The notes under the pieces: generated by a model
The model's database searches: none
Told to the model about the DNA's origin: nothing
What the model saw: only the letters and a program-made list of their open reading frames with translations
NCBI GenBank assembly: GCA_030654225.1
Contig: JAURXY010000026.1
Location: 10,448 to 74,447, forward strand
Direction of reading: 5' to 3'
Source of the DNA: a bacterium
GTDB taxonomy: Bacteria > Patescibacteriota > Minisyncoccia > Moranbacterales > UBA2206
DNA length: 64,000 nt
Position numbers and translations under genes: made by a program
Part shown: piece by piece, positions 1 through 64,000 of the stretch
Numbering within the stretch: the stretch's first letter is position 1
Layout of the letters: every line of letters begins with the position of its first letter

Positions 1-11
1 TAAATAAACAT

Positions 12-41
12 AAAAAAACCGCCCCTTACGGGACGGTTTAG
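12..41 (-). terminator. rho-independent terminator downstream of csp
   Basis: GC hairpin AACCGCCCC-TTAC-GGGACGGTT followed by a T-run on the minus strand. Confidence 0.6.
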
Positions 42-61
42 TGAAAATACTTTTGACAGTA

Positions 62-262
62 TTAGATCTTTGATACGTTGACAGCGCATGGTCCTTTTGG
101 GCTTTCGCTTACTTCGAACTGTACCTTGTCACCTTCTCGCAGTTCTTCAAAGGTTACACCTTGAAGTTCTTTTGAATGAAAGAAAAGATCTTTGTCATTT
201 CCTTCTCGGGAAATGAATCCAAATCCTCGATCAGTCAATTTTTTGATTGTTCCTTGTTCCAT
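62..262 (-). CDS. cspA: cold-shock protein, CspA family
   Basis: 66 aa; RNP motifs KGFGFI and FFH in the translation. Confidence 0.9.
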   Translation of the reverse strand: MEQGTIKKLTDRGFGFISREGNDKDLFFHSKELQGVTFEELREGDKVQFEVSESPKGPCAVNVSKI

Positions 263-385
263 TGTGATAGAGATATAGGTTATTTAAATTGTTCCACTAG
301 AGGCTTTGCAAAAAAGTTCGACGATTCTTCTAACTGCAGGCTTATTGGGACTTGTAGACTAGTATACGCCTCTTTTTTGATTTTG

Positions 386-1645
386 TCAATGGCTTTGGGC
401 GCTGGATTTTCCAGCTGAATATCCCGTAGTCCAGGCGATTTGGAGGTTGTATCCGCCGGTTGGTCCGTCGAGATCCAATACTTCGCCAGCTAGATATAGA
501 TTGGAAATAATTTTGGAGCGCATAGTTTTGTTTTCTACTTCTTTCAAACTCACTCCGCCGGAAGTTATCATAGCTGATTCAAAATCCAAAAGTGAATCGA
601 CACTCAGACGAATATTTTTGAGAAGCTTGGCTAAGTTATTGCGATGATTTTTGCCGAGAGAATAAATTTTTCGGTCGGTTTCAAGTTTAGAAAGTTCTAA
701 AATTGTGAGAGCTAATTTTTGCGAAAAATATTCAGCCAGATAATTTTTCAAATCTTTTTTCTTATATTCTTCAAAATCTATTTTCAATTTTTCTTCTAGT
801 GCATTTTGTGTGAGAGTAGGGAAGAGGTCAAGTTTCAAAAAGATTTCACCCCTAGTAAGATTAGTACTTACATATTTACTGGCGTTAATTATCGCTGGTC
901 CGGAAAGGCCAAAATGAGTGAAAAGAATTTCTCCGGTTATTTCGAATATTTTTTTGTCCTGTTGTAATATTTTTATCCCGACATTTGGAAGGCTCACTCC
1001 CGGCAACTCTTTGACCCAGCGCTCTTTTATTTTTATCGGTGCAAGCGCCGGCATTGGAGAAATGATAGTGTGTCCCATTTTTTCAAGCCATGCATATCCA
1101 TCGCCAATCGAACCAGTGGTTGGAAAAGATTTTCCGCCAGTAGAAAGAATGAAATTTTTGGCATAGATTTTTCGCTCGGCTGTTTTGACGCAGACTATTT
1201 TTGCATCTTTTATTTCAAAAGCCAAAACATTTTGATTGAGTTTCACTACTACCCCATTTTTTTTCAAACTTTTTTTCAAAGTATCTAGTACGTCTTGCGC
1301 TTTGTCGCTCTCGGGGAAAACCCGGCCATCTTTTTCAGTTTTTAGTTTGAGTCCTAATTTCTCAAAAAATTCTTGGGTTTCGCGCGGACCAAAAACGGAG
1401 AGTCCAGAAAAAAGGAACTTACCACTTTTGCCAAGTTTTTCCACAAACTCCCGATTGGAAAAATTAGCTTGGGTAATGTTGCACCGCCCATTGCCAGTCA
1501 AAAGTAATTTCTTTCCCAGGGTAGAATTTTTTTCAATGATGGCTACTTTTTCATTATTTTCGCTCGCCAAAATCCCCGCCATCATTCCAGACGCTCCGCC
1601 TCCCACAATCACTGTATCAAATTTTTCTTCTTTTAGATTGTTCAT
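386..1645 (-). CDS. NAD(P)/FAD-dependent oxidoreductase, HI0933/BaiN-like flavoprotein
   Basis: N-terminal Rossmann GxGxxG (VIVGGGASG); family-typical length 419 aa. Confidence 0.75.
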   Translation of the reverse strand: MNNLKEEKFDTVIVGGGASGMMAGILASENNEKVAIIEKNSTLGKKLLLTGNGRCNITQANFSNREFVEKLGKSGKFLFSGLSVFGPRETQEFFEKLGLKLKTEKDGRVFPESDKAQDVLDTLKKSLKKNGVVVKLNQNVLAFEIKDAKIVCVKTAERKIYAKNFILSTGGKSFPTTGSIGDGYAWLEKMGHTIISPMPALAPIKIKERWVKELPGVSLPNVGIKILQQDKKIFEITGEILFTHFGLSGPAIINASKYVSTNLTRGEIFLKLDLFPTLTQNALEEKLKIDFEEYKKKDLKNYLAEYFSQKLALTILELSKLETDRKIYSLGKNHRNNLAKLLKNIRLSVDSLLDFESAMITSGGVSLKEVENKTMRSKIISNLYLAGEVLDLDGPTGGYNLQIAWTTGYSAGKSSAQSH

Positions 1646-1775
1646 AATAATTTTATCCTAGCATTGTTTGTAATTTTTTCCTATACAAGCTATTGATTTA
1701 TTGGGGAAAAAGGGGTAAAATGGAAGTGTCCAGTAACACTTTTTTAAAAGAATAATTGCCTATAAATATAATTTT

Positions 1776-2330
1776 ATGAATATAAAAAATAAAAATGCGA
1801 TAATACTCCATGGAACGGCTGACAAGCCGACTGATTTTTGGTTTCCGTCTTTGAAAAAAGATTTGGAAGCGAAGGGTTATGAAGTTTGGCTTCCTGAGCT
1901 TCCAAATGCCAAGTTTCCTAATCGAAAAGATTGGCTACCGTTTATTTTGGAAAATGGAAAGTTTACTGAAAAGACAGTTATCATTGGTCACTCAGCCGGC
2001 GCGCAAATAATTTTGAGTCTTTTGGAAAAGATTGAGGTGAAAATCAAACAAGCTATTATGGTGTCTGGTTATGCTAAGGCGCTACGAAGAGAGGAAAGTA
2101 GTGAAAAAAATGTTGATGATTATGATTGGGAGGCAATCAAACCAAAATGTGAAAAATTTGTTTTCATTAATTCCGACAATGATCCTTGGACTTGCGATGA
2201 TACACAAGGAAGGATTATGTTTGATAAGCTTGGTGGAATGCAAATAATTTTGCACGAAGGACACATGGGTTCAAATTATTATAATCAACCCTACAAAGAA
2301 TTCCCTTTAATTTCGAAACTGATTGATTGA
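1776..2330 (+). CDS. alpha/beta hydrolase, YdeN/RBBP9-type serine hydrolase
   Basis: GHSAG nucleophile elbow; about 180 aa single domain. Confidence 0.65.
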   Translation: MNIKNKNAIILHGTADKPTDFWFPSLKKDLEAKGYEVWLPELPNAKFPNRKDWLPFILENGKFTEKTVIIGHSAGAQIILSLLEKIEVKIKQAIMVSGYAKALRREESSEKNVDDYDWEAIKPKCEKFVFINSDNDPWTCDDTQGRIMFDKLGGMQIILHEGHMGSNYYNQPYKEFPLISKLID

Positions 2331-2492
2331 TGTTGTATGAATAATTTTTGTTCAGTAACTTGTTAAGTAACACTTTTCGAAGTAACAATTACATAATTAA
2401 TTACTTACATAAAAAATGAAAAGTAAAATAAAAACTAGTGCAGTCGTGGCGGCGGAATAAAAATTTCCCCAAACCTAAAACCGACATTGATT

Positions 2493-2526
2493 GACTATCC
2501 GACATTCTGCAGAAAGCCAGAATATT
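2493..2526. repeat. 34-bp direct repeat copy 1 (GACTATCCGACATTCTGCAGAAAGCCAGAATATT); candidate ArsR operator
   Basis: exact second copy at 2870-2903; overlaps an extended -10 TGGTATAAT upstream of arsR-like gene. Confidence 0.6.
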
Positions 2527-2567
2527 GTGGTATAATATTATTATCATAAAAAATAATAAAAATAAAA

Positions 2568-2867
2568 ATGTTAGCGAAAAAAAGACAAATTGAGAAAAAG
2601 CAAAAAACTCCATTGCAAATGGAGCGACACTTGAAGGGCGTAGCTAATCATCGGCGGATTGAAATTTTGTTTATTATCTCCGAAGAAGATGGAATTACAC
2701 TAGATGGAATATGCGAAGCGCTCAAAGGTAATACAAAGACAATTTCCGAACACACCAAAAAATTGGTTGGATCTGGCTTGGTGAATAAGAATCGTCGAGG
2801 CAGGAGAATGAGTCACTCACTTTCTCCCTATGGCAAACGCTTTTTGAAATTCATAAAAACATTCTAA
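2568..2867 (+). CDS. ArsR/SmtB-family transcriptional regulator
   Basis: HTH_ArsR signature (NHRRIEIL ... ISEHTKKLVGSGLV). Confidence 0.75.
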   Translation: MLAKKRQIEKKQKTPLQMERHLKGVANHRRIEILFIISEEDGITLDGICEALKGNTKTISEHTKKLVGSGLVNKNRRGRRMSHSLSPYGKRFLKFIKTF

Positions 2868-2869
2868 AT

Positions 2870-2903
2870 GACTATCCGACATTCTGCAGAAAGCCAGAAT
2901 ATT
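2870..2903. repeat. 34-bp direct repeat copy 2, upstream of nitroreductase gene
   Basis: identical to 2493-2526. Confidence 0.6.
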
Positions 2904-2994
2904 AATTGCGCAATTCATTACTTATATAGAATATTTTTTTGTTCCCTAATATGTTAAGTAACACTCTATTAAATAATTAATTAGATATTAAATT

Positions 2995-3498
2995 ATGCTT
3001 ATCGAATCAATTAGAAAGCGTCGGAGCATTCGGGTTTATAAATCTGACCCGATCTCGGATGAAATGGTCGAAGAGGTGATAAGAGCGGGAAAAATTGCCC
3101 CATCAGCTCATGGCGCAGATGCCTTAGAATTCATTGTGGTCAAAAAACAAGAAATGAAGGAGGCTATTTTTGTCATCGTCGGACAAGAAGTCGAGCAAGA
3201 TTTTGTCAAAGAAGCGCCAGTCATCATCATCCCGGTCGCCACTCACGAAGCAAAACTTCCGGTGCAGGATATTGCGGTTGCTTCTGAAAATATGTTTTTG
3301 CAAGCGACGGCGCTGGGGCTAGGCAGTGTCTGGAAAAATATCTCACCCGAGTTTGAAGGAAAGATAAAAACCTTGCTGGGCATTCCGGATAATGCCAAGG
3401 TGATCAATTTAATCCCATTGGGCTTTTCAGGCGAAGAAAAAGAGGAACACACCGAAGATGTGTCAGTGACGGAAAAAATTCACATGGAAAAGTGGTGA
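2995..3498 (+). CDS. nitroreductase family protein
   Basis: N-terminal RRSIRxY motif, about 165 aa. Confidence 0.7.
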   Translation: MLIESIRKRRSIRVYKSDPISDEMVEEVIRAGKIAPSAHGADALEFIVVKKQEMKEAIFVIVGQEVEQDFVKEAPVIIIPVATHEAKLPVQDIAVASENMFLQATALGLGSVWKNISPEFEGKIKTLLGIPDNAKVINLIPLGFSGEEKEEHTEDVSVTEKIHMEKW

Positions 3499-3554
3499 TA
3501 TTTGTTAGATAATATGTTAAGTAACATTTTATAAATAATTAATTATATAAAAAT

Positions 3555-4115
3555 ATGAAAAAAATCACTCTCGTCCCATTGCTATTTTTGGGTGTAATAA
3601 TTTTTTCTGGTTGTGGTGAAAAAACAGAACAAGTAAACAATGGAGAAAAAGCCACGGAGGTGGTGGCGGATAACAATTCTCCAGTAACTGCAAAAACCGC
3701 GGAAGGAATCTGCGGAATTTTTTCCAAGGAGTTTGTCGCTTCGGCCACGGGTCTAAATGTCACAACCGCCGAAACATATGCCACGGAAGGCGTGGAAAGT
3801 TCCAATTGTCGCTATTATATTGATGGCAAAAAAATCGCGCCAGTGATCACTATTGGGAAATTCAAAAATGATTTGGAAAAAGAAAAAAAGAAATATACGG
3901 AGCATCCACTTTTCAAGGGCTGGAGGATATTAAAGAATGACACAATACCTATGGATAATCTGGTCACCTATAATGAGGTCGGGCAATTGAATGACATTTT
4001 TTTGATCACAGGCACAAATGAATATTATCGCCTAACACTCTATTCTTTCAAAACTATTGGTAGTAACGAGATGATCACGTTGGCCTTGAAAGCGCAGAAA
4101 GAGATTGGAAAGTAA
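3555..4115 (+). CDS. lipoprotein, function unknown
   Basis: signal peptide ending with lipobox FSGC. Confidence 0.5.
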   Translation: MKKITLVPLLFLGVIIFSGCGEKTEQVNNGEKATEVVADNNSPVTAKTAEGICGIFSKEFVASATGLNVTTAETYATEGVESSNCRYYIDGKKIAPVITIGKFKNDLEKEKKKYTEHPLFKGWRILKNDTIPMDNLVTYNEVGQLNDIFLITGTNEYYRLTLYSFKTIGSNEMITLALKAQKEIGK

Positions 4116-4130
4116 TTATCTATCAAGCTT

Positions 4131-4159
4131 GACAAAACGAAAAAGAAAGGGTATACTTA
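4131..4159 (+). promoter_or_regulatory. sigma70-like promoter TTGACA-17-TATACT upstream of helicase gene
   Basis: hexamers read directly from the sequence. Confidence 0.4.
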
Positions 4160-4227
4160 CTTTTTATGTTAATACATCTTCACACGTATCTAAACATAAA
4201 ATAATTAATTTTTTATGTTAGATAACA

Positions 4228-5442
4228 ATGTATAACAAAACAAACGCGCGAAGTTCTCGCGCAGACAGTTCTTATGGTGGCAAAAGAGGCGGATCGCGTG
4301 GCGGTTCTCGTCCAAGTGGTCGAAAAAGATTTACTGGCAATGTAATTGATGTTAGTCGTTTCATTTGTAAGGCCAAAGAAATTGTGCCAACGGAAGTTTT
4401 CAAGCCTCGCTATGAATTTTGCGATCTTGAAATTCATACATTGCTCAAGCGCGCTATTGAAAGTCGTGGTTTTGCTGTGCCAACTCCGATTCAAGATCAA
4501 GCTATTCCGGCCATTCTTGCAGGAAAAGATGTGATTGGCTTGGCTAACACTGGCACTGGGAAAACGGGGGCTTTTCTCATTCCAATGATCAATAAAATTC
4601 TTTTGAATCCGCGTGAAAAAGTTTTGATTGTGACGCCGACTCGTGAGCTAGCCATTCAAATTCAAGATGAATTTATGGCGCTGGCTAAAAGACTAAATAT
4701 TTTTTCTGTGGTAGTAGTGGGAGGGGCGGATATTCGAAGACAAATAAAAGAATTGCATAGACGACATAATTTAGTCGTGGGTACTCCAGGGAGACTCAAA
4801 GACTTGATCACCCGAAAAGTTTTGGATCTATCGCAATTTAGTAGTGTGGTGCTCGACGAAGCTGATCGCATGCTCGACATGGGATTTATCAATGATGTAA
4901 ATTGGCTGTTGTCTCTCGTGGCAAAACAAAGACAGATTATGCTTTTCTCAGCAACATTCGGCGCTGAGATTGAAAGTTTAACCAGAAAATTTTTGGTTAA
5001 TCCTGTGAAAATTTCTGTTAAAAGTGGAGAGTCAGCTGGGCAAATTGATCAAAATATTGTGCGCATGGAAAAAGGCAAGGACAAGACAGACACACTGCAT
5101 GATTTGCTCATTCAAGCTAAATTTGAAAAAGTTTTGATTTTTACCCGCACCAAGCATGGCGCCGACAAGCTAACCAAGAGTTTGCTTCAGCGAGGTTTCA
5201 AGACTGAATCTATTCACGGCGACAAACCACACAGCAAAAGACAACGGGCACTCAAAATGTTCAAAGAAAATATTGTGGAAATTTTGGTCGCCACTGATGT
5301 GGCTGCTCGCGGACTCGACATTCCAAATGTGAGTCACGTCATTAATTTTGATCTTCCTGCAACTTATGAAGATTATGTCCACCGCATTGGTCGCACCGGT
5401 CGCGCCGACAAAAAAGGCATCGCGCTGACTTTTGTGGAATAA
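4228..5442 (+). CDS. DEAD-box ATP-dependent RNA helicase (RhlE/DeaD-like), Arg/Gly-rich N-terminus
   Basis: Q-motif, Walker A GTGKTGAF, DEAD, SAT, HRIGRTGR. Confidence 0.9.
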   Translation: MYNKTNARSSRADSSYGGKRGGSRGGSRPSGRKRFTGNVIDVSRFICKAKEIVPTEVFKPRYEFCDLEIHTLLKRAIESRGFAVPTPIQDQAIPAILAGKDVIGLANTGTGKTGAFLIPMINKILLNPREKVLIVTPTRELAIQIQDEFMALAKRLNIFSVVVVGGADIRRQIKELHRRHNLVVGTPGRLKDLITRKVLDLSQFSSVVLDEADRMLDMGFINDVNWLLSLVAKQRQIMLFSATFGAEIESLTRKFLVNPVKISVKSGESAGQIDQNIVRMEKGKDKTDTLHDLLIQAKFEKVLIFTRTKHGADKLTKSLLQRGFKTESIHGDKPHSKRQRALKMFKENIVEILVATDVAARGLDIPNVSHVINFDLPATYEDYVHRIGRTGRADKKGIALTFVE

Positions 5443-5462
5443 AAATTTTGTGAATAAAAAAA

Positions 5463-5500
5463 CAGAGCCGATGGTGGTGTTCACCAGTCGGCTCTTTTTT
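5463..5500 (+). terminator. rho-independent terminator
   Basis: hairpin AGAGCCGATGGTG / CACCAGTCGGCTCT + T6. Confidence 0.7.
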
Positions 5501-5526
5501 GGAATTAAATTTGATGTGTAGCGCTT

Positions 5527-6132
5527 TTATTCAAGCGCCAAAGGGATGCAGGCCGGAACATCAAGGCAGGTATTTTTATCGAGAAAAATTCTTACCCAGC
5601 CGACATCTGTTAGGGAGATAGAATTCCGAATAACATTACATCCGGTGGTCAATTTGTCATTTTCTGAAAGTTCAATAGGAAATTTGAAATTGACATTTCC
5701 TCGAAGAGCGATTGGTAATCTGGGAGCAACTTCAACCCAGTTATAATTGCTTAACTTAATAAGAACTGAACTGTTACATCCTATACGAGGATTTTCCAAA
5801 ACTTTTTCTCCATTTGCAATTTCATCTTGAGCTCGCAATGCTTGTGGTTGAGCGATATCGGTTGTGCGAAGCATATTTACGCCCGCTCCTTTGTGATGAC
5901 GAAAATACTCCCTTAGCCCATAGGAAACACCTCTATTTATTTCAGGCCAACCCGGGGTTTCCAATTTGGCTAACCTGCCTTTTCTTATGTATACGAGTTG
6001 CATTGGATTACTTAGATCCATAAACATAATTCCAACGGAACGATTCTTTTCCTTTCCGCGAATTACGCACAATTTTCCTTCGTATTTCCCAGAGAGAACT
6101 TTATAGATATTACTTTCTGGCTTTATAATCAT
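5527..6132 (-). CDS. hypothetical protein; locally elevated GC
   Basis: long ORF; no recognisable motif; composition differs from neighbours. Confidence 0.4.
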   Translation of the reverse strand: MIIKPESNIYKVLSGKYEGKLCVIRGKEKNRSVGIMFMDLSNPMQLVYIRKGRLAKLETPGWPEINRGVSYGLREYFRHHKGAGVNMLRTTDIAQPQALRAQDEIANGEKVLENPRIGCNSSVLIKLSNYNWVEVAPRLPIALRGNVNFKFPIELSENDKLTTGCNVIRNSISLTDVGWVRIFLDKNTCLDVPACIPLALE

Positions 6133-6248
6133 GGCACGCCCTCCTTAAAAGTGTGAGTTAATTACAGAAAAATAATAAAATATGTAAATTTTTAGTTGTC
6201 AAAAAACTAAGTTTTTAATTTAAGCATTAAATCCAAAAAAATGCAAGT

Positions 6249-7700
6249 CTATCTCTCCAAATCCAACACTTCATCAATCCTAATTTGCGAAACGAATTCG
6301 GGGACGTGGCTCACGAGAATCATAGCGCCTTCGAAGGAATTCAAGGCTTTGGCGATGATGGGCAGATGGCGAAAGTTGATGTGGTTGGTTGGTTCGTCTA
6401 GGATCAAAAGCCCCGGTTCTTCGAGCATAAGACGAGCAAAAGCCACCAGACCTTTTTGTCCTTCAGAAAGTGAACCGATTTTGGCGTCGATAATGGTTTT
6501 GTCGATGAGAAAACCGGAAGCCACAGAGCGCATTCGTTCTTCATCTTCATTTCGCATAACAGCAAAAAGGGAATTGCGCACGGTATCTTCAAAATTGAGA
6601 GTGGAAAAATCCTGGCGGTAATATCCCACGCGAATGCCTTCGGTAATTTTTGCGCCCTTAGCAGATCCTGTGGCGAGAGATTCAAGTAGGGTGCTTTTGC
6701 CAATGCCGTTTGGTCCGGCGAGGAGTAGATGAGTTTTTTTCTTGAGAGAAATTTTGACTTTCTTTATTTCCGGTTCATGATTTTTCATCACCGTGAGTGA
6801 AGAAATGTTTATTATCTCTCCAATTAATCCATCCTGGACTGGAATTTCAAAATCACGAATAGCTTTGTCTTCACGCCTAACATCCACTTTCGCTTCTTCC
6901 ATCTCTTCAGCTTTGTCGCGCATCTTTCGGGCCACGAGTCGCATCTTGCCACCCTTGTTAGCAAAGAAGTTGGCTTTTTCTTTATTAGCAATGATTTCTT
7001 TTTCATATTGGGCGTTTTTCATTTTTTCTTTTTCAATTCGATCGGCAATTTCCGCTACCACGACATAATAGTCGCCGAGATATTGTTCAACTTTGTGGGT
7101 GAAGATGTCGAGATAGAGCACGCCGTCGGTAAAAGAATTTAAAAAGTCCGCATCATGAGAAATCACGATGCAAGTTTTGTTGTAGCTCATCAAAAATTGC
7201 GTGAGATGTTCAATGCCGGCTTTGTCTAAATTATTCGTTGGTTCATCTAGAATCAAAAGATCCGGATCTTGAATCAACGCCGAAGCTAAAAGCAGGCGGG
7301 CTTGTTGTCCGCCGGAAAAAGATTTGACTATTTTGTCATGTGGAGCTTTCAAGTTTACAAGGTCTAGTACCTTGTCAATTTTTGGATCAAGATTATATAA
7401 TTTCTCAGTGAAACATTTAGCAAAAAATTCTTTGACAGTAAGTGTCATTTGTTCGGCCGGAATAACTTGTTTGGCATAAGCAATTTTGAGAGTGGGATTG
7501 ACATAGATGGAACCATCTTCTTCTTTCAAGGATCCTGTAATCAAATTCAAAATAGTCGATTTTCCAGCGCCATTTTGTCCCATAATAGTGATTTTAGTGC
7601 CTTGCCTGAGCGAAAAAGAAGCCTCATCGAGGATGGGTTTTTTGTGTCCGTATTCAAAAGAAACTTTGTTAAATCTAACTGCAACGTCGTCTTTGGCCAT
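6249..7700 (-). CDS. ABC-F family ATPase (translation factor-type; two ABC domains, no TMD)
   Basis: two Walker A (GQNGAGKST, GPNGIGKST), two LSGGQ-like signatures, two Walker B LILDEPTN. Confidence 0.85.
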   Translation of the reverse strand: MAKDDVAVRFNKVSFEYGHKKPILDEASFSLRQGTKITIMGQNGAGKSTILNLITGSLKEEDGSIYVNPTLKIAYAKQVIPAEQMTLTVKEFFAKCFTEKLYNLDPKIDKVLDLVNLKAPHDKIVKSFSGGQQARLLLASALIQDPDLLILDEPTNNLDKAGIEHLTQFLMSYNKTCIVISHDADFLNSFTDGVLYLDIFTHKVEQYLGDYYVVVAEIADRIEKEKMKNAQYEKEIIANKEKANFFANKGGKMRLVARKMRDKAEEMEEAKVDVRREDKAIRDFEIPVQDGLIGEIINISSLTVMKNHEPEIKKVKISLKKKTHLLLAGPNGIGKSTLLESLATGSAKGAKITEGIRVGYYRQDFSTLNFEDTVRNSLFAVMRNEDEERMRSVASGFLIDKTIIDAKIGSLSEGQKGLVAFARLMLEEPGLLILDEPTNHINFRHLPIIAKALNSFEGAMILVSHVPEFVSQIRIDEVLDLER

Positions 7701-7864
7701 AGTGTTTCGAAAAAAATTAAACTAATAAAAAAGCATTGAGTTTTCATTCTAGCGCATTTTTGAAAATTTGGGAAGAGCACTGACACTAAAAACATCCTTT
7801 TGAAATATAATTCTATTGTTGTTGTACTATATCAAGTAGTTCAGTAAGCACTAATATATCAACT

Positions 7865-8062
7865 ATGACAACTAAAGAAAATCAAAGATTAACAATCTTC
7901 ATCAACCCTTATCTGGCTAAACAAGCGAAAGCGCAAGCTATTGTTGAGGAAATAAGTCTCACTAGCCTAATAGAGAAGGCTCTGATTGAATATTTGCCCA
8001 AAGAAACAATAATTAAAAAGATCGAAATTAGTAAAAATAGAAAGGTGGTGAAAACAATATGA
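7865..8062 (+). CDS. small ribbon-helix-helix-like protein
   Basis: 65 aa; N-terminal beta-strand then two helices; 4-nt overlap (ATGA) with next gene. Confidence 0.35.
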   Translation: MTTKENQRLTIFINPYLAKQAKAQAIVEEISLTSLIEKALIEYLPKETIIKKIEISKNRKVVKTI

Positions 8063-8460
8063 CAGAAATTATAAAAGAAACTACAACTGCGAAAGAAGAT
8101 GGCAAAACTCCAGTTGCAGTGACTTCAATCGAAAGCGAAGCGACTGGTTTTCAGACGATTGAATATTTAGTTTATTTCTTTGCCGGACTTTTGGAAATAC
8201 TCTTAGTTTTTCGTCTCGTGCTCAAATTGATGGGAGCTAGCCTCGCAAGTTCATTTGTAGGATTGATTTATGGGATAACAGGAATTTTCATCACTCCCTT
8301 TGAAGGAATATTCCGCAGAGGCTTTGCTCAAGGAGTGGAAACAACTTCAGTTTTGGAGCCATCAACGCTCGTGGCAATTATCGTGTATGCTGTTTTAGCT
8401 TGGGGAATCGTCAAATTAGTACGAATATTCTCGGGCGAAAAACAAAAATCTAGTATGTAA
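8059..8460 (+). CDS. YggT-family membrane protein
   Basis: YGGT-like TM pattern (LLEILLVFRLVLKLM). Confidence 0.5.
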   Translation: MTEIIKETTTAKEDGKTPVAVTSIESEATGFQTIEYLVYFFAGLLEILLVFRLVLKLMGASLASSFVGLIYGITGIFITPFEGIFRRGFAQGVETTSVLEPSTLVAIIVYAVLAWGIVKLVRIFSGEKQKSSM

Positions 8461-8477
8461 TTAAATTTTCAAAAAAT

Positions 8478-8624
8478 ATGTGGACAATAATTATAATCCT
8501 GGTAATCCTATGGTTTCTGGGATTCATCACCTCGTATACTCTTGGTGGACTGCTTCACATCCTACTTGTAATTGCTGTTATTTTAGTTATAATAAGATTA
8601 CTACAAGGTCGAAACATTATTTAA
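8478..8624 (+). CDS. lmo0937-family small membrane protein (48 aa; absent from ORF track)
   Basis: MWTIIIILVILWFLGFITSYTLGGLLHILLVIAVILVIIRLLQGRNII matches the lmo0937/DUF5670 signature. Confidence 0.6.
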   Translation: MWTIIIILVILWFLGFITSYTLGGLLHILLVIAVILVIIRLLQGRNII

Positions 8625-8643
8625 TCTAAAATAGATATTATAT

Positions 8644-8922
8644 ATGGAAACAGTGATGAAAGCAGACATTTTCTTTTTTATCTCTTCTGTGGCGACAGTT
8701 GTGCTCTCGGTATTATTTTCTATCGGCTTGTTTTATCTTATCAAAGCCGGTAGAAATTTATATCTAATTTCAGAAAAGTTGCAAGATAATTTTGAGGATT
8801 CAAAAGAGTTTATTCTAGAACTCAAAGAAAGGTTGGAAGACAACATTATCTTTCGAATGTTTTTTCCACCAGCACGAAAAAGGAAGCGCTCAGAAACGAG
8901 AGATCAAAAAAAAGCTAATTAA
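8644..8922 (+). CDS. DUF948-like small membrane stress protein
   Basis: single N-terminal TM helix followed by a coiled-coil region. Confidence 0.4.
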   Translation: METVMKADIFFFISSVATVVLSVLFSIGLFYLIKAGRNLYLISEKLQDNFEDSKEFILELKERLEDNIIFRMFFPPARKRKRSETRDQKKAN

Positions 8923-8939
8923 TTTTTAAAATAAATATT

Positions 8940-9329
8940 ATGAAAAAGAAGACAGACAAGGTGATCAAGCTGGCAGTCATAGGCGCAAGCTTGGCTGGTG
9001 TAGCAGCGACCGCCTATTTTTTCTTCGGGCCAAAAGGGAAGAAACATCGCGATCATGCCAAATCTTGGGCGATCAAAATGAAGGGGGATGTCATTGAAAG
9101 ATTGGAGAAAGCTAAGGAAATCACTGAACCAATCTATCTTGAAATTATCGATGCAGTGTCCAAGGATTATGCCAAAGAAAAAGTGGCAACAAAAGAGGAA
9201 ATTGGAGCAATTGCTAATGATCTCAAAAAACATTGGAAATCGATAAGTAAATTGGCAATTTCTGCCAAGCAAGATGTCGCCAAAGACGCTTCTCGTGTTA
9301 TGAAAGTAGTTAAGAAAATCAAAAAATAG
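8940..9329 (+). CDS. YtxH-like general stress protein
   Basis: GASLAGVAATAYFFFGPKGKKHRD matches the YtxH motif. Confidence 0.55.
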   Translation: MKKKTDKVIKLAVIGASLAGVAATAYFFFGPKGKKHRDHAKSWAIKMKGDVIERLEKAKEITEPIYLEIIDAVSKDYAKEKVATKEEIGAIANDLKKHWKSISKLAISAKQDVAKDASRVMKVVKKIKK

Positions 9330-9396
9330 GCATTGACGGAATGTGAAGACAGGACTATTATTGAGATATGAAAATTCAATCAAAAAATTTTTATAG

Positions 9397-9425
9397 AAAG
9401 CCACTTTAATCGGTGGCTTTTTTTG
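9397..9425 (+). terminator. rho-independent terminator
   Basis: AAAGCCAC-TTTAATC-GGTGGCTTTTTTT. Confidence 0.7.
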
Positions 9426-9492
9426 TCCTTTAAAAATAATTTCTTTCTGTCTGTGTAAGGTTTAAATAAACTTTTGCAAAAGGAGGCAGAGT

Positions 9493-9597
9493 ATGAAAGA
9501 AAAAATGAGAGCATTGGCAATGGCGGTTATTTTTGAAAGTTATTTTTTCTTAAAAAAACTTTATAACTTTGTGGAGGGCAAAAAAAATATTTTGTGA
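9493..9597 (+). CDS. small ORF (34 aa) with strong Shine-Dalgarno
   Basis: AAAGGAGG 6 nt upstream of ATG; SD sites are otherwise rare in this window. Confidence 0.3.
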   Translation: MKEKMRALAMAVIFESYFFLKKLYNFVEGKKNIL

Positions 9598-9698
9598 TAA
9601 GTGTGGTGCAAAAACTAATCATTGGAGTATAAAGAAAAGTCACGGAAAGATTTGCATTGTAGGCAATTATTGCTCAACTTATAAGTGGAGGAAAAATC

Positions 9699-9887
9699 AT
9701 GGAAAAAGGAAAAATACTGGAGTGTTTTATTTGCGGAAGTAAAAGAAATTTAGTGCTTTCGCCGATAAAAATCAACGGAAAATGGGAAGTGATTTGCTGG
9801 CCACATGAGAACGAAATGATCATAAATATCATTGGATATCGGTCTCAAATCAACATCGAAATATTCGATCGTTGCGGATTGGCCTAA
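9699..9887 (+). CDS. small Cys/His protein (zinc-ribbon-like)
   Basis: CxxC ... CWPH; strong SD GGAGG. Confidence 0.4.
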   Translation: MEKGKILECFICGSKRNLVLSPIKINGKWEVICWPHENEMIINIIGYRSQINIEIFDRCGLA

Positions 9888-9910
9888 ACCCTAAAATTTT
9901 GGAGGTGCTT

Positions 9911-10246
9911 ATGACTAGATCGGAACGTAAGAGGGAAAGTAATGGCACCGACAGAAGAAGTCAAAGTCAAAAAAAGAAAGACCGAAAGCGTGACAAAAAC
10001 GCTCTCGAAGAGTTGGTCAAGGCTGTTATTGATAGGCTTCCCAGAAAGGATATGACGCATGTCAATAAAGAATTTGTTTGCAATTGCTGCCACTTGCACT
10101 ACTGCGTAGCTTTTGACGGAAATGATGTTTTCTGTCGTGAATGTTTTTTCGTAGAAGGATGTCTCAAAAAAATGAGTGGCAATACTAAAACTTGCAACTA
10201 TTGCGAAGGAAAGGAGATGGGCAGTGAAAGCCATGTTATGCACTAA
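9911..10246 (+). CDS. basic N-terminus + Cys-rich C-terminal zinc-binding-like protein
   Basis: start moved to ATG preceded by GGAGG; 12 Cys in the last 60 aa. Confidence 0.4.
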   Translation: MTRSERKRESNGTDRRSQSQKKKDRKRDKNALEELVKAVIDRLPRKDMTHVNKEFVCNCCHLHYCVAFDGNDVFCRECFFVEGCLKKMSGNTKTCNYCEGKEMGSESHVMH

Positions 10247-10260
10247 GATTAGTGCAAAAA

Positions 10261-10297
10261 AAGGGGAGGCTCGAAATTATTTCAACCTTCCCTTTAA
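10261..10297. terminator. bidirectional terminator hairpin
   Basis: AAGGGGAGG ... CCTTCCCTT between convergent genes. Confidence 0.5.
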
Positions 10298-10312
10298 ATT
10301 TCTAAAATTTTT

Positions 10313-11725
10313 TTAGTATCGGTAATTTTCCGACTTATATGGACCATCAATTGGAGTGTTGATATAATTGGCTTGTTTTTTGGTGAGCTTAGTCAAAGAC
10401 ACACCAAGTTTTTCCAAATGCAAGCGGGCTACTTCTTCATCTAGTTTTTTTGGCAAAGTATAAACTCCAATGGCATGTTTATTTTCCCAAAGTTCCAGTT
10501 GCGCCAAGACTTGATTGGTGAAAGAGGTACTCATCACAAAACTTGGATGCCCCGTAGCATTGCCAAGATTGACTAGTCGACCTTGTGAAAGAAGCACAAT
10601 GGCGTGTCCGTCAGGGAAGACATATTTGTCCACTTGCGGTTTGATGTTTATTTTTTCAATTCCATTATATTTTTCCAATTTCTCAACTTGAATTTCATTG
10701 TCAAAATGTCCAATATTGCAAACAATCGCTTCATCTTTCATTTTTTCCATATGAGAAATTGTGATGATATCTTGATTGCCCGTAGCGGTCACATAAATAT
10801 TGCCTTCGCCAAGTGTTTCTTCGACAGTCTTAATTTCAAAACCTTCCATCGAAGCTTGCAAAGCGCAAATTGGATCAATTTCCGTGATGATGACTCGCGC
10901 GCCAAGACCTTTCATGCTTTGGGCGCAACCTTTGCCAACATCGCCATAGCCACAAACAACGACAACTTTTCCGGCCACCATCACATCTGTTCCGCGCTTG
11001 ATGCCATCGGCCAAACTTTCTCGACAACCATAAAGATTGTCAAATTTGCTTTTGGTCACACTGTCATTAACATTAATCGCGGGGAAGAGTAATCTCTTTT
11101 TTTCAAACATTTGATAGAGTCGATGCACGCCTGTGGTAGTTTCTTCGGAAACTCCTTTGATATCTCGAATCATCTTGCTCCAAAAATTTTTGTTTTCGCT
11201 ATAAATTTTAGAGAGAATTTTCATGAGTTCTTTTTCATCTTCAGTTTTTCCGGAATAATTTTGTTTGAGTATTTTTGGATCTTTTTCAATCTCTGCGCCA
11301 AGATGAAGCATGAGCGTGGCATCGCCTCCATCATCCACAATTAAATTTGGTCCAAGATTTTTACCAAACTTGAAAGCTTGCTCAGTACACCACCAATATT
11401 CTTCCAATGTTTCACCTTTCCAAGCAAAAACCGGAACGCCGGCTTTGGCAATGGCGGCTGCGGCGTGATCTTGAGTGGAATAGATATTACAAGAAACCCA
11501 CCGTACTTCGGCGCCCAACTCAACCAAAGTTTCAATGAGTACCGCCGTTTGAATAGTCATATGCAGACTCCCCAAAATACGCGCGCCTCGGAGAGGCTTC
11601 TTTTTGCCAAATTTTTTTCGCAGAGCCATAAGCCCCGGCATTTCTTTCTCGGCGATAATAATTTCATTGCGCCCATACTCTGCCAAGCTAATGTCTTTGA
11701 TTTTGTAATCTTGTATTTTGTCCAT
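10313..11725 (-). CDS. ahcY: adenosylhomocysteinase
   Basis: full-length SAHH; NAD-binding GYGDVGKG; start placed at [11 protein letters not shown]. Confidence 0.9.
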
Positions 11726-11768
11726 TTTCCTTGTTAAATAAGATTTGAATCTTGTGATAAGACACAAC

Positions 11769-12773
11769 TTATTTTTTAATTAAATTATGATGTTTTTTGT
11801 TAAGTCGTGCGCCAGAACTCGCAACGACTAGAGCTGAGACACGACTGGCTATTTTGCCAGCTTCTCCTAAGTCTAAATTATTTATCAATCCATGTAAAAT
11901 TCCGGCAGCGTACATATCGCCTGCGCCATTGGTGTTTATCACCTTAGCTGGGCAAGGTGAAATTTCAAAAATTTTCCCGTCTTCCTCTATTAGACTGCCG
12001 TTTTCTCCTAATTTTACTATTGCGATGCGACAATTTTTGGCAATTTCGTGCAAAGCTTTGCGAGAATTTTTCTTGCCACTAAATGCGGTGGCTTCTTCTT
12101 CGTTGGCAAAAACAATGTCAATATGTTCTTTGACAATACTGGCGAAAAGTTTTTTGTTGCGCCTTATAAGCTGGGTGTCTGAAAGATCCAGTGAAACCAA
12201 AACATCATTTTTCTTGGCAATTTCCACGGCATGAAAAATTGCTTGGCGACTGACAGAATTTTCCAGTTGATAGGCTTCGATGTGAAGGATTTTTGCGCGT
12301 TTAATTTCTTTTTCTTGGATATGATTTTTATTGAAATTAACTGACGCGCCCAGATGGGTAGCCATTGTGCGTTCTCCGTCTGGAGTGACAAACACAATGG
12401 CGTGTCCAGTCATTCCATTGTCATGAAAACAAAGATGAGAAGCGACACCTTCCGCTTCTATTTTTTCTTGATATTTTTTGCCATGTTCATCTTGGCCAAC
12501 AAGTCCCAAAAATGACACGCGACTGCCCAAAAGATTAGCCCCAGAAAGAGTGTTGGAAACACTGCCACCGGGAGTGAGCTCTAGCTTGATGTTTTTGAAT
12601 TGCTGGAAAATATTTTCACTTTCCGCCTTTGAAATCAAATTCATCGATCCTTTTTTGAAATTTAGCTTAACTAGCATTTCTTCACTAATATTAATCACAA
12701 TATCAAACAGGGGACTGCCAATCCCCAAAATATCCCAGTGTTTTTTCTTCGCTGATTTTTTATTAGTTTTCAT
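11769..12773 (-). CDS. PfkB-family carbohydrate/adenosine kinase
   Basis: PfkB signature [12 protein letters not shown]; adjacency to ahcY suggests adenosine kinase. Confidence 0.75.
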
Positions 12774-12779
12774 GTTTTT

Positions 12780-13835
12780 CTATCCGAAATAATTTTCCAC
12801 CGCGAATTCGAATTGTTTGACGAAGATTTCTTTTAGAAAATAAAGACTATTTTGTTCATAAAAAAGTAGAGTCGCTTTTTTGTAGTCATTTTTATCAACA
12901 TCCCTATAAGATAGTGGGCAATATCCCTCCGCTAATAAAATAGCATTGCCTAAAATTCTAGCAGTTCTTTTGTTTCCATCTTCAAAGGGTTGAATATAGG
13001 AAATTAAGGCGATCGCAGAAAGCGCTTTTAGCAGGGGATGTATATTTTTGGCATTAATAATCGAAAGCACTTCATGCAAAGCTTCTTTTATTTGAAATTG
13101 ATTATCCAGCGGTTTGTAATTAGTTCCAGTTATCCCGACTGATGTTTTTCTGACATTTTTTTCAACTCCAAGGTCGAAGGTAAGTAGCTGGTGCAGGTCT
13201 TCGATTTTAGAAAGAGTTAATTCTTTGAAAATTTTAGGATTCTTAATAATATAGTCCAGAGCTTTTTTATGATTTAGAATCATTTGAGTTTCTGATTTTG
13301 TGTGACCGGAAGCCTCTTGATTTTCTGTTATTAGAATTTCTGTTTCTATTAAGGAATACGTGTTTCCTTCTATTTGAGATGATTTCCAACTTAATTCTAT
13401 AGTTAGTCTTTCAAACTCTTTTTTTAGAATAGTAGGGGAGAGTTTCTTTACTCTTTTCTGATAGTTGTCATTTAGTTTATCAAGATTAGCCAATTCTTCT
13501 TTTGAGAATATTGAGTTATCAAAATTTTTGAAGATATCGAAGTTGAAGTTTTTTTGAGAATTTCTCTTCTCTACAGATTGTTCAAAATATTTCTCGATAT
13601 CATAAAAAGACATCAGGGGATTCTCAATCATTACACCATAAGAAACGCTTCTTCCCCGCCCTGTTTTTTTGATTAGTTTTTTTGTTATTAAAACATCGAG
13701 ATCTCTTATGATTGTGATTCTATTCAAAGCCCCGGTTTTTAGTTCTTGGTATTCCTTAATTTCTCTGGTGCTAGCTTGCCCTTGATTTTGTATGAATTCC
13801 AGGATTGAGTTTTGACGAGTAGTTAATTTTTCCAT
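12780..13835 (-). CDS. Fic/Doc-family protein with N-terminal wHTH; catalytic His replaced by Gln (QPFEDGNKRTAR)
   Basis: Fic core motif present except H->Q; codon is CAA (plus-strand TTG at 12990-12992). Confidence 0.75.
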   Translation of the reverse strand: MEKLTTRQNSILEFIQNQGQASTREIKEYQELKTGALNRITIIRDLDVLITKKLIKKTGRGRSVSYGVMIENPLMSFYDIEKYFEQSVEKRNSQKNFNFDIFKNFDNSIFSKEELANLDKLNDNYQKRVKKLSPTILKKEFERLTIELSWKSSQIEGNTYSLIETEILITENQEASGHTKSETQMILNHKKALDYIIKNPKIFKELTLSKIEDLHQLLTFDLGVEKNVRKTSVGITGTNYKPLDNQFQIKEALHEVLSIINAKNIHPLLKALSAIALISYIQPFEDGNKRTARILGNAILLAEGYCPLSYRDVDKNDYKKATLLFYEQNSLYFLKEIFVKQFEFAVENYFG

Positions 13836-13964
13836 AAGCTTATTCTAATTGTTACATTAATTTACTCTAATTGTAACATTTTGATACAATTAATGCAACA
13901 ATTAAATTTACAAAAAAAGACGCAATTTAAATTAGGTATTCTTTACGGGCGACGCTGTGAGATG

Positions 13965-13996
13965 AAAAAAAGACTGTTTCTAAAAACAGTCTTTTT
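13965..13996. terminator. bidirectional terminator hairpin
   Basis: AAAAAAGACTGTTT-CTAA-AAACAGTCTTTTTT. Confidence 0.65.
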
Positions 13997-14010
13997 TGAA
14001 TTTTTCGCAG

Positions 14011-14082
14011 CTCCGCGACCAGGACTCGAACCTGGAACCAATTGATTAACAGTCAACTGCTCTACCATTGAGCTATCGCGGA
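14011..14082 (-). tRNA. tRNA-Asn (GTT)
   Basis: cloverleaf read from reverse complement; anticodon loop CTGTTAA; T-arm GGTTCGAGTCC; CCA not encoded. Confidence 0.85.
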
Positions 14083-14220
14083 ATAAATATTCAATTTTTA
14101 AAACAAATTGATTATAACAAGATGTTTCAGATAAATCAAGGAATGAACAATTATGAATAATTCTGGCGAGTTTTTTGTTTTTGGATTATAATTATATTAG
14201 AAATAATTTAAAAAAACAAA

Positions 14221-14961
14221 ATGGAGAAAAAAATTATAAAAGTTAGAAAAATCAACAAAACTAAAAAACCCATTATCAAAAAAGAAGCGATAAAAAAGGC
14301 GATAGGGGATATAACGGAGAAAATAAAAACGATTAGAGTCACTAATCCTTTCAAAAACATAAATATACTCCAAAAATTCAGAAAACCGAAGGTGGTGATG
14401 CGAAAAACATATCAGAAAAAAACTTGGAAAAAAGTGGCGAGTATGATTTTAGTTGCAATTATTATCCTAGCTATAATTGTCGGGATAATATTTTTGGTGA
14501 AAAAAATAAAAAACTCTCCGCGTCCATTGCCGAAAAATTCGATTAACACTAATTCGCAAGAGCCGGGCAATGTGATAGAGATAGATAATCTAGACGAAAA
14601 TTTTCCGGATAACGGAGAGATTATTTCTCAAGGGAGATTCAATAATGTCGAGCAGATTTTGAAAGGCAAAGCCCTTTTTGTCAAAAGTGGCGGGGATGTC
14701 TTTTTGCGATTAGAGGGTTTTGAAACGGTCAATGGTCAAGATATGCACATTTATCTTTCACCAATTTTGAATCTCAATCCAGAAGATGCAATTGACTTGG
14801 GAATCATGAAATCGACCACTGGAAATGTTAATTATAAAGTAGAAAAGTCAGTTGATTTGGAAAAATATTTCAATGTCTTGATTTGGTCTAACCGTTTCAA
14901 CGCTTTCTTTGGATACGCCACATTGCAAAAAGGGGAATTACTACCAGAAAATCCAATTTGA
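14221..14961 (+). CDS. DM13-domain protein with basic N-terminus and one TM helix
   Basis: C-terminal pattern (GKALFVKSGGDVFLRLEGFETVNGQDMHIYL) typical of DM13. Confidence 0.5.
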   Translation: MEKKIIKVRKINKTKKPIIKKEAIKKAIGDITEKIKTIRVTNPFKNINILQKFRKPKVVMRKTYQKKTWKKVASMILVAIIILAIIVGIIFLVKKIKNSPRPLPKNSINTNSQEPGNVIEIDNLDENFPDNGEIISQGRFNNVEQILKGKALFVKSGGDVFLRLEGFETVNGQDMHIYLSPILNLNPEDAIDLGIMKSTTGNVNYKVEKSVDLEKYFNVLIWSNRFNAFFGYATLQKGELLPENPI

Positions 14962-15133
14962 CCTTTTTTAATTTTTAAGCTACAATCTTTTTAGTTGTAA
15001 GTCTTCTCAGTAAGTTTTGCCTTATCTAAAAAAGTAAGGAACAAGCGATATGAGAGAGGTCGCCTTGCAATATTAAATTTAATAAGGCAACCCCGCAAAA
15101 TTCTGTAAACAGAATAGCGGGGCAAGTAAGAAA

Positions 15134-15463
15134 ATGGCACAAAAACTATATGTAGGAAATTTATCCTACAATGTGAATGATGAAGCATTGAAAGAAATGT
15201 TTTCCGCAGCGGGAACAGTATCTTCAGCAATGATCATCACCGACAGAATGTCTGGACGATCCAAAGGTTTTGGATTCGTTGAGATGAGTTCTGATGCAGA
15301 AGCAATAGCTGCAATTGACATGTTCAATGGAAAAGAAGTTGAAGGACGAGCATTGACTGTTAACGAAGCTCGACCAAAAGAAGATCGACCTCGAAGCACA
15401 GGTGGCTTTGGAGGCGGAAATGGCCGTGGCCGAGATTTCGGTGGACGAAGAGACCGATTCTAG
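15134..15463 (+). CDS. glycine-rich RNA-binding protein (RRM)
   Basis: RNP-2 LYVGNL, RNP-1 KGFGFVEM, RGG tail. Confidence 0.9.
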   Translation: MAQKLYVGNLSYNVNDEALKEMFSAAGTVSSAMIITDRMSGRSKGFGFVEMSSDAEAIAAIDMFNGKEVEGRALTVNEARPKEDRPRSTGGFGGGNGRGRDFGGRRDRF

Positions 15464-15583
15464 TATGCGAATCAATCAAACAGTTCCGAGTAATCGGGGC
15501 TGTTTTTTTGTGCAAATTGGAATAAATTTGGCTTTATGCTAGTATACTTAGTGTATGGTGTAATAATTTAAAATTAACAAACG

Positions 15584-15955
15584 ATGAATAAATATCTTTT
15601 AGTCGCAATTTTATTGAGTGTGGGGCTTGTTTTGTCCGGTTGTGGTCAAAAAAATGGGGACACCCCTCTGGTGGATAAAAACGCGAAAATTATTTTGTTT
15701 TATGGACAAGAATGTCCGCATTGCAAAATCGTAGAAAAATATATCAAAGATAATAAGATTTCAGAAAAAGTTAATTTTGCGCAGGGGGAAGTCTACCATA
15801 ACAAAACCAATTCTGCCTTGCTCGCAGAAAAAGCCGGCAAATGCGGAATTGATACAAAAGCAATTGGAGTGCCTTTTCTTTGGGAGAATGACAAATGTTA
15901 TGTTGGTCAAGAAGAAGTCATTCAATTTTTCAAGGACAAAGTAAACAGCAAATAA
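15584..15955 (+). CDS. thioredoxin-fold lipoprotein (CPHC)
   Basis: signal peptide + lipobox LSGC; CPHC active-site-like motif. Confidence 0.6.
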   Translation: MNKYLLVAILLSVGLVLSGCGQKNGDTPLVDKNAKIILFYGQECPHCKIVEKYIKDNKISEKVNFAQGEVYHNKTNSALLAEKAGKCGIDTKAIGVPFLWENDKCYVGQEEVIQFFKDKVNSK

Positions 15956-15968
15956 TAATCAAAGAACA

Positions 15969-16484
15969 ATGAACAATAAATTTAAAAAATATCTAAGAAT
16001 TTTGTTGCCAACTGTAATTTTTCTTTTTGCACGCAGTGCGCAAGCCGTTTGTCCGGTGTGCGTGGTAGCAGTGAGTGCTTGTGTGGGACTTTCGGAATAT
16101 TTGGGAATAGATGACACGGTTTCCGGTCTTTGGATTGGGGGACTTTTGGTTTCAATGACGATCTGGACAATCGATTGGCTAAAGCGAAAAAACATTAGAT
16201 TTTATGGCCGAAAAATTCTAACAGCCATGCTTTTCTATGTTTTTACTATCGGACCGCTTTACAAAAATGAAATGATTGGGCAACCACTGAATAAATTTTG
16301 GGGAGTGGACAAATTACTCCTGGGGATAATTTTGGGCAGTATTTTTTTCCTCGTAGCGGTATTTTTAAACGCGTATTTCAAAAAGAAAAATGGTGGCAAA
16401 GTTTTTTTCCCATTTCAAAAAGTTGTTGTGCCGATTGTGATACTGGGAATTTTAAGTGGTATTTTTTATTTTCTAACCTGTTGA
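15969..16484 (+). CDS. polytopic membrane protein with CPVC ... C motif
   Basis: signal/TM + 4 TM helices; CxxC right after the first TM. Confidence 0.4.
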   Translation: MNNKFKKYLRILLPTVIFLFARSAQAVCPVCVVAVSACVGLSEYLGIDDTVSGLWIGGLLVSMTIWTIDWLKRKNIRFYGRKILTAMLFYVFTIGPLYKNEMIGQPLNKFWGVDKLLLGIILGSIFFLVAVFLNAYFKKKNGGKVFFPFQKVVVPIVILGILSGIFYFLTC

Positions 16485-16488
16485 AATC

Positions 16489-16575
16489 TTTACTAATTAC
16501 GAATTAAGTACGAATATACTAATAAAAAATTCGTACATTCGTATATTAGTAAATGATTAATAATTCGTAAAGACA
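16489..16575. repeat. TACGAAT/ATTCGTA palindromic intergenic repeat, copy a
   Basis: about 85 percent identical to 48968-49047; imperfect palindrome. Confidence 0.7.
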
Positions 16576-16580
16576 AACTT

Positions 16581-17111
16581 ATGGAAAACACAATCAAAAA
16601 TCTCAATGAACTAATTGAAAAAGTCGACACAATGAAAAAGCAGGATAAGCTTGATCTCTCGTCTGATCAAGATTTGTCAATTGCCATTATGAATCTAGTG
16701 AGCATTGAAGAGCATTTCTTTTTCACTGGATCAAAACTTGGCAAGCCCGAATATTTTGATCTTTTGCAAGAAGTGAGAAAAATGCGAGGGGACTTGCTTC
16801 GAAAAATCGTCAAAAATCCTGAGGGTGAGGAGTGGTGCATCTCTAAACACCTGTTGGCAGCTTCAATGCGTCTAATGGAAGTTGGCACCAAACAGCAAGG
16901 GATGGGTAAAAAAGAAGAAGCTCAAAATCTTTTTCAAAAAGCCTATGATCTCTATTCTCTTTTTTGGGGAATAAACATGAAAGTAATCGGCACGGACGAT
17001 GTGAAAAAAATTGACAGCGAAGCTTTGCATAAAAACGATCAAGTGAAAGCGGGCTTTATGGGCAAACTTGGAGAATTAGTGCGGAAGGCGGTTGATTGTT
17101 GTATAGAATAA
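16581..17111 (+). CDS. hypothetical protein
   Basis: ORF directly preceded by the conserved repeat. Confidence 0.4.
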   Translation: MENTIKNLNELIEKVDTMKKQDKLDLSSDQDLSIAIMNLVSIEEHFFFTGSKLGKPEYFDLLQEVRKMRGDLLRKIVKNPEGEEWCISKHLLAASMRLMEVGTKQQGMGKKEEAQNLFQKAYDLYSLFWGINMKVIGTDDVKKIDSEALHKNDQVKAGFMGKLGELVRKAVDCCIE

Positions 17112-17280
17112 TAATAGAACTTACGCATTTCTCTTCAAATCTATTGTTCGCTGAAATTACAAATAAATTAACTAAGATTATAGATAGCGATTATAGATTT
17201 TAATCCTGCCATTGTCATGGCTACATAAATAGATTTTCAGAAAAATGCGTAAGTCCTAATAATTTAATTGATAAATTAAT

Positions 17281-18369
17281 ATGAACAAAAAAATCAATGT
17301 AGCTGTAATTTTTGGGGGAAAATCTGGTGAGCATGAAATTTCTTTGAAATCAGCCAAGCAAGCGATGGATGCTTTGGATAAAGAAAAATATAATATTATT
17401 CCGATTGCGATAACAAAAGGCGGACAGTGGTTGATTGGAAAAATTGGAAATAAATATATGGAGACAAATTTTCCCAATGCTCAAAAAGAAGGAGGCATAA
17501 CTTTGGAACAGTCGCAACGGCTCGTAATCGAAAAAGAAGGAGGAAAAAATATAAACAATTTCTATCAAGGAGGAGAAGAAGAAAATGAAATTGATATAGT
17601 TTTGCCAATTGGGCACGGAACATATTTGGAAGATGGAAAATTGCAAGGCATGCTGGATATGCTTGGGATTCCATATGTTTTTTCGGGAGCATTAGCCAGT
17701 GCCTTGGCAATGAACAAGAAGAAAACAAAAATCATTGCTAAATCAGTAGGACTTAAGATTGCGAAAGATGTGATTGTTTTGAGAAACAAGAAATTTAATT
17801 TAGAAAAAATTATCGCTAAGCTAAATTTGCCAATAGTGGTGAAACCCGCAGAGCTTGGTTCATCAGTTGGAACGAGTTTAGCTAGTACCAAAGAAGAATT
17901 AGCAGAAGGGATAAAAACAGCTTTGGAATATGGCGAAGAAGTTTTGCTAGAGCAATTTATTCAAGGACGAGAGTTGACCGTGGCTGTGATGGGAGACAAA
18001 TCACCTAAAGCTTTGCCAGTAATTGAAATTATCCCACAGGTGTCCGGCTGGTTTGATTATCGTGCTAAATATGAGAAGGGTGGTTCGAAAGAAGTTTGTC
18101 CAGCGGAAATTCCAGAAGAAATCAGAAAAAAAATTCAAAAATATGCCGTGAAAATTTTCAAAGCTATTGGCTGTTTGGATTTGGCGCGCGCAGATTTTAT
18201 CTGGGACAAGAATGATGGAAAATTATATTTTCTAGAAATCAATACTATCCCTGGTATGACGGGAACGAGTCTGGCGCCACAAGCCGCTGCGGCCACGGGT
18301 ATAAATTTTTCAAAATATCTAGATAAATTAATTTCTGGCGCACTAAAAAGAGCTAAAGACCTAATTTAA
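17281..18369 (+). CDS. ddl: D-alanine--D-alanine ligase
   Basis: N-terminal VAVIFGGKSGEHEISL; ATP-grasp. Confidence 0.9.
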   Translation: MNKKINVAVIFGGKSGEHEISLKSAKQAMDALDKEKYNIIPIAITKGGQWLIGKIGNKYMETNFPNAQKEGGITLEQSQRLVIEKEGGKNINNFYQGGEEENEIDIVLPIGHGTYLEDGKLQGMLDMLGIPYVFSGALASALAMNKKKTKIIAKSVGLKIAKDVIVLRNKKFNLEKIIAKLNLPIVVKPAELGSSVGTSLASTKEELAEGIKTALEYGEEVLLEQFIQGRELTVAVMGDKSPKALPVIEIIPQVSGWFDYRAKYEKGGSKEVCPAEIPEEIRKKIQKYAVKIFKAIGCLDLARADFIWDKNDGKLYFLEINTIPGMTGTSLAPQAAAATGINFSKYLDKLISGALKRAKDLI

Positions 18370-18375
18370 TTTTCA

Positions 18376-19557
18376 ATGTTTGAACGCACAAAAGATCTTC
18401 GACTTTCAGTGATAAAACAGATGGAACTTCGGGCTTCTAAATTTCCCGATGTCATTTCTTTGGCGCAAGGAGTGCCAAGTTTTGATACGCCGTCAGGGAT
18501 AAAAAGGCGAGTGGAGTTGGCGCTGCAAAATGGTGTTGTTTCCAAATATTCTCTTTCGCCAGGACTTTCGGAACTGCGAGAATTGATTGAGGTAAAATTG
18601 GCTGAGGATAATATGTTTTATGATTTCGAAAAAGAAATCATTGTGACGGCTGGTTCGATTGAAGGAATCACAGCGACACTTTTAGCGATTACCAATTCAG
18701 GAGATGAGATAATCATTCCTGAGCCAACCTATACCTCATATCGCGAAGTGATTGTGCTTTGCGGTTGCACTCCAGTTTTTGTAGGACTCAATGAAGAAAA
18801 AGATTGGAGTTTTGAATTGGAAAAATTTGAAAAAGCCATCACGCCCAAAACTAAAGCCATCTTCTATTGCAATCCTAATAATCCAACTGGCACTATTTAT
18901 TCCAAAGAGCAACTTTTGGGTTTGGCGGAATTAGCCAAAAAACATAATTTGTTTTTAATTTCAGATGAAGTTTATAAGGATTTTACTTTTGCGAGAAAAG
19001 AAAAAATTTTTAGTCTGGCGGAAATTCCCGAGCTTCGAAAAAGAGTCATTCGACTGTTTAGTTTTTCCAAATCATATGCCATGACGGGGTACCGTGTGGG
19101 ATATCTCCACTGCGACGAAAGTGTCGCTCAAGAAATTTTGAAAGTGCATGACTCGCTGGTCACTTGCGCGCCAGTTATCTCTCAATACGCAGCTATGGGA
19201 GCATTGGAAATGGCGGAAAAAGATGTGATTTTTTTCAATGGCGAATATCTGAAACGGCGGGATTTGATTTGCGTACGCCTCGAAAAATTAAAACATATTT
19301 TTAGCTATGTCAGACCGGAAAGCGCCTATTATGTTTTTCCAAAAATAATTAAAAATGATTTTGATTTTGGTTCGCTTGAAGCGCCGGAAAGTTTTTCGTT
19401 CAAATTTGCCTTTTGGCTTCTGGAAAAAGCTCAAGTAGCAGTTGTCCCAGGAGTGGCTTTCGGTCCAAGTGGCGAAGACCATGTTCGTTTTAGTTTTGGT
19501 CGAACAGAGCGTGACATCAACCGAGCGTTTGATAGGATGGAGAAAATATTTTTATAA
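18376..19557 (+). CDS. PLP-dependent aminotransferase class I/II
   Basis: SFSKSYAMTGYRVGY PLP-lysine region. Confidence 0.85.
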   Translation: MFERTKDLRLSVIKQMELRASKFPDVISLAQGVPSFDTPSGIKRRVELALQNGVVSKYSLSPGLSELRELIEVKLAEDNMFYDFEKEIIVTAGSIEGITATLLAITNSGDEIIIPEPTYTSYREVIVLCGCTPVFVGLNEEKDWSFELEKFEKAITPKTKAIFYCNPNNPTGTIYSKEQLLGLAELAKKHNLFLISDEVYKDFTFARKEKIFSLAEIPELRKRVIRLFSFSKSYAMTGYRVGYLHCDESVAQEILKVHDSLVTCAPVISQYAAMGALEMAEKDVIFFNGEYLKRRDLICVRLEKLKHIFSYVRPESAYYVFPKIIKNDFDFGSLEAPESFSFKFAFWLLEKAQVAVVPGVAFGPSGEDHVRFSFGRTERDINRAFDRMEKIFL

Positions 19558-19561
19558 AAAT

Positions 19562-20302
19562 ATGAAATTTTTTTGCAAAACAATTCTAAAATATTATCTG
19601 AAATATGTGACAAAAATAGTCTTGGCTGTTCATCGTCCAACAGTTATCGCAATTTCCGGCAGTTCAAACAAAACTTTCATTCGAGATGAGGTTCGAAAAA
19701 TTTTAGAGGAAAAAGGAAAAACTGTACGAGCTAATCCAAAAAATTTCAACACCGAGATTGGTTTGCCTTTGGCAATTCTTAATGTCCAGAGCGGGTATAA
19801 TTCTTATCGCGCGTGGCTTCCGATTATTTTCCAAACATTTTTGGCAATTTTTCAAAAAAACTTCCCAGAGTATTTAGTGCTGGAACTGGGTGTTTCCGAG
19901 AGAGGGGATATGCGTTATCTGCTTTCAATCGTGAGACCAAAAATTTCCATAATTTCCGAAATCAATCAGCGATATATTGAATCTTTTTCTGGAATGGACA
20001 ATTTGTTTTTGGAATACAAATATCTAGCACGACATATCAAAAAAGACGATGTACTAATTTTGAATTATGATAATGCGCGAGTAAGAAGCTTGTCTAAAAA
20101 AACCAAGGCAAGAGTGGAATTTTTTGGCAAAACTGAAAAAACAGGAATTTTTCAAATTGAAAAAATTGAAAAGCAAGTCGCGGGGCAAAAATTTTGGTTG
20201 AAACATAATAATAAAACACAAGAATTTTTTATGCCTCGCTTTGGTGAGCACAATATTTATACCTCGGCGGCGGGAAAAGTTTTTGAGTATATATTAAAAT
20301 AA
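19562..20302 (+). CDS. murF: MurF-like Mur ligase, short form (246 aa; lacks C-terminal domain)
   Basis: Mur ligase ATP-binding VIAISGSSNKT; ddl-murF synteny; stops after central domain. Confidence 0.55.
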   Translation: MKFFCKTILKYYLKYVTKIVLAVHRPTVIAISGSSNKTFIRDEVRKILEEKGKTVRANPKNFNTEIGLPLAILNVQSGYNSYRAWLPIIFQTFLAIFQKNFPEYLVLELGVSERGDMRYLLSIVRPKISIISEINQRYIESFSGMDNLFLEYKYLARHIKKDDVLILNYDNARVRSLSKKTKARVEFFGKTEKTGIFQIEKIEKQVAGQKFWLKHNNKTQEFFMPRFGEHNIYTSAAGKVFEYILK

Positions 20303-20319
20303 ATATTTAAGCTAATAAA

Positions 20320-20580
20320 ATGAAAAAAATTCGCGAACGAGTGTCAGAAGTTAATCGAGAAGTAAGAAACAAAATTGCTGGCTATGTTACGGCCGGCCTG
20401 GGGCTGGTAGCCGGCTTTGCGTGGAACGACGCTATCAGATCTTCTATTGAATATTTTTTCCCACTAGAACAAAATAGCCTGTGGGCTAAGTTTATCTATG
20501 CGGTCGTTATCACTTTGGGAGTAGTTATTGTGAGTTTGTATCTAGTGAGTATTTTGAAGGAAAAGCCGGAAGAGAAATAG
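20320..20580 (+). CDS. DUF5654-like small membrane protein
   Basis: MKKIRE ... VTAGLGLVAGFAWNDAI pattern. Confidence 0.45.
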   Translation: MKKIRERVSEVNREVRNKIAGYVTAGLGLVAGFAWNDAIRSSIEYFFPLEQNSLWAKFIYAVVITLGVVIVSLYLVSILKEKPEEK

Positions 20581-20664
20581 ATGGGAAAAAGTTATCCACA
20601 GCTCAAAAGTTGCCGGAAATATCACAGAGTGATATAATATCATCATAACAAACTAAATAAAGTT

Positions 20665-21663
20665 ATGAAAAACAAAAAAGAACAAAAAGAAATAATTATT
20701 TATCAGGCTAAGGATGGCGCCATCGAACTGCGTGGTGATTTTAAGCATGAAAATATTTGGGCTTCGCAAAAACAAATCGCTGATATCTTTGGAATTGATA
20801 GAACAGTAGTAACGAAGCACATTAAGAAAATTTTAACAGACAAAGAGCTTGATAAAAAAGTGGTATGTGCAAATTTTGCACAGACCACTAAGCACGGAGC
20901 AATCAAGGGTAAAACTCAAACAAAAGAAGTTGAATTTTATTCTCTCGATATGATTTTGTCTGTGGGGTATCGGACAAGTTCTTTCAAGGCTATTGAATTT
21001 AGAAAATGGGCGAATAAGATTTTGAAAGAGCATTTAATTCAAGGCTACACAATCAACAAAAAACAAATTGCCAAAAATTATGAGGCTTTTATGCAGACAG
21101 TATCTAGTATTCAAAATCTTTTGCCTGAGCATATCACGCTTGATCCAAAACTAGTTTTGGAACTAATCAAGGAATTTGCTAGCACATGGGTAGCGCTGGA
21201 TGCTTATGACAAAGAAACTCTTCGCGCAATTGGCACAACTAAAAAAGCAATCAAATTGTCAGGCAAAGAGCTAGTTGAAGCAATTATTGAGCTTCGAGGC
21301 GAACTTATGAAAAAAGGTGAGGCTTCTGATCTTTTTGCGCGAGAAAAAAGAGCTGGTAGTGTTGAGGGAATAGTGGGAAATGTAATGCAATCATTTGGTG
21401 GCAAAAATCTATATCCTACCGCTGAAGAAAAGGCGACCCATCTTTTGTATTTTATGGTGAAGAATCACCCATTCGACGACGGAAACAAACGCTCTGGTGC
21501 GTTTGCTTTTGTGTGGTTCTTGCGAAAAACAAAAATCCAAGGCGCTAAAAACATCAACCCAAGCGCGCTTACCGCCCTCACACTTTTGATTGCGGAAAGT
21601 AATCCAAAAAAGATGAATCAAATGACAGCGCTTGTCACGACACTTCTGTCAGTGAAAAAATAA
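20665..21663 (+). CDS. RhuM-family N-terminal domain fused to Fic/Doc domain (HPFDDGNKRSGA)
   Basis: RhuM-like N-terminal 120 aa; Doc-type motif HxFxDGNKR. Confidence 0.8.
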   Translation: MKNKKEQKEIIIYQAKDGAIELRGDFKHENIWASQKQIADIFGIDRTVVTKHIKKILTDKELDKKVVCANFAQTTKHGAIKGKTQTKEVEFYSLDMILSVGYRTSSFKAIEFRKWANKILKEHLIQGYTINKKQIAKNYEAFMQTVSSIQNLLPEHITLDPKLVLELIKEFASTWVALDAYDKETLRAIGTTKKAIKLSGKELVEAIIELRGELMKKGEASDLFAREKRAGSVEGIVGNVMQSFGGKNLYPTAEEKATHLLYFMVKNHPFDDGNKRSGAFAFVWFLRKTKIQGAKNINPSALTALTLLIAESNPKKMNQMTALVTTLLSVKK

Positions 21664-21670
21664 AATTCAC

Positions 21671-21695
21671 AAAACCGCTATCACTGGCGGTTTTT
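21671..21695 (+). terminator. rho-independent terminator
   Basis: AAAACCGC-TATCACTG-GCGGTTTTT. Confidence 0.7.
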
Positions 21696-21777
21696 GATTT
21701 ATTGGGGGAAAGGGGGGTAGAATGGAAGTGTTAAGTAAAGTGTTAAGTAACAAGTTCAGTAACATAAATATAAACAT

Positions 21778-21960
21778 ATGTCTATGCGAAAAATTGAGGA
21801 AAAAAATGTGAGGAAGTTAACGAGGATGGGGAGAGAGGGAAGCAGTCTCGGGATGACCATCCCAAAGGAACTCATCGGCGAACTCGGCTGGCGCGAGCGT
21901 CAGAAAGTGGTGGTGAAAAAAGTTGGGAAAAATCTTGTAATTAGTGATTGGAAAAAATAA
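21778..21960 (+). CDS. AbrB/MazE/SpoVT-family small DNA-binding protein
   Basis: SSLGMTIPKELIGELGW ... KNLVI swapped-hairpin motif. Confidence 0.6.
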   Translation: MSMRKIEEKNVRKLTRMGREGSSLGMTIPKELIGELGWRERQKVVVKKVGKNLVISDWKK

Positions 21961-21971
21961 AAAATAATTTT

Positions 21972-22943
21972 ATGAAAAATAAATTAACTTTTATTGAAGA
22001 AGAAAATAAACTAATTCCGAATAGAATAATTGAAGAGCTAGGAATTAAGAATAATCAACAAATATATTTTGAAAAGGAATCAGAATCATTAAAAGTTTTT
22101 GAAATTGTTAATAAATTGCTCGGACCTCGTGGGTTTGAGGAATTTTCCGCCGGCCAGTTTAAAGCAATAGCGGGAGGATCATTAAACTGCTCAAATAAAA
22201 TTAAAAACTATGCAACTGGGAAAGGGGCTATCTCTAAGGGTTTTACTTATATCGCAGACATTATCAAATATTGCCAGATTTGTATTGATAATTCAGTCTT
22301 GATTCCTTTGGAAAGTATAATAGAAGAATTCGAGTGGGCGAAAAAAGCTATAAATGAGGGATATATTACATTACATTCGAATGGGAAGATGAGATATGAT
22401 ATTGAAGCAATTATGGATATAACAAAAGGTTTATTGGTGGAAGTTGCATTTAAAATTGATAGTGAGAGAAAAAATATAGAAATCGAATTGAATAGAGATT
22501 TTTTTACTGGGACAAGTAATACTGATGAGGGTCAAGATATCAAGCGGATAAAATTTACTGGTGATGTTTTTATATCTCCTCGGATAAAAGTACAAATTAA
22601 GGATACTCAATATTTTATACTTATTTCAGAAAATGAATTTAATGGGCCAAGAAAAGCAGAACTTTTTATTTCATATAAAGTACATTGGAAAAAAGCCAAT
22701 ACGGGGCAAAGATTTTTTAGAAGTCTTGGTGGAAGGGGCGAGCATATATTTTCCGATTTTCCAGTTCTTAAGGGAATACGAGCCGAAAGGAGAGGATGGG
22801 CGTTAAGAGAAGATTTTAAGGAATTAAAAAAGTTTAATAAATATAAAGGAAAATCTTTTAATAATGATAATATGTATGTTTATTGGGATGATTTGCGCGA
22901 TTTGAATGATCTTTTTTCAAAATTAAAAAATCTTATTGCTTAA
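21972..22943 (+). CDS. hypothetical protein; candidate restriction endonuclease/effector partner of the LexA-MTase
   Basis: no known motif; 3-prime end overlaps the convergent MTase gene by 11 nt. Confidence 0.45.
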   Translation: MKNKLTFIEEENKLIPNRIIEELGIKNNQQIYFEKESESLKVFEIVNKLLGPRGFEEFSAGQFKAIAGGSLNCSNKIKNYATGKGAISKGFTYIADIIKYCQICIDNSVLIPLESIIEEFEWAKKAINEGYITLHSNGKMRYDIEAIMDITKGLLVEVAFKIDSERKNIEIELNRDFFTGTSNTDEGQDIKRIKFTGDVFISPRIKVQIKDTQYFILISENEFNGPRKAELFISYKVHWKKANTGQRFFRSLGGRGEHIFSDFPVLKGIRAERRGWALREDFKELKKFNKYKGKSFNNDNMYVYWDDLRDLNDLFSKLKNLIA

Positions 22944-24507
22944 TCGCTTTCATAATTTGTTTTGCTACGGCCGTAACCACAGGGACACTCACAGAATTTC
23001 CAGCTTGCTTGTATAGTGAAGAGTCAGCCAAGTTTTTTGGCAGGATAAATGTTTTTGGAAATCCTTGTAGCCTAAAACATTCAAGAGGAGTCAGTTTTCT
23101 GATTCCTTTTTTGTCTTTTATAATTGGAACATTATGTCCACCCGTTCCCATATTAGCAGTGAGAGTTGGACACACGCCTTTTTTGTTTTCCCTCACATAT
23201 TGTCTTCTCCATTGATAAACTTTTCCTCCTTCATTTACAAAATCCTTAAGTTTTTCAAAGAGTGGTTTGTCGTTATAATAATATTTTTTGTCCACATTTT
23301 TTTCCAAAAGGTCAGTGACTCTTAGTTTCAATTCTTGTGGCTCTGGAAATTCAAATTTATCTGAATAATCTTTATTCTTAAATCCGACTATATAAATTCT
23401 TTCTCGGTTTTGTGGAACATTACCATACTCCATAGTGTTTAAAACTTTAGTTTTCACATGATAGCCCAAATCTTCTAGTGTCTGGATGATTATACTAAAA
23501 GTTTTCCCGTTGTCATGACCTTTGAGATTTTTTACATTTTCCAAAAGAAATCCTTCGGGCTTTCTAGCTTCCAAAATTCTTGCAACATCAAAAAACAAAT
23601 TTCCCCGATCTTTTTCATCATTAAATCCTTTGCGATATCCTGCGATTGAAAATGCTTGGCAAGGAAAACCGCCCAAGAGAAAATCAAATTTTGGTAAATC
23701 ATCAATTTCAATTTTTCTCATATCTTCCACGATAAGTTTTGATTTTTTGAAATTCAAATCATAAGTGTTCTTGCAATATTTATCAAAATCATTTGCAAAA
23801 ACTGTTTCAAATCCTGCATTTTCAAAACCTAATCTTATACCTCCAACTCCGGCAAATAAATCTAAGGTTCTAAATAATTTTTGTTTTGAGTCGCTAGGGG
23901 TATTCTCTAAATTTCTTTTTATCTCAATAACCACCCCTCTAATCTCAACTTCTTTCCTATATATCGGCAACATTGTTTGATTGGCTGGTTGAAGTCGGAA
24001 TCTATTTTTCTCTCGGTATATTTTTTTCAAAGTGGCTTCATTGTCATCAATTATCGCGACCACTGTCTGGCCATTTTCTGCCGAAGATTGTTTTTTTATA
24101 ACCACAATGTCACCATCGAAAATTCCTTCATCAATCATGCTCGTACCCCTAACTTCGAGAGCATAATATTGTTCATCTTTTTTTATATTACCCGAAGCAA
24201 TCATCACGCTTTCTCCTATTGTTTCTATGGCTTCGATTGGCTGACCGGCAACTATTACTCCAACTAATGGAATTTTTATAAGGCTATATGGATTTTTCTT
24301 TTTCAATTCGATCCCTCTAGCTGAACTTCCATTTCTTTCGATGAATTCTTTTTTCTCCAATGCTTCTAAGTGTTGGTGAATAGTTGAAGGAGCGGAGAGT
24401 TTGAAATGTTTTCTAATTTCTTCGATAGTAGGGGATAGCCTTTTTTTATTTATATAAGATTTGATAAAATCTAGTATTTGTTTTTGTTTTTTTGTGAGAG
24501 TGGACAT
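22933..24507 (-). CDS. fusion of full LexA-like repressor (wHTH + S24 peptidase) and DNA (cytosine-5)-methyltransferase
   Basis: N-term wHTH; VAG-Q cleavage site; S24 Ser (GTSM) and Lys (ATLKK) 38 aa apart; then MTase motifs I DLFAGVGG, IV GFPCQAFS, VI ENV, VIII QNRERIYIVG, X GNSVSVPV. Confidence 0.85.
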   Translation of the reverse strand: MSTLTKKQKQILDFIKSYINKKRLSPTIEEIRKHFKLSAPSTIHQHLEALEKKEFIERNGSSARGIELKKKNPYSLIKIPLVGVIVAGQPIEAIETIGESVMIASGNIKKDEQYYALEVRGTSMIDEGIFDGDIVVIKKQSSAENGQTVVAIIDDNEATLKKIYREKNRFRLQPANQTMLPIYRKEVEIRGVVIEIKRNLENTPSDSKQKLFRTLDLFAGVGGIRLGFENAGFETVFANDFDKYCKNTYDLNFKKSKLIVEDMRKIEIDDLPKFDFLLGGFPCQAFSIAGYRKGFNDEKDRGNLFFDVARILEARKPEGFLLENVKNLKGHDNGKTFSIIIQTLEDLGYHVKTKVLNTMEYGNVPQNRERIYIVGFKNKDYSDKFEFPEPQELKLRVTDLLEKNVDKKYYYNDKPLFEKLKDFVNEGGKVYQWRRQYVRENKKGVCPTLTANMGTGGHNVPIIKDKKGIRKLTPLECFRLQGFPKTFILPKNLADSSLYKQAGNSVSVPVVTAVAKQIMKAIKQ

Positions 24508-24810
24508 ATAATTGACGCAGGATATTATTTTGTTATAATTCTATTATACCGAAAAAAAACCGAACTAGCAAAAGCGAGTTATCCACAGCACGACCCTTTG
24601 AATATTTTAAGTAAAACTAATTTTTTGTTCAGCGACATGCTAAGTAACACTTTTTTTATTAGAACTGGTTCTTGGAAAGCTTGTCGGGAATAGGGTATAG
24701 AATAAGCAACAGCTATTGACATAATAAACTCAATCAATTAAGATTATTTTACTGGGTAATTTCGAAACCCTAGTCGTTTCGTTTTTTTAATTTAATGATT
24801 TTTATTTTAT

Positions 24811-25230
24811 ATGCCAACGATAAATCAACTCAAGAGAAAACCAAGAAAAACTACCGAGAATAAAAGCAAAACGCCAGCTTTTAAATATGTCTTTAACACT
24901 ATTCAAAACAGACCAACAGATACGGCTGGTCCATTTAAGCGGGGAGTGTGCATCAAGGTTTCCACTACTACTCCAAAAAAACCAAACTCAGCTCTGCGAA
25001 AAATTGCCCGAGTTCGTCTCACAAACGGAATGGAAGTAACGGCCTATATCCCTGGAATCGGACATAACTTGCAAGAGCATTCTATTGTGATGATTCGCGG
25101 AGGTCGCGTTAAGGATCTTCCAGGAGTGCGTTATCATATAGTGAGAGGTGTGCTGGACACTGCCGGAGCAGCTAACCGAAAACAAGGCCGATCAAAATAT
25201 GGAGCAAAAAGAGAAAAAGCTAAAGAATAA
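24811..25230 (+). CDS. rpsL: 30S ribosomal protein S12
   Basis: MPTINQL ... strong family match. Confidence 0.95.
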
Positions 25231-25354
25231 TTGAAAATCTTTACGAATTACTAATCAAATACTAATATACGAATAATATTTATAAGTTGAGAGAATTTTT
25301 TTAGTTTACATTAGTATATTCGTACTTAATTCGTAATTAGTAAAGAATAAGTTT

Positions 25355-25822
25355 ATGGCAAGAAGAAAAAGAATTTATCAAAAAAATACTAAACCTGATC
25401 CAAAGTATAACAACATACTAGTTGGAAAATTTATGGTGAGCATCATGGAAAGCGGAAAGAAAACTATTGCAGAAAAAATAATGTATGATTCTTTTGATAT
25501 CATTCACGAAAGAACAAAAAAGGGTGGTTTGAATATTTTTGAACAAGCTATTAAGAATGTTTCTCCTTTGGTGGAATTGAAATCCCGCCGAGTTGGAGGT
25601 GCTAACTATCAGGTGCCTGTTCCCGTAGCAGGAGACAGAAGAACAACTTTGGCTATTCGTTGGTTAAAAGTAGCTATTAATGCGAAAAAAGGCAAGAAAA
25701 TGGCAGAAAAATTGGCTGATGAACTAATTGATGCTTCCAACAAAATTGGCGGAGCTATGAAAAAACGAGAAGATGTTCATCGAATGGCTGATGCTAATAA
25801 GGCTTTTGCGCACTTCGCTTAA
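25355..25822 (+). CDS. rpsG: 30S ribosomal protein S7
   Basis: family match, 155 aa. Confidence 0.95.
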   Translation: MARRKRIYQKNTKPDPKYNNILVGKFMVSIMESGKKTIAEKIMYDSFDIIHERTKKGGLNIFEQAIKNVSPLVELKSRRVGGANYQVPVPVAGDRRTTLAIRWLKVAINAKKGKKMAEKLADELIDASNKIGGAMKKREDVHRMADANKAFAHFA

Positions 25823-25924
25823 TTTACGAAAGTACGAATCTGGCGAAATTACGAATTCGTATTTTCGTTTAATTCGTATATTCGTAAATTATAAATAAAA
25901 TTAAGAAAGTAAAAATCAAATTAT

Positions 25925-28015
25925 ATGGCTCGAGAATACCCAATCGAAAAATATCGCAATATCGGAATTATCGCTCATATTGATGCTGGAAAAACCACCA
26001 CCACGGAGCGTGTTTTGTTTTATACCGGTATCACTCACAAAATTGGTGAAGTGCATGAAGGCGCTGCAACGATGGACTGGATGGAACAAGAAAAAGAACG
26101 AGGAATTACCATCACTTCAGCCGCGACAACTTGTTTTTGGAAAGATCATCAAATTAATATTATCGATACTCCGGGACATGTGGACTTTACCGTGGAAGTG
26201 GAAAGATCGCTTCGTGTTTTGGACGGTGGTGTGGTAGTTTTTGATGGCAAGGAAGGTGTGGAACCACAATCAGAAACAGTTTGGCGACAAGCAGAAAAAT
26301 ATAAGGTGCCGAGAATTTGTTTTATCAATAAAATTGACAAAGAAGGTGCTGATTTTTATTACGCTCTAAAAACTATTTGGGACAGACTTACTCCAAACGC
26401 GGTAGCTGTGCAACTTCCGATTGGAGAGCGAGGAGATTTTTCTGGCGTGGTGGATTTGATTAAAATGAAAGCTTATACTTTTTCTGGAGAGATGGGAGAA
26501 ATTGTCAATGAAGAAGAAGTTCCAGCTGACATGCTCGAAAAATCCAAAGAGTGGCGAGAAAAAATGGTAGAAAAAATTTCTGAAACTGATGACGCGCTCA
26601 CAGAAAAATTTTTAAACGGTGAAGAAATTTCGCAAGCGGAACTAAAATCGGCTCTTCGCAAAGGAGTCAACGCCGTGACGCTCGTTCCAGTTTTCACAGG
26701 CACTGCTCTTCGAAACAAGGGAGTGCAATTAGTGCTAGATGCGGTAGTGGATTATCTGCCATCCCCAATTGATGTTCCAGCAATCAAAGCAACGGAAGTT
26801 GATGATGAAACTAAAGAAGTAGCCATTAAATATGATGACAGCGCTCCTTTTTCTGCTTTGGCTTTCAAAGTAGCTACTGATCCATTTGTCGGTCAACTAA
26901 CTTTCTTTAGAGTCTATAGCGGAATGCTCAAAGCCGGTTCTTATGTTTTGAATTCTTCTAAAGGAGAAAAAGAAAGAGTGGGCCGAATTCTGCGAATGCA
27001 TGCTAATCATCGAGAAGAAATTGACGAAATTTATACTGGAGGAATCGGAGCGCTTGTTGGAATGAAAAATACTACTACAGGAGACACTTTGTGTGATCCA
27101 GAAAATCCAGTTTTACTGGAAAAAATAACTTTTCCAGAACCAGTTATCTCAATCGCCGTGGAACCAAAAACTAAAGCTGATCAAGAAAAGATGGGAATGG
27201 CTCTTAGAAAATTAGCCGAAGAAGATCCAACTTTCAAAATTAGAACTGATGAAGAAACGGCTCAGACTATTATCTCCGGAATGGGCGAATTACATCTCGA
27301 TATTATCGTGGATCGAATGAAAAGAGAATTCAAAGTTGAAGCTAATATCGGTCAGCCACAAGTAGCTTATCGAGAAACAATTAAATCCAACGCCCAAGCG
27401 GAAGGAAAATATATCAAACAATCAGGTGGACGCGGACAATATGGCCACTGTTGGATCAAAGTGGAACCGCAAGAAGCTGGCAAAGGATTTGAATTCGTGG
27501 ATGAAATCAAGGGTGGCTCTATCCCGCAAGAATATATTGCTCCGATTGGCAAAGGAATCAAAGAGGCGATGGACAACGGAGTTTTGGCGGGGTATCCAAT
27601 GGTGGACATCAAGGCCACTGTATATGACGGATCTTTTCATGATGTTGACTCCTCAGAGGCAGCCTTTAGAATCGCTGGTTCAATGGCTTTCAAAGAAGCT
27701 TCTCGTCGGGCCAACCCAATTATCATGGAACCGATTATGAAAGTAGTGGTGACGACCCCAGAGAATTTTATGGGGGATGTGGTGGGAGATTTGAACTCCA
27801 AGCGAGGTATCATCAAAGAAATGAATGATCGCGGAGAAGGCAATGCGCGAGTAAAAGAAATTGACGCCGAAGCCCCACTTTCTTCAATGTTTGGTTATGC
27901 CACTCAACTTCGCTCAATGACCCAAGGTCGCGCCAACTATGTGATGGAATTTTCCCACTACGCCGAAGTGCCGAAGAATGTGGCGGAAGGAATTATTAGT
28001 GGGGATAAGAAATAA
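25925..28015 (+). CDS. fusA: elongation factor G
   Basis: G-domain [17 protein letters not shown]; 696 aa. Confidence 0.95.
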
Positions 28016-28024
28016 AATATAGGA

Positions 28025-28070
28025 AACAAATTTAAATTCAGTAGAGACGAGGCACTGCCTCGTCTTTTTC
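28025..28070 (+). terminator. fusA terminator / REP-like hairpin (copy 1 of 46-bp direct repeat)
   Basis: GTAGAGACGAGGCACTGCCTCGTCTTTTT; near-identical at 29026-29072. Confidence 0.75.
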
Positions 28071-28133
28071 TTATGGCAATATGTTTTTTAATTTGGCTTG
28101 CAAATTGGGCTAAAATATGATATAATGTAAGAT

Positions 28134-28364
28134 ATGATAAAGTTTCGTCAGGCATTATTTTGGGATACTAATCCAAAGAATATAGATACAGAGAAAAACG
28201 CTCAATATATCATTGAACGCGTTTTGGATTTTGGCAATGATAGAGAGGTAAAATGGCTTTATAATTTCTACGATAAATCGTTGTTAAAAAAAGTTGTCGC
28301 TAAGTCTCGTTCGCTAATGCCAGAAACAAAAAATTTATGGATAATGCTTCTAGAAAGCAAATAG
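28134..28364 (+). CDS. small protein upstream of AbiEii-family toxin (putative antitoxin partner)
   Basis: 76 aa; overlaps toxin start; recalled similarity to partners of DUF1814 toxins. Confidence 0.4.
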   Translation: MIKFRQALFWDTNPKNIDTEKNAQYIIERVLDFGNDREVKWLYNFYDKSLLKKVVAKSRSLMPETKNLWIMLLESK

Positions 28365-29014
28365 AATATAATTTTAGTATTATACCTGCAAAAACAAAAA
28401 AAGCGTTTGTTTTTTTGTCTGGACAAAATTGGCTTAGCGAAAGCGGATGGTATTTGGCTGGTGGAACTGCGCTGGCATTGCAAACAGGGAATCGCAAGTC
28501 AGTGGATTTGGATTTTTTTACCGTAGAAAAAGATTTTGATAAATCAGAATTGCTTGAAAATTTTTCAGAAAATAAAGAATGGAAAACTACCCTAAATAGA
28601 AAAAATACCGTTTATGGCGAACTGTCTAAGGCCAAAATAAGTTTTATCGCTTATCCTTTTTTTGTTCCTAAACAAGAATTTATCCAATATGGTTCGATTA
28701 AAATTTTGCAACCGCGCGATATTGCCGTAATGAAAATTATCGCCATTTCACAACGCGGACGCAAGCGTGATTTTTTTGATCTGTATTGGTGTGCAAAAAA
28801 TGTGGAATCATTAGAAGATTTGATAATAAGATTGAAAGTGCAATATCCTTTTGTGGCACACGATTATCATCATATTTTGAAAAGTTTAGTTTATTTTCAA
28901 GACGCAGAAAATGATCCACTGCCAGATATCACTTTTAAGGCGGATTGGAAAGAAATTAAGGATTATTTTAAAAAAGAAATTTTACGCATTACCAAAAAAA
29001 TAATCTTAAAATAG
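28337..29014 (+). CDS. nucleotidyltransferase AbiEii/AbiGii-family toxin (DUF1814)
   Basis: LAGGTALALQTGNRKSVDLDFF signature. Confidence 0.75.
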   Translation: MDNASRKQIEYNFSIIPAKTKKAFVFLSGQNWLSESGWYLAGGTALALQTGNRKSVDLDFFTVEKDFDKSELLENFSENKEWKTTLNRKNTVYGELSKAKISFIAYPFFVPKQEFIQYGSIKILQPRDIAVMKIIAISQRGRKRDFFDLYWCAKNVESLEDLIIRLKVQYPFVAHDYHHILKSLVYFQDAENDPLPDITFKADWKEIKDYFKKEILRITKKIILK

Positions 29015-29025
29015 AAAAAGCATTA

Positions 29026-29072
29026 AACAAATTTAAATTCCGTAGAGACGAGGCACTGCCTCGTCTTTTTTG
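29026..29072 (+). terminator. REP-like terminator hairpin (copy 2 of direct repeat)
   Basis: same hairpin and flanks as 28025-28070. Confidence 0.7.
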
Positions 29073-29171
29073 TGGCAAGGATTGCTTTTTTGATTGGGAT
29101 GTGCTTGTATGATGATAAGTTATTTTAACAAAAATTTTATCAACGCATAAAATATATATAAGGGGGAAATT

Positions 29172-29477
29172 ATGAAAAAATTCACGGTTAACATGATAAG
29201 AAAAACTCCCGACTTTTCGGAGGTTATAAATTGTTTTTCAAGCCAAGAGCGAAAATATTATTGTCATGAAATAGATAAATTAAGAGTGACATTTTTCGAC
29301 TATGGTTTGATTGAAGTCTTTATCATGAAAGTAAATCCAGCAGGGCCGGATGTAGCTAGAATAAGCTTGATTGGTTATGACGGATATGATGGGCTCCCAA
29401 TTTGGGATGTGAGAGGAGTGTTCAGAATGATTATGAAAGAGGTAATCGAAAAAATTTCGATGCCAAACTTACTATAA
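29172..29477 (+). CDS. hypothetical protein (strong SD)
   Basis: AAGGGGGAAATT-ATG. Confidence 0.4.
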   Translation: MKKFTVNMIRKTPDFSEVINCFSSQERKYYCHEIDKLRVTFFDYGLIEVFIMKVNPAGPDVARISLIGYDGYDGLPIWDVRGVFRMIMKEVIEKISMPNLL

Positions 29478-29493
29478 TTTTAAGGAGGTAGCC

Positions 29494-29691
29494 ATGAAAA
29501 AAAAGGGAATAAATCCAGAAATTGAAGCGGAAGAAAAAGTAACTACTGAAATTAAGCAGTTTCTTGAAGAAAAAGGAATTTTTGAGAAAATCAACCTGCG
29601 TGTAAAAAAACATATCGCACATCTCGGATTGACTGATTTTGAGGAAGACAATTTTATTCGCAAATGCTTCCACGAAGCATTGCATTATTAA
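29494..29691 (+). CDS. hypothetical small protein (strong SD)
   Basis: TAAGGAGGTAGCC-ATG. Confidence 0.4.
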   Translation: MKKKGINPEIEAEEKVTTEIKQFLEEKGIFEKINLRVKKHIAHLGLTDFEEDNFIRKCFHEALHY

Positions 29692-29805
29692 CTGTGTTAC
29701 CAGGCATTCCCCTTCTCTCATTTACGCATTGGCGTGATAGAGAGGCGGGGATTTTTTATTTGTCGCAAAAATTGTGGTAAAATATTTTATATAAAATTGT
29801 AGGCG

Positions 29806-29833
29806 GTAGAGACGCAAAATTTTGCGTCTCTAC
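29806..29833. repeat. 28-bp perfect palindrome GTAGAGACGCAAAATTTTGCGTCTCTAC (REP-like), copy 1, 25 bp upstream of RAYT gene
   Basis: exact copies at 30147-30174 and 54579-54606. Confidence 0.9.
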
Positions 29834-29858
29834 GATGTGATATAATACAAAAATAAAA

Positions 29859-30416
29859 ATGTCAGAATTATTCAAAAACAAATACACAATTAAATCATCC
29901 AGATTATCAAATTATGATTATTCTCAAAATGGAATGTACTTCGTTACGATTTGCACGAAAGACAAGGAATATTTTTTTGGGGAGGTGAAAAATGGGGGAA
30001 TGGTGTTGAATGATGTGGGGAAAATGGCAGATAAATATTGGCGCGAAATTCCAGCGCATTTTCCATTTGTAAGATTAGATGAATTTGTTGTAATGCCCAA
30101 TCATGTGCATGGGATTGTGGAAATTGCAAAAAACATTGATGCTAGCGTAGAGACGCAAAATTTTGCGTCTCTACAGGGCGAAAGGGGAAATAAATTTGGT
30201 CCACAATCAAAAAATTTAGCCTCTATAATTCGTGGTTTTAAGGTGGGGGTAAAAAAATATACAACAAAAAATGAAATTTATTTCCAATGGCAACCCCGTT
30301 ATTACGACCAAATAATTCGAAACGAAATTTCCCTAAACAAAATTCGTGAATATATCCAAATTAATCCGCAGATGTGGGAAAGAGATAAAAACAGTTTAGA
30401 AAATATATTTATGTAA
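29859..30416 (+). CDS. REP-associated tyrosine transposase (RAYT) / IS200-like HuH transposase
   Basis: HuH motif MPNHVHGIV; C-terminal EYIQINP and RYYDQ Tyr region; contains in-frame REP copy 2. Confidence 0.7.
   Translation: MSELFKNKYTIKSSRLSNYDYSQNGMYFVTICTKDKEYFFGEVKNGGMVLNDVGKMADKYWREIPAHFPFVRLDEFVVMPNHVHGIVEIAKNIDASVETQNFASLQGERGNKFGPQSKNLASIIRGFKVGVKKYTTKNEIYFQWQPRYYDQIIRNEISLNKIREYIQINPQMWERDKNSLENIFM
30147..30174. repeat. REP-like 28-bp palindrome copy 2, in-frame inside RAYT ORF (encodes SVETQNFASLQ)
   Basis: exact palindrome. Confidence 0.9.
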
Positions 30417-30478
30417 TTTTCCATTGACATCCAATTTTAAATAAGTTAGCATTAATTTATCAAGTTAAAATAAAATTT

Positions 30479-30757
30479 ATGTTAGACAAAAAACTCAAAG
30501 AAGCGCTTGATCTCTTGGGAGGAAAAGCGGTGATAAAAGACCAAGAACAATATTATGTGATTCTCAGCCTTTTGGAATTTAAGAAAATAAAGAAAGAAGG
30601 CATAGAAGGCTTGACAAAACAAGAATTGGTTGATAAAATCAATAATGATATAGCAAGCTGGAAAGTGATCCAAGAAGAGGAAAAAATTGAAGATATGGAT
30701 CTTAGCGAAATGAGTGAAGCGAAAAGTGAGGAAATACGCTATGAAAAGACGCAGTAG
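30479..30757 (+). CDS. hypothetical protein
   Basis: 92 aa ORF; acidic C-terminus. Confidence 0.35.
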   Translation: MLDKKLKEALDLLGGKAVIKDQEQYYVILSLLEFKKIKKEGIEGLTKQELVDKINNDIASWKVIQEEEKIEDMDLSEMSEAKSEEIRYEKTQ

Positions 30758-30931
30758 GTCTTATCCACAGCAATAAATATACGGGGGACTTGCCAAAATA
30801 ATAAAAGTGTATTAAACTAAATTTTGTAATATATAACTTAATAAAAAATCGCGACTAATTGCGAATCCGGTATTTATTCCGGAATTTTCCGCTCTGGCGG
30901 GGAATGCAAAAATCGCGCCAAAATTAAAACT

Positions 30932-32125
30932 ATGGCAGCAGAAAAATTTGAAAGAACTAAACCTCATGTTAACGTCGGAACTATCGGCCACGTTGATCAT
31001 GGCAAAACCACTTTGACAGCGGCTATTCTTCATGTCTTGGCTTTCAAGGGACAAGCTAAGGAAAAAGGAATTGATGAAATTGACAAAGCTCCAGAAGAGA
31101 AAGAACGAGGGATTACCATCGCTACTGCTCATTGTGAATATGAAACTGAAAAGAGACATTATGCTCATGTTGACTGCCCAGGACATGCTGACTATATCAA
31201 AAATATGATCACAGGTGCAGCTCAAATGGATGGCGCGATTATCGTTGTAGCAGCTACTGATGGTCCTATGCCTCAGACTCGAGAACACATTCTTCTTGCT
31301 AATCAGGTGGGTGTTTCTGAAATAGTAGTATTTTTGAACAAAGTTGATATGGTGGACGATCCAGAATTGGTTGATCTAGTTGAAGCAGAAATCCGAGAAC
31401 TTCTCACTAAGTATGAATTTGATGGAGAAAATGCCAAGGTTATTCGTGGATCAGCTTTGAAAGCCCTTGAATCAAAATCAGCTGACGACGAAGCTGCTAA
31501 ACCAATCTTTGAACTTATGGCCGCATTGGATGAAAAAATTCCTGAGCCAGTGAGAGAAACAGAAAAAGATTTCCTTATGCCAATTGAAGATATTTTCTCC
31601 ATTGAAGGCCGAGGAACAGTAGTGACCGGAAGAATTGAAAGAGGTACAATCAACATCAATACTGAAGTTGAAATTGTGGGAATTCGTCCAACGCAAAAAA
31701 CTATTGTTACAGGAATTGAAATGTTCAACAAATCTCTTGATAGCGGACAAGCGGGAGATAATGCCGGAGTATTGCTTCGTGGAACTAAAAAGGAAGATGT
31801 AGAGCGAGGCCAAGTTTTGGCAAAACCAGGATCAATTACCCCACACACTGAATTTAACGGCGAAGTTTACATTTTGACCAAAGAAGAAGGCGGAAGACAC
31901 ACTCCATTTTTCAAAGGCTACAAACCTCAATTCTATATCCGAACAACTGATGTGACTGGAGAAGTGGTGCTACCGGAAGGAACTGAAATGGTTATGCCGG
32001 GAGACACAGTGAGTTTTGAAGTTAAATTAGGAGCACCCGTAGCTATGGAAGAAGGAATGCGATTTGCTATTCGAGAAGGCGGAAAGACTGTTGGTGCTGG
32101 AGTGGTGACAAAAATTATAAAATAA
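30932..32125 (+). CDS. tuf: elongation factor Tu
   Basis: [21 protein letters not shown]. Confidence 0.95.
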
Positions 32126-32230
32126 AGTATGCGAATAGCGCGCTACGAATGCGCACATGCGAATTGCTCCGAATTTTTTCGTAGATTCGTGTTCATTCGT
32201 AGTTTCGCATCGGATATTATTAAAAACTAA

Positions 32231-32557
32231 ATGTTGAAGGTAGTAGACGAAGTAAAACCAAGAATTAGGATTAAGATTAAGGCGTATGATCATAAGATTA
32301 TTGATCAATCAGCTAAACTTATCGTTGAAACAGCCCAGAGATCAGGCGCAAGTATTGCCGGACCAGTGCCTTTGCCTACCGAAATAAGAAGGTACACTGT
32401 TAACAAATCAACATTTGTTCATAAAGATTCTCGTGATCAATATGAAATGAGAATTCACAAAAGATTAATTGATATAATTAGCCCAACTCCAAAAACGATT
32501 GATAGTCTCACTAATCTAGATTTGCCAGCAGGAGTAGATGTGGAGATAAAAATGTAA
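32231..32557 (+). CDS. rpsJ: 30S ribosomal protein S10
   Basis: family match. Confidence 0.9.
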
Positions 32558-32771
32558 AATATTTCTAGTTAAAGTCTGTACCTGCCAAATTTTCTTACTT
32601 TGTTATATTATTCTCCAACTAAGGATAATGATTATCTGACCCAAACAGTTGAGGATATATAATAAGATAGGAAAATTAGGCAGGCGAGATACTCAACTAG
32701 CCAAGAAAGAAATTTCTATAAACTCGAAAGAGTTTCGGCTGGTAATGACCAGTTTTTATTTTTATAAAAAA

Positions 32772-33332
32772 ATGACAAAGTTTATTCTAGGAAAAAAAAT
32801 AGGAATGACAACGCTTTACAGCGAAGAAGGTGCACAGAATGTGACGCTAGTTGAATGTGGCGCCAAAGTTAGTTTGATTAGAGATGAAAAAAAGAATGGT
32901 TACAATGCTATTCAATTGGAAATAGATAAGACTAAAAATAAAAAGTATAAAAAAGAATTTAGAGTCAATGAAATAAAATTGGAGCAAGATGCTACCTTAG
33001 ATGTTTCTATTTTTGAAATTGGAGAAAAGGTGAAAGTCAGTGGAATTTCCAAGGCTAAAGGTTTCCAAGGTGTAGTTAAGAGGCATGGCTTTGCTGGTGG
33101 ACCAGCAAGTCATGGAGGAAAGCATAATCTTCGCCAACCAGGATCAATTGGTTCTGGATTTCCTGAACATGTTATGAAAGGCAAAAGAATGGCCGGTAGA
33201 ATGGGTGGAAAAAGAACAACTAGTAAAAATTTGAAAATTGTTTTTATTGATAAAGAAAAAAATATTTTAGGACTCGAAGGGGCTGTGCCAGGCGTAGCCG
33301 GTAGAGTTGTTGAAATTGTAAGTGTTAAATAA
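32772..33332 (+). CDS. rplC: 50S ribosomal protein L3
   Basis: start trimmed to MTKFILGKKIGMTT. Confidence 0.85.
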   Translation: MTKFILGKKIGMTTLYSEEGAQNVTLVECGAKVSLIRDEKKNGYNAIQLEIDKTKNKKYKKEFRVNEIKLEQDATLDVSIFEIGEKVKVSGISKAKGFQGVVKRHGFAGGPASHGGKHNLRQPGSIGSGFPEHVMKGKRMAGRMGGKRTTSKNLKIVFIDKEKNILGLEGAVPGVAGRVVEIVSVK

Positions 33333-33337
33333 CTATC

Positions 33338-33964
33338 ATGAAAATTGCTGTTTATAATATAGCCGGAGAAGAAGTTGAAAAAATGGAATTATCCGAAACT
33401 GTTTTTGGAGTGGAAAAAAACAATACCCTCATTCATCAAGCGATGGTAGCAATTCAATCCAATCAAAGACAAGTTCTAGCTCACACAAAAAACAGAGGGG
33501 ACAGAGCTGGCTCCGGGATCAAGCCATGGAAACAAAAAGGAACAGGCCGAGCGCGAGTAGGATCAGTTAGAAATCCTGCTTGGAAAAAAGGTGGAGTGGC
33601 TTTTGGACCAAGAAACGATCGAAATTTTACCAAGAAAATAAATAAGAAGATGAACGCCAAGGCAATTTTAATGGTTTTGAGCGCAAAACTCAAAGATAAG
33701 GAAATTGTTATTTTAGATAAATTTGATTTGAAAGACAAGAAAACTAAATCAATGGCCGATGTTTTGAAAAACCTGAAAATCAGTGCTAAAACTTTGATAT
33801 CTTTCTCAACTTCGGAAAAAGATCTTAGAATTGTTAGTCGAAATCTCAAAAAAACAGAAAATATCCTGACTAGTCAATTGAATGTTTTGGAAATGCTCAA
33901 AAATAAATTTTTGTTAATGTCAAAAGACTCAGTTAAATATTTGGAAGAAAAGTATAATAAATAA
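33338..33964 (+). CDS. rplD: 50S ribosomal protein L4
   Basis: family match. Confidence 0.9.
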   Translation: MKIAVYNIAGEEVEKMELSETVFGVEKNNTLIHQAMVAIQSNQRQVLAHTKNRGDRAGSGIKPWKQKGTGRARVGSVRNPAWKKGGVAFGPRNDRNFTKKINKKMNAKAILMVLSAKLKDKEIVILDKFDLKDKKTKSMADVLKNLKISAKTLISFSTSEKDLRIVSRNLKKTENILTSQLNVLEMLKNKFLLMSKDSVKYLEEKYNK

Positions 33965-33973
33965 TAGAAAAAA

Positions 33974-34288
33974 ATGGTTGAAGATAAAAAAGTAGAAAAT
34001 TCAAATATCGCTTCAAAAATACTTATTGAACCTTGGATAACTGAAGCGGCGACAATGGCTGGAGAACAGAATAAATATATTTTCAAAGTGGCTAAAAAAG
34101 CGACTAAGATTCAAATTAAAAAAGCAATCGAAGAATTATACAAAGTAAAAGTGATAACTGTCAGAACAATCAACATTCCAAGTAAAAAGAGAACAAGGGG
34201 AAGAGTAGTTGGAACAAAATCAGGCTACCGAAAAGCGATAGTGAAAATAAAAAAAGGAGAAAGCATTGATGTATTTGGAGGAAAATAA
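33974..34288 (+). CDS. rplW: 50S ribosomal protein L23
   Basis: family match. Confidence 0.9.
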   Translation: MVEDKKVENSNIASKILIEPWITEAATMAGEQNKYIFKVAKKATKIQIKKAIEELYKVKVITVRTINIPSKKRTRGRVVGTKSGYRKAIVKIKKGESIDVFGGK

Positions 34289-34311
34289 TTTAGAGAGTTA
34301 ACTAAACCAAA

Positions 34312-35145
34312 ATGGCGATTAAAATTTATAAACGAAATACAGCTGGTAGAAGAAACATGTCAATCGTGAAATCTTCTATGATAACCGACCAAAAACCGGA
34401 GAAATCTCTTTTGGCGAAAATGACTAAGAAAGCTGGAAGATCCGGTGGAAAAATTTCTGTTCGTCATCAAGGTGGTGGAGCAAAGCAAAGATATCGAAAG
34501 GTTGATTTTATGCAAGATAAATTTGGTATCTGGGGACGCGTGGCCTCAATTGAAAAAGATCCAGTCAGAAGTGCTTTTATCGCTCTTATAAACTACGTTG
34601 ATGGAGAAAAGAGATATGTTTTGGCTCCAGAAGGTTTGGCAGTTGATCAAAAAATAATCACCCAAGAAGATGCTCCGATAAAATTAGGTAATCGCGCCAA
34701 GGTGAAAAATATTCCTATCGGAACAATTGTTTCCAATTTGGAACTTTTCCCTAGCCGTGGAGGGCAAATTGCAAGAAGCGCTGGCTCAGGGGCAACTCTT
34801 ACCGCCATAGATCAAAAAACTGCTCAAGTAAAAATGTCTTCCGGAGAAATTCGCTTGATAAGTAGTGAATGCTATGCTACTATCGGTCAAGTAAGTAATT
34901 TTGAACATAGTTCTGTTACGATTGGAAAAGCTGGTAGAAAAAGACATATGGGAGTGCGACCAGGAGTGCGAGGCTCAGCTATGAATCCAGTTGATCATCC
35001 ACACGGTGGAGGTGAAGGCCGACAAGGAATTGGACTTAAACATCCAAAAACTCCATGGGGAAAGATAGCTCTTGGTAAGAAAACCAGAAAGAAGAAAAAA
35101 TATAGTAATAAATTCATAATCAAAAGAAGAACTAAGAGAAAATAA
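34312..35145 (+). CDS. rplB: 50S ribosomal protein L2 (basic C-terminal tail)
   Basis: family match. Confidence 0.95.
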   Translation: MAIKIYKRNTAGRRNMSIVKSSMITDQKPEKSLLAKMTKKAGRSGGKISVRHQGGGAKQRYRKVDFMQDKFGIWGRVASIEKDPVRSAFIALINYVDGEKRYVLAPEGLAVDQKIITQEDAPIKLGNRAKVKNIPIGTIVSNLELFPSRGGQIARSAGSGATLTAIDQKTAQVKMSSGEIRLISSECYATIGQVSNFEHSSVTIGKAGRKRHMGVRPGVRGSAMNPVDHPHGGGEGRQGIGLKHPKTPWGKIALGKKTRKKKKYSNKFIIKRRTKRK

Positions 35146-35487
35146 ATGACAAGAAGTCTAAAAAAAGGTCTTTACGTTGACGAAAGACTTATCAAGAAAA
35201 TTAAAGATAAAAAACCGGGGGATCGAACTCCAATTAAGACTTGGTCTCGCGCCTCGGTAATTTCTCCAGAAATGGTTGGTTTCACTTTTGGTGTGCACAA
35301 TGGCAAGGATCATATTCCAGTTTTGGTTTCTGAAGAAATGGTGGGACATAAATTAGGAGAATTTTCTCCAACCAAGAAGTTTGTCCGTCACGGAGGAAAG
35401 ATGCAAAAAGAATTAGAAACAGCCGCTAAACAAAAAGAATTAGATGCTTCAAAAGCAGCTAAAGCCTCAACAGACACCAAGAAATAA
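35146..35487 (+). CDS. rpsS: 30S ribosomal protein S19 (C-terminal K/A-rich extension)
   Basis: family match. Confidence 0.9.
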
Positions 35488-35499
35488 TATTCAACAATT

Positions 35500-36039
35500 A
35501 TGAAAGTTAATGCAAAATTAAACAATTTGAGAATCGCTCCAAGAAAGTCAAAATTAGTGGCTGATTTGATAAAGGGTCTAGATGTTTTGGAAGCACTTGA
35601 TCAACTTGAAGCACATGTCAAAAGAACTAGTCCGCACATGAAAAAATTGCTTCTAAGCGCAATTGCTAATGCGGAAAATAATTTTGGATTAGACAAGAAT
35701 AACCTATATGTATATGAAGCTAGAATCGGAGCAGGACCAACCATGAAACGCTGGATGCCAAAAGCTTTCGGAAGAGCGGGTGAGATTTTGAAAAGAACAT
35801 CAAAAATAGAAATTATCCTAGAAGAGAGAGTAGAAGGAAAGAATAGAAAAACTAAGGAAGAAATGGAAGCGGAAATGAAAAAAAGAGAAAAAGAAAGAAG
35901 GAAGGAAGAAAAAGAACAAAAAGAAACACAGGAAAAATCAGGTAAGGATTCAGATAAAAAAGGTGGAGAAGAACATGCCAAAAAAGAAACTCCTAATAAG
36001 GGTTGGGCAAAAAAAATATTCCAAAGAAAATCAATGTAA
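35500..36039 (+). CDS. rplV: 50S ribosomal protein L22 with about 70-aa K/E-rich C-terminal extension
   Basis: family match over first 110 aa. Confidence 0.9.
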   Translation: MKVNAKLNNLRIAPRKSKLVADLIKGLDVLEALDQLEAHVKRTSPHMKKLLLSAIANAENNFGLDKNNLYVYEARIGAGPTMKRWMPKAFGRAGEILKRTSKIEIILEERVEGKNRKTKEEMEAEMKKREKERRKEEKEQKETQEKSGKDSDKKGGEEHAKKETPNKGWAKKIFQRKSM

Positions 36040-36060
36040 TTTAGTATAAATTAGCAAATT

Positions 36061-36717
36061 ATGGGACATAAAGTAAATCCAATTGGATTCCGCATGGGGA
36101 TAACTCAAGACTGGAAATCTAAATGGTTTAGTAAAAGAGAATATACAAAAAACCTCAAGCAAGATATTGAAATTAGAGGTGGTGTTTCTAAAAAATGGAA
36201 AGCGGCTTTTATCGCTGAAGTAGAAATAGAAAGATCAGCTAAAATGATTCGAGTAATCATAAAAACTGCTAGACCAGGAGTGCTAATAGGACGCGGTGGC
36301 AGTGGCATTGAAGATATCAAAAGCTATATTCAAAAGAATTTTTTCAAAGGTAACAAGAATATGAATTTGAAAGTGGATATTCAGGAAGTTAAGAATATGG
36401 AAGAGAGCGCTGCAATTATGGCGCAAAATATCGCCGATCAACTAGAAAAAAGATTACCTTTCCGAAAAGCTATGAAATCAGCATTGGAACAAGTAATGAA
36501 GAATAAAAATATCAAAGGAGTGAAAATAGAAATGTCTGGAAGATTAGGTGGCGCTGAAATGAGTCGCAGAGAATGGTCAGCCAAAGGAACATTGCCCCTT
36601 CACACTATGCGATGTGATATCGATTTTTCTAGAGCAACGGCCTATACGACATATGGAACACTGGGAGTGAAAGTTTGGTTATATAAAGGTGAAGTTTTTG
36701 AAAAGAGTGTAAATTAA
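36061..36717 (+). CDS. rpsC: 30S ribosomal protein S3
   Basis: KH domain, family match. Confidence 0.95.
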   Translation: MGHKVNPIGFRMGITQDWKSKWFSKREYTKNLKQDIEIRGGVSKKWKAAFIAEVEIERSAKMIRVIIKTARPGVLIGRGGSGIEDIKSYIQKNFFKGNKNMNLKVDIQEVKNMEESAAIMAQNIADQLEKRLPFRKAMKSALEQVMKNKNIKGVKIEMSGRLGGAEMSRREWSAKGTLPLHTMRCDIDFSRATAYTTYGTLGVKVWLYKGEVFEKSVN

Positions 36718-36747
36718 TTATAAAGAAAATAGAATTTTGCAAATATT

Positions 36748-37158
36748 ATGTTGATGCCAAAAAAAGTAAAACACAGAAAGATCCAACGTGGAGGGAAAAT
36801 CCGCGGAACAGCTCATCGCGGTAATGAGATTAGTTTTGGCAGTTTTGGTTTGAAATCTATGGGTGCGAGCTTAGTTACTGCTCGTCAGATAGAAGCCTCC
36901 AGACGCGCAATGACTAGATATGTTCAACGTGGAGGAAAAATTTGGATTAGAATTTTCCCTGACAAGCCAATGACGAAAAAAGGAGATGAAACTCCGATGG
37001 GTAAAGGAAAAGGTGCAGTGGATCATTTTGTAGCAGTGGTGAAACCAGGAACAATGTTATTTGAAATGGATGGCGTGAAGAGAGAAATTGCTAAGGAAGC
37101 GATGCGACTTGCAGCTTATAAATTAAATGTAAAGACTAAATTTGTTGAAAAAGAATAA
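36748..37158 (+). CDS. rplP: 50S ribosomal protein L16
   Basis: family match. Confidence 0.95.
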
Positions 37159-37220
37159 GATGACCGATGCGAAACTACGAATGATATGCGAATCTACGAA
37201 TAATAAGATATGAAAAAATT

Positions 37221-37406
37221 ATGAAGATAAAAGAATTACGAGAAAAAAATACTGAAGAGCTGAAAAAAATGCTTTTGGAAAAACAAGAAAAAGTCCGAAA
37301 GCTTAGATTTGATATTGCTGTAAAGCAAGTGAAAAATACTCGAGAGCTGAGAGGTGAAAAAAAAGATATTGCTCGAATAAATACTTTAATTAATGAAAAA
37401 CAATAA
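37221..37406 (+). CDS. rpmC: 50S ribosomal protein L29
   Basis: family match. Confidence 0.85.
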   Translation: MKIKELREKNTEELKKMLLEKQEKVRKLRFDIAVKQVKNTRELRGEKKDIARINTLINEKQ

Positions 37407-37411
37407 AGAAA

Positions 37412-37660
37412 ATGGAAAATAATTCAAATAGCAATAAAATACTCGCGAAAAAGAAAGGTACGGTAGTTAGTGACAAGGGCAATAAGACCGCTATTATTGC
37501 TGTGGATATATTCAAAACTCATAAAAAATATCAGAAAAGATATAAATCAACCAAAAGATATAAGGCTCATGATGAAGAAAACAAATGTAAAATTGGCGAT
37601 ACAGTAGAGATAGTGGCTTGTCGACCAATGAGTAAGGATAAAAAATATAAAGTAGTTTAG
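37412..37660 (+). CDS. rpsQ: 30S ribosomal protein S17
   Basis: family match. Confidence 0.9.
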   Translation: MENNSNSNKILAKKKGTVVSDKGNKTAIIAVDIFKTHKKYQKRYKSTKRYKAHDEENKCKIGDTVEIVACRPMSKDKKYKVV

Positions 37661-37666
37661 AAATAT

Positions 37667-38032
37667 ATGATACAAGCTCAGACAAAATTAAAGGTAGCTG
37701 ATAACAGTGGAGCAAAAATGATTCAATGCTTCAAGGTTTTAGGTGGATCAAAAAGACGCTTTGCCAGTATTGGTGATATTGTTGTGGCTTCAGTAAAAAC
37801 AGCTGAGCCTCGTGGAATAGTGAAAAAAGGAGATAAGGTACGAGCCGTGATCGTTAGACAAAGAAAAGAATTTAGAAGAAAAGATGGATCATATATTCGA
37901 TTTGATGAAAATGCCGCAGTAATTTTGGAAAACAAAGAACCAAAAGGGACTAGAATTTTTGGACCGATTGCTAGAGAAATCAGAGATAAGGGATTTAGCA
38001 AGATAATTTCTCTCGCGCCAGAAGTTCTATAA
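37667..38032 (+). CDS. rplN: 50S ribosomal protein L14
   Basis: family match. Confidence 0.95.
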
Positions 38033-38053
38033 TTTAAAGTTATAAGAAATATT

Positions 38054-38359
38054 ATGAAGATAAAGAAAAATGATTTAGTGAAAATGCTAGCAGGCAAGGA
38101 CTCCGGAAAAACTGGGAAAGTTTTGCAAGCGGTTCCGCAGGATGGCAAAGTTGTTGTGGAAGGTTTGAATATCATGAAAAAACATTCTAAGCCGAGGAAA
38201 CAGGGAGAAAAAGGACAACGAATTGAAGTGCCGAGAAAAGTTCAGATTTCTAATGTAATGTTGATTTGTCCAAAATGCGCAAAACCTACTAGAGTGGGAT
38301 ACAAACTATTAGATGGAAAGAAACAAAGAATTTGTAAAAAATGCCAAGGAGAAATATAA
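38054..38359 (+). CDS. rplX: 50S ribosomal protein L24 (C-terminal zinc-ribbon-like CxxC ... CxxC)
   Basis: KOW motif + Cys pairs. Confidence 0.9.
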   Translation: MKIKKNDLVKMLAGKDSGKTGKVLQAVPQDGKVVVEGLNIMKKHSKPRKQGEKGQRIEVPRKVQISNVMLICPKCAKPTRVGYKLLDGKKQRICKKCQGEI

Positions 38360-38379
38360 TAAATATTTAAAGAAAGATC

Positions 38380-38925
38380 ATGGCTAGTATTAGAGAAAAA
38401 TATAATAAAGAGGTAGTTGAAAAAATGAAGAAAGAACTCAATCTTTCCAATAATTTTGAAGTGCCTAAGATAAAAAAAGTTGTGGTCAATATCGGAATAG
38501 GAAAATTTTTGAAAGATTCTGCTCAGGTTGAAGATATCACCAAATCTCTTACCGTTATCACAGGACAAAAACCATTACCAACTAAAGCAAAAAAATCAAT
38601 TGCTGGATTCAAAACAAGAGAGGGATTGGAAATTGGAATGAAAGTGACGCTACGCGGAAAAAGAATGTGGAGTTTTATCGAAAGACTAGTCAAAGCTGCT
38701 CTGCCTCGCGTGAAAGATTTTCATGGTCTAAAAGAATCAGCAGTGGACGCAAGTGGAAATTTGAATATTGGGATAAAAGAACAATTGATTTTTCCGGAAA
38801 TTTTGCCGGAACAAGTCAAGAATACTTTCAGTCTAGAAGTGACAGTAGTTACGGATGCGCAGGATCATGCGAAAGGTTTGGCACTAGTTAAGTTATTAGG
38901 ATTTCCAATGGAAATTAAAAGTTAA
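38380..38925 (+). CDS. rplE: 50S ribosomal protein L5
   Basis: family match. Confidence 0.95.
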   Translation: MASIREKYNKEVVEKMKKELNLSNNFEVPKIKKVVVNIGIGKFLKDSAQVEDITKSLTVITGQKPLPTKAKKSIAGFKTREGLEIGMKVTLRGKRMWSFIERLVKAALPRVKDFHGLKESAVDASGNLNIGIKEQLIFPEILPEQVKNTFSLEVTVVTDAQDHAKGLALVKLLGFPMEIKS

Positions 38926-38958
38926 TTTGTAAAAGTTTATTAATTGTAGATAAAGAAT

Positions 38959-39144
38959 ATGGCGAAGAAATCAACTGAAGCAAGAGCCCGCAAAAAACCT
39001 AAATTTTCGACGAGAATAGTCAGACGTTGTTGGAAGTGCGGAAGAAAGCATGGATATATGAGACAATTTGATATTTGCCGAATATGTTTTAGAGAGTTAG
39101 CTATTACTGGGCAAATTCCTGGAGTTAAAAAAGCAAGTTGGTAA
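38959..39144 (+). CDS. rpsZ: 30S ribosomal protein S14 type Z (zinc-binding)
   Basis: 61 aa, CxxC ... CxxC. Confidence 0.9.
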
Positions 39145-39159
39145 TTAATTTTATAAATT

Positions 39160-39552
39160 ATGGACAAAATTTCTGAAATGTTAACTAAAATAAGAAATGC
39201 TCAGATGGCTGGGCACCAAGAAGTGATGATAAAACCATCTAAGCTTAGAATTGCCTTGGCGGGAATTCTAGAAAAAGAAGGTTTTATAGAAAAAACTTCT
39301 ATGGACGCGCAAGGCTTGATAAAGATAATTTTGAAATATTATCAAATTACTCCAACCAGAAAAATTCCTGCAATTAAGGGAATCAAAAAAATCTCTAAAT
39401 CTGGCCAAAGAATTTATATCAAAAACAAAGATATTAAGAATGTTAAAAATAATTATGGCACAGCTATTATCTCTACTTCCAAAGGCGTGATGACCGGAGT
39501 GCAGTCAAGAAAACTTGGATTAGGAGGAGAATATATTTGTGAAGTTTGGTAA
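39160..39552 (+). CDS. rpsH: 30S ribosomal protein S8
   Basis: family match. Confidence 0.95.
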   Translation: MDKISEMLTKIRNAQMAGHQEVMIKPSKLRIALAGILEKEGFIEKTSMDAQGLIKIILKYYQITPTRKIPAIKGIKKISKSGQRIYIKNKDIKNVKNNYGTAIISTSKGVMTGVQSRKLGLGGEYICEVW

Positions 39553-39569
39553 AAATAATATAAACTAAT

Positions 39570-40115
39570 ATGTCAAAGATTGGAAAAAAAATAATAGCTA
39601 TACCACAAGGAATCGAGGTCAAGCTCGACGGTGAAAAATTGGAAGTCAAGGGACCAAAAGGTACTTTGAATTTGGAAATTAATCGACAAATCAAAGTAGA
39701 GGTCACTGACGGAGAAATGAAATTTTCCCGCACAAGGAACACGAAAGAAGCTAATGCTCTTTGGGGGCTCACGCGAGCACTAGTGAATAATATGATTATT
39801 GGTGCTAAAGATGGATATGAAAAGAAACTGGAACTGCAAGGAGTGGGCTTTCGAATGGCTTTGCAAGGAAAGAAATTGGTAATGGCACTGGGTTTTTCAC
39901 ATCCAGTGGAAGCCGAGATTCCAGAAGGACTAACGGTTAAAATTGAAGATAATAATGTCCTCTCAATTTCTGGATTTGATAAACAAAAAGTTGGGCAATT
40001 TGCAGCTAATATCAGAGCCCTAAAAGAAGTCGAACCATATAAGGGTAAGGGTTTTAGATATCAAGGAGAAAAAGTTAGAAGAAAAGTCGGCAAGAAAGCC
40101 GGCGCCGTAAAGTAA
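39570..40115 (+). CDS. rplF: 50S ribosomal protein L6
   Basis: family match. Confidence 0.95.
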   Translation: MSKIGKKIIAIPQGIEVKLDGEKLEVKGPKGTLNLEINRQIKVEVTDGEMKFSRTRNTKEANALWGLTRALVNNMIIGAKDGYEKKLELQGVGFRMALQGKKLVMALGFSHPVEAEIPEGLTVKIEDNNVLSISGFDKQKVGQFAANIRALKEVEPYKGKGFRYQGEKVRRKVGKKAGAVK

Positions 40116-40192
40116 AATTTACGAAAGTACGAATTAAACTAAATTACGAATTCGTATTTTCGCTCGATTAGTAATTTCGTAAATGAAAAACA

Positions 40193-40540
40193 ATGAAAAA
40201 TAGTAGAAACAATTTAAGATTACATCGAAAAAAGCGAATAAAAGCTAAGATTAAGGGTGACGCAAAAAGACCACGCTTAGCAGTTTTCAAAAGTCTCACG
40301 GGCATATCTGCTCAGGTTATTGATGATGAGAAATCAACTACAATAGTTTCGGCGTATCTCAAAGAAATAAAGCAAGCTAAAAATGATATCGAAGGCGCAA
40401 AAAATATTGGAATTTTGATAGCTAAAAAATGCTTAGAGAAAAAGATTAGCGAAATTGTATATGACAGAAGTGGTTATAAATATCATGGAAAAATAAAAGC
40501 GCTAGCGCAGGGAGCTAGAGAGGGCGGACTAAAATTCTAA
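40193..40540 (+). CDS. rplR: 50S ribosomal protein L18
   Basis: family match. Confidence 0.9.
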   Translation: MKNSRNNLRLHRKKRIKAKIKGDAKRPRLAVFKSLTGISAQVIDDEKSTTIVSAYLKEIKQAKNDIEGAKNIGILIAKKCLEKKISEIVYDRSGYKYHGKIKALAQGAREGGLKF

Positions 40541-40613
40541 AACGCGATGCGAATCTACGAATAGCATGCGAATCTACGAACATGCATTTGTAAATTAGCA
40601 AAATTATAATTTT

Positions 40614-41105
40614 ATGGGCAGAGACAAACGAACAAGAACTAAAAAAGAAAAACCTGAATACGAACAGAAGCTTTTGGATTTGGCCAGAGTGACGCGCGTG
40701 GTTAAGGGCGGTAGAAGATTTCGTTTTCGCGCTACCTTAGTTATCGGCAACAGAAAAGGAAAAGTTGGCGTGGGTGTCGGCAAAGGAGCAGATGTGACGG
40801 ATGCAATCAAAAAAGCTTTTGATGACGGCAAGAAAAATATGATCAATGTTGATGTCAACAAAAACACCATTCCGCATGACATGTTCATAAAATCAGGTAG
40901 TGCTAAAATTATGCTCAAACCTGCTCCAGAAGGTCGTGGAATTGTGGCGGGTGGAGCCGTGCGCGCCGTTGTTGATTTAGCTGGAATAAAAGATATCGTT
41001 TCAAAATCATTGGGAACTGCCAATAAATTAAATGTAGCTAGAGCTACTATCGAAGCTTTGAGAACATTCCAAGATTCGAAAAAAAGAGCAGAGAGAGACA
41101 AATAA
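40614..41105 (+). CDS. rpsE: 30S ribosomal protein S5 (followed directly by L15; no L30 gene)
   Basis: family match. Confidence 0.95.
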   Translation: MGRDKRTRTKKEKPEYEQKLLDLARVTRVVKGGRRFRFRATLVIGNRKGKVGVGVGKGADVTDAIKKAFDDGKKNMINVDVNKNTIPHDMFIKSGSAKIMLKPAPEGRGIVAGGAVRAVVDLAGIKDIVSKSLGTANKLNVARATIEALRTFQDSKKRAERDK

Positions 41106-41124
41106 TTTTTACTTAAATAAAACA

Positions 41125-41592
41125 ATGCAAGTTAACACTCTAAAACTTAATAGCAAAAAGAAGAAAAGAAAGACTATCGGACGAGGTGGAAAAAAAGGCA
41201 CCTATTGTGGCAAAGGTAATAAGGGACAAAAAGCTCGAAGTGGAGCGCATGTCGATCCTTTGTTTGAAGGTGGTCGCTCAACTCTCATTGATCACATGAA
41301 AAAGAAAAAAGGATTCAAATCAAGAGAAACTAAAGCAACTGTTCTGTCCCTAGATCAAATAGAAAAAGAATTTAAGGATGGCGAAATAGTAAATGTTGAA
41401 TCTTTGGTTAAAACGAAATTACTCGGCAAGGTTATAAAACGAGAAAAGATCAAAATTCTTGGCGCAGGTAAATTTTCCAAAAAACTTTCTTTTAGCAAAG
41501 ATATTCTTCTCTCAGAATCAGCCAAAGAGGCAATTAAAAAAGCCGGTGGTAAAGTAATCAATGATCAAGGAACAAAAGACAAGGAGCAATAA
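41125..41592 (+). CDS. rplO: 50S ribosomal protein L15
   Basis: family match. Confidence 0.9.
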   Translation: MQVNTLKLNSKKKKRKTIGRGGKKGTYCGKGNKGQKARSGAHVDPLFEGGRSTLIDHMKKKKGFKSRETKATVLSLDQIEKEFKDGEIVNVESLVKTKLLGKVIKREKIKILGAGKFSKKLSFSKDILLSESAKEAIKKAGGKVINDQGTKDKEQ

Positions 41593-41645
41593 AAAAAGTA
41601 TAGTTTTTATTGTTCATTGTTCACTGGTCATTGTTCGTTGAACTT

Positions 41646-42917
41646 ATGTTTCAAAAAATAATTCAAATCTTCAAAGTCAAAGAACTTAGAAATAAGATAT
41701 TTTTTATCTTGGCACTTTTGGTAATTTTTCGCCTAGCAGCTAACATTCCTATTCCTGGTATTGATCAAGAAAGACTCAAGATGTTTTTTGAGGGCAATCA
41801 ATTTTTCGGGCTACTAAATCTTTTTTCTGGTGGAGGCCTTTCTAGCATTTCCATTGTGATGCTTGGAGTTGGCCCATATATTACTTCTTCAATTATCATG
41901 CAACTTATGACCATGATTGTTCCACGACTCGAACAAATCTACAAAGAAGAAGGAGAAGCAGGACGCGAAAAATTCAATCAATGGACGAGGTGGCTCACTG
42001 TGCCATTTGCCGCTTTGCAAACAATTGGTATGATTTCACTTTTTCGCTCACAACAAATTATGGCGCCAAGCGGAGCGTACGGATTGTTTTCTATAGTGAT
42101 TGTTGCCACTGCAGGAACAATCTTTTTGATGTGGCTGGGAGAATTGATCACTGAAAAAAAGATTGGCAATGGTGTGTCGCTTTTAATTTTTGCTGGAATA
42201 GTTTCTAGCTTACCTTCGGCAATTTCTCGTATCATATCCACTTGGGATCCAACTCAATTTTTCGCTTATGTTTTTCTATTAGTAGCAGTGATTGGCGCAG
42301 TTGGCGCGGTAGTCTTTATGACTGAAGGACAAAGGAACATCCCCATTGCTTATGCCAAGAGAATTAGTGGCAACAAAATGTTCGGAGGAACGAACACTCA
42401 TTTGCCACTTCGTATCAATCAAGCGGGTGTAATTCCAATTATCTTTGCGATGTCCATTATGCTTTTTCCAGGAATGATTGCTAATTTTTTAGCCAGTTCA
42501 TCTAATGGAACGGTAGCTAGCGTAGCGCGCTCAGTCGGAAGCTTTTTTCAAAATCAATTTTTTTATGGTTCGCTATATTTTCTTCTGGTAGTAGCGTTCA
42601 CGTATTTTTATACTGCTGTAGTTTTTGATCCTAATAAGATTGCAGAAAATTTGCAAAAACAAGGCGGATATATTCCTGGAATTCGTCCCGGCAAAAACAC
42701 TTCTGAATATCTATACAAAATTATGAATCGCGTGACGCTCACAGGTGCAACATTCTTGGGGCTTATCGCGGTACTGCCTTTTATCGTGCAGGGCTTCACT
42801 AAAGTCGGTTCAGTTTCAATCGGAGGCACCGGACTTTTGATTGTGGTTTCTGTGGTTATTGAGCTTATTCAACAAATTGAAGGGCAATTGGTAATGAGGG
42901 ATTACGAAGGCTTTTAA
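41646..42917 (+). CDS. secY: preprotein translocase subunit SecY
   Basis: 10 TM topology, SecY signature; start placed at MFQKIIQIF. Confidence 0.9.
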   Translation: MFQKIIQIFKVKELRNKIFFILALLVIFRLAANIPIPGIDQERLKMFFEGNQFFGLLNLFSGGGLSSISIVMLGVGPYITSSIIMQLMTMIVPRLEQIYKEEGEAGREKFNQWTRWLTVPFAALQTIGMISLFRSQQIMAPSGAYGLFSIVIVATAGTIFLMWLGELITEKKIGNGVSLLIFAGIVSSLPSAISRIISTWDPTQFFAYVFLLVAVIGAVGAVVFMTEGQRNIPIAYAKRISGNKMFGGTNTHLPLRINQAGVIPIIFAMSIMLFPGMIANFLASSSNGTVASVARSVGSFFQNQFFYGSLYFLLVVAFTYFYTAVVFDPNKIAENLQKQGGYIPGIRPGKNTSEYLYKIMNRVTLTGATFLGLIAVLPFIVQGFTKVGSVSIGGTGLLIVVSVVIELIQQIEGQLVMRDYEGF

Positions 42918-42918
42918 T

Positions 42919-43581
42919 ATGAATATTGTTATCCTTGGTCCGCAAGGTTCTGGCAAAGGAACGCAAGCGGAAAAATTAGCGCAGAAATTTGATTTAGAAC
43001 ATATTGATATGGGAAAGTTTTTGCGTGAAGTTGCCAAGCTTGATACACCACTGGGAAAAGAAGTTTATAACATTCAAAATGTGACAAAAACTTTGGTGCC
43101 AGCCAGAATCTTAGAAGAAGTTTTTACTATAAAACTTAATGGTATCGCTAGAGAAAAAGGCATTGCTTTTGATGGTTTTCCAAGAAATATTGATCAAGCC
43201 AAGTATTTTGAAAAAGCTATGAAAGAATTCGGTCGGCAAACTGACAAAGTAATTCATATTAAACTTTCCGAAAAAGAATCGCTTGAGAGAATTTCAAAAA
43301 GAAGAGTTTGTGAAAAATGCAAAAAAGTTTTTATTTTAGGCAAGGATATTCAAAATGCCTGCCTGCCGGTAGGCAGGGAAAACGAAAAATGCGATGTGTG
43401 TGAAGGAAGAATAATTCAAAGAATAGATGATAGTGTTGAGGGCGTGAAAAAAAGATTGGAAATATTCAATGAAGAAACAATGCCAGTAATTGAATATTAT
43501 AAAAAACAAGGTAAGTTTATCGAAATTGACGGCGACAAAGAAATTGAAAAAGTGTTTGAAGATATTTTAGAAAAATTATGA
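42919..43581 (+). CDS. adk: adenylate kinase (zinc-lid type)
   Basis: P-loop GPQGSGKGT; CxxC ... CxxC lid. Confidence 0.95.
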   Translation: MNIVILGPQGSGKGTQAEKLAQKFDLEHIDMGKFLREVAKLDTPLGKEVYNIQNVTKTLVPARILEEVFTIKLNGIAREKGIAFDGFPRNIDQAKYFEKAMKEFGRQTDKVIHIKLSEKESLERISKRRVCEKCKKVFILGKDIQNACLPVGRENEKCDVCEGRIIQRIDDSVEGVKKRLEIFNEETMPVIEYYKKQGKFIEIDGDKEIEKVFEDILEKL

Positions 43582-44336
43582 TAGTGATAAAAAACGAAAA
43601 AGAAATAGCGTCGATGCGTCGTGGCGGAAAAATACTTTCGATGATTATGAGTGAAATTGGAAAAATGATTGCTCAAGGCGTAAATACACAGGAGTTAGAC
43701 AAGCTGGCCGAAAGGCTCGTTTTTGATAATGGAGGAACACCAGCTTTCAAAGGTTATGGTGACAAAACTAATCCCTATCCAGCTACAATCTGCGCTTCGA
43801 TTAACAATGAAATTGTGCATAGTATTCCAAGTATTGAAAAAACAATAAAGGAAGGGGATTTGGTAAAGATTGACATCGGAATGGAATTTGAAGGGATGAT
43901 CACTGATATGGCGCGTACATTTTCAGTTGGCGCGGTGAGCCATGAGGCGCATACGATAATGAAGGTAACTAGAGAAGCATTGAATCATGGAATTGCCAAG
44001 ATTAAGGCGGGGGCAAAACTCAGTGAATATTCCATAGCAGTGGAAAGTTATGCCCGCTCATATGGATTTTCAGTCATCCGGGATTTAGTCGGACATGGTG
44101 TGGGGAAAATTTTGCACGAAGATCCAATTGTGCCAAACTATCACTGGAGTGCCAAAGATATAATTTTGAAAGAGGGGATGACGCTGGCACTTGAGCCAAT
44201 GATAAATGTCGGAACGCATAAGATAAAATTAGGAAGCGACGGCTGGACATATCTGACGGATGACGAAAAACTCTCCGCGCACTTTGAAGATACGGTTTTA
44301 GTGAAAAAAGGTGGGTGTGAGATTTTGACGAGGTAA
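43578..44336 (+). CDS. map: methionine aminopeptidase type I
   Basis: family match; metal ligands D, D, H, E, E. Confidence 0.9.
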   Translation: MIVIKNEKEIASMRRGGKILSMIMSEIGKMIAQGVNTQELDKLAERLVFDNGGTPAFKGYGDKTNPYPATICASINNEIVHSIPSIEKTIKEGDLVKIDIGMEFEGMITDMARTFSVGAVSHEAHTIMKVTREALNHGIAKIKAGAKLSEYSIAVESYARSYGFSVIRDLVGHGVGKILHEDPIVPNYHWSAKDIILKEGMTLALEPMINVGTHKIKLGSDGWTYLTDDEKLSAHFEDTVLVKKGGCEILTR

Positions 44337-44342
44337 AAAATT

Positions 44343-44462
44343 GTCATTCCCGCGAAGGCGGGAATCTAGTGTAGAAGCTAAATAAAAAAGAATAGATTAT
44401 ATAAAAAGATTGGTTATTTTAAAATAAACTTAAGACTAGATCCCCGCATCCGCGGGGATGAC
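44343..44462. mobile_element. MITE-like element A1 (28-bp TIRs GTCATTCCCGCGAAGGCGGGAATCTAGT / ACTAGATCCCCGCATCCGCGGGGATGAC)
   Basis: imperfect terminal inverted repeats, each itself a hairpin; AT-rich core; second copy at 54342-54435. Confidence 0.65.
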
Positions 44463-44541
44463 AGAGAAAAAAGAAATAAAAAAAACCGGAGATATGTCAG
44501 ATGTTACTAGACACATGCCCCGGTTCGGCCAATTGCAAGCC

Positions 44542-44862
44542 CTAGGTTTTTTTCAGACGCATATTCGTCTGGATGTTGCATCGCTCTTTCAGGTCATTTT
44601 CGATCCGTGGAGATTCTGAAGATTGGAAGGTGGCGGTGATTCTCGATCGGAAAAAAAATGCTACCACTATAAAAGCTAAAAGCGAGCCTATAATGGCGAA
44701 TTTTATGAGATCGGTTTCGTCGTATATGACGAAGCCATTCTTATAAAGATCTATTCCGATATTTCCGCAGAAACACACGGGTATTATACCGCCGGTCACA
44801 ACCACGAGTAAGAATAATTTTATTGCATTTACAACTTTCGGATTCAATGATCTTTTTTTCAT
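44542..44862 (-). CDS. hypothetical membrane protein
   Basis: two TM helices; minus-strand hairpin + T8 terminator at 44478-44525. Confidence 0.4.
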   Translation of the reverse strand: MKKRSLNPKVVNAIKLFLLVVVTGGIIPVCFCGNIGIDLYKNGFVIYDETDLIKFAIIGSLLAFIVVAFFFRSRITATFQSSESPRIENDLKERCNIQTNMRLKKT

Positions 44863-44979
44863 TTTTTTTATCTCCTAACAAGGGTTTAAAAAATGATTTA
44901 TATGAATGACCGTTAGATTCAACGGCCGGTTAGAATGTAAATGTTCTATTAACCACTAACTTGTAATTATACTATTAAA

Positions 44980-45414
44980 ATGAATAATTGTCAAGCGCAA
45001 AAACCTAATATCCCTCAAATAAGCCATATTTTAGGAATCGACTATGGGAAATCCAAGGTTGGTTTGGCGTTGGCGGACTTGGAGACCAGAATTGCTTTCG
45101 TTTATACTACACTTCCAAATGACAAAAATTTTCTGGATAATCTAGTCAAAATTATTGGGAAAGAAGGCGTCGGTAAGATTATAATTGGAATTCCTACACA
45201 CGTCAATCATGGCGAAGTGCTTTACGAAGGCGAAAAACTGGGCGCAAGGATTGCTAAAGTCTTGCCGGAGATTTCAATTGAATACCAAGACGAAATGTTT
45301 TCCACGAAAATGGCGCAAGCAAATCTTTTGGAAAAGGGGATGAAAAATGTGGGAAAATTTGATGACGGCGAATCAGCCAAGATAATTTTGCAAAGCTGGT
45401 TGGATAGGATGTAA
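44980..45414 (+). CDS. ruvX: Holliday junction resolvase-like RuvX/YqgF
   Basis: ILGIDYGKSKVGLALAD N-terminus. Confidence 0.85.
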   Translation: MNNCQAQKPNIPQISHILGIDYGKSKVGLALADLETRIAFVYTTLPNDKNFLDNLVKIIGKEGVGKIIIGIPTHVNHGEVLYEGEKLGARIAKVLPEISIEYQDEMFSTKMAQANLLEKGMKNVGKFDDGESAKIILQSWLDRM

Positions 45415-45546
45415 ATTTATGCTATAATTAAAATGTAAATTATGTCATGCTGAACTTGTTTCAGCATCTCTATTAATAGCAAAAATTATAATAAGATCCC
45501 GAAATAAATTCGGGATGACAATTAGTAATCATTAAATTTAAGAGAA

Positions 45547-46314
45547 ATGGAACAAAAACCTTTTATATCAGTGATTATCCCGACTTATAACGAAGCTGTA
45601 AAAGAAAAAGAAATGGGGGAGCATCTAAATTCTATCAAGGAATATTTTGAAAAAATAGGCAAAAGCTATGAAGTGGTGATAGTGCTCGATGGTCCGACGG
45701 ATAACACTCCGGAAATTGTCAAAGAAAAAATCAAAGACAAGCCAAATTTTTGGATAATGGATCGAAAAGTTAATCACGGCAAAGGCTATAGTATTCGTGA
45801 AGGATTTTCAGCAGCACACGGTGAATGGCGACTTTGGACTGATATGGATGGTGCCACACCGATTGATAATTTAGACAAGTTTATTCCAGAATTCAAAAAA
45901 GCTGATGTGGTGATTGGATCTCGCGATCTAAAAACTTCCAATATTGAAAAGCATCAGCCGAAATGGAAAGAATGGCTGGGAAATGCTGGAAATATTTTGA
46001 TTCAAGTTCTGATGGGTCTTCGAGGAATTTATGATACTCAATGTGGATTCAAAGCTTTTAGTGAAGAGGTCGTGAAGGAAGTTTTCCCTCGCACGAAAGT
46101 TGATCGTTGGGGAATTGATTTTGAAATTTTGATGATAGCGAAAAAACTCGGATATCGAATTTCTGAAGTGCCAGTAGTTTGGTTGGATATGGGATACAGC
46201 TTAGTTGGAATGAAAGGATATTTCATCACGCTTCGCGAATTGTTCAAAGTTTGGTGGAATAATGTGCGAGGGGTATATCAACTCAAAAAAAAGATGAGTG
46301 AAATTGAAAAGTAG
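45547..46314 (+). CDS. family 2 glycosyltransferase (polyprenol-phosphate sugar synthase-like)
   Basis: ISVIIPTYNE; DxD (TDMDG). Confidence 0.8.
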   Translation: MEQKPFISVIIPTYNEAVKEKEMGEHLNSIKEYFEKIGKSYEVVIVLDGPTDNTPEIVKEKIKDKPNFWIMDRKVNHGKGYSIREGFSAAHGEWRLWTDMDGATPIDNLDKFIPEFKKADVVIGSRDLKTSNIEKHQPKWKEWLGNAGNILIQVLMGLRGIYDTQCGFKAFSEEVVKEVFPRTKVDRWGIDFEILMIAKKLGYRISEVPVVWLDMGYSLVGMKGYFITLRELFKVWWNNVRGVYQLKKKMSEIEK

Positions 46315-46512
46315 ACCCCGCACAAAATTCCAATATAGATTAGTGATAATAAAAATTTTAGTGTGCGTGGTCGCCTACGGCTTAGATTGCAAAAACAAAA
46401 ATATTTTTTGAGCGAATTTATGCGGGGTTCTCATTTTTACCCGCCTCGACTCGCCGGAGACGGCTTGTCGATGGCGAGGCTGGGTGGCTACTCGCTTCGC
46501 TCATAGACAAAA

Positions 46513-47523
46513 ATGGAAAAAACAAATAAAAATAAAACTAGCGAACTTAGGCAGGATTTGGTGACGGGGGATTGGGTGGTGGTTTCCAAGATTCGTGCGC
46601 GTCGTCCAGATGAGTTTGCTAAAAAAGAACAAGATTTAACGCAGGATAACCTCAGCGAATGTTTGTTTTGTAATCCCGAGGAAAGTGGACAAGAAAAAGA
46701 TGTTTTGATATATAGCACAACAGATGGAGATTGGTCACTGCGAGTTTTTCCCAATAAATTTCCAGCTTTTTCTCGACCGAGTGGCGGACAAATGAAACAC
46801 AAGGAAGAGGGTCCATATTTTTGGATGGATAGCGTGGGGTATCATGAAGTAATCGTCACCAAAGATCATTGTAATCATATTGGGGAAATGGAACCTCTTT
46901 TGGTGGCAGAAATTTTGGATGCCTATCAATCGAGATATATTGATTTGATGAACAAAAAGTCCGTGAGTTACATCGACATTTTTCACAATCACGGTGCCTC
47001 AGCTGGCGCATCAATTCCTCATCCACATTCACAACTAATGGCTATTCCCGTGATCTCCCCGTATGTCAAAAGTGAATTGGATGGTGCGGAAGAATATCAC
47101 AAACAAAACAAGCATTGCGTCTATTGCGCAATGGTTGAGTGGGAAATTGAACAGAAAAAAAGAATAGTTTTTGAAAATGATGATTTTTTGCTGTTTTGTC
47201 CTTTTGCCTCGCGGGCTAATTTTGAAATGTGGCTCATTCCCAAAAAACACAAACCATATTTTGAAAGAATAACCCAAGATGAAAAAATTTCAGCCGGAGA
47301 GGTTCTTCATGAAGCAATCAAAAGACTAAGTGAAAAACTCAACAACCCTGATTTCAATTTCTATATTCACACTTCACCTTGCGATGGAAAAGATTATCCA
47401 CATTTCCATTGGCACATTGAGATTTTGCCAAAAACAAACATCTGGGCGGGATTTGAAATTTCAACGGGAGTAGAAATAATCACAATCAGTCCGGAAGACG
47501 CAGCGCAGTATTTAAAAAACTAA
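46513..47523 (+). CDS. GalT-family HIT nucleotidyltransferase (galactose-1-phosphate uridylyltransferase-like)
   Basis: Zn site CLFC; HPHSQ active-site motif; tandem HIT-like halves. Confidence 0.75.
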   Translation: MEKTNKNKTSELRQDLVTGDWVVVSKIRARRPDEFAKKEQDLTQDNLSECLFCNPEESGQEKDVLIYSTTDGDWSLRVFPNKFPAFSRPSGGQMKHKEEGPYFWMDSVGYHEVIVTKDHCNHIGEMEPLLVAEILDAYQSRYIDLMNKKSVSYIDIFHNHGASAGASIPHPHSQLMAIPVISPYVKSELDGAEEYHKQNKHCVYCAMVEWEIEQKKRIVFENDDFLLFCPFASRANFEMWLIPKKHKPYFERITQDEKISAGEVLHEAIKRLSEKLNNPDFNFYIHTSPCDGKDYPHFHWHIEILPKTNIWAGFEISTGVEIITISPEDAAQYLKN

Positions 47524-47541
47524 TAAATCAGAATTACTTTT

Positions 47542-48180
47542 ATGCTAATTATAGATTTTATCCTCAATATAGATGTTCATTTAGGAGAAATTATTGCCAA
47601 TTATGGTAGAATGACTTATGCTATTTTATTTCTAATTATTTTTGCAGAAACCGGATTTGTTTTCACGCCGTTTCTTCCGGGAGATTCATTGCTTTTTGCT
47701 GCGGGGATGTTTTCTGCTACAGGCTCGTTTAATATAATATTTTTAGCAATGCTTCTTTGGTCAGCTGCTTTTTTGGGAGATAATATAAATTATTGGGTGG
47801 GATATTATTTTGGACAAAAAATAGTGAATAATAAGTATGTACCAGTCAACCAAAAGCACATAGATAGTACTCAAGAATTCTATAGTCGTCACGGTGGAAA
47901 AACTATTTTTCTAGCTCGTTTTATGCCAATTATAAGAACTTTTGCACCATTTGTAGCAGGAATTGGAAAAATGCATTATCGCAAATTTATATCCTACAGT
48001 ATTATTGGTGGGTTTACTTGGGTAGGACTTTTTGTTTTTGCGGGATATTTTTTCGGAAATATTCCAATAATAAAAGATAATTTTTCCATAGTCATTATGG
48101 GAATAATTGCGATATCAGTTTTTCCAGGAATATTCAAACTAATCAAAAGTAAACTAAAAAAAAACAATTATAAAATATGA
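47542..48180 (+). CDS. DedA-family membrane protein
   Basis: DedA motif FTPFLPGDSLLFAAG. Confidence 0.8.
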   Translation: MLIIDFILNIDVHLGEIIANYGRMTYAILFLIIFAETGFVFTPFLPGDSLLFAAGMFSATGSFNIIFLAMLLWSAAFLGDNINYWVGYYFGQKIVNNKYVPVNQKHIDSTQEFYSRHGGKTIFLARFMPIIRTFAPFVAGIGKMHYRKFISYSIIGGFTWVGLFVFAGYFFGNIPIIKDNFSIVIMGIIAISVFPGIFKLIKSKLKKNNYKI

Positions 48181-48938
48181 GCAAACTAATTATAGGAAAT
48201 TTAAAGATGAATATTTTGTCTCCTGCCCAGCAGGAACAATATTTAAGTTTGTTCAAAAAAGAATTGACTGGCAAAAAGATAAATAACTGTGAGCTTATTC
48301 TTTGCCCGCCAGCTATTCATTTGCCGGGATTCCAAAAAGCTAAGATAAAAAAAATAATTCTCGGAGCGCAAAATATGTTTTGGGAAGAAAAAGGTTCTTA
48401 TACCGGAGAAATTTCTCCAGCAATGCTCAAAAATTTTGATTGCGCTTATGTGATTTTGGGACACAGCGAAAGAAGGAGATATTTTTGTGAGCGAGATGAG
48501 GAAGTGAATTTGAAAGTTATTTCAGCTCTCAAAAATGGCCTGAAGCCAGTCCTTTGTGTGGGAGAAAATGGAGAGCAAAAAAAAGAAGGATCGAAAGTTG
48601 TTTTGCAACAGTTGGAAAATTGTCTTGCGAATATTAGTCGAGGAAAAATTGAAAATGTGGTTATCTGTTATGAACCAGTGTGGGCAATAAGTTCTAATAA
48701 TCCAGATCATTTGCCTTCGGCTAATGATATAATGAGTGCTAAACTTTTAATTAGAAAATTTTTAGTAGGAAAATATGGAGTCAAACTTGCTGAAAAAGTG
48801 AAGATAATTTATGGTGGTTCAGTCTCAGCTAGTATTACTAAGGAAGTTTGTTTGGAACCAGGAATGGACGGAGTCTTGATTGGCAGAGAAAGTTTGGCGC
48901 CACATGAGTTTGTTAAGATAGCAAGCTTGCTAAATTAG
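48177..48938 (+). CDS. tpiA: triose-phosphate isomerase
   Basis: GHSERR, catalytic region YEPVWAI. Confidence 0.9.
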   Translation: MSKLIIGNLKMNILSPAQQEQYLSLFKKELTGKKINNCELILCPPAIHLPGFQKAKIKKIILGAQNMFWEEKGSYTGEISPAMLKNFDCAYVILGHSERRRYFCERDEEVNLKVISALKNGLKPVLCVGENGEQKKEGSKVVLQQLENCLANISRGKIENVVICYEPVWAISSNNPDHLPSANDIMSAKLLIRKFLVGKYGVKLAEKVKIIYGGSVSASITKEVCLEPGMDGVLIGRESLAPHEFVKIASLLN

Positions 48939-48967
48939 TTTGAAGATATAAATATAAATTAATTTTT

Positions 48968-49047
48968 ACTAATTACTAATTTTATACGAATATACTAATA
49001 AAAAATTTGTACATTCGTATATTAGTAAGTGATTAGTAATTCGTAAA
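48968..49047. repeat. TACGAAT/ATTCGTA palindromic intergenic repeat, copy h
   Basis: about 85 percent identical to 16489-16575. Confidence 0.7.
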
Positions 49048-49050
49048 GTT

Positions 49051-49911
49051 ATGATTACATCAGTCAAAGAAATTCTAACTAAAGCCAGAGAAGGGGGATA
49101 TGCCGTGGGAGCGTTTAATACGGTTAATTTAGAAACTACCCGAGCGATTGTGGATGCTGCCAAAGAAATGCGTTCACCAGTGATCATTCAAATTACAGAA
49201 AAAACGATGGAATATGCTGGAGGTCGGATGATTTATAATATCGTAAAAAATGATGTTGAATTTTATGCGCCGGAAATTCCCGTGGGAATTCATCTCGATC
49301 ATGGCAAAAGTTTTGAGGCTGTTGAGCGTTGTGAGGAAATTGGTTTTGGTTCAGTAATGTATGATGGTTCCAGAGCAAAATTTGAAGATAATGTGAGAAA
49401 CACTAAAAAAGTGGTAGAATATTGCCACGAAAAAGGTGTGGATGTCCAAGGGGAACTTGGTAGCGTTCTTTATATCGGAGAAACAGAAGGAGGGACAATC
49501 GATTGGGATAAAAACATGACTGATCCTCAAAAAGCAGTGGAATTTGTAAAAAGTACTGGAGTAGATGCGTTAGCAGTAGCCATCGGTAATTCTCATGGTT
49601 TCCTTAAGGAAAGGTCAGAACCAGATTTTGAAAGATTGAAAAAAATAAATGAACTTTGTAATATCCCGCTCATTCTTCACGGTGCTTCAGATTGGGAGGA
49701 TGGAAAAGTTGTCGAAGCTATTAAAAATGGCATATCTTGTTTTAATGTTGATACTGCTATTCGAGTAGCGTTTGTTAGTAGTCTGATTAATTCTTTGAAG
49801 GGTGGTAGCACCAATTTTGATGTTAGAAAAATTCTAGAAGGAGCCAGAGAATCAGTCAAGGAAACGGTGAAACAAAAAATAAAATATTTCGGAAGTGAGG
49901 GTAAGGCCTAA
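49051..49911 (+). CDS. fba: class II fructose-bisphosphate aldolase
   Basis: VGAFN; IHLDHG; Zn ligands. Confidence 0.9.
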   Translation: MITSVKEILTKAREGGYAVGAFNTVNLETTRAIVDAAKEMRSPVIIQITEKTMEYAGGRMIYNIVKNDVEFYAPEIPVGIHLDHGKSFEAVERCEEIGFGSVMYDGSRAKFEDNVRNTKKVVEYCHEKGVDVQGELGSVLYIGETEGGTIDWDKNMTDPQKAVEFVKSTGVDALAVAIGNSHGFLKERSEPDFERLKKINELCNIPLILHGASDWEDGKVVEAIKNGISCFNVDTAIRVAFVSSLINSLKGGSTNFDVRKILEGARESVKETVKQKIKYFGSEGKA

Positions 49912-49948
49912 TCACTAATTTACACTAATATAACACCAATTTTCACGA

Positions 49949-50398
49949 ATGATTAAGAAAACAATACAGAATATAATTTTAGAGTTTGAACCTGAGGCTA
50001 AGAATATTTTACCGGCGCTGAAAAAAATTAGCGCCGTTTTTGGTTATGTGAGCGAAGAAGATGTCAAAATAATGGCTGAATATTTTGGTGTGTCGGAAAG
50101 TAAGATTTTTGAAACCGCTAGTTTTTATGATGAAATTAAAACTGAAAAACAGCCGGAGATTCTAATTCAAATCTGCAATTCAGCTAACTGCACAGTAAAC
50201 AATTCTTTTTCAATAATTTCTGAGGTTGAAAATTTTCTAAAAATAAAAGCAGGAAGCTCGGCCAGTTCGAAATTTAAGCTGGAAGAAATTAGCTGTCTTG
50301 GGCGTTGCGCTGACGGTCCGGTGATGGTGGTAAATGGAAAAATATTTGAGCGAGTGACGAAGAGTTCATTACATGGGATATTGGGAGAGTATTTATAA
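49949..50398 (+). CDS. NuoE/HoxE-like [2Fe-2S] subunit
   Basis: Cx4C ... CxxxC (ICNSANC ... CLGRCADGP). Confidence 0.8.
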   Translation: MIKKTIQNIILEFEPEAKNILPALKKISAVFGYVSEEDVKIMAEYFGVSESKIFETASFYDEIKTEKQPEILIQICNSANCTVNNSFSIISEVENFLKIKAGSSASSKFKLEEISCLGRCADGPVMVVNGKIFERVTKSSLHGILGEYL

Positions 50399-50419
50399 AA
50401 TTACAAAATTAAAAATTCT

Positions 50420-51643
50420 GTGAAGGATATAAAAATTATAACTGAATACTGGGGCAAAATAAATCCTTTGAAAATAGAGGACTATATTAATGTTGGAGGA
50501 TACACGGCCTTGGAAAAATTTGTTTCGAAAATGAATCCAGAAAAGGCAATTGAGGAGATTCAAAAGTCTGGTCTTTGTGGGCGCGGTGGTGCGGGTTTTC
50601 CAATGGGAGATAAATTGGGAATGGTAGCAAAACAAACTGGAGAGAAATATTTCATCTGCAACCTTGAAGAATCAGAACCGGGGACATATAAGGATAGATT
50701 GGTTGTGGATAATAATCCGCATTTGCTTTTGGAAGGAATTATAATTTCTGCACTTTCGATTGGTGCTCAAAAAGCCTATATCTACATCAATGGGAATTAT
50801 GAAAAGCAAAAAGAAATTTTGGAGATTGTAATTTTGCAAGCGAAAGAAAAAAAATATTGGGGAGAAAATATTTTGGGTTCGAAATTTAGTTTAGAAATAG
50901 AAATTTTTTCTGGCGCCGGTGCATATATTTGTGGAGAAGAAACGGCGCTCATAAATTCTATTGAGGGTAATCGCGGAGAGCCAAAAATTCGTCCACCATT
51001 TCCAACTTCGGCTGGACTTTTCGGTTGTCCAACCGCCGTGAGTAATGCAGAAACAATTTCTAATATTCCCTGGATAATTTCTAATGGTGGGAAGAAGTAT
51101 TCAATTATTGGCTCAAAAAATTCCCCTGGGACAAAGCTTTTTCTTTTGAATGGTGCTGTAGCAAAGCCAGGGTGCTATGAAGCACCAACCGGAATAACAG
51201 TTAAAAAATTAATTGACGATTACGCTGGCGGAATAAAAAGAGGTAAAGAATTTTGGTTTGCGCAAATTGGTGGCGCTTGTGGAAAATTACTTTTAGAAAA
51301 AGAACTAAAAGCTAAAATGGAATTTGGCAAAGAATGTGAATGTTCGCTAGGCTCCGGATCAATTTTAGTGGTGGATAAAAGTGTCAATATTCATGACCTC
51401 CTTATTTCTTGGACAGATTTTTTTCGTCGAGAATCTTGTGGAAAATGTGTACCTTGTCGAGAAGGAACTTTTCGGCTGTGGGAAATAGCTAAAAGATTTC
51501 GTGACGGTGAAATTTCCGATCGCGACAAAGAAGCGATTCAAGATATTTTATGGACACTGGACAATACGACTTTTTGCCCATTGGGAAAATTCGCCGGAAC
51601 CGCGTTTCGGGATGCAGTGGGAAAAGGTATAGTGAAATTTTAA
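50420..51643 (+). CDS. NuoF/HoxF-like NAD(H)/FMN-binding subunit
   Basis: GRGGAGFPMG; 4Fe-4S ESCGKCVPCREG. Confidence 0.85.
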   Translation: MKDIKIITEYWGKINPLKIEDYINVGGYTALEKFVSKMNPEKAIEEIQKSGLCGRGGAGFPMGDKLGMVAKQTGEKYFICNLEESEPGTYKDRLVVDNNPHLLLEGIIISALSIGAQKAYIYINGNYEKQKEILEIVILQAKEKKYWGENILGSKFSLEIEIFSGAGAYICGEETALINSIEGNRGEPKIRPPFPTSAGLFGCPTAVSNAETISNIPWIISNGGKKYSIIGSKNSPGTKLFLLNGAVAKPGCYEAPTGITVKKLIDDYAGGIKRGKEFWFAQIGGACGKLLLEKELKAKMEFGKECECSLGSGSILVVDKSVNIHDLLISWTDFFRRESCGKCVPCREGTFRLWEIAKRFRDGEISDRDKEAIQDILWTLDNTTFCPLGKFAGTAFRDAVGKGIVKF

Positions 51644-51803
51644 TTTTTACAGAATTAACTCGAAGGCTGATTTTGTAGCAAAAAAATTCCCTCAATCGAC
51701 GGCGTCCAATGGAATTTTTTTAACAAAAGCAACCTTCTCAAACAGGAATTCTATAAAAATTAAAAATTTCACTATTAAAAAATAAAAGATAAGGAGTGAA
51801 AAT

Positions 51804-52838
51804 ATGAATATAAAAATAAACGGAAAAATTTACGAGGCAAAAGCAGGTGAAGCAATATTTGCGGTTTGCAAAAAAAATGGGATAAAAGTTCCGACTTTGT
51901 GTTCGACGAAAAAATTTCAAGAAGGGGTATGTCGAATTTGTGTGGTTGAGATAGGCGGAAGATTGGTGACTTCTTGCAATACAAAAGTTTGCGAAGGGAT
52001 GGAAATTGTAACTGAAAGTGAAAAGATTGAAAAAGCACGGCGGATTAATCTGGAACTTTTGTGGGCGGATCACGCTGGGAAATGCGCGACTTGCAAAAAA
52101 AATCAAATGTGCGAATTGCAAAATTTAGCCTTGGAATATAAGATTGAAAATTTTCATTTCATTCCGAGAAAGGGTGAAATAACAGGCGCGGAAGAATTGG
52201 ATTTGATCAAAGATAATTGGTCTCGCGTGGTGGTAGAAAATGAAAATCCCTGCATATCCAGAAATAGCGAGCTTTGTATTGAATGTCGCAGATGTATCAA
52301 TATTTGCCCAGAGAAAAAATTTGGCTTTAACTATCGTGGTAATTCTGTGGTGGTGGGAACTCCTTATGAAAAAGTTTTGGATTGCAGTTTTTGTGGAAAA
52401 TGTGTAGAGGCGTGTCCTACGGGAGCGCTCACGGATCAAAATAATTATTTGAAAATCGTGGAAGATCTGGATAATCTTGAAAAATTTTCAGTGGCTGTTT
52501 TAGATCTCGGAATAGAAGAAAAAATATTAAAGGCGATGGGAAAAATAAGCCCAGAGAAGGATTTGAATAAATTGCTAATCAATTTAGGTTTTGAGAAGAT
52601 TGTAAAATTAGGAAAAGAAAATTTGAAAATTGAATTTGTGAAAAATATTAAAGATGAATATTCCAGAACCAAAAAAATAAATCAGCAAGATATTGTGGTA
52701 TTTTTCATTTCTTCAAGGATTTATGAGAAAGCTAAGCGAGATAAAAATTTGGATTATATTCTAAGTGAAAGGGAAGTGGCGAGATTGGTTAGAGATAAGG
52801 AGAAAATAAAGATAGGAAAAATTCACCCTATTAAATAA
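51804..52838 (+). CDS. NuoG-N-terminal/HoxU-like [2Fe-2S]+[4Fe-4S] subunit with about 110-aa Cys-free C-terminal extension
   Basis: 2Fe-2S Cys; CIECRRC, CSFCGKC clusters; SD GGAG. Confidence 0.75.
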   Translation: MNIKINGKIYEAKAGEAIFAVCKKNGIKVPTLCSTKKFQEGVCRICVVEIGGRLVTSCNTKVCEGMEIVTESEKIEKARRINLELLWADHAGKCATCKKNQMCELQNLALEYKIENFHFIPRKGEITGAEELDLIKDNWSRVVVENENPCISRNSELCIECRRCINICPEKKFGFNYRGNSVVVGTPYEKVLDCSFCGKCVEACPTGALTDQNNYLKIVEDLDNLEKFSVAVLDLGIEEKILKAMGKISPEKDLNKLLINLGFEKIVKLGKENLKIEFVKNIKDEYSRTKKINQQDIVVFFISSRIYEKAKRDKNLDYILSEREVARLVRDKEKIKIGKIHPIK

Positions 52839-52863
52839 ATTTTAAATTTTTAGCCAAATTTAC

Positions 52864-53085
52864 ATGCAGTATGTTTATGTCTTGAAAAGTAAAAAAGATA
52901 ATAAAAATTATGTAGGTTATACTAAAAATTTAAAATTAAGATTTGAGCAACATAACAAAGGACTGGTGCTTTCTACTAAAAATAGAATACCACTAAGTCT
53001 TATATATTATGAAGCTTGCCTAAATCAACAAGATGCTACTAAAAGAGAAAAGTATCTAAAACTATTTACGGCAAGCGATATATAA
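52864..53085 (+). CDS. GIY-YIG nuclease family small protein (YhbQ-like)
   Basis: YVYVLKS ... YVGYT ... RFEQH ... KRE motifs. Confidence 0.7.
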   Translation: MQYVYVLKSKKDNKNYVGYTKNLKLRFEQHNKGLVLSTKNRIPLSLIYYEACLNQQDATKREKYLKLFTASDI

Positions 53086-53117
53086 AAAGTAGGCTCAAAT
53101 CTTATTTAATAGGGTAA

Positions 53118-53324
53118 ATGTGTCTCGCAATTCCAGCAAAAATTATAAAAATCAACGGTCAACTGGCGATAGTTGATTTTCAGGGTGCAAAAAAAGAAAT
53201 AAATATCAGCATTGTGGATGTTAAGGTTGGTGATTATGTGATGGTACACGCTGGTTTTGCGATTGAGAAGATGGAGAAAGATAATGTGAAAGAAATTAAC
53301 GCCTACTTAAAAAATGGAATCTAA
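53118..53324 (+). CDS. hypC: hydrogenase maturation factor HypC
   Basis: MCLAIP N-terminus. Confidence 0.85.
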   Translation: MCLAIPAKIIKINGQLAIVDFQGAKKEINISIVDVKVGDYVMVHAGFAIEKMEKDNVKEINAYLKNGI

Positions 53325-54354
53325 GAAAATCATAAAAAGTATTTGGGAGAAAGCACAAAAAATTAATCGATCACTTCGATTTATGGAACTTTGTGGAACG
53401 CATTCAGAAAGTATTGCTAAACATGGGATAAAAAATATTTTACCAAAAAATATAAAACTCATTACCGGACCTGGCTGTCCGGTTTGCGTCACTGATCAAA
53501 GTGAAATTGATATTGTCACGGGACTAGCGCTCGCTGGAATTCCAATTGCTTGCTATGGAGACGCCACTAACATTCCTGGAAGTTTAGGTAGCTTGGAAAA
53601 TGCTCGGCAAAATGGTGCGCAAGTTTTCATTGTTTATGATGTGGCAGAAGCCATTGAAATTTCCAAAAAAATTTCCAATTTGGTTTTTTGGGGAATTGGT
53701 TTTGAAACAACCACTTCGATGACAGCATGGGGGATTAAAAACAATCTTACAGTTTTTTCTTCCCACAAACTTTTTCCGCCAGCTATGGAAGCGTTGATGG
53801 CAAACAAAAAAATTAGAGTTGATGGCTTTATCAATCCGGGTCATGTGAGTGCTATTATCGGAACGAAAGTTTATGAAAAATTCCAAATACCACAAGTGAT
53901 TGCTGGCTTTGGCGCAGAGGACGTTCTTCTGGCGATTGAAATGCTTTTGGATCAAATAATTTCTGGAGAAAAAAAAGTGGAAAATGAATATGCGAGACTG
54001 GTGAAAAAGGAAGGCAATATAAAAGCGAGAAAATTAATTTCAGAAGTTTTTGAAATCAGAAATGCTTCTTGGCGAGGTTTGGGAGAAATCAAAAATTCCG
54101 GATTGAAAATTCGAAAAAAATATCAGCATCTTGACGCTGAATTTATCCATCGAGATTTGATTGCGAAAATAAAAAAAGAAATTAAACCAAGAAAAAGTAT
54201 CTGTCGTTGTGGAGAAGTTTTGCAAGGATTGATTGAATCAAAGCAATGTAAATTATTTGGAAAATCTTGCACGCCTGACAATCCTCAAGGTGCTTGCATG
54301 GTTTCGAGGGAAGGGAGTTGTAATATTGAGTACAGATTTATGTCATTCCCGTGA
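53314..54354 (+). CDS. hypD: hydrogenase maturation factor HypD
   Basis: CGTHS ... GPGCPVC motifs; last 4 codons and stop lie inside MITE TIR. Confidence 0.85.
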   Translation: MESKKIIKSIWEKAQKINRSLRFMELCGTHSESIAKHGIKNILPKNIKLITGPGCPVCVTDQSEIDIVTGLALAGIPIACYGDATNIPGSLGSLENARQNGAQVFIVYDVAEAIEISKKISNLVFWGIGFETTTSMTAWGIKNNLTVFSSHKLFPPAMEALMANKKIRVDGFINPGHVSAIIGTKVYEKFQIPQVIAGFGAEDVLLAIEMLLDQIISGEKKVENEYARLVKKEGNIKARKLISEVFEIRNASWRGLGEIKNSGLKIRKKYQHLDAEFIHRDLIAKIKKEIKPRKSICRCGEVLQGLIESKQCKLFGKSCTPDNPQGACMVSREGSCNIEYRFMSFP

Positions 54355-54435
54355 AAACGGGAATCTAGTCATAAAAATGTTTTTATCGCGATAAATTTAA
54401 TTTCTACACTAGATCCCCGCATTCGCGAGGATGAC
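54342..54435. mobile_element. MITE-like element A2 (TIRs GTCATTCCCGTGAAAACGGGAATCTAGT / ACTAGATCCCCGCATTCGCGAGGATGAC)
   Basis: same architecture as 44343-44462; lies between hypD and hypE, overlapping the hypD stop. Confidence 0.65.
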
Positions 54436-54442
54436 AAACTTT

Positions 54443-55450
54443 ATGAATAAAATAATTGAATTAGAAATGGGCGGAGGAGGAAAAAAATCGGAAGAACTTA
54501 TTGGAAACATAAGGAAAATTTTGAATGTTCGTGGAAAATGGAAAAACACTAAGGATGATGGGGCGGTTTTTGACTTGAGTAGAGACGCAAAATTTTGCGT
54601 CTCTACGGGGGGTAATAAGTTGGTGTTTACCACCGATGCTTTTATTGTTGACCCACTGTTTTTTCCGGGAGGGGATATTGGAAAAATTGCGATTTGCGGA
54701 ACGTTAAATGATCTTTCGGTTATGGGCGCTAAGCCGATTGGAATTTCACTCAGTATTGTAATCGAAGAAGGATTTTTGCAAAACGATTTGGAAAAAATAA
54801 TTCAGTCTATAAATAAAATTTCGAAAGTTACAGGCGTTCCGATTGTGACGGGGGACACAAAGGTGACAGAAAAAGGCAAGATAGATAAAATTGAAATTAC
54901 CACTTCGGGAGTAGGGCTCGCTTCAAAAATAATTTCTAATGATGGCGCAAAAGTGGGGGATGATATAATCGTTTCTGGCGATCTTGGTGAGCACGCAGTA
55001 GCGCTTTTGGCCAAGAGATTTAACTATCAAACAAAAATAAAAAGCGATTGTCAACCGCTCATTGCCGAAATTCAAAGTGTAGCTAAATATCTTACTTCTT
55101 GCAAGGATCCAACGCGTGGCGGACTGTCCGCTGTGCTAAATGAAATGGCGGAAAAATCCAAAACTAAATTTGTTTTAGATGAAAAAAATTTACCATTTAA
55201 AAAAGAAACTGTGGCAATTTCAGAACTTCTTGGCATTGATTTTTTTTCTTTTCCATCAGAAGGAAGGTTTGTGGCGACAGTGGCGAGAAAAAATTCCAAG
55301 AGAGTTGTTGAAATTTTGAAAAAATATAATAAATCTGCTAGAATAATTGGAGAAGTGCAAAGGGGCAAAGAAGTTTGGCTGAAAACCAAAATTGGATCTG
55401 TCAAAAAAATTGAAGTGCCAAGAGGAAAATTAATTCCACGGATTTGCTAA
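54443..55450 (+). CDS. hypE: hydrogenase maturation factor HypE
   Basis: DPLFFPGGDIGKIAICGTLNDL; contains in-frame REP-like palindrome. Confidence 0.85.
   Translation: MNKIIELEMGGGGKKSEELIGNIRKILNVRGKWKNTKDDGAVFDLSRDAKFCVSTGGNKLVFTTDAFIVDPLFFPGGDIGKIAICGTLNDLSVMGAKPIGISLSIVIEEGFLQNDLEKIIQSINKISKVTGVPIVTGDTKVTEKGKIDKIEITTSGVGLASKIISNDGAKVGDDIIVSGDLGEHAVALLAKRFNYQTKIKSDCQPLIAEIQSVAKYLTSCKDPTRGGLSAVLNEMAEKSKTKFVLDEKNLPFKKETVAISELLGIDFFSFPSEGRFVATVARKNSKRVVEILKKYNKSARIIGEVQRGKEVWLKTKIGSVKKIEVPRGKLIPRIC
54579..54606. repeat. REP-like 28-bp palindrome copy 3, in-frame inside hypE (encodes RDAKFCVST)
   Basis: exact copy of 29806-29833. Confidence 0.9.
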
Positions 55451-55502
55451 GATAGTTGTTCTTTAAAAATTTAACAAACATATTTTGCCACAACATAAAA
55501 AG

Positions 55503-55531
55503 TGTCTTTGATAATCTCAAAGATTTTTTTT
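55503..55531 (+). terminator. rho-independent terminator after hypE
   Basis: TCTTTGA-TAATC-TCAAAGA + T8. Confidence 0.7.
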
Positions 55532-56009
55532 GTGCTGTGGCAAAATTGAAAATAAACAATATGACAATAAATTTAATTTGAGAGGAAGTTGGATTATTAT
55601 GAAAATGATTACGGGAATTACTATGAATCAAACCCACACATTCTTAAGTGCTCTTGGGACTGGTGCAGATTGGGTTTATTTAGAAAAAAAATTCAGTTTA
55701 CAATGTATTTCTGAAAGCATAGAGAAAAACCCAAAAGTTGCAGGGAGTTTATTTACTGAATTTGTGTTAAGAAAAGAAATAAAGCAGGAAAAACAAAAAA
55801 ATAAGGAAAAAGTTTTTTCAAGTAGTGAATCCATAATATTTTCGAATAAAATATTGAGATTGATCGCTGAGAATATTCAATGGGAAAGAATTGATTTTAA
55901 TAGGGATCAAATCCAATACAGGATTATTCGTAATACTGTTGGGTCTGGTAAGGCATTTACCGAATTTTTGATAAGCCTTATGACCAACCCTGATTTAGAA
56001 TTAGTTTAA
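55530..56009 (+). CDS. hypothetical protein
   Basis: ORF only; true start may be at the internal Met near 55602. Confidence 0.35.
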   Translation: MCCGKIENKQYDNKFNLRGSWIIMKMITGITMNQTHTFLSALGTGADWVYLEKKFSLQCISESIEKNPKVAGSLFTEFVLRKEIKQEKQKNKEKVFSSSESIIFSNKILRLIAENIQWERIDFNRDQIQYRIIRNTVGSGKAFTEFLISLMTNPDLELV

Positions 56010-56123
56010 TTCAAAATCAGCCAGTTATTTTTATTTTTTCAACGGAAGTTGGCAAACTCGCCACAACGCTTTCCGGATTGGGCGAAAACAATCCGGAGCC
56101 TCTACGAAATCGCATGGGGCTTT

Positions 56124-57437
56124 TTATTTTCCCAAAAGATAATAAACGATTTGCCCAAAAGAAAGTCCGGCGTCGCCACGGGGTATATTTTTATTGGCAT
56201 AAGCTCCTTTAGAAATAAGATACTCGGAAATTATTTTATTATTGGCAATGCCGCCAGCGATAAAAATATTGTCATGAGCAAATGCAGGTTCAGGTATCTT
56301 GCCTGAACATTTTATTTCTGGAAAAATTTTATTTAAATTGCTAAATTTAAGTTTATCAGAACTTTGCGGTTTAATCGGGACGATTGAACCTGCATTATTA
56401 TAGCATTTTAGTTTTATTATTTTATACAAGCCATTGACTATATAAAGTTGAGCAGTGGCGGCAAGACGATGCTTATCTTTTTTATGTAAGTATTTAATTA
56501 CGTAATTAAATAAATAAGTAGTATCTAAAATATATTCATCTTCCGAAATTGTTATTTTTGGTTTTAAATCAGAATAAGGTTTAGCTGAATTTTTTTCTAG
56601 TAAATCAATGGGTTCATGCTTGTATTTTCGGGCATTCCCACAAAAACCTAAAAGTAAAGAAACAGCATCCAAAACTCTTCCAGCGCTAGAAGTTTCGAGG
56701 CAATTGAAATTTTGTTGAAGCTGATTATATATAAGTTCAAATTCGTTTTTGGTGTAGAATTTTTTGACGAAATTATAAATATTTTTTTTGTGTTGTATCT
56801 CGCCCTTACCCTCTCCTGTCGCGAGTACGCGACATCCTCTCCCAAAGGGAGAGGAGGAATCTGAAAAAAGTTTATATAAAACTCCAATGAGCATTCTGGC
56901 TGGCTCTCGTACAGCCAAATCCCCACCAACCATAACCTGATTTTCCAAATGCCCAATTCGTTTTACGCTTTCTACTTTATTCTTTCTACTTTCTACTTGA
57001 AAGATTTCTCCGCCCCAAATTTTTTCATCTACTCCAAAACCAGTACCATCTATAGCGATTCCATAAAAAGTAGAAGGTAGTAAGTAGGAAGTATTATGCA
57101 AAATTTTGTCTCCAATAGAAGAAAATATGTGAGCGAGGTGATGTTGAATAAAAAGGTGTTTCACTTTATATTTTTTGGCGAGTTTCTCTCCCCAAATAGT
57201 GGTTTTATATAGCGGATGAAGGTCAGTGAGAATTATTTGCGGTTTAATTTTTTGTTTTTTCAAATATTGCAAAACTTCTTTTTGATACCTTTCCCAATTT
57301 TCTTCTTCCAATAAATCCCCAAAATCATCCGAAAAAAATATTTTTCCATCACGAAAAACCGAAAAATTCCCAGCCGATTCAGCGCCGAGAGCTAAAATGG
57401 ATATATTTCTTTTGTATCCAAGGGAAATTGTTTGCAT
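56124..57437 (-). CDS. hypF: HypF C-terminal (Kae1/TsaD-like carbamoyltransferase) domain protein; lacks acylphosphatase, Zn-finger and YrdC domains
   Basis: LALGAESAGNFSV, TDLHP, QHHLAHI, IAIDGTGFGVDEKIWGGE; start trimmed to MQTISLGYK. Confidence 0.75.
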   Translation of the reverse strand: MQTISLGYKRNISILALGAESAGNFSVFRDGKIFFSDDFGDLLEEENWERYQKEVLQYLKKQKIKPQIILTDLHPLYKTTIWGEKLAKKYKVKHLFIQHHLAHIFSSIGDKILHNTSYLLPSTFYGIAIDGTGFGVDEKIWGGEIFQVESRKNKVESVKRIGHLENQVMVGGDLAVREPARMLIGVLYKLFSDSSSPFGRGCRVLATGEGKGEIQHKKNIYNFVKKFYTKNEFELIYNQLQQNFNCLETSSAGRVLDAVSLLLGFCGNARKYKHEPIDLLEKNSAKPYSDLKPKITISEDEYILDTTYLFNYVIKYLHKKDKHRLAATAQLYIVNGLYKIIKLKCYNNAGSIVPIKPQSSDKLKFSNLNKIFPEIKCSGKIPEPAFAHDNIFIAGGIANNKIISEYLISKGAYANKNIPRGDAGLSFGQIVYYLLGK

Positions 57438-57498
57438 ATATGTGATTTCAGTATATAATATTATTAGGATAAAATAAACAATAAAAACAAAATAATAA

Positions 57499-58458
57499 AT
57501 GAATATATTTTCTGTATACAATAACCCAATCCCTTCTATCGCTATAGTAGCAATCGCTATTTTGGGCTATCTATTATTTAGATTTTCAAGAAATAAATCA
57601 GGCAAAATTTTCACGGCCACACCTATCATAAATAGTTTTTCAAAAGACATTACTGATTTAGCTAGGAAAAACCAACTTGATCCAGTCATTGGTCGAGAAA
57701 AAGAAATAAACCATCTCATTATGGTTTTGAGTCGCAGGACTAAAAACAATGCTGTGCTCATCGGGGATGCTGGTGTTGGGAAAACTGCGATCGTAGAAGG
57801 TTTGGCGCATAATGTTTCGCAGAAAAATGTTCCTGCAAGTCTTTTTGGCAAAAGAGTTTTGATGCTTGATCTCAACGCTCTTTTAGCTGGTACGAAATAT
57901 CGGGGCGAGTTCGAAGAAAGAGTAAGGAAGCTCACTGATGAAATATCTAACTCAAAAAGAAAAATAATTCTTTTTATTGATGAAATACATAATCTTATTC
58001 AAGCCGAAAGTTCAGGGGAGTCAGTTTCAGTAGGGGATATTTTCAAACCGGCAATGGCTAGGGGAGAACTGCAAATAGTTGGCGCCACAACCAAGGAAGA
58101 ATATGATCAATATTTTCATACGGACTTAGCTTTCAAAAGAAGAATGCAACCAATTTTTGTGAAAGAGCCGAGCAAAAAAGATACTTTTGAAATTCTTAAG
58201 GGTGTAAAATCAAAATATGAATCTTTTCATAATGTCAGAATTTCCGAAAAAGTCATCAGGGCTTGCATAGAACAATCAGAAAAAATGTTGCCTGGACGAT
58301 CCTTTCCGGATAAGGCGATAGATTTAATGGATGAAGCATCTAGCAAAGCTAGAATGGGATGTATCAACAATAAATCGAAAAAATGTAAAATTATTCCAGA
58401 AGTGAAAATAACAGATGTAGCTCAAATTGCCAAAGAATATCGAGAGGTAAAAAGATAG
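57499..58458 (+). CDS. ClpA/ClpB-type AAA+ NBD1-only protein with N-terminal TM helix
   Basis: DPVIGREKEINHL, Walker A GDAGVGKTAI, Walker B ILFIDEIH; no second NBD. Confidence 0.65.
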   Translation: MNIFSVYNNPIPSIAIVAIAILGYLLFRFSRNKSGKIFTATPIINSFSKDITDLARKNQLDPVIGREKEINHLIMVLSRRTKNNAVLIGDAGVGKTAIVEGLAHNVSQKNVPASLFGKRVLMLDLNALLAGTKYRGEFEERVRKLTDEISNSKRKIILFIDEIHNLIQAESSGESVSVGDIFKPAMARGELQIVGATTKEEYDQYFHTDLAFKRRMQPIFVKEPSKKDTFEILKGVKSKYESFHNVRISEKVIRACIEQSEKMLPGRSFPDKAIDLMDEASSKARMGCINNKSKKCKIIPEVKITDVAQIAKEYREVKR

Positions 58459-58535
58459 CCTGGGGATAAATTTTTAGTAAAGTATGGTATAATTGGTTTA
58501 GTTGTAAATAAGTAAAAATATTTAATTTTAAAAAA

Positions 58536-59078
58536 ATGAAGAAAACAAAAACAAAAACAAAAACAAAAACAAAAATAAAAATTGGGACTGCGGTAGCGAT
58601 TGCTATTGCCGTGATTAGCGTGGGTGGAATAATGGCAGCGGGAGCGATGAGAATAGCTAAAAACAAAACGAATAATTCAAAATTAGAAAATTGTAAAAAT
58701 TATTGGTGGCACAATAGTCAAAGTACCGAATGTTTACATGGTAAATTCTGCGGAAAATATCAATATGAAGGGTTGAAAACTTTTGAAGAAAAAAAGGAAT
58801 GTGAAACTTCTCTGGGAAATAAATGTGGTTTATGCAAACAAATTGCCTCTCCGCCAGCTGATTGGTGCAAAGATGGTCAAATAGTATCAGGAGGAAAAGA
58901 CAATTGTGGATGCGCAAAAGCGCCAACATGCAAATGTGGTTCATGCCCGCAACTTTCTCCGCTACCAATTGATTGGTGCAAAAATGGAAAGATAGTCCCA
59001 GGAGAAAAAAATGAATGTGGATGCTATTCAGCACCAAAATGTATTATTGCTACAACCGCAAATTCAATTTCAAATTAA
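58536..59078 (+). CDS. secreted/membrane-anchored Cys-rich protein with (KT)n N-terminus and tandem about 30-aa Cys repeats
   Basis: (AAAACA)6 at 58546-58581; repeats PPADWCKDGQIV ... / PLPIDWCKNGKIV ... Confidence 0.5.
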   Translation: MKKTKTKTKTKTKIKIGTAVAIAIAVISVGGIMAAGAMRIAKNKTNNSKLENCKNYWWHNSQSTECLHGKFCGKYQYEGLKTFEEKKECETSLGNKCGLCKQIASPPADWCKDGQIVSGGKDNCGCAKAPTCKCGSCPQLSPLPIDWCKNGKIVPGEKNECGCYSAPKCIIATTANSISN

Positions 59079-59176
59079 TAACGCGTTTAAACTACTATTC
59101 AAAATCCTCCACAATGGGGGATTTTTGATTTGGCTAAAATATGCTATTATATAGGCATAAATAGTAAGATATTATT

Positions 59177-60526
59177 ATGGAAAAAACAATAAATCCCAAG
59201 ATTTTTAAGGCGTATGATATTCGGGGGCTCTATCCAGATGAGATTAATAGTGAAACTGCCTATAGCATCGGTCGAACTTTGGTGACGTTTACTAAGGCCA
59301 AAAAAATAGCTGTAGGGTGCGATATGCGAGTATCTTCACCGGAAATGGAAGAGGCGTTATTAAGAGGCATAACTGATCAAGGTGCGGACGTAGTGAAGAT
59401 TGGATTAGCTTCGACGCCAATGACCTATTTTTCCTCTTGGAAATTGGAAGTAGATGTAGCAGTTATTATCACGGCTTCACATAATCCCGCGCAGTATAAT
59501 GGGATGAAGTTTTGCTGGAAAGGTGCTGTGCCAATTGGAGAGGGAAGCGGAATGGAGGAAATAAAAGAACTAGCTGTTAAGGGTGAATTTATTGACGCCG
59601 AAAACAAAGGAAAAATTGAAGAAAATTTTGAAATAGGGAATCAATATATTGATTATGTGGCGGGATTTTTTAACAAAAATTTTGCCAAGAAAAAAATTGT
59701 GGTTGATTTTGGTAATGGTATGGCATCAGTGGAAAAAGGAGTGTTTGAAAAATTTCCGGAAAATTTGGAAGTTGATTATTTATTCGAAGAGCTGGATGGA
59801 AATTTTCCCAATCATGAGGCCAATCCATTGAAAGTTGAAACATTGGAAGCTTTGCAAAAAACAGTTTTGGAGAAAAATGCAGATTTAGGAATTTCCTATG
59901 ATGGCGACGCAGACCGAGTAGGTTTTGTCGACGAAAAAGGCGAGGCAGTGCCGATGGATTATCTGATTGCCCTTTTAGCCAAGGAAGTTCTCAAAAAAAA
60001 TCCTGGAGGTCTTATTCTTATGGATCTTCGTAGTTCTAATGCAGTCAAAGAAGTAATTGAAGAAGCGGGAGGAAAAGTTAATCGTTGTCGAGTGGGGCAT
60101 TCTTTGATCAAAAAACAAATGCGCGCAGAGGGCGCAATTTTTGCTGGTGAACTTTCGGGGCATTATTTTTTCGAAGCTAATTCCAAGGCGGAGATGGCCA
60201 CATTGGCAGTTTTGATGTTGCTAAATCTAATGAACGAAACCGGTCAAAAAATGTCGCAACTTGTAGCTGATCTTAAACGATATTTTCACTCCGGAGAGAT
60301 AAATTCCGAAGTGGCGGATAAGAATGCGGTAATGGAAAAACTCAAAGAAAAATATGCGAATGGAAAATTAGATACATTAGACGGAATTAGAATCGATTTT
60401 CCTGATTGGTGGTTCAGCGTTCGAGCCTCAAACACCGAACCAGTTCTTCGACTTAATCTTGAAGCTAAGACAAAAGAATTGATGGAGGAGAAAAGGGAGG
60501 AAGTTTTGGGACTTGTTCGTGGGTAA
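59177..60526 (+). CDS. phosphoglucomutase/phosphomannomutase
   Basis: active-site TASHNP; Mg loop DGDADR. Confidence 0.9.
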   Translation: MEKTINPKIFKAYDIRGLYPDEINSETAYSIGRTLVTFTKAKKIAVGCDMRVSSPEMEEALLRGITDQGADVVKIGLASTPMTYFSSWKLEVDVAVIITASHNPAQYNGMKFCWKGAVPIGEGSGMEEIKELAVKGEFIDAENKGKIEENFEIGNQYIDYVAGFFNKNFAKKKIVVDFGNGMASVEKGVFEKFPENLEVDYLFEELDGNFPNHEANPLKVETLEALQKTVLEKNADLGISYDGDADRVGFVDEKGEAVPMDYLIALLAKEVLKKNPGGLILMDLRSSNAVKEVIEEAGGKVNRCRVGHSLIKKQMRAEGAIFAGELSGHYFFEANSKAEMATLAVLMLLNLMNETGQKMSQLVADLKRYFHSGEINSEVADKNAVMEKLKEKYANGKLDTLDGIRIDFPDWWFSVRASNTEPVLRLNLEAKTKELMEEKREEVLGLVRG

Positions 60527-60531
60527 CGCTT

Positions 60532-60655
60532 GTCATTCTGAGCGTAGCGGAGCGAAGTCGAAGAATCTGCCTTATATTTTAACTATTTATAGTATTTAGT
60601 AGATCCTTCGACTACGCAAAATTACTTTTCGTAATTTTACTTCGCTCAGGATGAC
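60532..60655. mobile_element. MITE-like element A3 (variant; TIRs GTCATTCTGAGCG / CGCTCAGGATGAC)
   Basis: same terminal heptamer as A1/A2; internal complementary arms. Confidence 0.5.
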
Positions 60656-60894
60656 ATTATTTCAAAGTGAGTTGGTCACAAAATGTGACAAGCTAAAAAT
60701 ACAGTTTTCCAAATAAAGTGGTTATAAATTGTAACCGATTGAAAATACTAATTTGAAGCGACAAGATTGCCAGGGATGCTAGAATTGCGCTGGAAGAAAA
60801 AACTGGAAAGTCAGTCGTTACCAAAGAAAATTATTTATTGAAAGATGAATCGAAAAAAAGTTTGAAATAAAAAATTTATAAATCCGTTCCTGCA

Positions 60895-61176
60895 TTAGAA
60901 TTCTTTAGGATTTTGAATTCCGAATTTTTTAAGAAATGATGGGCTTAAACTGCATCCCAAATAAACACCATAGCATTGTCCGCTACAGCTAAGGCAATTT
61001 TTAGAGAACTTGGAACATTTTCTATTTAGCGTAAAACCGATGCAAGTGTTTGAACACCCAGTGGGAGCACATCCCATTTCAACAATATTATTCCAATAGC
61101 TGTATTTCACAGGAAGTAGAAATAATACAATCAATATAATAATGATTACTATTATTATATATTTTTTTGTTTTCAT
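60895..61176 (-). CDS. small secreted Cys-rich peptide (8 Cys) with N-terminal TM/signal
   Basis: 93-aa ORF; hydrophobic N-terminus. Confidence 0.35.
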   Translation of the reverse strand: MKTKKYIIIVIIIILIVLFLLPVKYSYWNNIVEMGCAPTGCSNTCIGFTLNRKCSKFSKNCLSCSGQCYGVYLGCSLSPSFLKKFGIQNPKEF

Positions 61177-61194
61177 AACAATTAATTTATTAAA

Positions 61195-62310
61195 TTAACT
61201 TATAAACCCAATCTTTTTCTTCACTTCTTCTAGTTTTTTCTTCGCAATCGGGCGGACTTTTTTGGCGCCGTCTTCCAAAATTTGCAAAACTTTTTCGTCG
61301 GATAATTCTTTTATTTTTTCTTGGAGAGGTTTCATAAATGAAACCACTACATTCGCCAAATCAGTTTTAAATTCGGCGTATCCCTTGCCGATGTATTTTT
61401 TTTCAATTTCTTTTGGCGAAATTTCAGAAAGCAGGGAATAGATATTTATCAAATTATTAAGCGCTGGCTTGTCGTCTCTGTAGATAATTTCACTGCCTGA
61501 ATCAGTCACGGCTTTTTTGATTTTTCTTCGAACAGTTTCTTCATCATCGCTCAGGGCTATATAGTTATATTCAGACTTGGCGGATTTTGACATTTTTTTG
61601 CTTGGGTCGTCGAGTCCCATGATGTTTTCACTCGTCTCGGTTGTGTAGGCTTTTGGAATGACAAAAGTTTCGCCAAATTTCTTGTTGAATCTTTCCGCCA
61701 GGGTTCTTGTGAGTTCGACATGCTGTTTTTGATCTTTACCGACTGGAACGAGATTTGTGTCATAAAGTAAAATATCAGATGCCATTAAAACCGGATATGT
61801 CATTAAGCCTGCATCTACGCCAATTTGAGATCCAGCAGATTTAAGAAATGCATTAACCCATCGATTAATGTCCTCTTCTTTGCCAGCACCCATTTTTATT
61901 ATCCCATTATTATTCTCTGATTCTTTTAATAAGGCTACTCTCAATGAATATTCAAAATATCTAATGCCAGCCTTGTCTTTAAACTGCGTCATTCTCTCCA
62001 ATTCTGAAATTTTTGTAATTGTGTTTAATATCCAAGCTAACTCTGCGTGTTCGCTCACTTGTGATTGAATGAAAAGCGTGGATTTTTTTGGGTCGATACC
62101 AGAAGCCAAATAAACCTTGGCGACTTCGATGGTTCTTCGACGAAGCTCGGCGGGATCTTGGGGGACTGTGATGGCGTGCATGTCCACAACGCAAAAAATT
62201 GAATCGTATTGATCCTGTAATTTAACCCAATTGCTAATGGCACCCAAATAGTTGCCCAAATGAAGATTGCCTGACGGCTGAATGCCGGAAAATATGCGTG
62301 GTTTATTCAT
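61195..62310 (-). CDS. trpS: tryptophan--tRNA ligase
   Basis: HLGNYLG (HIGH) and KMSKS motifs. Confidence 0.9.
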   Translation of the reverse strand: MNKPRIFSGIQPSGNLHLGNYLGAISNWVKLQDQYDSIFCVVDMHAITVPQDPAELRRRTIEVAKVYLASGIDPKKSTLFIQSQVSEHAELAWILNTITKISELERMTQFKDKAGIRYFEYSLRVALLKESENNNGIIKMGAGKEEDINRWVNAFLKSAGSQIGVDAGLMTYPVLMASDILLYDTNLVPVGKDQKQHVELTRTLAERFNKKFGETFVIPKAYTTETSENIMGLDDPSKKMSKSAKSEYNYIALSDDEETVRRKIKKAVTDSGSEIIYRDDKPALNNLINIYSLLSEISPKEIEKKYIGKGYAEFKTDLANVVVSFMKPLQEKIKELSDEKVLQILEDGAKKVRPIAKKKLEEVKKKIGFIS

Positions 62311-62578
62311 AATCTAAGTATAAAATATTATATATCTAGTATATAAAAAAAGACACAATGTGTCCACTTCGCCTTACTCTTTGCAAAACTTCGCTTTTCT
62401 TTTTCCCGCAAAAAGAAAAGTAACAAAAGAAAAGCTCTCAGCCGAGCTCACGCGCCAATAAATTTTAGCGAAAAAGTTGAAAATTTATCTTTCTATGAGC
62501 CGGATGGCCTTTTTCTTTTTTGCCACTTTTCTTTTGGGAAAAGAAAAATGGCGAGGAGTATGAATTATAATACGTATT

Positions 62579-62601
62579 AAAAAAACGAGCCTTAGGGCTC
62601 G
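62579..62601 (-). terminator. rho-independent terminator of rnj
   Basis: minus-strand CGAGCC-CTAA-GGCTCG + T7. Confidence 0.7.
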
Positions 62602-62641
62602 TTTTCGCTTAATACTTCCTACTTTATACATCCTACTTTTC

Positions 62642-64000
62642 CTATACTTCAATAATCACCGGCAGAACCATCGGCCGTCTTTCGGTTTTTTGAAAGAGGA
62701 AGAGGCCGACGACTTCGCGAATGGCGTTTTCGATGAATTTCTTTTCGGGGGAAGTTTTTTTGGAAGTAGTGTCTTTGATAGCTTTTTTCACTTGATTTTT
62801 AGTTTCATTGACCAAGTCAAAATTATCTTTGACATAAATAAATCCGCGAGAGGTGATTTGAATGTTGCCAACAACATTTTTAGTTTTACTGTCCAAAATT
62901 ACAGTGATTACAAACATTCCGTCTTCACTCAAAACTTGGCGATCACGCAGGACTACTTGTCCGACATCGCCCACGCCGAGTCCGTCCACCATCACATAAC
63001 TAGTATCAACTTTTTTTGGTAAAATTTTGGCAGTATTATTTTTTTGCACTTCCAAAACATTACCATTGTCGAGCACGAAAATATTTTCTTTGCGAAAGCC
63101 AATGCGCACAGCTAATTTTTCTGCTTCTTTGAGCATATAATGATGAGCATAAACTGGCACAAAGAAATCTGGTCGCACTTGGCGAAGCATTTCTTGAATG
63201 TCCACGGCGCTACAGTGTCCGCTGATATGCACATCCATAATGTCATCATGAATCACATTGTCGCATTTTCGGTATAGATTATCCTTGAGTCTTTGCACAG
63301 TTCTTTCGTTGCCTGGGATAACCGAGGAGGAAAAAATAACTGTGTCATTTTTTTTGATTTTGATGAAGCGGTGATTGTCAGTGATAATTCTTGAAAGCAC
63401 GGCATTGCCTTCGCCTTGCGCACCAGTGCAGATGACAATAATTTTGTTTTCTGGATAATTGTGAATATTGGCAATTGGCACCAGCGTATCTTTATGCATT
63501 TTGATGTAGCCCAATTCTTTGGCAATTTCCACATTCATTTTCATGCTATAGCCATCCAAGGCAACTTTCTTGCCAATCTTTTCGGCGTATTCCAAAATGT
63601 GTCCGATGCGTTTGATTTGAGAAGAAAAAGTTCCGATGATAATTTTCCCGCTCGCTTCACTGATGAGTTTTTCCAAATTGAAATACATTTCTTCTTCCGT
63701 GGTACGGCTAGGATTTTTGACAATTGCGCCAAGACTTTCTAGCATCAAAATTCTTGGGCTAGGCAAGCGTGACAAATGCTCGTAGGTGACGAGACTTTTT
63801 CCATTGGCGTTTTTTTCCATTGTCCAGTCCCCTGGGTGAATGACAGTGCCATCTGGAGTTTTAATGATCACTCCGACGGCGTCCATAATCGAATGTTCTA
63901 CATCGAAAAATTCTATTTCAAAACTACCTAAGCGAATTTTGTCTGTGATAGCTTTGACGCGAATAGTTTTGAGATTTTGGGCGGATCCTTTTTCAAAGTC
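62642..64000 (-). CDS. rnj: ribonuclease J (beta-CASP MBL), partial; 5-prime end beyond window
   Basis: C-terminal beta-CASP and RNase J C-domain similarity; ORF open to window edge. Confidence 0.7.
   Translation of the reverse strand, partial: DFEKGSAQNLKTIRVKAITDKIRLGSFEIEFFDVEHSIMDAVGVIIKTPDGTVIHPGDWTMEKNANGKSLVTYEHLSRLPSPRILMLESLGAIVKNPSRTTEEEMYFNLEKLISEASGKIIIGTFSSQIKRIGHILEYAEKIGKKVALDGYSMKMNVEIAKELGYIKMHKDTLVPIANIHNYPENKIIVICTGAQGEGNAVLSRIITDNHRFIKIKKNDTVIFSSSVIPGNERTVQRLKDNLYRKCDNVIHDDIMDVHISGHCSAVDIQEMLRQVRPDFFVPVYAHHYMLKEAEKLAVRIGFRKENIFVLDNGNVLEVQKNNTAKILPKKVDTSYVMVDGLGVGDVGQVVLRDRQVLSEDGMFVITVILDSKTKNVVGNIQITSRGFIYVKDNFDLVNETKNQVKKAIKDTTSKKTSPEKKFIENAIREVVGLFLFQKTERRPMVLPVIIEV

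What the first reader, a model, noticed from the sequence alone, without database searches (positions are those of the whole stretch)
1694..4227. Conserved bipartite upstream motif GTTAAGTAACAC - N8 - ATAATTAATTA in front of successive genes
The motif appears nearly identically upstream of the nitroreductase (2953-2984), lipoprotein (3517-3548) and hydrolase/mini-ORF (2357-2398) genes. Partial forms appear upstream of the helicase (4198-4206), the AbrB-like gene (21731-21757, with GTTAAGTAA duplicated) and in the rpsL leader (24641-24652). The fixed spacing to the start codon (10-20 nt after the AT box) and the absence of SD sequences suggest a promoter architecture. It could be an alternative-sigma or leaderless-type promoter, or a shared transcription-factor site, for a regulon of stress or accessory genes.
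Basis: seen in the sequence. Interest (0 to 1): 0.5.

Follow-up and report, generated by a model that had tools for sequence, protein, structure and literature searches.

The report
Repeated operator boxes of AbrB-like regulator
The repeated GTTAAGTAAC sequence in front of several small genes is most likely not a promoter but the binding site of a tiny AbrB/MazE-type DNA-binding protein encoded 18 kb away, a regulator-and-operator pair found across many uncultivated Parcubacteria (candidate phyla radiation, CPR) and not described in the literature I could search.

Summary
The GTTAAGTAAC half of the motif is real. Ten of 12 copies with at most one mismatch lie in the 15% of the window that is non-coding, and all are on the + strand. 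The fixed "bipartite" form (N7-8, then ATAATTAATTA) holds only for two near-duplicate 37-nt cassettes, in front of the nitroreductase and lipoprotein genes.

The conserved element is a 10-bp quasi-palindrome, GTT[A/C]AGTAAC, usually in arrays with a 12-bp period. Where a promoter is recognisable, the array sits after a canonical sigma-70 -10 box (1-20 nt) and before the ATG. It is therefore not the promoter.

Seventeen of 18 distinct orthologues of the window's 60-aa AbrB/MazE-fold protein (21778-21960) carry such arrays directly upstream. Six of the seven lineages fetched by protein alone carry a 12-bp-period array: five the same box, one the AT-box type.

The same boxes precede accessory enzymes in other lineages: nitroreductase, thioredoxin-reductase-like, NUDIX, Macro and phosphatases.

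The AT box belongs to a related box type, a TTAATTAcGTAATTAA palindrome with GTAATTAA units at 12-bp period. This type precedes a divergent subgroup of the same protein family.

Best reading: autoregulated repressor operators, analogous to MraZ boxes. Binding is inferred, not shown.

The parts
1693..1721 (+). Sigma-70-type promoter (TTGATT-17-TAAAAT, G-rich spacer) of the Ser-hydrolase gene. It is the same cassette as 21694-21723.
   Evidence: promoter scan. (1693-1729 matches 21694-21731 at 89%). The same cassette occurs in L129, L133 and L150 and in L157.
1728..1737 (+). Single box GTCCAGTAAC, 6 nt after the -10 and 38 nt before the ATG of the hydrolase gene (1776-2330).
   Evidence: Pfam Ser_hydrolase.
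2350..2386 (+). Box array GTTCAGTAAC-tt-GTTAAGTAAC, then TCGAAGTAAC 15 nt further on (the 'X module'). There is no gene directly downstream, only a 14-codon mini-ORF.
   Evidence: The same 33-nt module is at 24622-24654 and in L007 5958-5979.
2379..2408 (+). It is probably a remnant 5' leader.
   Evidence: The same module directly precedes the ATG of a Peptidase_S51 gene in L171 and of an AbrB homologue in L174.
2492..2526 (+). First copy of a 35-bp perfect direct repeat containing ATTCTGCAGAA. Candidate operator of the ArsR-like gene 2568-2867. It is a separate system from the GTTAAGTAAC boxes.
   Evidence: ATTCTGCAGAAT lies upstream of an ArsR-like gene in L173.
2869..2903 (+). Second copy of the 35-bp repeat, upstream of the nitroreductase promoter region.
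2941..2962 (+). Two boxes at 12-bp spacing, GTTCCCTAAT-at-GTTAAGTAAC. They lie 9 nt after a -10-like TAGAAT (2927-2932) and 32 nt before the nitroreductase ATG (2995).
   Evidence: GTTAAGTAACAC is kept 12/12 in the 89%-identical orthologue L171.
2973..2983 (+). AT box ATAATTAATTA, a half of the class-2 palindrome type. It is only loosely conserved in the orthologue.
3504..3525 (+). Two boxes at 12-bp spacing, GTTAGATAAT-at-GTTAAGTAAC, in the 56-nt spacer between the nitroreductase and lipoprotein genes.
3535..3545 (+). AT box ATAATTAATTA, 9 nt before the lipoprotein ATG (3555).
4217..4226 (+). Weak box GTTAGATAAC (8/10) directly before the DEAD-helicase ATG (4228). There is an AT-box-like ATAATTAATTT at 4201-4211, and the promoter TTGACA-17-TATACT lies at 4129-4157.
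   Evidence: Low confidence as a site.
7839..7848 (+). Single box GTTCAGTAAG, 8 nt after TACTAT and 16 nt before the ATG of a 65-aa DUF6364-like gene.
21694..21723 (+). Promoter TTGATT-18-TAGAAT of the AbrB-like gene.
21730..21763 (+). Three boxes at 12-bp period (GTTAAGTAAA gt GTTAAGTAAC aa GTTCAGTAAC), 6 nt after the -10 and 14 nt before the ATG. Proposed autoregulatory operator.
   Evidence: The equivalent arrays occur in 17 of 18 orthologue loci.
21778..21960 (+). 60-aa AbrB/MazE/SpoVT-fold protein, the proposed cognate regulator.
   Evidence: Pfam PF04014, 25.4 bits against a cut-off of 24.7. Profile search of PDB sequences: best hits are the AbrB N-domain at E about 0.04. AF2 model with pLDDT 84.7 matches MazE and AbrB-N with TM 0.6-0.68. 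89 homologue clusters, named by sources as Moraniibacteriota or Paceibacterota.
24627..24648 (+). Degenerate two-box copy (GTTCAGCGAC-at-GCTAAGTAAC) in the divergent region between the LexA-methylase gene and the rpsL promoter. Orphan, not in the canonical position.
56478..56512 (-). Copy of the Y-type palindrome (TTAATTACGTAATTAA core) inside the HypF_C-like coding region.
   Evidence: Unexplained.

Best explanation
The conserved element is a 10-bp quasi-palindromic box, GTT[A/C]AGTAAC, with the perfect palindrome GTTACGTAAC as a variant. It usually occurs as 2-4 boxes at a 12-bp period. The boxes lie in the initially transcribed region, between a sigma-70-type -10 box and the start codon.

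I propose that the boxes are operators of the 60-aa AbrB/MazE-fold protein encoded at 21778-21960. Dimers of this protein would bind successive boxes cooperatively. They would repress by blocking RNA polymerase at the promoter, or by blocking read-through from upstream genes.

The protein would autoregulate: its own gene has three boxes, the largest array in the window. It would co-regulate a set of accessory genes. In this window these are the Ser-hydrolase, nitroreductase, lipoprotein, a DUF6364-like gene, and perhaps the DEAD helicase.

The AT box is not the second half of a promoter. It is a fragment of a related, more AT-rich box type (TTAATTAcGTAATTAA palindrome, GTAATTAA units at 12-bp period). 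That type occupies the same -10-to-ATG position upstream of a divergent subgroup of the same protein family.

Shown here: the sequence anatomy, the intergenic enrichment, the cross-lineage linkage to the protein family, and the fold of the protein.
Inferred: that this protein binds these boxes, and that binding represses.
For: 1. Enrichment. 10 of 12 boxes are intergenic in a window that is 85% coding. There are 5 phased pairs against <=0.03 expected, using a PWM trained on other lineages.

2. Forward association. Among 119 unique motif sites in the metagenome loci and the window (116 of them in metagenome loci, 63 of which look intergenic), 10 sites, nine from metagenomes plus the window's own, sit directly upstream of orthologues of the 60-aa protein. 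This is a family with only 89 clusters among 5.8 billion protein clusters.

3. Reverse association. Seven homologue lineages were fetched by protein only.
- Five have the same boxes within 60 nt of the ATG: L157, L158, L161, L164, L165.
- L174 has 12-bp-phased GTAATTAA units of the AT-box type.
- L168, the most divergent, has another 12-bp repeat.
- Over all loci, 17 of 18 distinct orthologues carry GTTnnGTAAC boxes upstream, one of them a single intact box and one about 130 nt from the ATG.

4. Features that point to DNA rather than RNA.
- Units occur inverted inside arrays with the phasing kept, for example GTTACTGAAC-tt-GTTAAGTAAC-aa-GTTCAGTAAC in L076, L094 and L161.
- No RNA structure is detectable (z from -0.7 to +1.3).
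- There is no Rfam hit.

5. Position. Arrays start 1-20 nt after TAnAAT in 12 of 18 orthologue loci and in window copies A, B and H (read by eye).

6. The protein has the DNA-binding swapped-hairpin fold.

7. Precedent. MraZ, of the same superfamily, is an autorepressor that binds 3-4 repeated boxes with the transcription start site inside box 1 (PMC12957436).

8. Orthologous footprint. GTTAAGTAACAC is 12/12 conserved upstream of the 89%-identical nitroreductase in L171, while the AT-rich leader has indels. In L172, successive small genes each carry the box.
Against: - No binding or expression data exist. The link between protein and box is genomic association only.
- Arrays are polar with respect to the downstream gene. 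27 sites have a forward ORF within 100 nt, 11 of them within 10 nt. Only 13 have a reverse ORF, and their distances are flat. A purely symmetric operator would not need this polarity; direct-repeat binders such as MraZ do show it.
- Enrichment of -10-like hexamers upstream of non-AbrB sites is weak: 17 against 8 in the control flank.
- Several boxes lie in spacers of about 50 nt between co-directional genes with no recognisable promoter (3504, L157 18196, L171 636).
- Some boxes abut terminators or tRNA genes.
- Box copies share flanks (ATTTTT...ACTTTTT), so part of their similarity is common descent or duplication rather than independent selection.
- Some arrays are split by GC-rich or hairpin insertions that break the 12-bp phasing (L157, L171, L172).
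- The 75%- and 61%-identical nitroreductase orthologues lack the box.
Confidence: 0.55

Rival explanations
1. The boxes are transcription-factor operators, but they are bound by a regulator other than the AbrB-like protein. The AbrB-like gene would then be only the most frequent target.
For: The protein-box link is associative only. Other regulators are nearby: an ArsR-like gene at 2568-2867 sits among the boxes, and a LexA-domain fusion lies at 22933-24507.
Against: The ArsR-like gene has its own distinct repeated palindrome, ATTCTGCAGAA(T), at its promoter in the window and in L173. 17 of 18 AbrB orthologues carry the boxes whatever their neighbours are. Divergent protein subgroups carry different box types (L168, L174), as expected if the protein reads its own upstream boxes.
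Confidence: 0.12
2. The motif acts in the mRNA as a 5'-leader element. It could promote SD-independent translation initiation, or be a processing or stability site separating successive cistrons.
For: The arrays are polar and sit very close to the ATG, with a modal gap of 7 nt. The genome largely lacks SD sequences. Boxes occur in short intercistronic spacers without an obvious promoter. A T-run often follows (GTAACACTTTTT).
Against: Inverted units within arrays change the RNA sequence but keep the duplex site. No stable or significant RNA fold is found and there is no Rfam family. The gap to the ATG ranges from 3 to about 130 nt. Most genes in the window, including the ribosomal-protein genes, start without the motif.
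Confidence: 0.13
3. The copies are remnants of a duplicating intergenic cassette, a 'mobile promoter' or MITE-like module. They would have no common regulatory role in this genome.
For: Copies share flanks beyond the boxes: 1693-1729 with 21694-21731, 2345-2377 with 24622-24654, 2947-2983 with 3510-3545. The X and Y modules occur in swapped order in L007. There are orphan copies at 2350 and 24627. The window is full of other short dispersed repeats.
Against: There are no terminal inverted repeats or target duplications. The 10-bp core is conserved across contigs of 28-44% GC whose flanks are unrelated. The 12-bp phasing and the position between -10 and ATG are kept. The core is 12/12 conserved at an orthologous site while its flanks drift.
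Confidence: 0.1
4. One reading: the bipartite motif is itself a promoter, either for an alternative sigma factor or of a leaderless type.
For: The array-to-ATG gap peaks at about 7 nt in other lineages, which would fit a start at the ATG if the last box acted like a -10 element. An ECF-type sigma gene follows the AbrB gene in L161. AGTAAC resembles the 'AAC' -35 elements of ECF sigma factors (from my own knowledge, not tested).
Against: The sigma-70 scan does not score it as a promoter. Good canonical promoters lie just upstream of the arrays in many lineages. In the window the gaps to the ATG are 14-38 nt. The number of boxes (1-4) and their orientation vary. The AT box is not conserved with the box outside two duplicated cassettes.
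Confidence: 0.07

Closest known systems
MraZ and its repeated boxes upstream of the dcw operon
   Same: Same protein superfamily (SpoVT/AbrB 'cradle' or swapped-hairpin). It is an autoregulator encoded as the first gene of the operon. It binds 3-4 short boxes at a fixed period, with the transcription start inside or next to the boxes. The box array is polar, made of direct repeats (PMC12957436).
   Different: MraZ has two AbrB-type domains per chain (from my own knowledge) and forms octamer or nonamer rings. Its boxes are GTG(G/T) with 6-nt spacers, a 10-bp period. Here the protein is a single 60-aa domain, the boxes are 10-bp quasi-palindromes at a 12-bp period, the downstream genes are variable (restriction-modification and accessory genes), and many unlinked genes carry the boxes.
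AbrB / Abh / SpoVT transition-state regulators of Bacillus
   Same: N-terminal swapped-hairpin DNA-binding domain (best sequence and fold matches). A global repressor of accessory or stationary-phase genes that also controls its own gene (from my own knowledge).
   Different: AbrB has a C-terminal multimerisation domain and binds without a strict consensus. Here there is only the DNA-binding domain, with a 6-residue loop insertion and a sharp, repeated consensus.
MazE/VapB(AbrB-type) antitoxins and their promoter operators
   Same: Best fold matches are MazE (2MRN, 1UB4_C). It is a small protein upstream of, and overlapping, a second gene. Palindromic operators lie at its own promoter.
   Different: There is no conserved toxin partner. 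Downstream genes differ between lineages: HsdM, HsdR, a large methyltransferase, RhuM/Fic-like, GlyRS, a sigma factor. The protein lacks a C-terminal toxin-binding tail. The boxes also occur at many unlinked genes.
Controller (C) proteins of restriction-modification systems and their C-boxes
   Same: In several lineages the gene heads a restriction-modification operon: HsdM in L157 and L158, HsdR in L133. In the window it overlaps a 331-aa ORF that is convergent with a C5 methyltransferase. It is autoregulated by repeated sites between the promoter and the gene.
   Different: C proteins are Xre-type helix-turn-helix proteins with C-boxes confined to their own operon (PMC5282649 describes such sites in Mollicutes). 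Here the fold is AbrB/MazE and the boxes are dispersed over unrelated genes.

Membership tests
Sigma-70-type core promoter (-35/-10) | Two hexamers resembling TTGACA and TATAAT, 16-18 nt apart | tested here: not met
   The motif is not reported by the promoter scan of 1600-4300. The AT box offers only TAATTA or TTAATT, which lack the conserved T at position 6 or A at position 2.
Sigma-70-type core promoter (-35/-10) | Lies upstream of the transcription start at a fixed distance | tested here: inconclusive
   There are no transcription-start data. By sequence, canonical promoters lie 1-20 nt upstream of the arrays, and gaps to the ATG vary from 3 to about 130 nt.
Repressor operator (transcription-factor binding site) | Over-represented in non-coding DNA near gene starts | tested here: met
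   10 of 12 boxes are intergenic against 15% non-coding. 5 phased pairs against <=0.03 expected.
Repressor operator (transcription-factor binding site) | Dyad symmetry and/or phased repeats. Works in either orientation in duplex DNA. | tested here: met
   GTTA..TAAC core, with the perfect palindrome GTTACGTAAC in L165. The 12-bp period is kept, and inverted units occur within arrays. Caveat: whole arrays are polar relative to the gene.
Repressor operator (transcription-factor binding site) | Conserved upstream of the regulator's own gene across lineages | tested here: met
   17 of 18 orthologue loci. Of the 7 lineages fetched by protein only, 5 carry the same box and 1 carries the AT-box type.
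Repressor operator (transcription-factor binding site) | Direct, sequence-specific binding by the protein and an effect on transcription | not testable with these tools
   Needs EMSA or footprinting and reporter assays.
AbrB/MazE/SpoVT (swapped-hairpin) DNA-binding superfamily (the protein at 21778-21960) | Sequence match to PF04014 above the curated threshold | tested here: met
   25.4 bits against a cut-off of 24.7, E 1.4e-5. The profile search against PDB sequences finds the AbrB N-domain at E about 0.04 over the whole domain.
AbrB/MazE/SpoVT (swapped-hairpin) DNA-binding superfamily (the protein at 21778-21960) | Swapped-hairpin beta fold | tested here: met
   AF2 monomer model with pLDDT 84.7. 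Foldseek top hits are MazE, AbrB-N, SpoVT and VapB, with TM 0.5-0.68 and probability up to 1.0. The dimer was not modelled.
Type II toxin-antitoxin module (MazE-like antitoxin) | A conserved adjacent toxin gene | tested here: not met
   Downstream genes differ among lineages. The window's partner (331 aa) has no Pfam, NCBIfam or PADLOC hit.
Structured cis-regulatory RNA (riboswitch or leader) | A conserved, stable secondary structure, or a known family | tested here: not met
   Rfam at gathering threshold finds only a tRNA in the window. Fold z-scores range from -0.7 to +1.3.
Integron attC / MITE / REP-type mobile repeat | Paired inverted core sites or terminal inverted repeats flanking the unit, located after cassette ORFs | tested here: not met
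   GTTAAGT fits GTTRRRY, but no partner RYYYAAC site or 60-140-nt imperfect palindrome is present in the 56-nt spacers. The position tracks the downstream start codon.

The most novel reading that the evidence does not exclude
A family of single-domain AbrB/MazE-fold proteins acts as a lineage-wide master regulator in Parcubacteria (Moranbacteria and relatives). It would read short boxes at a 12-bp period placed between the -10 and the ATG. Protein subgroups and box types would have co-diversified (GTTMAGTAAC, GTAATTAA, GTATTCGAATAC). The same regulator would couple restriction-modification and defence operons, which it often heads, to a regulon of redox and detoxification accessory enzymes. 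If so, it would be one of the first regulons to be defined in the CPR.
Probability: 0.3. Interest if true: 0.65.

Novelty: new member of a known kind. Interest (0 to 1): 0.45.

Why it matters
My literature searches found nothing on this motif or on AbrB-type regulators in Patescibacteria, and, to my knowledge, gene regulation in CPR/Patescibacteria is little studied. These organisms are uncultivated, have small genomes and have few recognisable regulators.

This finding offers a sharply defined box, recognisable across many metagenomic lineages, paired with a candidate 60-aa regulator. That gives a directly testable regulon by EMSA, heterologous reporters or metatranscriptome 5' ends. It also gives a way to predict co-regulated accessory and defence genes in these genomes.

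It corrects the tempting reading of the motif as a promoter. It also shows that SD-less, AT-rich leaders are a genome-wide trait here.

Tried and rejected
1. A scan of GTDB representative genomes for the full bipartite pattern gave only 5 unrelated chance hits. The bipartite form is therefore not a general motif.

2. An exact-protein look-up of the nitroreductase failed, although the protein is in the database as P0090.

3. Integron attC reading (GTTAAGT = GTTRRRY): rejected, because there is no inverse core site or attC palindrome.

4. Sigma-70 promoter reading of the motif: rejected.

5. RNA structure or riboswitch: rejected.

6. ArsR-like protein (2568-2867) as the binder: unlikely, because it has its own ATTCTGCAGAA(T) palindrome.

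7. The viral contig scan gave mostly coding tandem repeats and phage-internal repeats unrelated to this lineage.

8. About half of the metagenome hits were coding 12-nt tandem repeats in very AT-rich or GC-rich contigs. They were filtered out by ORF cover and copy number.

9. A positional test for -10 hexamers upstream of all metagenome sites was only weakly positive.

10. Literature searches for the box sequence and for AbrB in Patescibacteria found nothing relevant.


Full report
**Observation**

The window is 36% GC and comes from a Parcubacteria-like genome.
- Its rpsL protein is identical to those of several groundwater MAGs.
- The AbrB-like and nitroreductase proteins match, at 100%, proteins of an NCBI MAG contig of 101,427 bp. 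Close homologues are labelled Candidatus Moraniibacteriota.

ATAATTAATTA is exact at 2393, 2973 and 3535.

Reduced to the 10-mer GTT[AC]AGTAAC:
- 6 of 6 exact copies and 10 of 12 one-mismatch copies are intergenic, although 85% of the window is coding.
- All are on the + strand.

The element is real.

The 'bipartite, fixed N8' description is weaker. The two halves are 8, 7 and 19 nt apart. The two tight copies (2947-2983 and 3510-3545) are 92% identical over 37 nt and look like one duplicated cassette. The copy at 24639 is upstream of the rpsL promoter, not in its leader. That promoter (TTGACA-17-TAAGAT, 24716-24744) is conserved in ten related loci that lack the motif.

**Anatomy**

Read in register, the copies are arrays of 10-bp boxes at a 12-bp period:
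- 2350: GTTCAGTAAC-tt-GTTAAGTAAC
- 2941: GTTCCCTAAT-at-GTTAAGTAAC
- 3504: GTTAGATAAT-at-GTTAAGTAAC
- 21730: GTTAAGTAAA-gt-GTTAAGTAAC-aa-GTTCAGTAAC
- 24627: GTTCAGCGAC-at-GCTAAGTAAC

Single boxes lie at 1728 and 7839. Each box is a quasi-palindrome, GTTA..TAAC.

In the clearest cases the array begins just after a canonical promoter:
- TTGATT-17-TAAAAT at 1693-1721, then 6 nt.
- TTGATT-18-TAGAAT at 21694-21723, then 6 nt.
- TACTAT, then 8 nt, at 7839.

The motif itself is not scored as a -35/-10 pair. The organism clearly uses standard promoters, for example at rpsL and the helicase gene. SD cores are found in only 9 of 69 genes, no more than in random sequence. The lack of SD near the motif is therefore a genome-wide trait.

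**Evidence from elsewhere**

About half were coding tandem repeats in unrelated contigs. After these were removed, 63 intergenic-like sites remained.

Nine of these sites, from contigs of 34-42% GC, lie directly upstream of orthologues of the window's 60-aa protein at 21778-21960. The family has only 89 clusters in the protein database.

The reverse test is independent of the motif. Seven homologue lineages were fetched by protein sequence alone.
- Five carry the same boxes within 60 nt of the ATG: L157, L158, L161, L164 and L165, the last with the perfect palindrome GTTACGTAAC.
- L174 (60% identity, short-loop subgroup) carries three GTAATTAA units at 12-bp period right after TGGTATAAT.
- L168 (55% identity) carries yet another 12-bp repeat.

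Over all loci, 17 of 18 distinct orthologues have GTTnnGTAAC boxes upstream. In one of them (L157) only a single intact box remains; in another (L041) the array lies about 130 nt from the ATG. In 12 of the 18, a TAnAAT hexamer lies 1-20 nt before the first box; I read this by eye from the sequences.

Units also occur inverted inside arrays with the phasing kept, in L076, L094, L152 and L161. This is expected for a duplex-DNA site, not for an RNA motif.

**The protein**

- Pfam PF04014 (MazE/AbrB/SpoVT) just above threshold.
- The family profile aligns over its full length with the AbrB N-domain, E about 0.04.
- An AlphaFold model (pLDDT 84.7) matches MazE, AbrB-N, SpoVT and AbrB-type VapB.
- It has no conserved toxin partner. 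Downstream genes include HsdM, HsdR, a large methyltransferase, RhuM/Fic-like and Bro-N-like genes, GlyRS and an ECF sigma gene.
- In the window it overlaps a 331-aa ORF of unknown family. That ORF is convergent with a LexA-S24-C5-methyltransferase fusion. This suggests a controller-like role for a restriction-modification pair.

**Other genes with boxes**

In other lineages the boxes precede:
- a nitroreductase, a thioredoxin-reductase-like flavoprotein, NUDIX, Macro, histidine phosphatase, metallophosphoesterase, TspO and RibD_C proteins;
- a P-type-ATPase-like protein, identified from its N-terminal sequence only.

An 89%-identical orthologue of the window's nitroreductase (L171) keeps GTTAAGTAACAC 12/12, while the AT-rich leader has indels. 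In L172, successive small accessory genes each carry GTTAAGTAAC-ACTTTTT, much like window 1694-4227. More distant orthologues (L172's own nitroreductase, L173) lack it.

**The AT box**

Outside the window the AT box does not accompany the boxes. It belongs to a second repeat, the 'Y module': an imperfect palindrome around TTAATTAcGTAATTAA. Copies:
- 2379-2408, and 56478-56512 on the minus strand (inside a coding region);
- after the HsdR gene in L007 and L014;
- directly before a Peptidase_S51 ATG in L171.

The alignment shows that this module is the same sequence type as the 12-bp-phased units upstream of the short-loop AbrB homologue in L174.

In L007 the two modules occur in the opposite order. 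This shows they are separable.

**Mechanism proposed**

Dimers of the 60-aa protein bind successive boxes and repress transcription at or just after the start site, including at its own gene. This mirrors MraZ, an AbrB-superfamily autorepressor that binds 3-4 repeated boxes with the transcription start inside box 1 (PMC12957436).

Shown: the anatomy, the enrichment, the cross-lineage linkage and the fold.
Inferred: binding, repression and membership of individual genes in the regulon.

**What does not fit neatly**

- Arrays are polar towards the downstream gene, and the gap to the ATG peaks at about 7 nt.
- Upstream -10 signals are weak for many non-AbrB sites.
- Some boxes sit in spacers of about 50 nt without a visible promoter, or next to terminators or tRNA genes.
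- Copies share flanks, so they are partly related by duplication.
- Some arrays are split by hairpin insertions.

These points keep alive four rivals: an RNA-leader role, a duplicating-cassette explanation, a different binder, and, least likely, a promoter for leaderless transcripts. No RNA structure or Rfam family supports the RNA reading.

**Novelty**

Searches for the box sequence and for AbrB in Patescibacteria found nothing relevant. The kind of system, a small autoregulator with repeated operators, is well known. This regulator-box pair and its spread in Parcubacteria appear to be undescribed. I rate it a new member of a known kind, of moderate interest.

Noticed in passing
window 2492-2526 and 2869-2903: A perfect 35-bp direct repeat flanks the ArsR-like gene (2568-2867). 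It contains ATTCTGCAGAA. The full palindrome ATTCTGCAGAAT sits at the promoter of an ArsR-like gene in L173. It is probably that regulator's own operator, placed before itself and before the nitroreductase.
   Followed up: partly
window 22933-24507 (-), with 21948-22943 (+): A single ORF fuses a LexA DNA-binding domain, a Peptidase_S24 domain and a C5 cytosine methyltransferase (524 aa). It is convergent with a 331-aa ORF of no known family that overlaps the AbrB-like gene. This may be a restriction-modification pair with unusual SOS-type control.
   Followed up: partly
window 16487-16573, 25238-25346, 25821-25890, 32193-32213, 37164-37202, 40116-40184, 40545-40580, 48965-49048: A family of TACGAAT/ATTCGTA-rich inverted repeats lies in the spacers of the ribosomal-protein and translation gene cluster. 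A divergent AbrB homologue (L168) is preceded by GTATTCGAATAC-type 12-bp repeats, so these may be another box type.
   Followed up: no
window 29806-29833, 30147-30174, 54579-54606: Three copies of a perfect 28-bp palindrome (GTAGAGACGCAAAATTTTGCGTCTCTAC). Two of them are at an ORF with a weak IS200-like Y1 transposase match (29859-30416). This resembles a REP/RAYT arrangement.
   Followed up: no
window 20591-20602, 24578-24589, (30760); L006 5220, L007 6031: A DnaA-box-like GTTATCCACAGC, followed by CAArAGTTGCC and a TATAAT 17 nt later, recurs upstream of unrelated genes in the window and in related genomes. It is a second reusable promoter module.
   Followed up: partly
window 1693-1729 and 21694-21731; L129, L133, L150, L157: The same promoter cassette with a G-rich spacer (TTGATTTATTGGGGGAAAGGGGGGTAGAATGGAAGT) drives non-homologous genes (hydrolase, AbrB-like, metallophosphoesterase). 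It looks like a propagated promoter-operator unit.
   Followed up: partly
window 56478-56512 (-): A copy of the AT-rich Y palindrome (core TTAATTACGTAATTAA, 93% identical to 2387-2416) lies inside the open reading frame of a HypF_C/Kae1-like carbamoyltransferase gene.
   Followed up: partly
L041, L056, L088, L110, L157 (between the boxes and the AbrB ATG): Small hairpin elements of the form CCCnGTTAAAT...ATTTAACnGGG are inserted between the box array and the start codon in several lineages. GC-rich inserts also split box pairs in L157, L171 and L172. They look like MITE-type insertions into the operator region.
   Followed up: no
window 28024-28069 and 29025-29070: A 46-nt direct repeat (98% identical) brackets the AbiEii-like gene 28337-29014.
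   Followed up: no
whole window: Only 9 of 69 genes have a Shine-Dalgarno core within 21 nt of the start, no more than in random sequence. The 21 nt before starts are 80% A+T. Translation initiation seems largely independent of SD in this organism.
   Followed up: yes

Follow-up and report, generated by a model that had tools for sequence, protein, structure and literature searches.

Fic enzymes are defined by a catalytic His, and a Fic gene that carries Gln at this position raises the question of what its product can still do. Such a gene lies in the window, that is, in the whole 64-kb stretch of DNA analysed here, and its Gln could be an error, the mark of a decaying protein, the sign of another chemistry or the trace of a fold that was recruited for regulation. 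The features on which the following discussion is based are collected in Table 1.

Table 1. Features of the Fic locus, in coordinates of the window and in the order in which the Fic coding strand reads them.
Feature	Position	Strand	Evidence
tRNA-Asn	14010-14082	-	
Terminator hairpin	13966-13997		
Candidate half-site 1, TGCAACAATTA, one mismatch, 12 nt from site 2	13894..13904	+	Pattern scan; four-site layout shared with the 90%-identical relative
Candidate half-site 2, TGATACAATTA, palindrome with site 3 across 3 bp	13882..13892	+	Pattern scan and homologue layout
Candidate half-site 3, TGTTACAATTA, 22 nt from site 4	13868..13878	-	Pattern scan; spacing as in homologue loci
Candidate half-site 4, TGTAACAATTA, 10 nt 5' of the ATG	13846..13856	-	Exact TGWWACAATTA match
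wHTH-Fic(Gln) coding sequence, 351 aa, ATG start	12780..13835	-	Open reading frame list; Pfam Fic, E=9.5e-14; full-length homologues of 54-90% identity; AlphaFold2 model, pLDDT 91.5
N-terminal winged helix-turn-helix (wHTH), residues 1-70	13626..13835	-	
Predicted recognition helix alpha3, residues 39-51, NRITIIRDLDVLI	13683..13721	-	Third wHTH helix in the AlphaFold2 model; first residues co-vary with the operator half-site across 80 loci
Inhibitory-helix motif S152-S-Q-I-E156-G157, fits (S/T)xxxE(G/N)	13365..13382	-	DNA reading; alignment with FICD TVAIEGN; invariant in the family; E156 in 76/77
Flap region over the active site, residues 229-245, RKTSVGITGTNYKPLDN	13101..13151	-	AlphaFold2/DSSP; R229 and P242 in 77/77, Y240 in 74/77
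Active-site loop Q282-PFEDGNKRTA-R293	12957..12992	-	DNA reading; Q282, D286, N288, K289, R290 and R293 each in 77/77; Gln in 120/120 close homologues; both Gln codons across species
Q282 codon, CAA, at the catalytic His position	12992-12990	-	
pfkB-family kinase gene, ATG after the Fic stop codon (6-nt gap)	12773-11769	-	

A class-II Fic protein with an invariant Gln

The protein matches the Pfam family Fic (PF02661) above its gathering score (52.5 bits against a cut-off of 24), and its active-site loop reads CAA CCC TTT GAA GAT GGA AAC AAA AGA ACT GCT AGA on the coding strand, following the codons tcc tat att, and translates as QPFEDGNKRTAR. The Fic signature HxFx(D/E)GN(G/K)RxxR is therefore departed from at the His only, and the remaining positions (F, D, G, N, K, R and R) agree with it. 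In the phmmer alignment to FICD, Q282 pairs with the catalytic His of HPFIDGNGRTSR, as does E156 with the inhibitory Glu of TVAIEGN. The replacement of His by Gln (CAA) in a Fic motif, which was the central claim of the initial annotation, is thus borne out by the DNA and by this alignment. The inhibitory alpha-inh motif, whose presence the same annotation had proposed to check, is found as SSQIEG and retains its Glu in 76 of 77 distant representatives.

The Gln is fixed across the family to which the protein belongs. It is present in all of the best 120 database homologues (54-90% identity, mostly from Patescibacteria), together with the Lys of GNKR. Among the best 150 representatives of 50%-identity clusters, which share 33-55% identity with the protein, the motif was detectable in 111 and begins with Gln in 109 of these. 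An alignment of 77 full-length distant representatives leaves Q282, D286, N288, K289, R290 and R293 without a single exception, including the Lys that stands throughout in place of the second Gly of GNG, and the flap is nearly as constant (R229 and P242 in all 77, Y240 in 74). Conservation along the protein is highest in the active-site loop and in the alpha-inh helix, with a mean identity in this alignment of 73% for the motif segment and 66% for the inhibitory helix, against 28% for the wHTH. Moreover, across 80 species-level loci CAA occurs 44 times and CAG 37 times as the Gln codon, and since both codons are in use, selection acts on the amino acid. Family-wide conservation through both codons rules out a private mutation or a sequencing error, including the misread codon at 12990-12992 that had been named as the finding that would overturn the initial annotation. 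The invariance of the Gln, the Lys and the nucleotide and Mg ligands also speaks against a protein in decay.

AlphaFold2, run on 37 family sequences, returned a confident model (pLDDT 91.5, pTM 0.89) in which the protein has two parts. Its N-terminal domain has the alpha1-beta1-alpha2-alpha3-beta2-beta3 order of the winged-helix fold, as in BlaI/MecI, MarR and ArsR-like repressors. This agrees with the wHTH that had been assigned there from the sequence, and the third helix is its predicted recognition helix. The full-length model was used for this domain, as a single-sequence AlphaFold2 prediction of the N-terminal 75 residues was poor (pLDDT 73). The (S/T)xxxE(G/N) helix lies N-terminal to the Fic core on the same chain, which is the arrangement of class II Fic proteins. 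The flap over the active site is modelled with only two isolated beta-bridge residues, 235 and 241 (DSSP 'E'), and with no regular strand; it presumably corresponds to a beta-hairpin. The best matches of both sequence and structure are FICD/HYPE and other class-II Fic proteins, not Doc. Thus, by its alpha-inh helix, flap, final Arg and structural neighbours, the Gln-type family is class-II Fic-like rather than Doc-like.

This family is large and widely spread. A library search at E<=1e-30 gave at least 245 clusters of 50% identity, and at least 583 species-level loci were confirmed when one genome per GTDB species was scanned. Loci among the matches listed come from Patescibacteria, Bacteroidota, Gastranaerophilales, MAG bins labelled Proteobacteria, Akkermansia and others, some of these bin labels being possibly wrong. 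The family is rare on mobile elements, with 26 plasmid records that are mostly partial matches to a divergent sub-branch, two weak matches in phages and about 9 loci in 2.9 million viral contigs, and carriage by plasmids or phages was rejected on these counts. One divergent plasmid-borne relative, from Aromatoleum, carries the motif QPFEDVNKRVSR and likewise has an N-terminal wHTH. No informative domain fusions were found among the longer relatives that were examined.

Gene neighbourhood and candidate operator

On the minus strand, the Fic gene is located 5' of the pfkB-family kinase gene and of ahcY. The initial annotation had placed it directly downstream of ahcY and adenosine kinase, and this order has to be reversed. 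The association itself found no support in a tblastn comparison of 80 homologue loci, in which the pfkB kinase was near a homologue in none and ahcY in one, where some 7.5 kb separate it from Fic and the two genes are on opposite strands. Furthermore, in a relative that is 90% identical, the genes for an RsgA GTPase and a 196-aa protein intervene between Fic and PfkB-AhcY in a co-directional string. This scarcity near homologues and the two intervening genes indicate that the adjacency reflects lineage synteny only. A functional tie to these two genes was therefore rejected, which removes for this window the tempting link to S-adenosylhomocysteine and adenosine metabolism.

No other gene takes the place of a partner. 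All-against-all clustering of 970 flanking ORFs yielded no family present in more than six loci, and Pfam and PADLOC profiling of 143 immediate neighbours yielded no enriched family; PhdYeFM was seen in two of the 143, defence profiles were matched by only a handful, and integrases, AbiEii, methyltransferases and an RT occur occasionally across loci. A conserved antitoxin, target or immunity gene was thus rejected within the scope of both searches. A co-directional gene follows Fic in 41 of 74 loci, and the downstream genes, when compared between loci, are unrelated. In the window, the tRNA-Asn gene and the terminator hairpin stand just upstream, and the Fic gene thus begins its own transcription unit. 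Its promoter may also drive the metabolic genes that follow, since pfkB starts only 6 nt on.

The interval between the terminator and the start codon holds four candidate 11-bp half-sites, two per orientation, within 13846-13904, where they overlap the promoter of the gene. On the coding strand it reads TAATTGTTGCA-t-TAATTGTATCA-aaa-TGTTACAATTA-gagtaaattaa-TGTAACAATTA-gaataagctt-ATG. Half-site 3 contains TGtTACAAT (hexamer at 13875-13870), which may serve as an extended -10-like element. The exact word TGWWACAATTA has three matches in the 64-kb window, all of them in this cluster, while one-mismatch matches elsewhere in the window are at chance level. An Rfam scan of 13700-14300 returned only the tRNA above the curated cut-off, and no listed match overlaps 13846-13904. 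An RNA element in the leader was rejected on this ground and because a hairpin leaves the 22-nt direct repeats and the four identical half-sites unexplained.

A comparable layout is found upstream of homologues in several phyla. A first repeat statistic (an 8-mer with one mismatch and no spacing rule) proved too noisy in AT-rich DNA, and tests specific to the architecture were substituted for it. The first of these asked for an exact 6-mer in two direct copies at a distance of 19-24 nt and for an inverted copy upstream of them; 37 of 79 loci had this arrangement, against 4 of 285 control upstream regions from the same loci, and the spacing of the direct pair was exactly 22 nt in 36 of the 37. 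The same test with an 8-mer and one mismatch allowed gave 48/79 against 5/285, with the 22-nt spacing in 46 of 48. Loci of Bacteroidota carry four sites at about -83, -61, -41 and -19 (spacings of 22, 20 and 22 nt), and the outer spacings of the other groups are 12, 22 or 32 nt, that is, whole helical turns.

The half-site cores vary by lineage and are repeated within each locus. As candidate half-site, Patescibacteria have TGATACAAT or TGTTACAAT, Gastranaerophilales and alphaproteobacterial bins have TGATACGAT, and Bacteroidota have TGAGCT or TGAGCC; three Bacteroidaceae loci carry TGTCCCG, a single locus carries GATAGGAT, and Aromatoleum carries CGCGCCA. Across 80 loci, the half-site tracks the first residues of alpha3 (in the same order SRIT, S/TKxT, SYAT, SLAT, NERT and STPT), although the relation of R/K versus A/G in the helix to the half-site does not hold without exception and its coarse classes partly follow phylogeny, so that the link between helix and half-site is partly confounded by phylogeny. 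The sites also coincide with core promoter elements. In 23 of 26 loci of the Bacteroidota type, the proximal site directly adjoins TAnnTTT(G/A), the -7 box of Bacteroidota promoters, and in 19 of 29 loci of the sigma70 type, a -35-like hexamer lies 16-18 nt 5' of TAC(A/G)AT in the distal direct copy, the one that has TGtTACAAT in the window. The repeats were nevertheless rejected as mere tandem promoters, as TGAGCT, TGTCCCG and CGCGCCA are not promoter-like and inverted copies stand upstream. The identity of the four sites within a locus, as judged from these comparisons, points to the demand of one DNA-binding domain and not to that of an RNA hairpin or a promoter. Cognate half-sites that co-vary with the protein and lie over the core promoter argue that it very probably represses its own transcription, in a negative autoregulation. 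The suggestion that the protein binds DNA or has a regulatory role is accordingly backed by strong comparative evidence for a putative cognate operator over its own promoter. This operator appears to be private, since the operator scan, which covered about 8 kb to the left and right of every locus and the 64 kb of the window, found the cognate word elsewhere in the homologue flanks 10 times in 552 kb against 8.5 expected.

Possible functions of the Gln-type protein

The reading towards which we lean, and which we hold to be fairly probable, is that of an autorepressed and auto-inhibited Fic effector with a His-independent chemistry or a binding function, whose output comes from the Fic domain. 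FICD, CccR and CbFic2 form dimers through their Fic domains, and the repressor would probably be a dimer or tetramer joined by these domains. The wHTHs of such an oligomer would occupy the four half-sites (two inverted pairs, phased 12, 22 or 32 nt) and, once bound, would occlude RNA polymerase and keep the level of the protein low. The Fic pocket would hold a Mg-nucleotide through D286, N288, R290 and R293, and nucleotide binding is expected since the phosphate and Mg ligands are kept; E156 would be auto-inhibitory, as the Glu that normally blocks productive ATP binding. Since the general-base His is absent, a hydroxyl of Ser, Thr or Tyr is not expected to be AMPylated in the canonical, His-dependent way, and the domain may even be without any catalytic activity. 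From a private operator and the lack of a conserved neighbour, we infer that the output of the module lies in the Fic domain and is not transcriptional. Its logic would be akin to that of CccR or of a fused toxin-antitoxin system.

A more far-reaching proposal holds that the Gln-type family is enzymatically active through a mechanism that does without the His and is new to the Fido superfamily, and that the nucleotide state would gate the wHTH on the private operator. For instance, the Gln and the 'inhibitory' Glu might position a water or an already anionic nucleophile on a Doc-like inverted nucleotide, so that NTP would be hydrolysed or a phosphoryl or nucleotidyl group passed to a phosphate or a carboxylate. 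We consider this unlikely, but if it were true, the family would be a self-contained and horizontally spreading nucleotide switch or effector, from Patescibacteria to Bacteroidota.

The private operator and the conserved pocket also bear on the idea that the protein is a ligand-sensing transcription factor, whose His-less pocket senses ATP, ADP or another nucleotide and gates the wHTH, so that the protein regulates itself and other operator-bearing genes or the gene downstream (here pfkB-ahcY). DNA binding and an operator are well supported by comparison, as this idea requires, and the residues that contact the nucleotide are all conserved while the base is lost. The co-directional follower in more than half of the loci compared, the short gap in the window and the RsgA-x-PfkB-AhcY string in the 90% relative would suit a transcriptional output, and CbFic2 offers a precedent for the coupling of DNA binding and Fic activity (PMC10628234). 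A distant regulon would favour such a sensor, yet further operator copies were found neither in the 64-kb window nor in the 552 kb of homologue flanks, the downstream genes differ between loci, and the strictness of the Gln (never Asn, Ala, Ser or similar) together with the flap exceeds the obvious needs of a sensor. A purely sensory role thus seems possible but rather doubtful.

Still less probable, in our view, is a single-gene anti-phage or abortive-infection module of the SoFic type, in which the wHTH and alpha-inh act as 'antitoxin' and the Fic domain is a toxin freed on infection. The best PADLOC profile is indeed SoFic (E=1.8e-19), followed by PDC-S04 Fic candidates, and SoFic is an experimentally shown defence gene (PMC12249575; bioRxiv 10.1101/2022.05.11.491447). 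The gene is stand-alone and, as proposed here, autorepressed, like toxin-antitoxin and Abi genes; integrases and defence-related genes are occasional neighbours; and identities of about 50% across Patescibacteria, Bacteroidota, Gastranaerophilales and proteobacterial bins suggest horizontal transfer, although some of the MAG labels behind this spread may be mis-binned. However, the score against the NCBIfam SoFic equivalog is 21 bits where the cut-off is 550, the catalytic His needed for SoFic-type toxicity is absent, few of the flanking genes match defence profiles, and viral, phage and plasmid records are as scarce as described above. The neighbours, which are mostly housekeeping genes, and this rarity also weigh against our preferred reading, in so far as they hardly suit a mobile toxin or a defence gene of the typical kind. 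The view that the Gln is an error or a recent inactivation, or that the Fic domain is a mere dimerisation scaffold, can draw on the fact that a Fic protein deprived of its general base is normally inactive, as is the H192A variant of CccR (PMC9755527). We regard it as very improbable, given a Gln that is fixed, by both codons, in every full-length member examined and a motif and alpha-inh helix that are far better conserved than the wHTH; moreover, a scaffold would not keep its Mg and phosphate ligands invariant.

Significance and comparison with known systems

The central His-to-Gln observation is already published in silico. Khater & Mohanty 2015 (Sci Rep 5:10804; PMC4454073) defined a clade D2 of 45 bacterial Fic/Doc sequences with the consensus Qx[F/Y]x[D/E][G/V]NKR, argued that selection acts on it and that its function may be a different one, and placed it in the Doc subfamily as 'usually single-domain' (PMC4454073). 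The QPFEDGNKR of the window protein fits this consensus, as do its 120 close and 77 distant relatives, and the Aromatoleum relative, with QPFEDVNKR, ties the family to it further. The clade, which is bacteria-only and uncharacterised, thus shares with the window protein the Gln for His and the Lys. It differs as published in its size (45 sequences, against at least 245 clusters and at least 583 species-level loci here), in its architecture (single-domain, whereas the family described here joins a wHTH to a Fic domain with a class-II alpha-inh helix, flap and final Arg) and in its placement in the Doc subfamily, whereas the structural neighbours found here are FICD and SoFic. What is new here is therefore that the family combines two domains in a class-II architecture, how large it is and how widely it is spread among taxa, and the candidate autoregulatory operator that co-varies with the protein. 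A search of the literature returned no experimental study of a Gln-type Fic protein.

A large clade in several phyla with an invariant Gln and the other active-site residues kept implies either a new chemistry of the fold or a fold recruited as a sensor, and the importance of the family would rise considerably if the Gln supports new Fic chemistry. The family is abundant in Patescibacteria, a group in which genomes are small, regulators few and unknown genes many. Moreover, the pairs of operator and recognition helix provide a testable handle and a natural set of orthogonal repressor/operator pairs.

Doc of phage P1 shares the Lys of GNKR with the window protein, and this Lys reportedly goes with an inverted ATP and a kinase chemistry (phosphoryl transfer), a result attributed to Castro-Roa et al. 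2013. However, Doc keeps its His, has neither a flap nor an alpha-inh helix nor the final Arg, and has Phd as its neutralising partner. The window protein scores 16.3 bits against TIGR01550 (DOC_P1; cut-off 38.65), contains R293 and is predicted to have a flap, and it is thus not a Doc protein. FICD/HYPE, SoFic (3zcn), BT_2513 (3cuc), CbFic2 (8cil) and EfFic share with it the fold, the position of the inhibitory helix, the flap and the D/N/R/R ligands, whereas FICD/HYPE and the bacterial class-II Fic proteins keep the catalytic His and GNG and are only 17-23% identical to it. DeAMPylation by FICD needs the His that the window protein lacks, and the activity of CbFic2 is switched by DNA binding (PMC10628234). 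SoFic, whose defence acts by AMPylation (PMC12249575; bioRxiv 10.1101/2022.05.11.491447), has the order Fic_N, Fic and C-terminal wHTH, whereas the wHTH of the window protein is N-terminal. Besides this order and the missing His, the window protein stays far below the cut-off of NF046030 and reaches 68 bits with the PADLOC SoFic profile, a generic Fic level.

A parallel in design is CccR of Yersinia pseudotuberculosis (PDB 7xux; PMC9755527), in which a Fic domain fused to an HTH autorepresses its promoter and AMPylates FtsZ. The window protein shares the fusion of Fic and DNA-binding domains, and the co-varying half-sites suggest that it likewise binds its promoter. However, the HTH of CccR is C-terminal, its motif is the canonical H192PFGNGNGRTVR and it is secreted by a T6SS (PMC9755527), whereas the window protein has an N-terminal wHTH, Gln for the catalytic His, Lys for Gly and no secretion context. 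Autoregulated toxin-antitoxin and Abi repressors of the AbiEi type (PMC7319586) bind by a wHTH to repeated inverted half-sites over their own promoter, as proposed here for the Gln-type family. There, however, repression and toxicity are divided between two proteins, the antitoxin and the toxin, whereas the window protein carries its DNA-binding, inhibitory and Fic parts on one chain.

Immediate surroundings of the Fic gene

Upstream of the gene for the wHTH-Fic protein that carries Gln at the position of the catalytic His, a hairpin follows the tRNA-Asn gene and has the appearance of a bidirectional terminator (Table), which would shield the Fic promoter from upstream transcription. On the other side of the Fic gene, the mechanically called ahcY reading frame begins at a TTG that overlaps the stop codon of pfkB. 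Since the ahcY orthologue is 470 aa long in the relative whose Fic protein is 90% identical, the true start would seem to be the ATG located 14 codons further downstream, at about 11725 (MDKIQDY...).

Table. Features in the window and in three loci that carry Gln-type Fic genes
Locus	Feature	Coordinates	Orientation	Details
Window	ahcY ORF	10313-11767		mechanical call
Window	hairpin	13966-13997		after tRNA-Asn; 14-bp stem, A and T runs on either side
Window	tRNA-Asn (GTT)	14010-14082	minus	
Window	246-aa protein	14221-14961	divergent from Fic gene	N-terminal hydrophobic segment and DM13 domain (Pfam, E=2.8e-13)
Window	109-aa protein	15134-15463		beyond DM13 gene; by eye, looks like an RRM/glycine-arginine-rich RNA-binding protein
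L010	region with canonical FICD-like Fic gene	6589-9065	same strand as Gln-type gene	AIEGST ... HPFDDGNGRVAR
L034	Gln-Fic			
L034	reverse transcriptase			RVT_1, E=6.7e-20
L034	714-aa protein			weak, sub-threshold Pfam match to CobT_C (VWA-domain family)
L034	325-aa unknown protein			present twice
L081	region with 464-aa protein gene	2440-3930		motif QPFEDVNKRVSR

Carriers and taxonomic labels of the homologues

Homologous loci include one, L034 (CALFEO010000005.1), whose sequence recurs exactly every 7,807 nt (1608/1608 positions identical) and which, therefore, may be a concatenated small circular element. Moreover, near-identical Gln-Fic loci, promoters included, are filed under very different taxon labels, namely L029 ('[Ruminococcus] gnavus') and L033 ('Bacteroidaceae'), both of which come from a single study, as well as L077, L078, and L079. 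Such identity across taxa suggests either mis-binned contigs or very recent transfer. Any taxonomic spread deduced from MAG labels has to be read with caution.

Divergent and canonical relatives

The protein encoded on plasmid 2 of Aromatoleum aromaticum EbN1 (L081) is a divergent sub-branch of the Gln-Fic family, with an additional C-terminal extension of ~110 residues that has no Pfam match. The plasmid is conjugative, and the neighbour of the Fic gene on it is a partial integrase. Related genes, ~35% identical, are found on about 25 proteobacterial plasmids. Its predicted operator follows the same logic of direct and inverted half-sites as the one in the window, with GC-rich half-sites that comprise two copies of CGCGCCACATAAAA placed 32 nt apart together with inverted TGGCGCG copies. 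Finally, in locus L010 the canonical FICD-like gene precedes the Gln-type gene on the same strand, at a distance of about 525 nt, and, therefore, His-type and Gln-type paralogues are able to coexist side by side.

Follow-up and report, generated by a model that had tools for sequence, protein, structure and literature searches.

A LexA repressor fused to a C5 cytosine methyltransferase in a probable SOS-linked restriction-modification cassette of Patescibacteria

Introduction

In type II restriction-modification (R-M) systems, the balance between the methyltransferase (MTase, M) and the restriction endonuclease (REase, R) is kept by C-proteins, by short helix-turn-helix (HTH) extensions on the MTase, or by antisense transcription, and we know of none of these modes that senses DNA damage directly. 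In type I systems, restriction alleviation depends on ClpXP, the protease which removes HsdR.

The type II MTases M.EcoRII, M.SsoII, M.Ecl18kI, and M.ScrFI autoregulate through an N-terminal HTH region, by means of which M represses its own gene, and unbalanced R-M systems are known to induce the SOS response (PMC3874152). The toxin-antitoxin loci tisB-istR1, symE-symR, dinJ-yafQ, and yafN-yafO are repressed by LexA (PMC3874152). In AhdI the M and C-R units are convergent (PMC2275141).

The locus analysed here lies in a window of 64 kb (the whole stretch of DNA under study, to which all positions refer), and encodes a LexA repressor fused to a C5 cytosine MTase. The fusion shares with the HTH-MTases, such as M.EcoRII, an N-terminal DNA-binding domain on a C5 MTase and an operator, in this case a predicted one, which overlaps the M promoter, and self-repression of M would likewise set the M/R balance. 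In contrast with these enzymes, the regulator is a complete LexA of about 200 aa, which retains its S24 autoprotease together with the conserved cleavage bond and the catalytic dyad, its predicted operator, a direct repeat with a period of 11, also occurs before free lexA genes, and an input from DNA damage, through RecA, is proposed for the fusion only. The R gene is divergent in SsoII and Ecl18kI, whereas in this cassette it is convergent. Given that Pfam assigns the N-terminus of the fusion to LexA_DNA_bind and Peptidase_S24, common descent with the regulatory region of SsoII/EcoRII is unlikely, and the fusion is filed here as a non-member which would work like the HTH-MTase autoregulators.

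Architecture and distribution of the fusion gene

22933 to 24507, minus strand: LexA-S24-C5 MTase fusion gene (M of the cassette), an uninterrupted ORF of 524 aa with an ATG start
24313 to 24507, minus strand: LexA winged-HTH (wHTH) DNA-binding domain, aa 1-65, full PF01726 profile, pLDDT 76-88
24244 to 24249, minus strand: Ala87-Gly88 codons, the predicted LexA self-cleavage bond, aligned to A84-G85 of E. coli
23926 to 24270, minus strand: S24 autoprotease/dimerisation domain, aa 80-194, full PF00717 profile
24139 to 24141 and 24025 to 24027, minus strand: Ser123 and Lys161 codons, aligned to S119 and K156 of E. coli LexA
23875 to 23916, minus strand: polar linker between S24 and MTase, about aa 198-211
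22948 to 23874, minus strand: C5 cytosine MTase domain, aa 212-520, full PF00145 profile
23659 to 23661, minus strand: codon of the catalytic Cys283, within the GFPCQ motif

A preceding interpretation made from the letters alone (hereafter the sequence-only reading) had described an intact LexA, with its wHTH, Ala-Gly site, and Ser/Lys dyad, continued by a complete C5 MTase, and the profile searches bear out both halves. LexA_DNA_bind (PF01726) covers aa 1-65 (profile 1-65 of 65, 66.5 bits), Peptidase_S24 (PF00717) aa 80-194 (1-116 of 116, 100.8 bits), and DNA_methylase (PF00145) aa 212-520 (1-324 of 324, 323.6 bits), while the NCBIfam lexA equivalog TIGR00498 reaches 187.4 bits over aa 1-200 (cutoff 110.95), and dcm TIGR00675 reaches 349.6 bits. 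With 524 aa and a C-terminal MTase, the protein is not a free-standing LexA of about 200 aa. The linker varies in both length and sequence when the junctions of the homologues are compared, and its pLDDT falls below 50 at aa 200-208 in the AF2 model of the whole fusion. The wHTH and the MTase are confidently modelled, while the pLDDT of the S24 core is about 30-60, probably as a result of a shallow alignment, and this model was left out of the evidence.

As the exact-sequence lookup of the fusion protein returned no record, homologues were used in its place. At least 120 protein clusters from NCBI, JGI, ENA, and Logan assemblies, nearly all of them from Patescibacteria, have the same architecture, which also occurs in 16 species-representative genomes of GTDB, with the automatic annotation of either “transcriptional repressor LexA” or “DNA (cytosine-5)-methyltransferase 1”. 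The architecture had been proposed as undescribed, and the literature searches gave no publication on a LexA-MTase fusion, but it is not rare, and the gene is real and widespread, though apparently uncharacterised, in the Patescibacteria. Matches in the collections of phages, plasmids, and IMG/VR are confined to the MTase half, and no record covers 80% or more of the query, which leaves a phage-CI-like or plasmid origin of the fusion unsupported. The window contains neither a second LexA or Dcm nor a recA gene.

Conservation of the predicted self-cleavage residues

Across the fusions, the scissile Ala is kept in 122 of 123 sequences and the Gly in all 123, while the S24 Ser and Lys are invariant both in the 123 fusions and in the 27 other LexA sequences sampled. 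The same residues are retained when the LexA module is joined to beta-class, gamma-class, or second C5-class MTases, with module identities ranging down to about 50% across the fusions. Residues which serve catalysis only would drift if cleavage were dispensable, so their retention in 122-123 of the 123 fusions argues that self-cleavage is under selection, and the alignment places the predicted cleavage bond at A87-G88. It had been suggested that such cleavage could detach the DNA-targeting domain; only the wHTH would be removed, while the S24 dimerisation domain would stay on the MTase.

Promoter and predicted operator

24543 to 24571, minus strand: fusion-gene promoter of the sigma-70 type, with -35 TTGCTA at 24571-24566, 17-nt spacer, -10 TATAAT at 24548-24543
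24549 to 24564, minus strand: predicted LexA operator, direct repeat TTCGG-N6-TTCGG of period 11, which fills the -35/-10 spacer
24579 to 24587, minus strand: DnaA-box-like 9-mer TGTGGATAA, which precedes the -35 by about 10 nt and marks where the conserved unit ends on its upstream side
24525 to 24557, no strand assigned: imperfect inverted repeat, arms 24525-24539 and 24543-24557, 80% complementary, which overlaps the -10 as well as the region of the transcript start

The promoter and operator region (24543-24589) falls just beyond the segment covered by the sequence-only reading (21778-24507). The promoter scores 10 of 12 in the promoter scan, it keeps its position in 16 loci whose flanks are unrelated, and both TTCGG half-sites are invariant in all 16 when these loci are aligned. 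Every exact copy of the box in 719 kb of loci precedes a lexA-type gene, fused or free, at a distance of 260 nt or less, and, with up to one mismatch, the box precedes 17 of 22 C5 fusions, five of six other fusions, and 37 of 45 free lexA genes. The window has a single exact copy, at the fusion promoter, and its one-mismatch matches occur at chance level only. Since the free lexA genes of the Patescibacteria carry the same box, it is read here as the LexA operator, a comparative assignment of our own; a LexA box of this group was likely defined in the paper on the Patescibacteria SOS response by Sanchez-Osuna et al. in 2017. The predicted operator is thus both inside the fusion's own promoter and shared with the promoters of free lexA genes, as would befit autoregulation.

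The DnaA-box-like 9-mer TGTGGATAA is conserved in the promoter alignment and is 57-fold enriched upstream of lexA-type genes, and the DNA homology between the window and its sister loci begins at 24588/24589. Inverted repeats resembling that at 24525-24557 were also seen by eye in other loci, a weak observation.

The free LexAs of the Patescibacteria (about 198-212 aa, those of WWE3- and Komeilibacteria-type lineages among them) are 42-55% identical to the LexA half and share with it the domain order, the catalytic residues, a similar recognition helix (LSAPSTIHQHL in the fusion), the TTCGG-N6-TTCGG box in their own promoters, and, often, the same 9-mer. The fusion differs from these proteins in the MTase of 310 aa that follows a short linker, in its separate clade, and in the convergent gene which always adjoins it.

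The methyltransferase half and its probable target

Motifs I, IV (PCQ), VI (ENV), VIII (QxRxR), and X (GN) are all present in the MTase half, and the corresponding segments are invariant in 40 homologues (FAGxGG at 218-223, GFPCQ at 280-284, ENV at 323-325, QNRER at 366-370, and GNSV at 503-506). The PADLOC MTase_II model matches the fusion with 425 bits, and the nearest solved structure is that of M.HhaI (203 bits). The GCGC specificity of an M.HhaI-like enzyme was rejected, however, as GCGC is not depleted (observed/expected ratio of 1.02) and the target recognition domain (TRD, about aa 379-469) aligns poorly to M.HhaI.

This TRD is 45-60% identical to those of many relatives, including an MTase fused to a Bsp6I-type REase, and the sister loci have RE_Bsp6I or NgoFVII B3-like nucleases at the partner position, the targets being GCNGC for M.Bsp6I (and Fnu4HI-type systems) and GCSGC for NgoFVII. 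The observed/expected ratio of GCNGC is 0.39 in the window, 0.57 both in the other fusion loci and in the loci of LexA-less relatives, and 1.00 in the free-LexA loci (348 kb), while that of the CGNCG control is 0.85 to 1.09 in the same sets. Given the partners of the sister loci, the likeness of the TRD, and this avoidance, GCNGC is the probable specificity of the cassette, and no more than probable, because GGCC and ACGT are likewise depleted in the window. There is no GCNGC site inside the cassette itself. The closest plasmid MTase (Bacillus subtilis CP121713) is uninformative on specificity, its neighbour being without an annotated REase. A Vsr gene adjoins the fusion in three sister loci (L002, L004, and L033), while the window contains neither a vsr gene nor a remnant of one.

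The convergent nuclease

21972 to 22943, plus strand: PD-(D/E)xK-fold nuclease of 323 aa, candidate restriction endonuclease R, with its ATG at 21972

The two genes overlap tail to tail by 11 nt (22933-22943), as first noticed in the sequence-only reading, which had also put forward the 323-aa protein as a candidate REase, a proposal strengthened by its PD-(D/E)xK nuclease fold. The ATG at 21972 is also the start of an NCBI protein (P0121), which is 100% identical over 323 aa. The family is small and uncharacterised, has no Pfam, NCBIfam, or PADLOC model, and always adjoins a C5 MTase, which may also be a LexA-less Dcm; the nuclease belongs to neither the Bsp6I nor the NgoFVII family. No terminator was found between M and R, the hairpin at 23083-23110 not being above the shuffled expectation.

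A convergent gene is present in 20 of 20 C5-fusion loci, at -14 to +26 nt from the M stop, and also abuts this stop in six of six loci with fusions of other classes. The partners in related loci belong to at least six unrelated families, including RE_Bsp6I, NgoFVII B3-like, and PDDEXK_5 nucleases as well as several families with no Pfam or PADLOC match, and the nuclease is swapped even between loci in which M is 95% identical. An MTase gene is thus found beside a nuclease gene, in a pairing conserved across genomes, as is typical of R-M systems.

Recurrence of the LexA module

Besides the C5 family of the window, three further MTase groups carry the LexA and S24 domains: a second C5 family, beta-class N4/N6 enzymes, and gamma-class N6 enzymes. 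A convergent gene adjoins each of these fusions, and within the sample the module occurs on four unrelated MTase families, without any other type of fusion partner. Whatever the class of the MTase, the fused LexA modules form one clade, with a bootstrap value of 97/100. Among the species-representative genomes, the 22 with a fusion and the 45 with a free LexA do not overlap. The window and one sister locus (L007) share synteny on one flank, which suggests the vertical inheritance of the fusion locus.

Proposed mechanism and alternative explanations

The explanation which we consider fairly probable is that of a type II R-M cassette, most likely directed at GCNGC, in which M is fused N-terminally to a complete LexA, represses itself, and is released by RecA-stimulated self-cleavage, so that the protection of the genome probably has a direct link to the SOS response. 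The dimer of the LexA-M protein would bind the box in its own promoter and repress the M gene, by analogy with the MTases autoregulated via an N-terminal HTH. Following DNA damage, which could include double-strand breaks that the nuclease of the cassette introduces whenever methylation falls behind, RecA filaments would stimulate S24 self-cleavage at A87-G88, freeing the wHTH and leaving an S24-MTase dimer that could no longer bind the operator, with the derepression of the promoter and an increase in MTase activity. Given the tail-to-tail overlap of M and R and the lack of an intervening terminator, stronger transcription of M should also interfere with the expression of R, although this effect is purely conjectural. 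The net effect would be an SOS-triggered restriction alleviation, or a brake on autoimmunity, for a type II system. If the S24-MTase product were degraded, on the other hand, damage would lower methylation instead of raising it. The link of an R-M-like module to the SOS response, already advanced from the letters of the locus, gains from the predicted LexA-type operator in the fusion's own promoter, the PD-(D/E)xK partner, the REase families of the sister loci, and the avoidance of GCNGC.

Similar couplings of a self-toxic module to the SOS response are seen in the LexA-repressed toxin-antitoxin loci, as is relief from restriction after DNA damage in type I alleviation. In the toxin-antitoxin loci, host LexA acts in trans, whereas the fusion joins the repressor covalently to the protective enzyme. 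No species-representative genome was found to contain a fused and a free LexA together, so a cell with the fusion may have no other LexA, in which case the fused protein would also act as its SOS repressor. More tentatively, and with odds that we place below even, the sole LexA in a large part of the Patescibacteria could be the MTase-fused one, the module being a portable SOS-gated controller that has moved between at least four families of MTase (m5C, m4C/m6A beta, and m6A gamma), with at least six unrelated nuclease families swapped beneath it.

It is unlikely that the fusion is a housekeeping SOS repressor which carries the MTase as a chance passenger, with the downstream nucleases marking an unrelated insertion hot spot and cleavage serving the SOS regulon with no adaptive link to R-M. 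The LexA half does exceed the equivalog cutoff, has the operator of the free LexAs and a similar recognition helix, and was never seen in one genome together with any of them, and the one-flank synteny would fit vertical inheritance. Nevertheless, the module is found on four unrelated MTase families and nothing else, the stop codon of every fusion is abutted by a convergent neighbour of nuclease type, and the fused modules form a single well-supported clade across the MTase classes, a recurrence that is not expected by chance and which disfavours a passenger. This account is partly compatible with the SOS-gated cassette, as both roles could coexist. Less probable still is a LexA part that acts only as a DNA-binding and dimerising autoregulator, in the manner of a C-protein, with an S24 domain that no longer cleaves and no SOS input, that is, a plain HTH-MTase. 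HTH-autoregulated MTases with no protease function exist (PMC3874152), and AF2 gave no confident S24 model, but on such an account the Ala-Gly, Ser, and Lys would hardly have survived in 122-123 of the 123 fusions, and also where the module is joined to beta-, gamma-, or second C5-class MTases.

There is very little likelihood that the fusion is an orphan epigenetic MTase, tethered by LexA at SOS boxes and methylating nearby sites, next to convergent genes which are not REases. The bona fide REase families among the partners (RE_Bsp6I, NgoFVII-like, and PDDEXK_5), the nuclease fold of the partner in the window, the restriction pressure indicated by GCNGC avoidance, and the pairing of the 323-aa family with a LexA-less Dcm all run counter to this reading, which can claim the lack of a GCNGC site within the cassette and the several partner families without a Pfam or PADLOC match. 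The joining of two adjacent genes by an assembly or frameshift artefact has a negligible probability; while the window comes from a metagenome-assembled genome, the artefact is refuted by the same frame and similar junction length in the clusters (at least 120) from independent assemblies and by the 16 GTDB species-representative genomes, and no frameshift or stop separates LexA from MTase.

Significance

If the LexA-MTase is RecA-cleavable, a damage-sensing loop would be closed within one polypeptide, providing a type II equivalent of restriction alleviation. The recurrence of the fusion on three chemical classes of MTase, together with the free exchange of nucleases, indicates a modular and selectable design. 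The setting is that of the Patescibacteria, whose tiny genomes rely heavily on R-M for defence, and, if the fused protein is the only LexA, SOS control and genome methylation would be physically coupled in a major bacterial radiation. Should the portable controller and sole LexA prove true, the fusion would represent a new class of R-M regulation, with damage-triggered restriction alleviation for type II systems, and a selfish R-M cassette would have captured, or become, the SOS master switch of its host. In practical terms, the loci may yield a set of nucleases of unrelated folds that are predicted to be isoschizomers for GCNGC, the 323-aa family among them, and a ready-made, damage-responsive regulatory module that is predicted to be self-cleaving.

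The AbrB-like gene upstream of R

21778 to 21960, plus strand: AbrB/MazE-type small DNA-binding protein of 60 aa (PF04014, 25.4 bits, just above the cutoff of 24.7)
21694 to 21749, plus strand: promoter-like site TTGATT-18-TAGAAT (21694-21723), followed by two tandem copies of AAGTGTTAAGTA (21726-21749)

The AbrB-type nature of the small protein was upheld by the Pfam match, whereas the overlap with the R gene that had been reported was not, as there is an 11-nt gap to the ATG at 21972, and an overlap would require translation to begin at the TTG at 21948. Its place as a C-controller, also proposed, is occupied in the window and in L002 (62 aa there), where it accompanies the 323-aa nuclease, but it is absent in L087 and L090, and does not belong to the design in general. 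The cassette shares with the C-protein R-M systems (PvuII, AhdI, Kpn2I, and others) a small DNA-binding protein gene directly upstream of R, and, as in AhdI, M converges with the R unit. The small protein differs from the C-proteins in being of the AbrB/MazE type, rather than HTH_3/31, and in its inconsistent presence with the 323-aa family.

The AbrB-like protein possibly controls R, and the tandem AAGTGTTAAGTA repeat is a candidate operator for it. A weak NCBIfam match to doc_partner raised the alternative of an antitoxin of the neighbouring Fic/DOC gene, which is less likely, given the terminator between the two genes, and is further disfavoured by L002, in which the AbrB-like gene accompanies R and M in the absence of a Fic gene. 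At the position matching the tandem AAGTGTTAAGTA repeat, L002 has a different, palindromic element, and in L004 an HTH_31 protein is encoded directly upstream of R.

Architecture of the fusion protein

The fusion is encoded by a single unbroken minus-strand ORF of 524 aa (24507 to 22933), which lies among the following features (window coordinates):

20665-21663 (+), gene of a RhuM and Fic/DOC protein (Pfam), adjoining the cassette
21778-21960 (+), AbrB/MazE-type ORF of 60 aa (Pfam), 11 nt upstream of R
21972-22943 (+), R, the convergent candidate nuclease
22933-24507 (-), M, the fusion of LexA-S24 and a C5 methyltransferase (MTase)
fusion aa 1-65 (-), LexA_DNA_bind (Pfam, full-length match)
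fusion aa 80-194 (-), Peptidase_S24 (Pfam, full-length match)
fusion aa 212-520 (-), DNA_methylase (Pfam, full-length match)
24549-24564 (-), TTCGG-N6-TTCGG box, filling the 17-nt promoter spacer in the window

In NCBIfam, residues 1-200 matched the lexA equivalog model with 187 bits (cutoff 111), and residues 215-518 matched dcm with 350 bits. The first 200 aa align over their full length with the structurally solved LexA proteins of Thermotoga and E. coli, A87-G88 corresponding to the scissile bond A84-G85 of E. coli LexA, and S123 and K161 to its catalytic S119 and K156. Every LexA membership feature that can be assessed from sequence was found in the fusion, except that of being a stand-alone protein. 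Following a polar and variable linker of 14-20 aa, the MTase half, whose nearest solved structure is M.HhaI (203 bits), presents complete C5 motifs, including the catalytic Cys283. The Ala-Gly bond, the Ser and the Lys are retained in 122-123 of 123 C5 fusions, and the attachment of LexA thus appears to be under selection.

Given the agreement of the ORF, domain, alignment and overlap results, the sequence-only reading was confirmed in its structural detail, i.e., an intact LexA with wHTH, Ala-Gly site and Ser/Lys dyad, joined without interruption to a complete C5 MTase, with an 11-nt overlap between the fusion, whose stop ends at 22933, and a convergent ORF ending at 22943. It had also described an AbrB-type small gene overlapping R, of which the gene was found and the overlap was not, the two being separated by 11 nt if R starts at the ATG at 21972. 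This is probably the true start, which gives 323 aa, a version identical to an NCBI MAG protein.

Distribution of the fusion family

The three-domain architecture is common to all of the best-scoring 120 database clusters (70-96% identical, 513-550 aa), whose sources are independent assemblies from NCBI, JGI, ENA and Logan, and the complete fusion is found in 16 GTDB species-representative genomes; it was not found in phage records, IMG/VR contigs or plasmids. Where names are given to these clusters, they are either “transcriptional repressor LexA” (Moranbacteria, Parcubacteria, Paceibacterota, Patescibacteria) or “DNA (cytosine-5)-methyltransferase 1”. The earlier suggestion that this architecture is undescribed holds insofar as no description of a LexA-MTase fusion was found in the searchable literature, and the architecture is not rare, given the at least 120 auto-annotated clusters. 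The fusion is widespread in databases and, to judge from the literature that could be searched, has not been characterised.

Patescibacteria-type fusion or Dcm genes also occur on contigs labelled as other taxa (comparison loci L012, L013, L015, L019, L026, L031 and others), the labels being Bdellovibrionales, Gammaproteobacteria, Promethearchaeota (Loki_b32), Micrarchaeota and ‘Helicobacter pylori’ MAGs, which probably reflects taxonomic mislabelling or mis-binning.

Convergent partners and predicted GCNGC specificity

In each of the 20 C5-fusion loci examined, a convergent gene abuts the M stop codon at a distance of -14 to +26 nt, and the partners belong to at least six unrelated families, which comprise the 323-aa family, a family of 281-299 aa, a family of 277 aa, PDDEXK_5 proteins (148 aa, Pfam), RE_Bsp6I proteins (~188 aa, Pfam), an NgoFVII-B3-like protein (379 aa, Pfam) and a 345-aa protein. 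In L007, L008 and L009, M is 95% identical to that of the window, with a different partner in each, and M thus appears to be the stable component and R the replaceable one. The 323-aa family is always found tail to tail with a C5 MTase, either LexA-fused (window, L002, L087) or LexA-less (L090), and its invariant residues E157, D189 and Q208-x-K210, located on the helix and strands expected for a catalytic motif, constitute by pattern only a candidate E...D...(E/Q)xK motif. In two comparison proteins, P0249 and P0306, an N-terminal Bsp6I-type REase domain and a related C5 MTase form a single chain.

GCNGC is methylated by M.Bsp6I (PMC2790894) and GCSGC is cut by NgoFVII (PMC4081073), and the target recognition domain (TRD) of the window MTase is 45-60% identical to those of many relatives, among them MTases that carry a fused Bsp6I-type REase domain. 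The observed/expected ratio of GCNGC is 0.39 in the window (47 observed vs 121 expected), 0.57 in the other C5-fusion loci, 0.57 in the loci of LexA-less relatives and 1.00 in 348 kb of free-LexA Patescibacteria DNA, with a CGNCG control of 0.85-1.09 in all groups, so that the depletion tracks the MTase family of the window. The Vsr mismatch endonuclease, which usually accompanies m5C MTases, is encoded divergently upstream of the fusion in L002, L004 and L033, and is absent from the window. Given the combination of nuclease partners, Bsp6I/NgoFVII-type sites, TRD likeness, GCNGC avoidance and Vsr companions, the cassette is most likely a GCNGC-specific type II R-M system, within which the fusion is predicted to act as a bona fide C5 MTase.

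The window is also strongly depleted in ACGT (24 observed vs 64 expected) and in GGCC (64 vs 127), the depletion of the former being seen in fusion-bearing loci and not in free-LexA loci. This pattern suggests that the lineage is, or has been, under pressure from other R-M systems.

Promoter and predicted LexA operator

In comparisons of the window with 13 other fusion loci, DNA homology extends from the M stop codon (~22940) to an upstream edge located at 24588/24589 in nine loci, ~80 bp upstream of the fusion ATG, and at 24513-24572 in the remaining four; only in L002 does the homology also include the genes of the nuclease and the AbrB-like protein. Sixteen loci with unrelated flanks share one layout, in which a -35 element (TTGCTA or TTGCAC) is followed by the box and a -10 TATAAT, the direct repeat TTCGG-N6-TTCGG being invariant.

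With at most one mismatch and within 260 nt upstream, the box precedes 37 of 45 free lexA genes, 17/22 C5 fusions and 5/6 other fusions, and is absent from stand-alone Dcm relatives. The exact copies in 719 kb of locus DNA all lie at a lexA-type promoter, fused or free. The recognition-helix segment is nearly identical between fused and free LexA proteins and, to our knowledge, lexA genes are autoregulated wherever studied. Given this, we read the box as the predicted Patescibacteria LexA operator, whose period-11 direct-repeat form is reminiscent of the alphaproteobacterial box, GTTC-N7-GTTC.

The more distant C5 fusions of L018, L019 and L020/L021 (67-70% identical) have no TTCGG-N6-TTCGG, and period-11 direct repeats with both half-sites altered together (TTCGC...TTCGC; TTTCT...TTTCT) were seen there by eye, which could represent co-variation of operator and DNA-binding domain. 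The perfect DnaA-box 9-mer TGTGGATAA occurs five times in the window vs 0.49 expected, at 24579-24587 (-), 20592-20600, 30761-30769, 47394-47402 and 50704-50712. In the comparison loci, the 260 nt preceding lexA-type genes are ~57-fold enriched in this 9-mer (12/19 C5 fusions, 6/6 other fusions, 15/45 free lexA genes), which may couple lexA promoters to DnaA or serve as a second element of the operator.

Recurrence of LexA attachment

LexA+S24 is also joined to a second C5 family (L033), to beta-class N4/N6 MTases (L036, L038, L039, L065), to gamma-class N6 MTases (N6/Eco57I-like; L037 and protein P0295) and to a composite of C5 plus Eco57I-like (protein P0266). The 3' end of each locus-derived case among these (L033, L036-L039, L065) abuts a convergent gene, and most of them have the TTCGG-N6-TTCGG box. 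In a neighbour-joining tree, the fused LexA modules form one group apart from the free LexAs (97/100 bootstraps). The attachment of LexA to MTases thus appears to be recurrent, a design that is unexpected for R-M specialists.

The species-representative scan used the peptide pattern KKQKQILD, and a genome with both kinds of LexA should yield two loci, given that the pattern occurs in both. Among the matches listed, and with MAGs being incomplete, 22 genomes have a fused LexA, 45 a free one and none both, which suggests that genomes with the fusion may contain no other LexA.

Proposed mechanism and alternatives

The comparisons show the architecture, the retention of the catalytic residues, the position of the predicted operator, the pairing with a nuclease gene and the avoidance of GCNGC, and from these we infer all functional steps of the following mechanism, which we consider the most likely. 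Dimeric LexA-M would repress M by binding to the box of the M promoter, in a manner similar to the autorepression by the HTH-bearing MTases M.EcoRII, M.SsoII, M.Ecl18kI and M.ScrFI (PMC3874152), the regulator here being a whole LexA. DNA damage would generate RecA filaments, one source being cuts made by the cassette's own nuclease under insufficient methylation, as breaks of this kind are known to induce SOS (PMC3874152). The filaments would provoke cleavage at A87-G88, and the S24-MTase dimer, having lost the wHTH, would no longer repress, which would raise M synthesis. An increase in M transcription should, in addition, lower the expression of R, as the two genes overlap and no terminator separates them. 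On balance, DNA damage would shift the cassette towards protection, with the sign of this effect depending on how stable the S24-MTase fragment is.

A housekeeping LexA carrying a passenger MTase would be partly compatible with this mechanism, and we consider it rather improbable. A LexA-like autoregulator that does not cleave is unlikely given the conserved catalytic residues, and an orphan MTase tethered to the operator is highly improbable in view of the REase partners and motif avoidance. Assembly artefact, with a negligible probability, was rejected, as the same architecture is present in at least 120 clusters from independent assemblies and in the 16 GTDB genomes.

Genomic neighbourhood

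The RhuM-Fic/DOC protein is a full-length match to the PADLOC defence candidate PDC-S23 (360 bits) and, given that its gene adjoins the cassette, the segment 20586-24589 resembles a small islet of defence genes that was inserted immediately upstream of the rpsL-rpsG-fusA operon.

In L002 (~8731-8900), the AbrB-R-M cassette directly adjoins, by eye, an apparent tRNA gene 3' end, a typical site of island insertion, and a terminator; upstream of the AbrB-like gene of L002 there is a perfect palindrome of 18 bp, GATATCTACGTAGATATC, where the window has a tandem repeat. Finally, the 91-bp intergenic segment with GCTGTGGATAAC (window 20586-20676; L009 7494-7584) is 98% identical between the two loci, the M gene being 91% identical, and L007 is syntenic with window 18743-20298, which may indicate the border of a variable island.

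Follow-up and report, generated by a model that had tools for sequence, protein, structure and literature searches.

Introduction

Genes for LexA are classically autoregulated, and in Bacillus subtilis and other Gram-positive bacteria the LexA site is the Cheo box, GAAC-N4-GTTC. DnaA also serves as a transcription factor at single promoter-proximal boxes, as in the dnaA and nrdAB promoters of E. coli, and the DnaA regulon of B. subtilis responds to replication stress. Control of a gene by its own product is also found in C5 methyltransferases of the M.SsoII / M.Ecl18kI type, in which an N-terminal DNA-binding domain represses the enzyme's own promoter. The SOS network of the Patescibacteria, the same superphylum and the same regulator as in the fusion protein described below, was the subject of a study in 2017 by Sanchez-Osuna, Barbe and Erill (PMID 28618189, cited in PMC8565304), and the LexA-binding motif analysed below has very likely been in print since that year. 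The direct-repeat LexA box GTTC-N7-GTTC is an established class in the Alphaproteobacteria (PMC8565304).

In the Patescibacteria, conserved regulatory sites are especially informative because these bacteria are uncultured and have very small genomes with few regulators. Here we analyse a 303-bp spacer (24508-24810) that separates a minus-strand lexA-methyltransferase gene from plus-strand rpsL in a 64,000-nucleotide stretch of DNA with a G+C content of 36% (the window; all positions refer to it). In its candidate LexA operator, TTCGGT-N5-TTCGGT, the locus resembles the alphaproteobacterial box: two tandem half-sites lie 11 bp apart in a lexA promoter, implying autoregulation, and many Patescibacteria lexA promoters read GTTC-GGTTTTT-GTTC, an exact match to GTTC-N7-GTTC. 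It differs from that box in that the Patescibacteria half-site is longer (TTCGGT) and the candidate site is always placed in the spacer between -35 and -10; moreover, the window copy, taken with its preceding G, is GTTC-N7-TTTC and the window LexA is fused to a methyltransferase. The fusion brings the locus close to M.SsoII / M.Ecl18kI, where a DNA-binding domain is likewise joined to a C5 methyltransferase with a candidate site in its own promoter. Unlike in those enzymes, however, the N-terminal part amounts to a whole LexA (winged helix-turn-helix and S24) that is apparently cleavable, and the candidate operator is that of stand-alone LexA genes in related lineages. As in the DnaA-regulated promoters of E. 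coli and B. subtilis, a consensus 9-mer stands by the -35 at a constrained distance, and it would tie the status of replication to the response to DNA damage, but here the target is the lexA promoter, the arrangement spans several candidate phyla, and the box is found in either orientation.

Systems in which lexA is autoregulated through a direct-repeat SOS box in its promoter are of a known kind. What looks new against the accessible literature is the tight and widespread pairing of a consensus DnaA box with lexA promoters, and the fact that a LexA-C5-methyltransferase fusion uses this module. Searches of that literature found no relevant paper on LexA-methyltransferase fusions, nor on DnaA boxes in Patescibacteria or at lexA promoters.

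Results and discussion

The spacer divides into a lexA module, a junction and an rpsL block

The closest relatives of the window are metagenome-assembled Moranbacteria and other Patescibacteria; all sequences compared were metagenome-assembled and none came from a cultured organism. Promoter-like sites are enriched in and around the spacer (8 in 24200-25100 versus 2.6 expected, consensus scan). Judged by conservation, the spacer is made up of three parts: the lexA module (24508-24587), a junction (24588-24711) and the rpsL promoter and leader (24712-24810). The first is a regulatory module that accompanies the lexA-methyltransferase gene among relatives with different upstream neighbours. In the closest relatives (L091, L092 and L011-L013), the fusion proteins are 92-96% identical to that of the window and the upstream neighbours differ. 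Their alignment with the window (A1) is conserved from the ATG through the DnaA box, and becomes unalignable farther out. The junction with rpsL is absent from these relatives and 24588-24711 is unconserved, a pattern that marks this segment as genome-specific junction DNA. Rfam returned no RNA family in the spacer when the whole window was searched at gathering thresholds, and at permissive E-values the region 24400-24900 gave weak matches only (E 0.9-8, far under the gathering score).

A base-by-base check confirmed the presence of every element listed in the original prediction, with both TATAAT/TTGACG hexamer coordinates off by one. The minus-strand -10 does exist, at 24548..24543 and not at 24544-24549, and pairs with a -35, TTGCTA, across 17 nt; the plus-strand TTGACG-16-TATAAT is likewise present, at 24512-24539 and not at 24513-24540. 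The positions of all features are collected in Table 1.

Table 1. Features of the lexA-methyltransferase/rpsL spacer and its flanking genes, in window coordinates.
Feature	Position	Strand	Description
lexA-methyltransferase gene	22933..24507	-	524 aa; LexA_DNA_bind, Peptidase_S24 and C5 DNA_methylase (Pfam)
lexA-methyltransferase 5' leader	24508..24542	-	conserved; nearly invariant in the six closest sequences
Candidate outward-facing promoter TTGACG-16-TATAAT	24512..24539	+	11/12 consensus positions; TG before the -10
lexA-methyltransferase promoter	24543..24571	-	-35 TTGCTA 24571..24566, 17-nt spacer, -10 TATAAT 24548..24543
Candidate LexA operator	24548..24564	-	TTCGGT-TTTTT-TTCGGT; direct repeat, period 11
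Consensus DnaA box TTATCCACA	24579..24587	+	exact match
Imperfect inverted repeat AGAAC-TG-GTTCT, AGAACTGGTTCT	24661..24672	.	judged a chance feature
rpsL (str operon) promoter TTGACA-17-TAAGAT	24716..24744	+	consensus scan; conserved
rpsL leader	24745..24810	+	conserved; terminator-like hairpin 24763-24781, then seven T 24782-24788 (pattern scan)
rpsL gene	from 24811	+	Pfam

The junction holds one copy of a T-flanked element of about 34 nt, TTGTTCAG[C/T][G/A]AC[A/T]TG[C/T]TAAGTAACAC, which occurs in three intergenic copies (window 24621-24659, window 2345-2377 and L011:2038-2071 on the minus strand), two of them directly after a stop codon. Folding of this element gave no stable RNA structure, and the other loci held no copies. 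Two of the copies take the form of a direct repeat, TTCAGTAAC-N3-TTAAGTAAC.

The fusion protein carries an intact LexA module

Pfam bore out the gene identities that had been assigned at the outset: the minus-strand gene combines LexA_DNA_bind, Peptidase_S24 and C5 DNA_methylase, and the plus-strand gene is rpsL. The N-terminal part of the fusion consists of a LexA winged-helix domain and an S24 self-cleaving domain, and residues 1-199 align over their full length with the T. maritima and E. coli LexA structures. The cleavage site (A87-G88) and the Ser/Lys dyad (S123, K161) are both present, and by these features the LexA part is complete and apparently cleavable. The methylase domain matches M.HhaI end to end, and its catalytic motifs (FAGVGG, GFPCQ, ENV and QAGNS) are intact. 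The fusion is not a one-off: the same three domains are found in the best 120 database matches, all of them at least 70% identical. The exact protein has no record in the contig collection. The source names of the 120 best matches are Moranbacteria, Paceibacterota, Parcubacteria and similar groups, and their annotation is often plain 'LexA'.

The 3' end of the methylase gene is overlapped, by 11 bp, by a convergent gene. In the window this is a 331-aa ORF with no Pfam match (21948-22943, plus strand), preceded by a MazE-like ORF (21778-21960, plus strand); at the same position, close relatives encode a 148-aa PD-(D/E)XK (PDDEXK_5) protein (L091:1740-2186 and L092:1901-2347). The convergent gene may supply the methylase with a variable endonuclease partner.

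A direct repeat in the promoter spacer is the candidate LexA operator

The consensus scan identified a sigma-70-type promoter for the fusion gene (Table 1), from which transcription would start near 24536. Both its hexamers are kept in L011-L021, L091 and L092. The leader downstream carries ATTATAAC, which together with the -10 makes an inverted repeat, TATAAT-N3-ATTATA, and GTCAATTAT immediately ahead of the ATG; a TATAAT-N3/4-ATATA pattern is also seen in more distant lexA promoters. The minus-strand promoter with an adjoining DnaA box, as proposed in the original prediction, held up well, being conserved both at orthologous fusion genes and at stand-alone lexA genes of other Patescibacteria lineages.

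The spacer of this promoter reads GTTCGGTTTTTTTTCGGT, that is TTCGGT-N5-TTCGGT with an 11-bp period. This repeat fills the 17-nt spacer, lying one base from the -35 and sharing one base with the -10 (its last T is the first base of TATAAT), and so overlaps the elements used by RNA polymerase at the lexA promoter. Two half-sites with an 11-bp period have the spacing expected for binding by a dimer, as in the GTTC-N7-GTTC box. The exact repeat is present once in the window and in 29 of 90 loci (a set that includes 10 rpsL loci without lexA), invariably as a single copy that lies 40-160 nt upstream of lexA and on its strand; elsewhere in the DNA of those 90 loci there was none. When up to three mismatches were allowed, the operator was found in 58/69 lexA loci from WWE3, Komeilibacteria, Magasanikbacteria, Moranbacteria and further groups, every copy between the -35 and the -10. 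The repeat occupies that place at fusion and stand-alone lexA genes alike, in lineages that also take in Jacksonbacteria, Portnoybacteria and Kerfeldbacteria, among others. We assembled a weight matrix from 40 distinct sites, with the window site left out; it gave the window site 27.9 bits and the next best site in the window 15.5. The repeat was absent from other promoters, among them those of rpsL and of a Fic-domain gene (20665-21663). It is thus both conserved at orthologous lexA genes and specific for them, and on this evidence the fused LexA-methyltransferase appears to share its operator with the ordinary LexA genes of related lineages.

Altogether, these results support LexA autoregulation, with a site that belongs to a known kind. 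The LexA-type control originally proposed for the fusion gene remains the best reading; the operator named for it, AGAAC-TG-GTTCT, was wrong and gives way to the direct repeat at 24548-24564, which the original prediction had not listed, a well-supported candidate site that can be tested. Most likely, the LexA domain of the fusion would bind TTCGGT-N5-TTCGGT and shut out RNA polymerase, a negative autoregulation. DNA damage would then lead to self-cleavage at A87-G88, which would take away the DNA-binding domain and so free the promoter.

In the WWE3-type lexA promoters (L044-L062, L075, L080, L085 and L087), the sequence directly after the -10 forms a second conserved block, ACGAAGAAAATNCGTAA, that resembles an additional operator copy in inverted orientation.

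A DnaA box is paired with lexA promoters at a constrained distance

The perfect DnaA box that had been noticed beside the minus-strand -35 was confirmed as an exact match at its reported position. It lies 7 nt upstream of the -35, inverted relative to the promoter and centred near -47. Perfect copies of TTATCCACA are abundant in the window (5 versus 0.57 expected; all 100 shuffles gave fewer than 5). In 418 kb of lexA loci, 28 of the 45 perfect boxes fall within 200 nt upstream of lexA; these zones make up 3% of the locus DNA, an enrichment of about 20-fold. An unbiased count of 9-mers upstream of 67 Patescibacteria lexA genes ranked TTATCCACA as the commonest (27/67 loci), ahead of the operator words. 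The position of the box relative to the promoter is conserved as well: in 25/26 promoters the gap between box and operator is 12-17 nt (15 nt in 11/13 promoters whose box is forward, 14 nt in the clade of the window, which has an inverted box), and apart from the -35 the DNA between box and operator is variable. A conserved DnaA box adjoins lexA promoters in several candidate phyla, and a DnaA box, 12-17 nt including the -35, and TTCGGT-N5-TTCGGT running into the -10 together provide a marker for Patescibacteria lexA promoters.

Bound 7 nt upstream of the -35, DnaA would most likely modulate the same promoter as LexA, and this input would link lexA-methylase expression to the status of replication. 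A functional box would bring replication control together with the DNA-damage response at one promoter. Taken together, we consider it probable that the three-part division of the spacer, LexA autoregulation through the direct repeat and modulation of the same promoter by DnaA jointly explain the locus. The role of the box may be non-uniform, since its orientation is opposite in different lineages and the WWE3-type lexA promoters have no DnaA box.

TTATCCACA is also found upstream of unrelated promoters and is hence not lexA-specific. An arrangement of box, 9 nt and -35-like hexamer occurs at non-lexA promoters in the window (20592) and at L002:32, L011:2001 and L013:6570. The window example, TTATCCACAGC at 20592-20600, stands 9 nt before TTGCCG-17-TATAAT, ahead of a gene with Virulence_RhuM and Fic domains (20665-21663), and is conserved in L013. 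Another box, TTATCCACAGC at 30761-30769, lies 20 nt before a -35-like TTGCCA upstream of tuf, one helical turn farther from the -35 than in the 9-nt arrangement. The boxes at 20592 and 30761 suggest a small DnaA regulon, and DnaA probably acts at these box-bearing promoters. We tentatively propose, as an idea with rather less than an even chance of being correct, that in much of the Patescibacteria the lexA promoter is a dual-input switch, made of a DnaA box at a fixed distance from the -35 and a LexA operator in the spacer, with DnaA acting as a general transcription factor in these very small genomes. Such a switch would connect the state of replication with the response to damage; in Moranbacteria-type lineages it would also connect these with the production of a LexA-tethered cytosine methyltransferase.

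Alternative readings of the spacer elements

The original prediction had placed the LexA operator in a perfect 12-bp palindrome at 24661-24672. AGAACTGGTTCT is indeed found there, but its reverse complement is AGAACCAGTTCT, so that it is an inverted repeat with 5-bp arms around a non-palindromic TG. That this repeat is a Cheo-box-like operator controlling the fusion gene is suggested by its GAAC/GTTC half-sites, which it has in common with the Cheo box, and by the exact 10-base GAAC-N2-GTTC-type pattern being unique in the window (0.07 expected). Yet its arms are spaced by N2 rather than N4, the Cheo box itself (GAAC-N4-GTTC) being found nowhere in the window, and inverted repeats of such size are at chance frequency in this region (5-bp arms with a spacer of at most 8 nt: 6 in the 303 bp versus 6.9 expected from shuffles; arms with at least two G/C: 2 versus 0.9, a count reached by 24% of shuffles). 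The repeat also lies about 90 nt upstream of the lexA-methyltransferase -35, outside any promoter and within the unconserved 24588-24711; it is missing upstream of the most similar fusion genes, where conservation ends at the DnaA box, and from the conserved rpsL block. With a far better candidate operator within the promoter itself, this assignment is extremely improbable and we reject it: as judged from these comparisons, the repeat is an unconserved chance feature. The direct repeat can be questioned in its turn, as the site of some other regulator or as a lineage-specific feature of the promoter spacer that happens to persist at lexA. No LexA regulon could be demonstrated, so that some other factor with a specificity for lexA promoters could be what binds the repeat: Pfam annotation of 20 window genes found no recA, uvr or other SOS gene, and scanning about 620 kb of loci with the matrix gave one convincing extra site (L055:614, before an 83-aa ORF). 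A metagenome scan for GTTCGGT-N4-GTTCGGT afforded no view of a regulon because lexA promoters accounted for 2/80 loci, nearly all the rest being unrelated G+C-rich or repetitive DNA. Against a different regulator stand the restriction of the repeat to lexA promoters across very divergent lineages, the classical autoregulation of lexA genes and half-sites set one helical turn apart as in the known LexA box, and we regard it as unlikely.

For the DnaA box, a single 9-mer in an AT-rich genome might have arisen by chance or be left over from an origin of replication, and in either case play no part at the promoter. The enrichment upstream of lexA and the constrained distance to the operator, kept in several lineages with variable flanks, argue against this, as do the lack of a box cluster and of a dnaA or dnaN gene nearby, and we consider it highly unlikely. 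The plus-strand TTGACG-16-TATAAT is harder to judge. It could work outward under LexA control and provide damage-inducible transcription toward the gene upstream of lexA, here rpsL, and the candidate operator would span roughly +2 to +18 of the resulting transcript; if this promoter is real, LexA would thus block it too. It agrees with the consensus at 11 of 12 positions and carries a TG before the -10. Its hexamers are conserved among the six closest sequences around a variable spacer (as TTGACT-16-TATAAT in L011-13 and L091-92), it is the sole promoter-like site for the divergent gene in L012, and the upstream neighbour is transcribed away from lexA in 12/12 relatives (L011-L021, L037) and in the window. 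On the other side, it was undetected in the more distant fusion loci L017, L021 and L037, which restricts its conservation to the closest clade, and the conserved bases, which overlap the lexA leader, could instead serve that leader and the start of translation. The neighbours it would drive are unrelated to one another and to DNA repair (PIN, lipase, HerA-like, glycosyltransferase and LD-carboxypeptidase genes), rpsL has a conserved promoter of its own, and the two promoters would collide head-on: they face each other with -10 hexamers 3 bp apart, and their inferred starts cross. We hold an outward promoter to be a real possibility that falls somewhat short of an even chance.

A replication origin at 24579-24587 was considered separately and rejected. 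The box stands by itself, with no other match of at most one mismatch within 1 kb outside coding sequence, and a lone box of this sort speaks against an origin; the window genes examined also included neither dnaA nor dnaN. A run of near-consensus DnaA boxes does occur on the minus strand at 50704-51445 and 52392-52474, inside genes for NuoF-like and NuoG-like iron-sulfur proteins. Read on the opposite strand, TTTTCCACA becomes TGTGGAAAA, which in the right frame would specify Cys-Gly-Lys, and this cluster may therefore reflect cysteine-rich coding sequence and not an origin.

rpsL has its own promoter and leader

The block at about 24712-24810 is 89-92% identical in nine relatives with an identical S12 protein. 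The genes upstream of rpsL in these identical-S12 contigs are unrelated (a lipase-like protein, an antitoxin and a helicase), and since the rpsL-proximal block is kept in spite of this, rpsL has its own promoter. Read-through control toward the str operon, as had been envisaged, is consequently not needed. The hairpin in the rpsL leader has 6 pairs, including 3 G-C pairs. Its stem does not appear in the minimum-energy fold, the leader is not unusually stable (z -0.43), and among relatives the 5' arm is variable, with pairs lost and no clear compensation. A terminator or attenuator at 24763-24788 is doubtful because the stem is unused in that fold and its 5' arm varies uncompensated.

Further along the str region, fusA and tuf lie about 3 kb apart in the window, and the interval (28134-30757) holds an AbiEii-type toxin gene, small ORFs and the remnant of an IS200-like Y1 transposase. 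In several relatives, an ORF of 277-293 aa separates rpsG from fusA. In this lineage, the region of the str operon is apparently an insertion hotspot.
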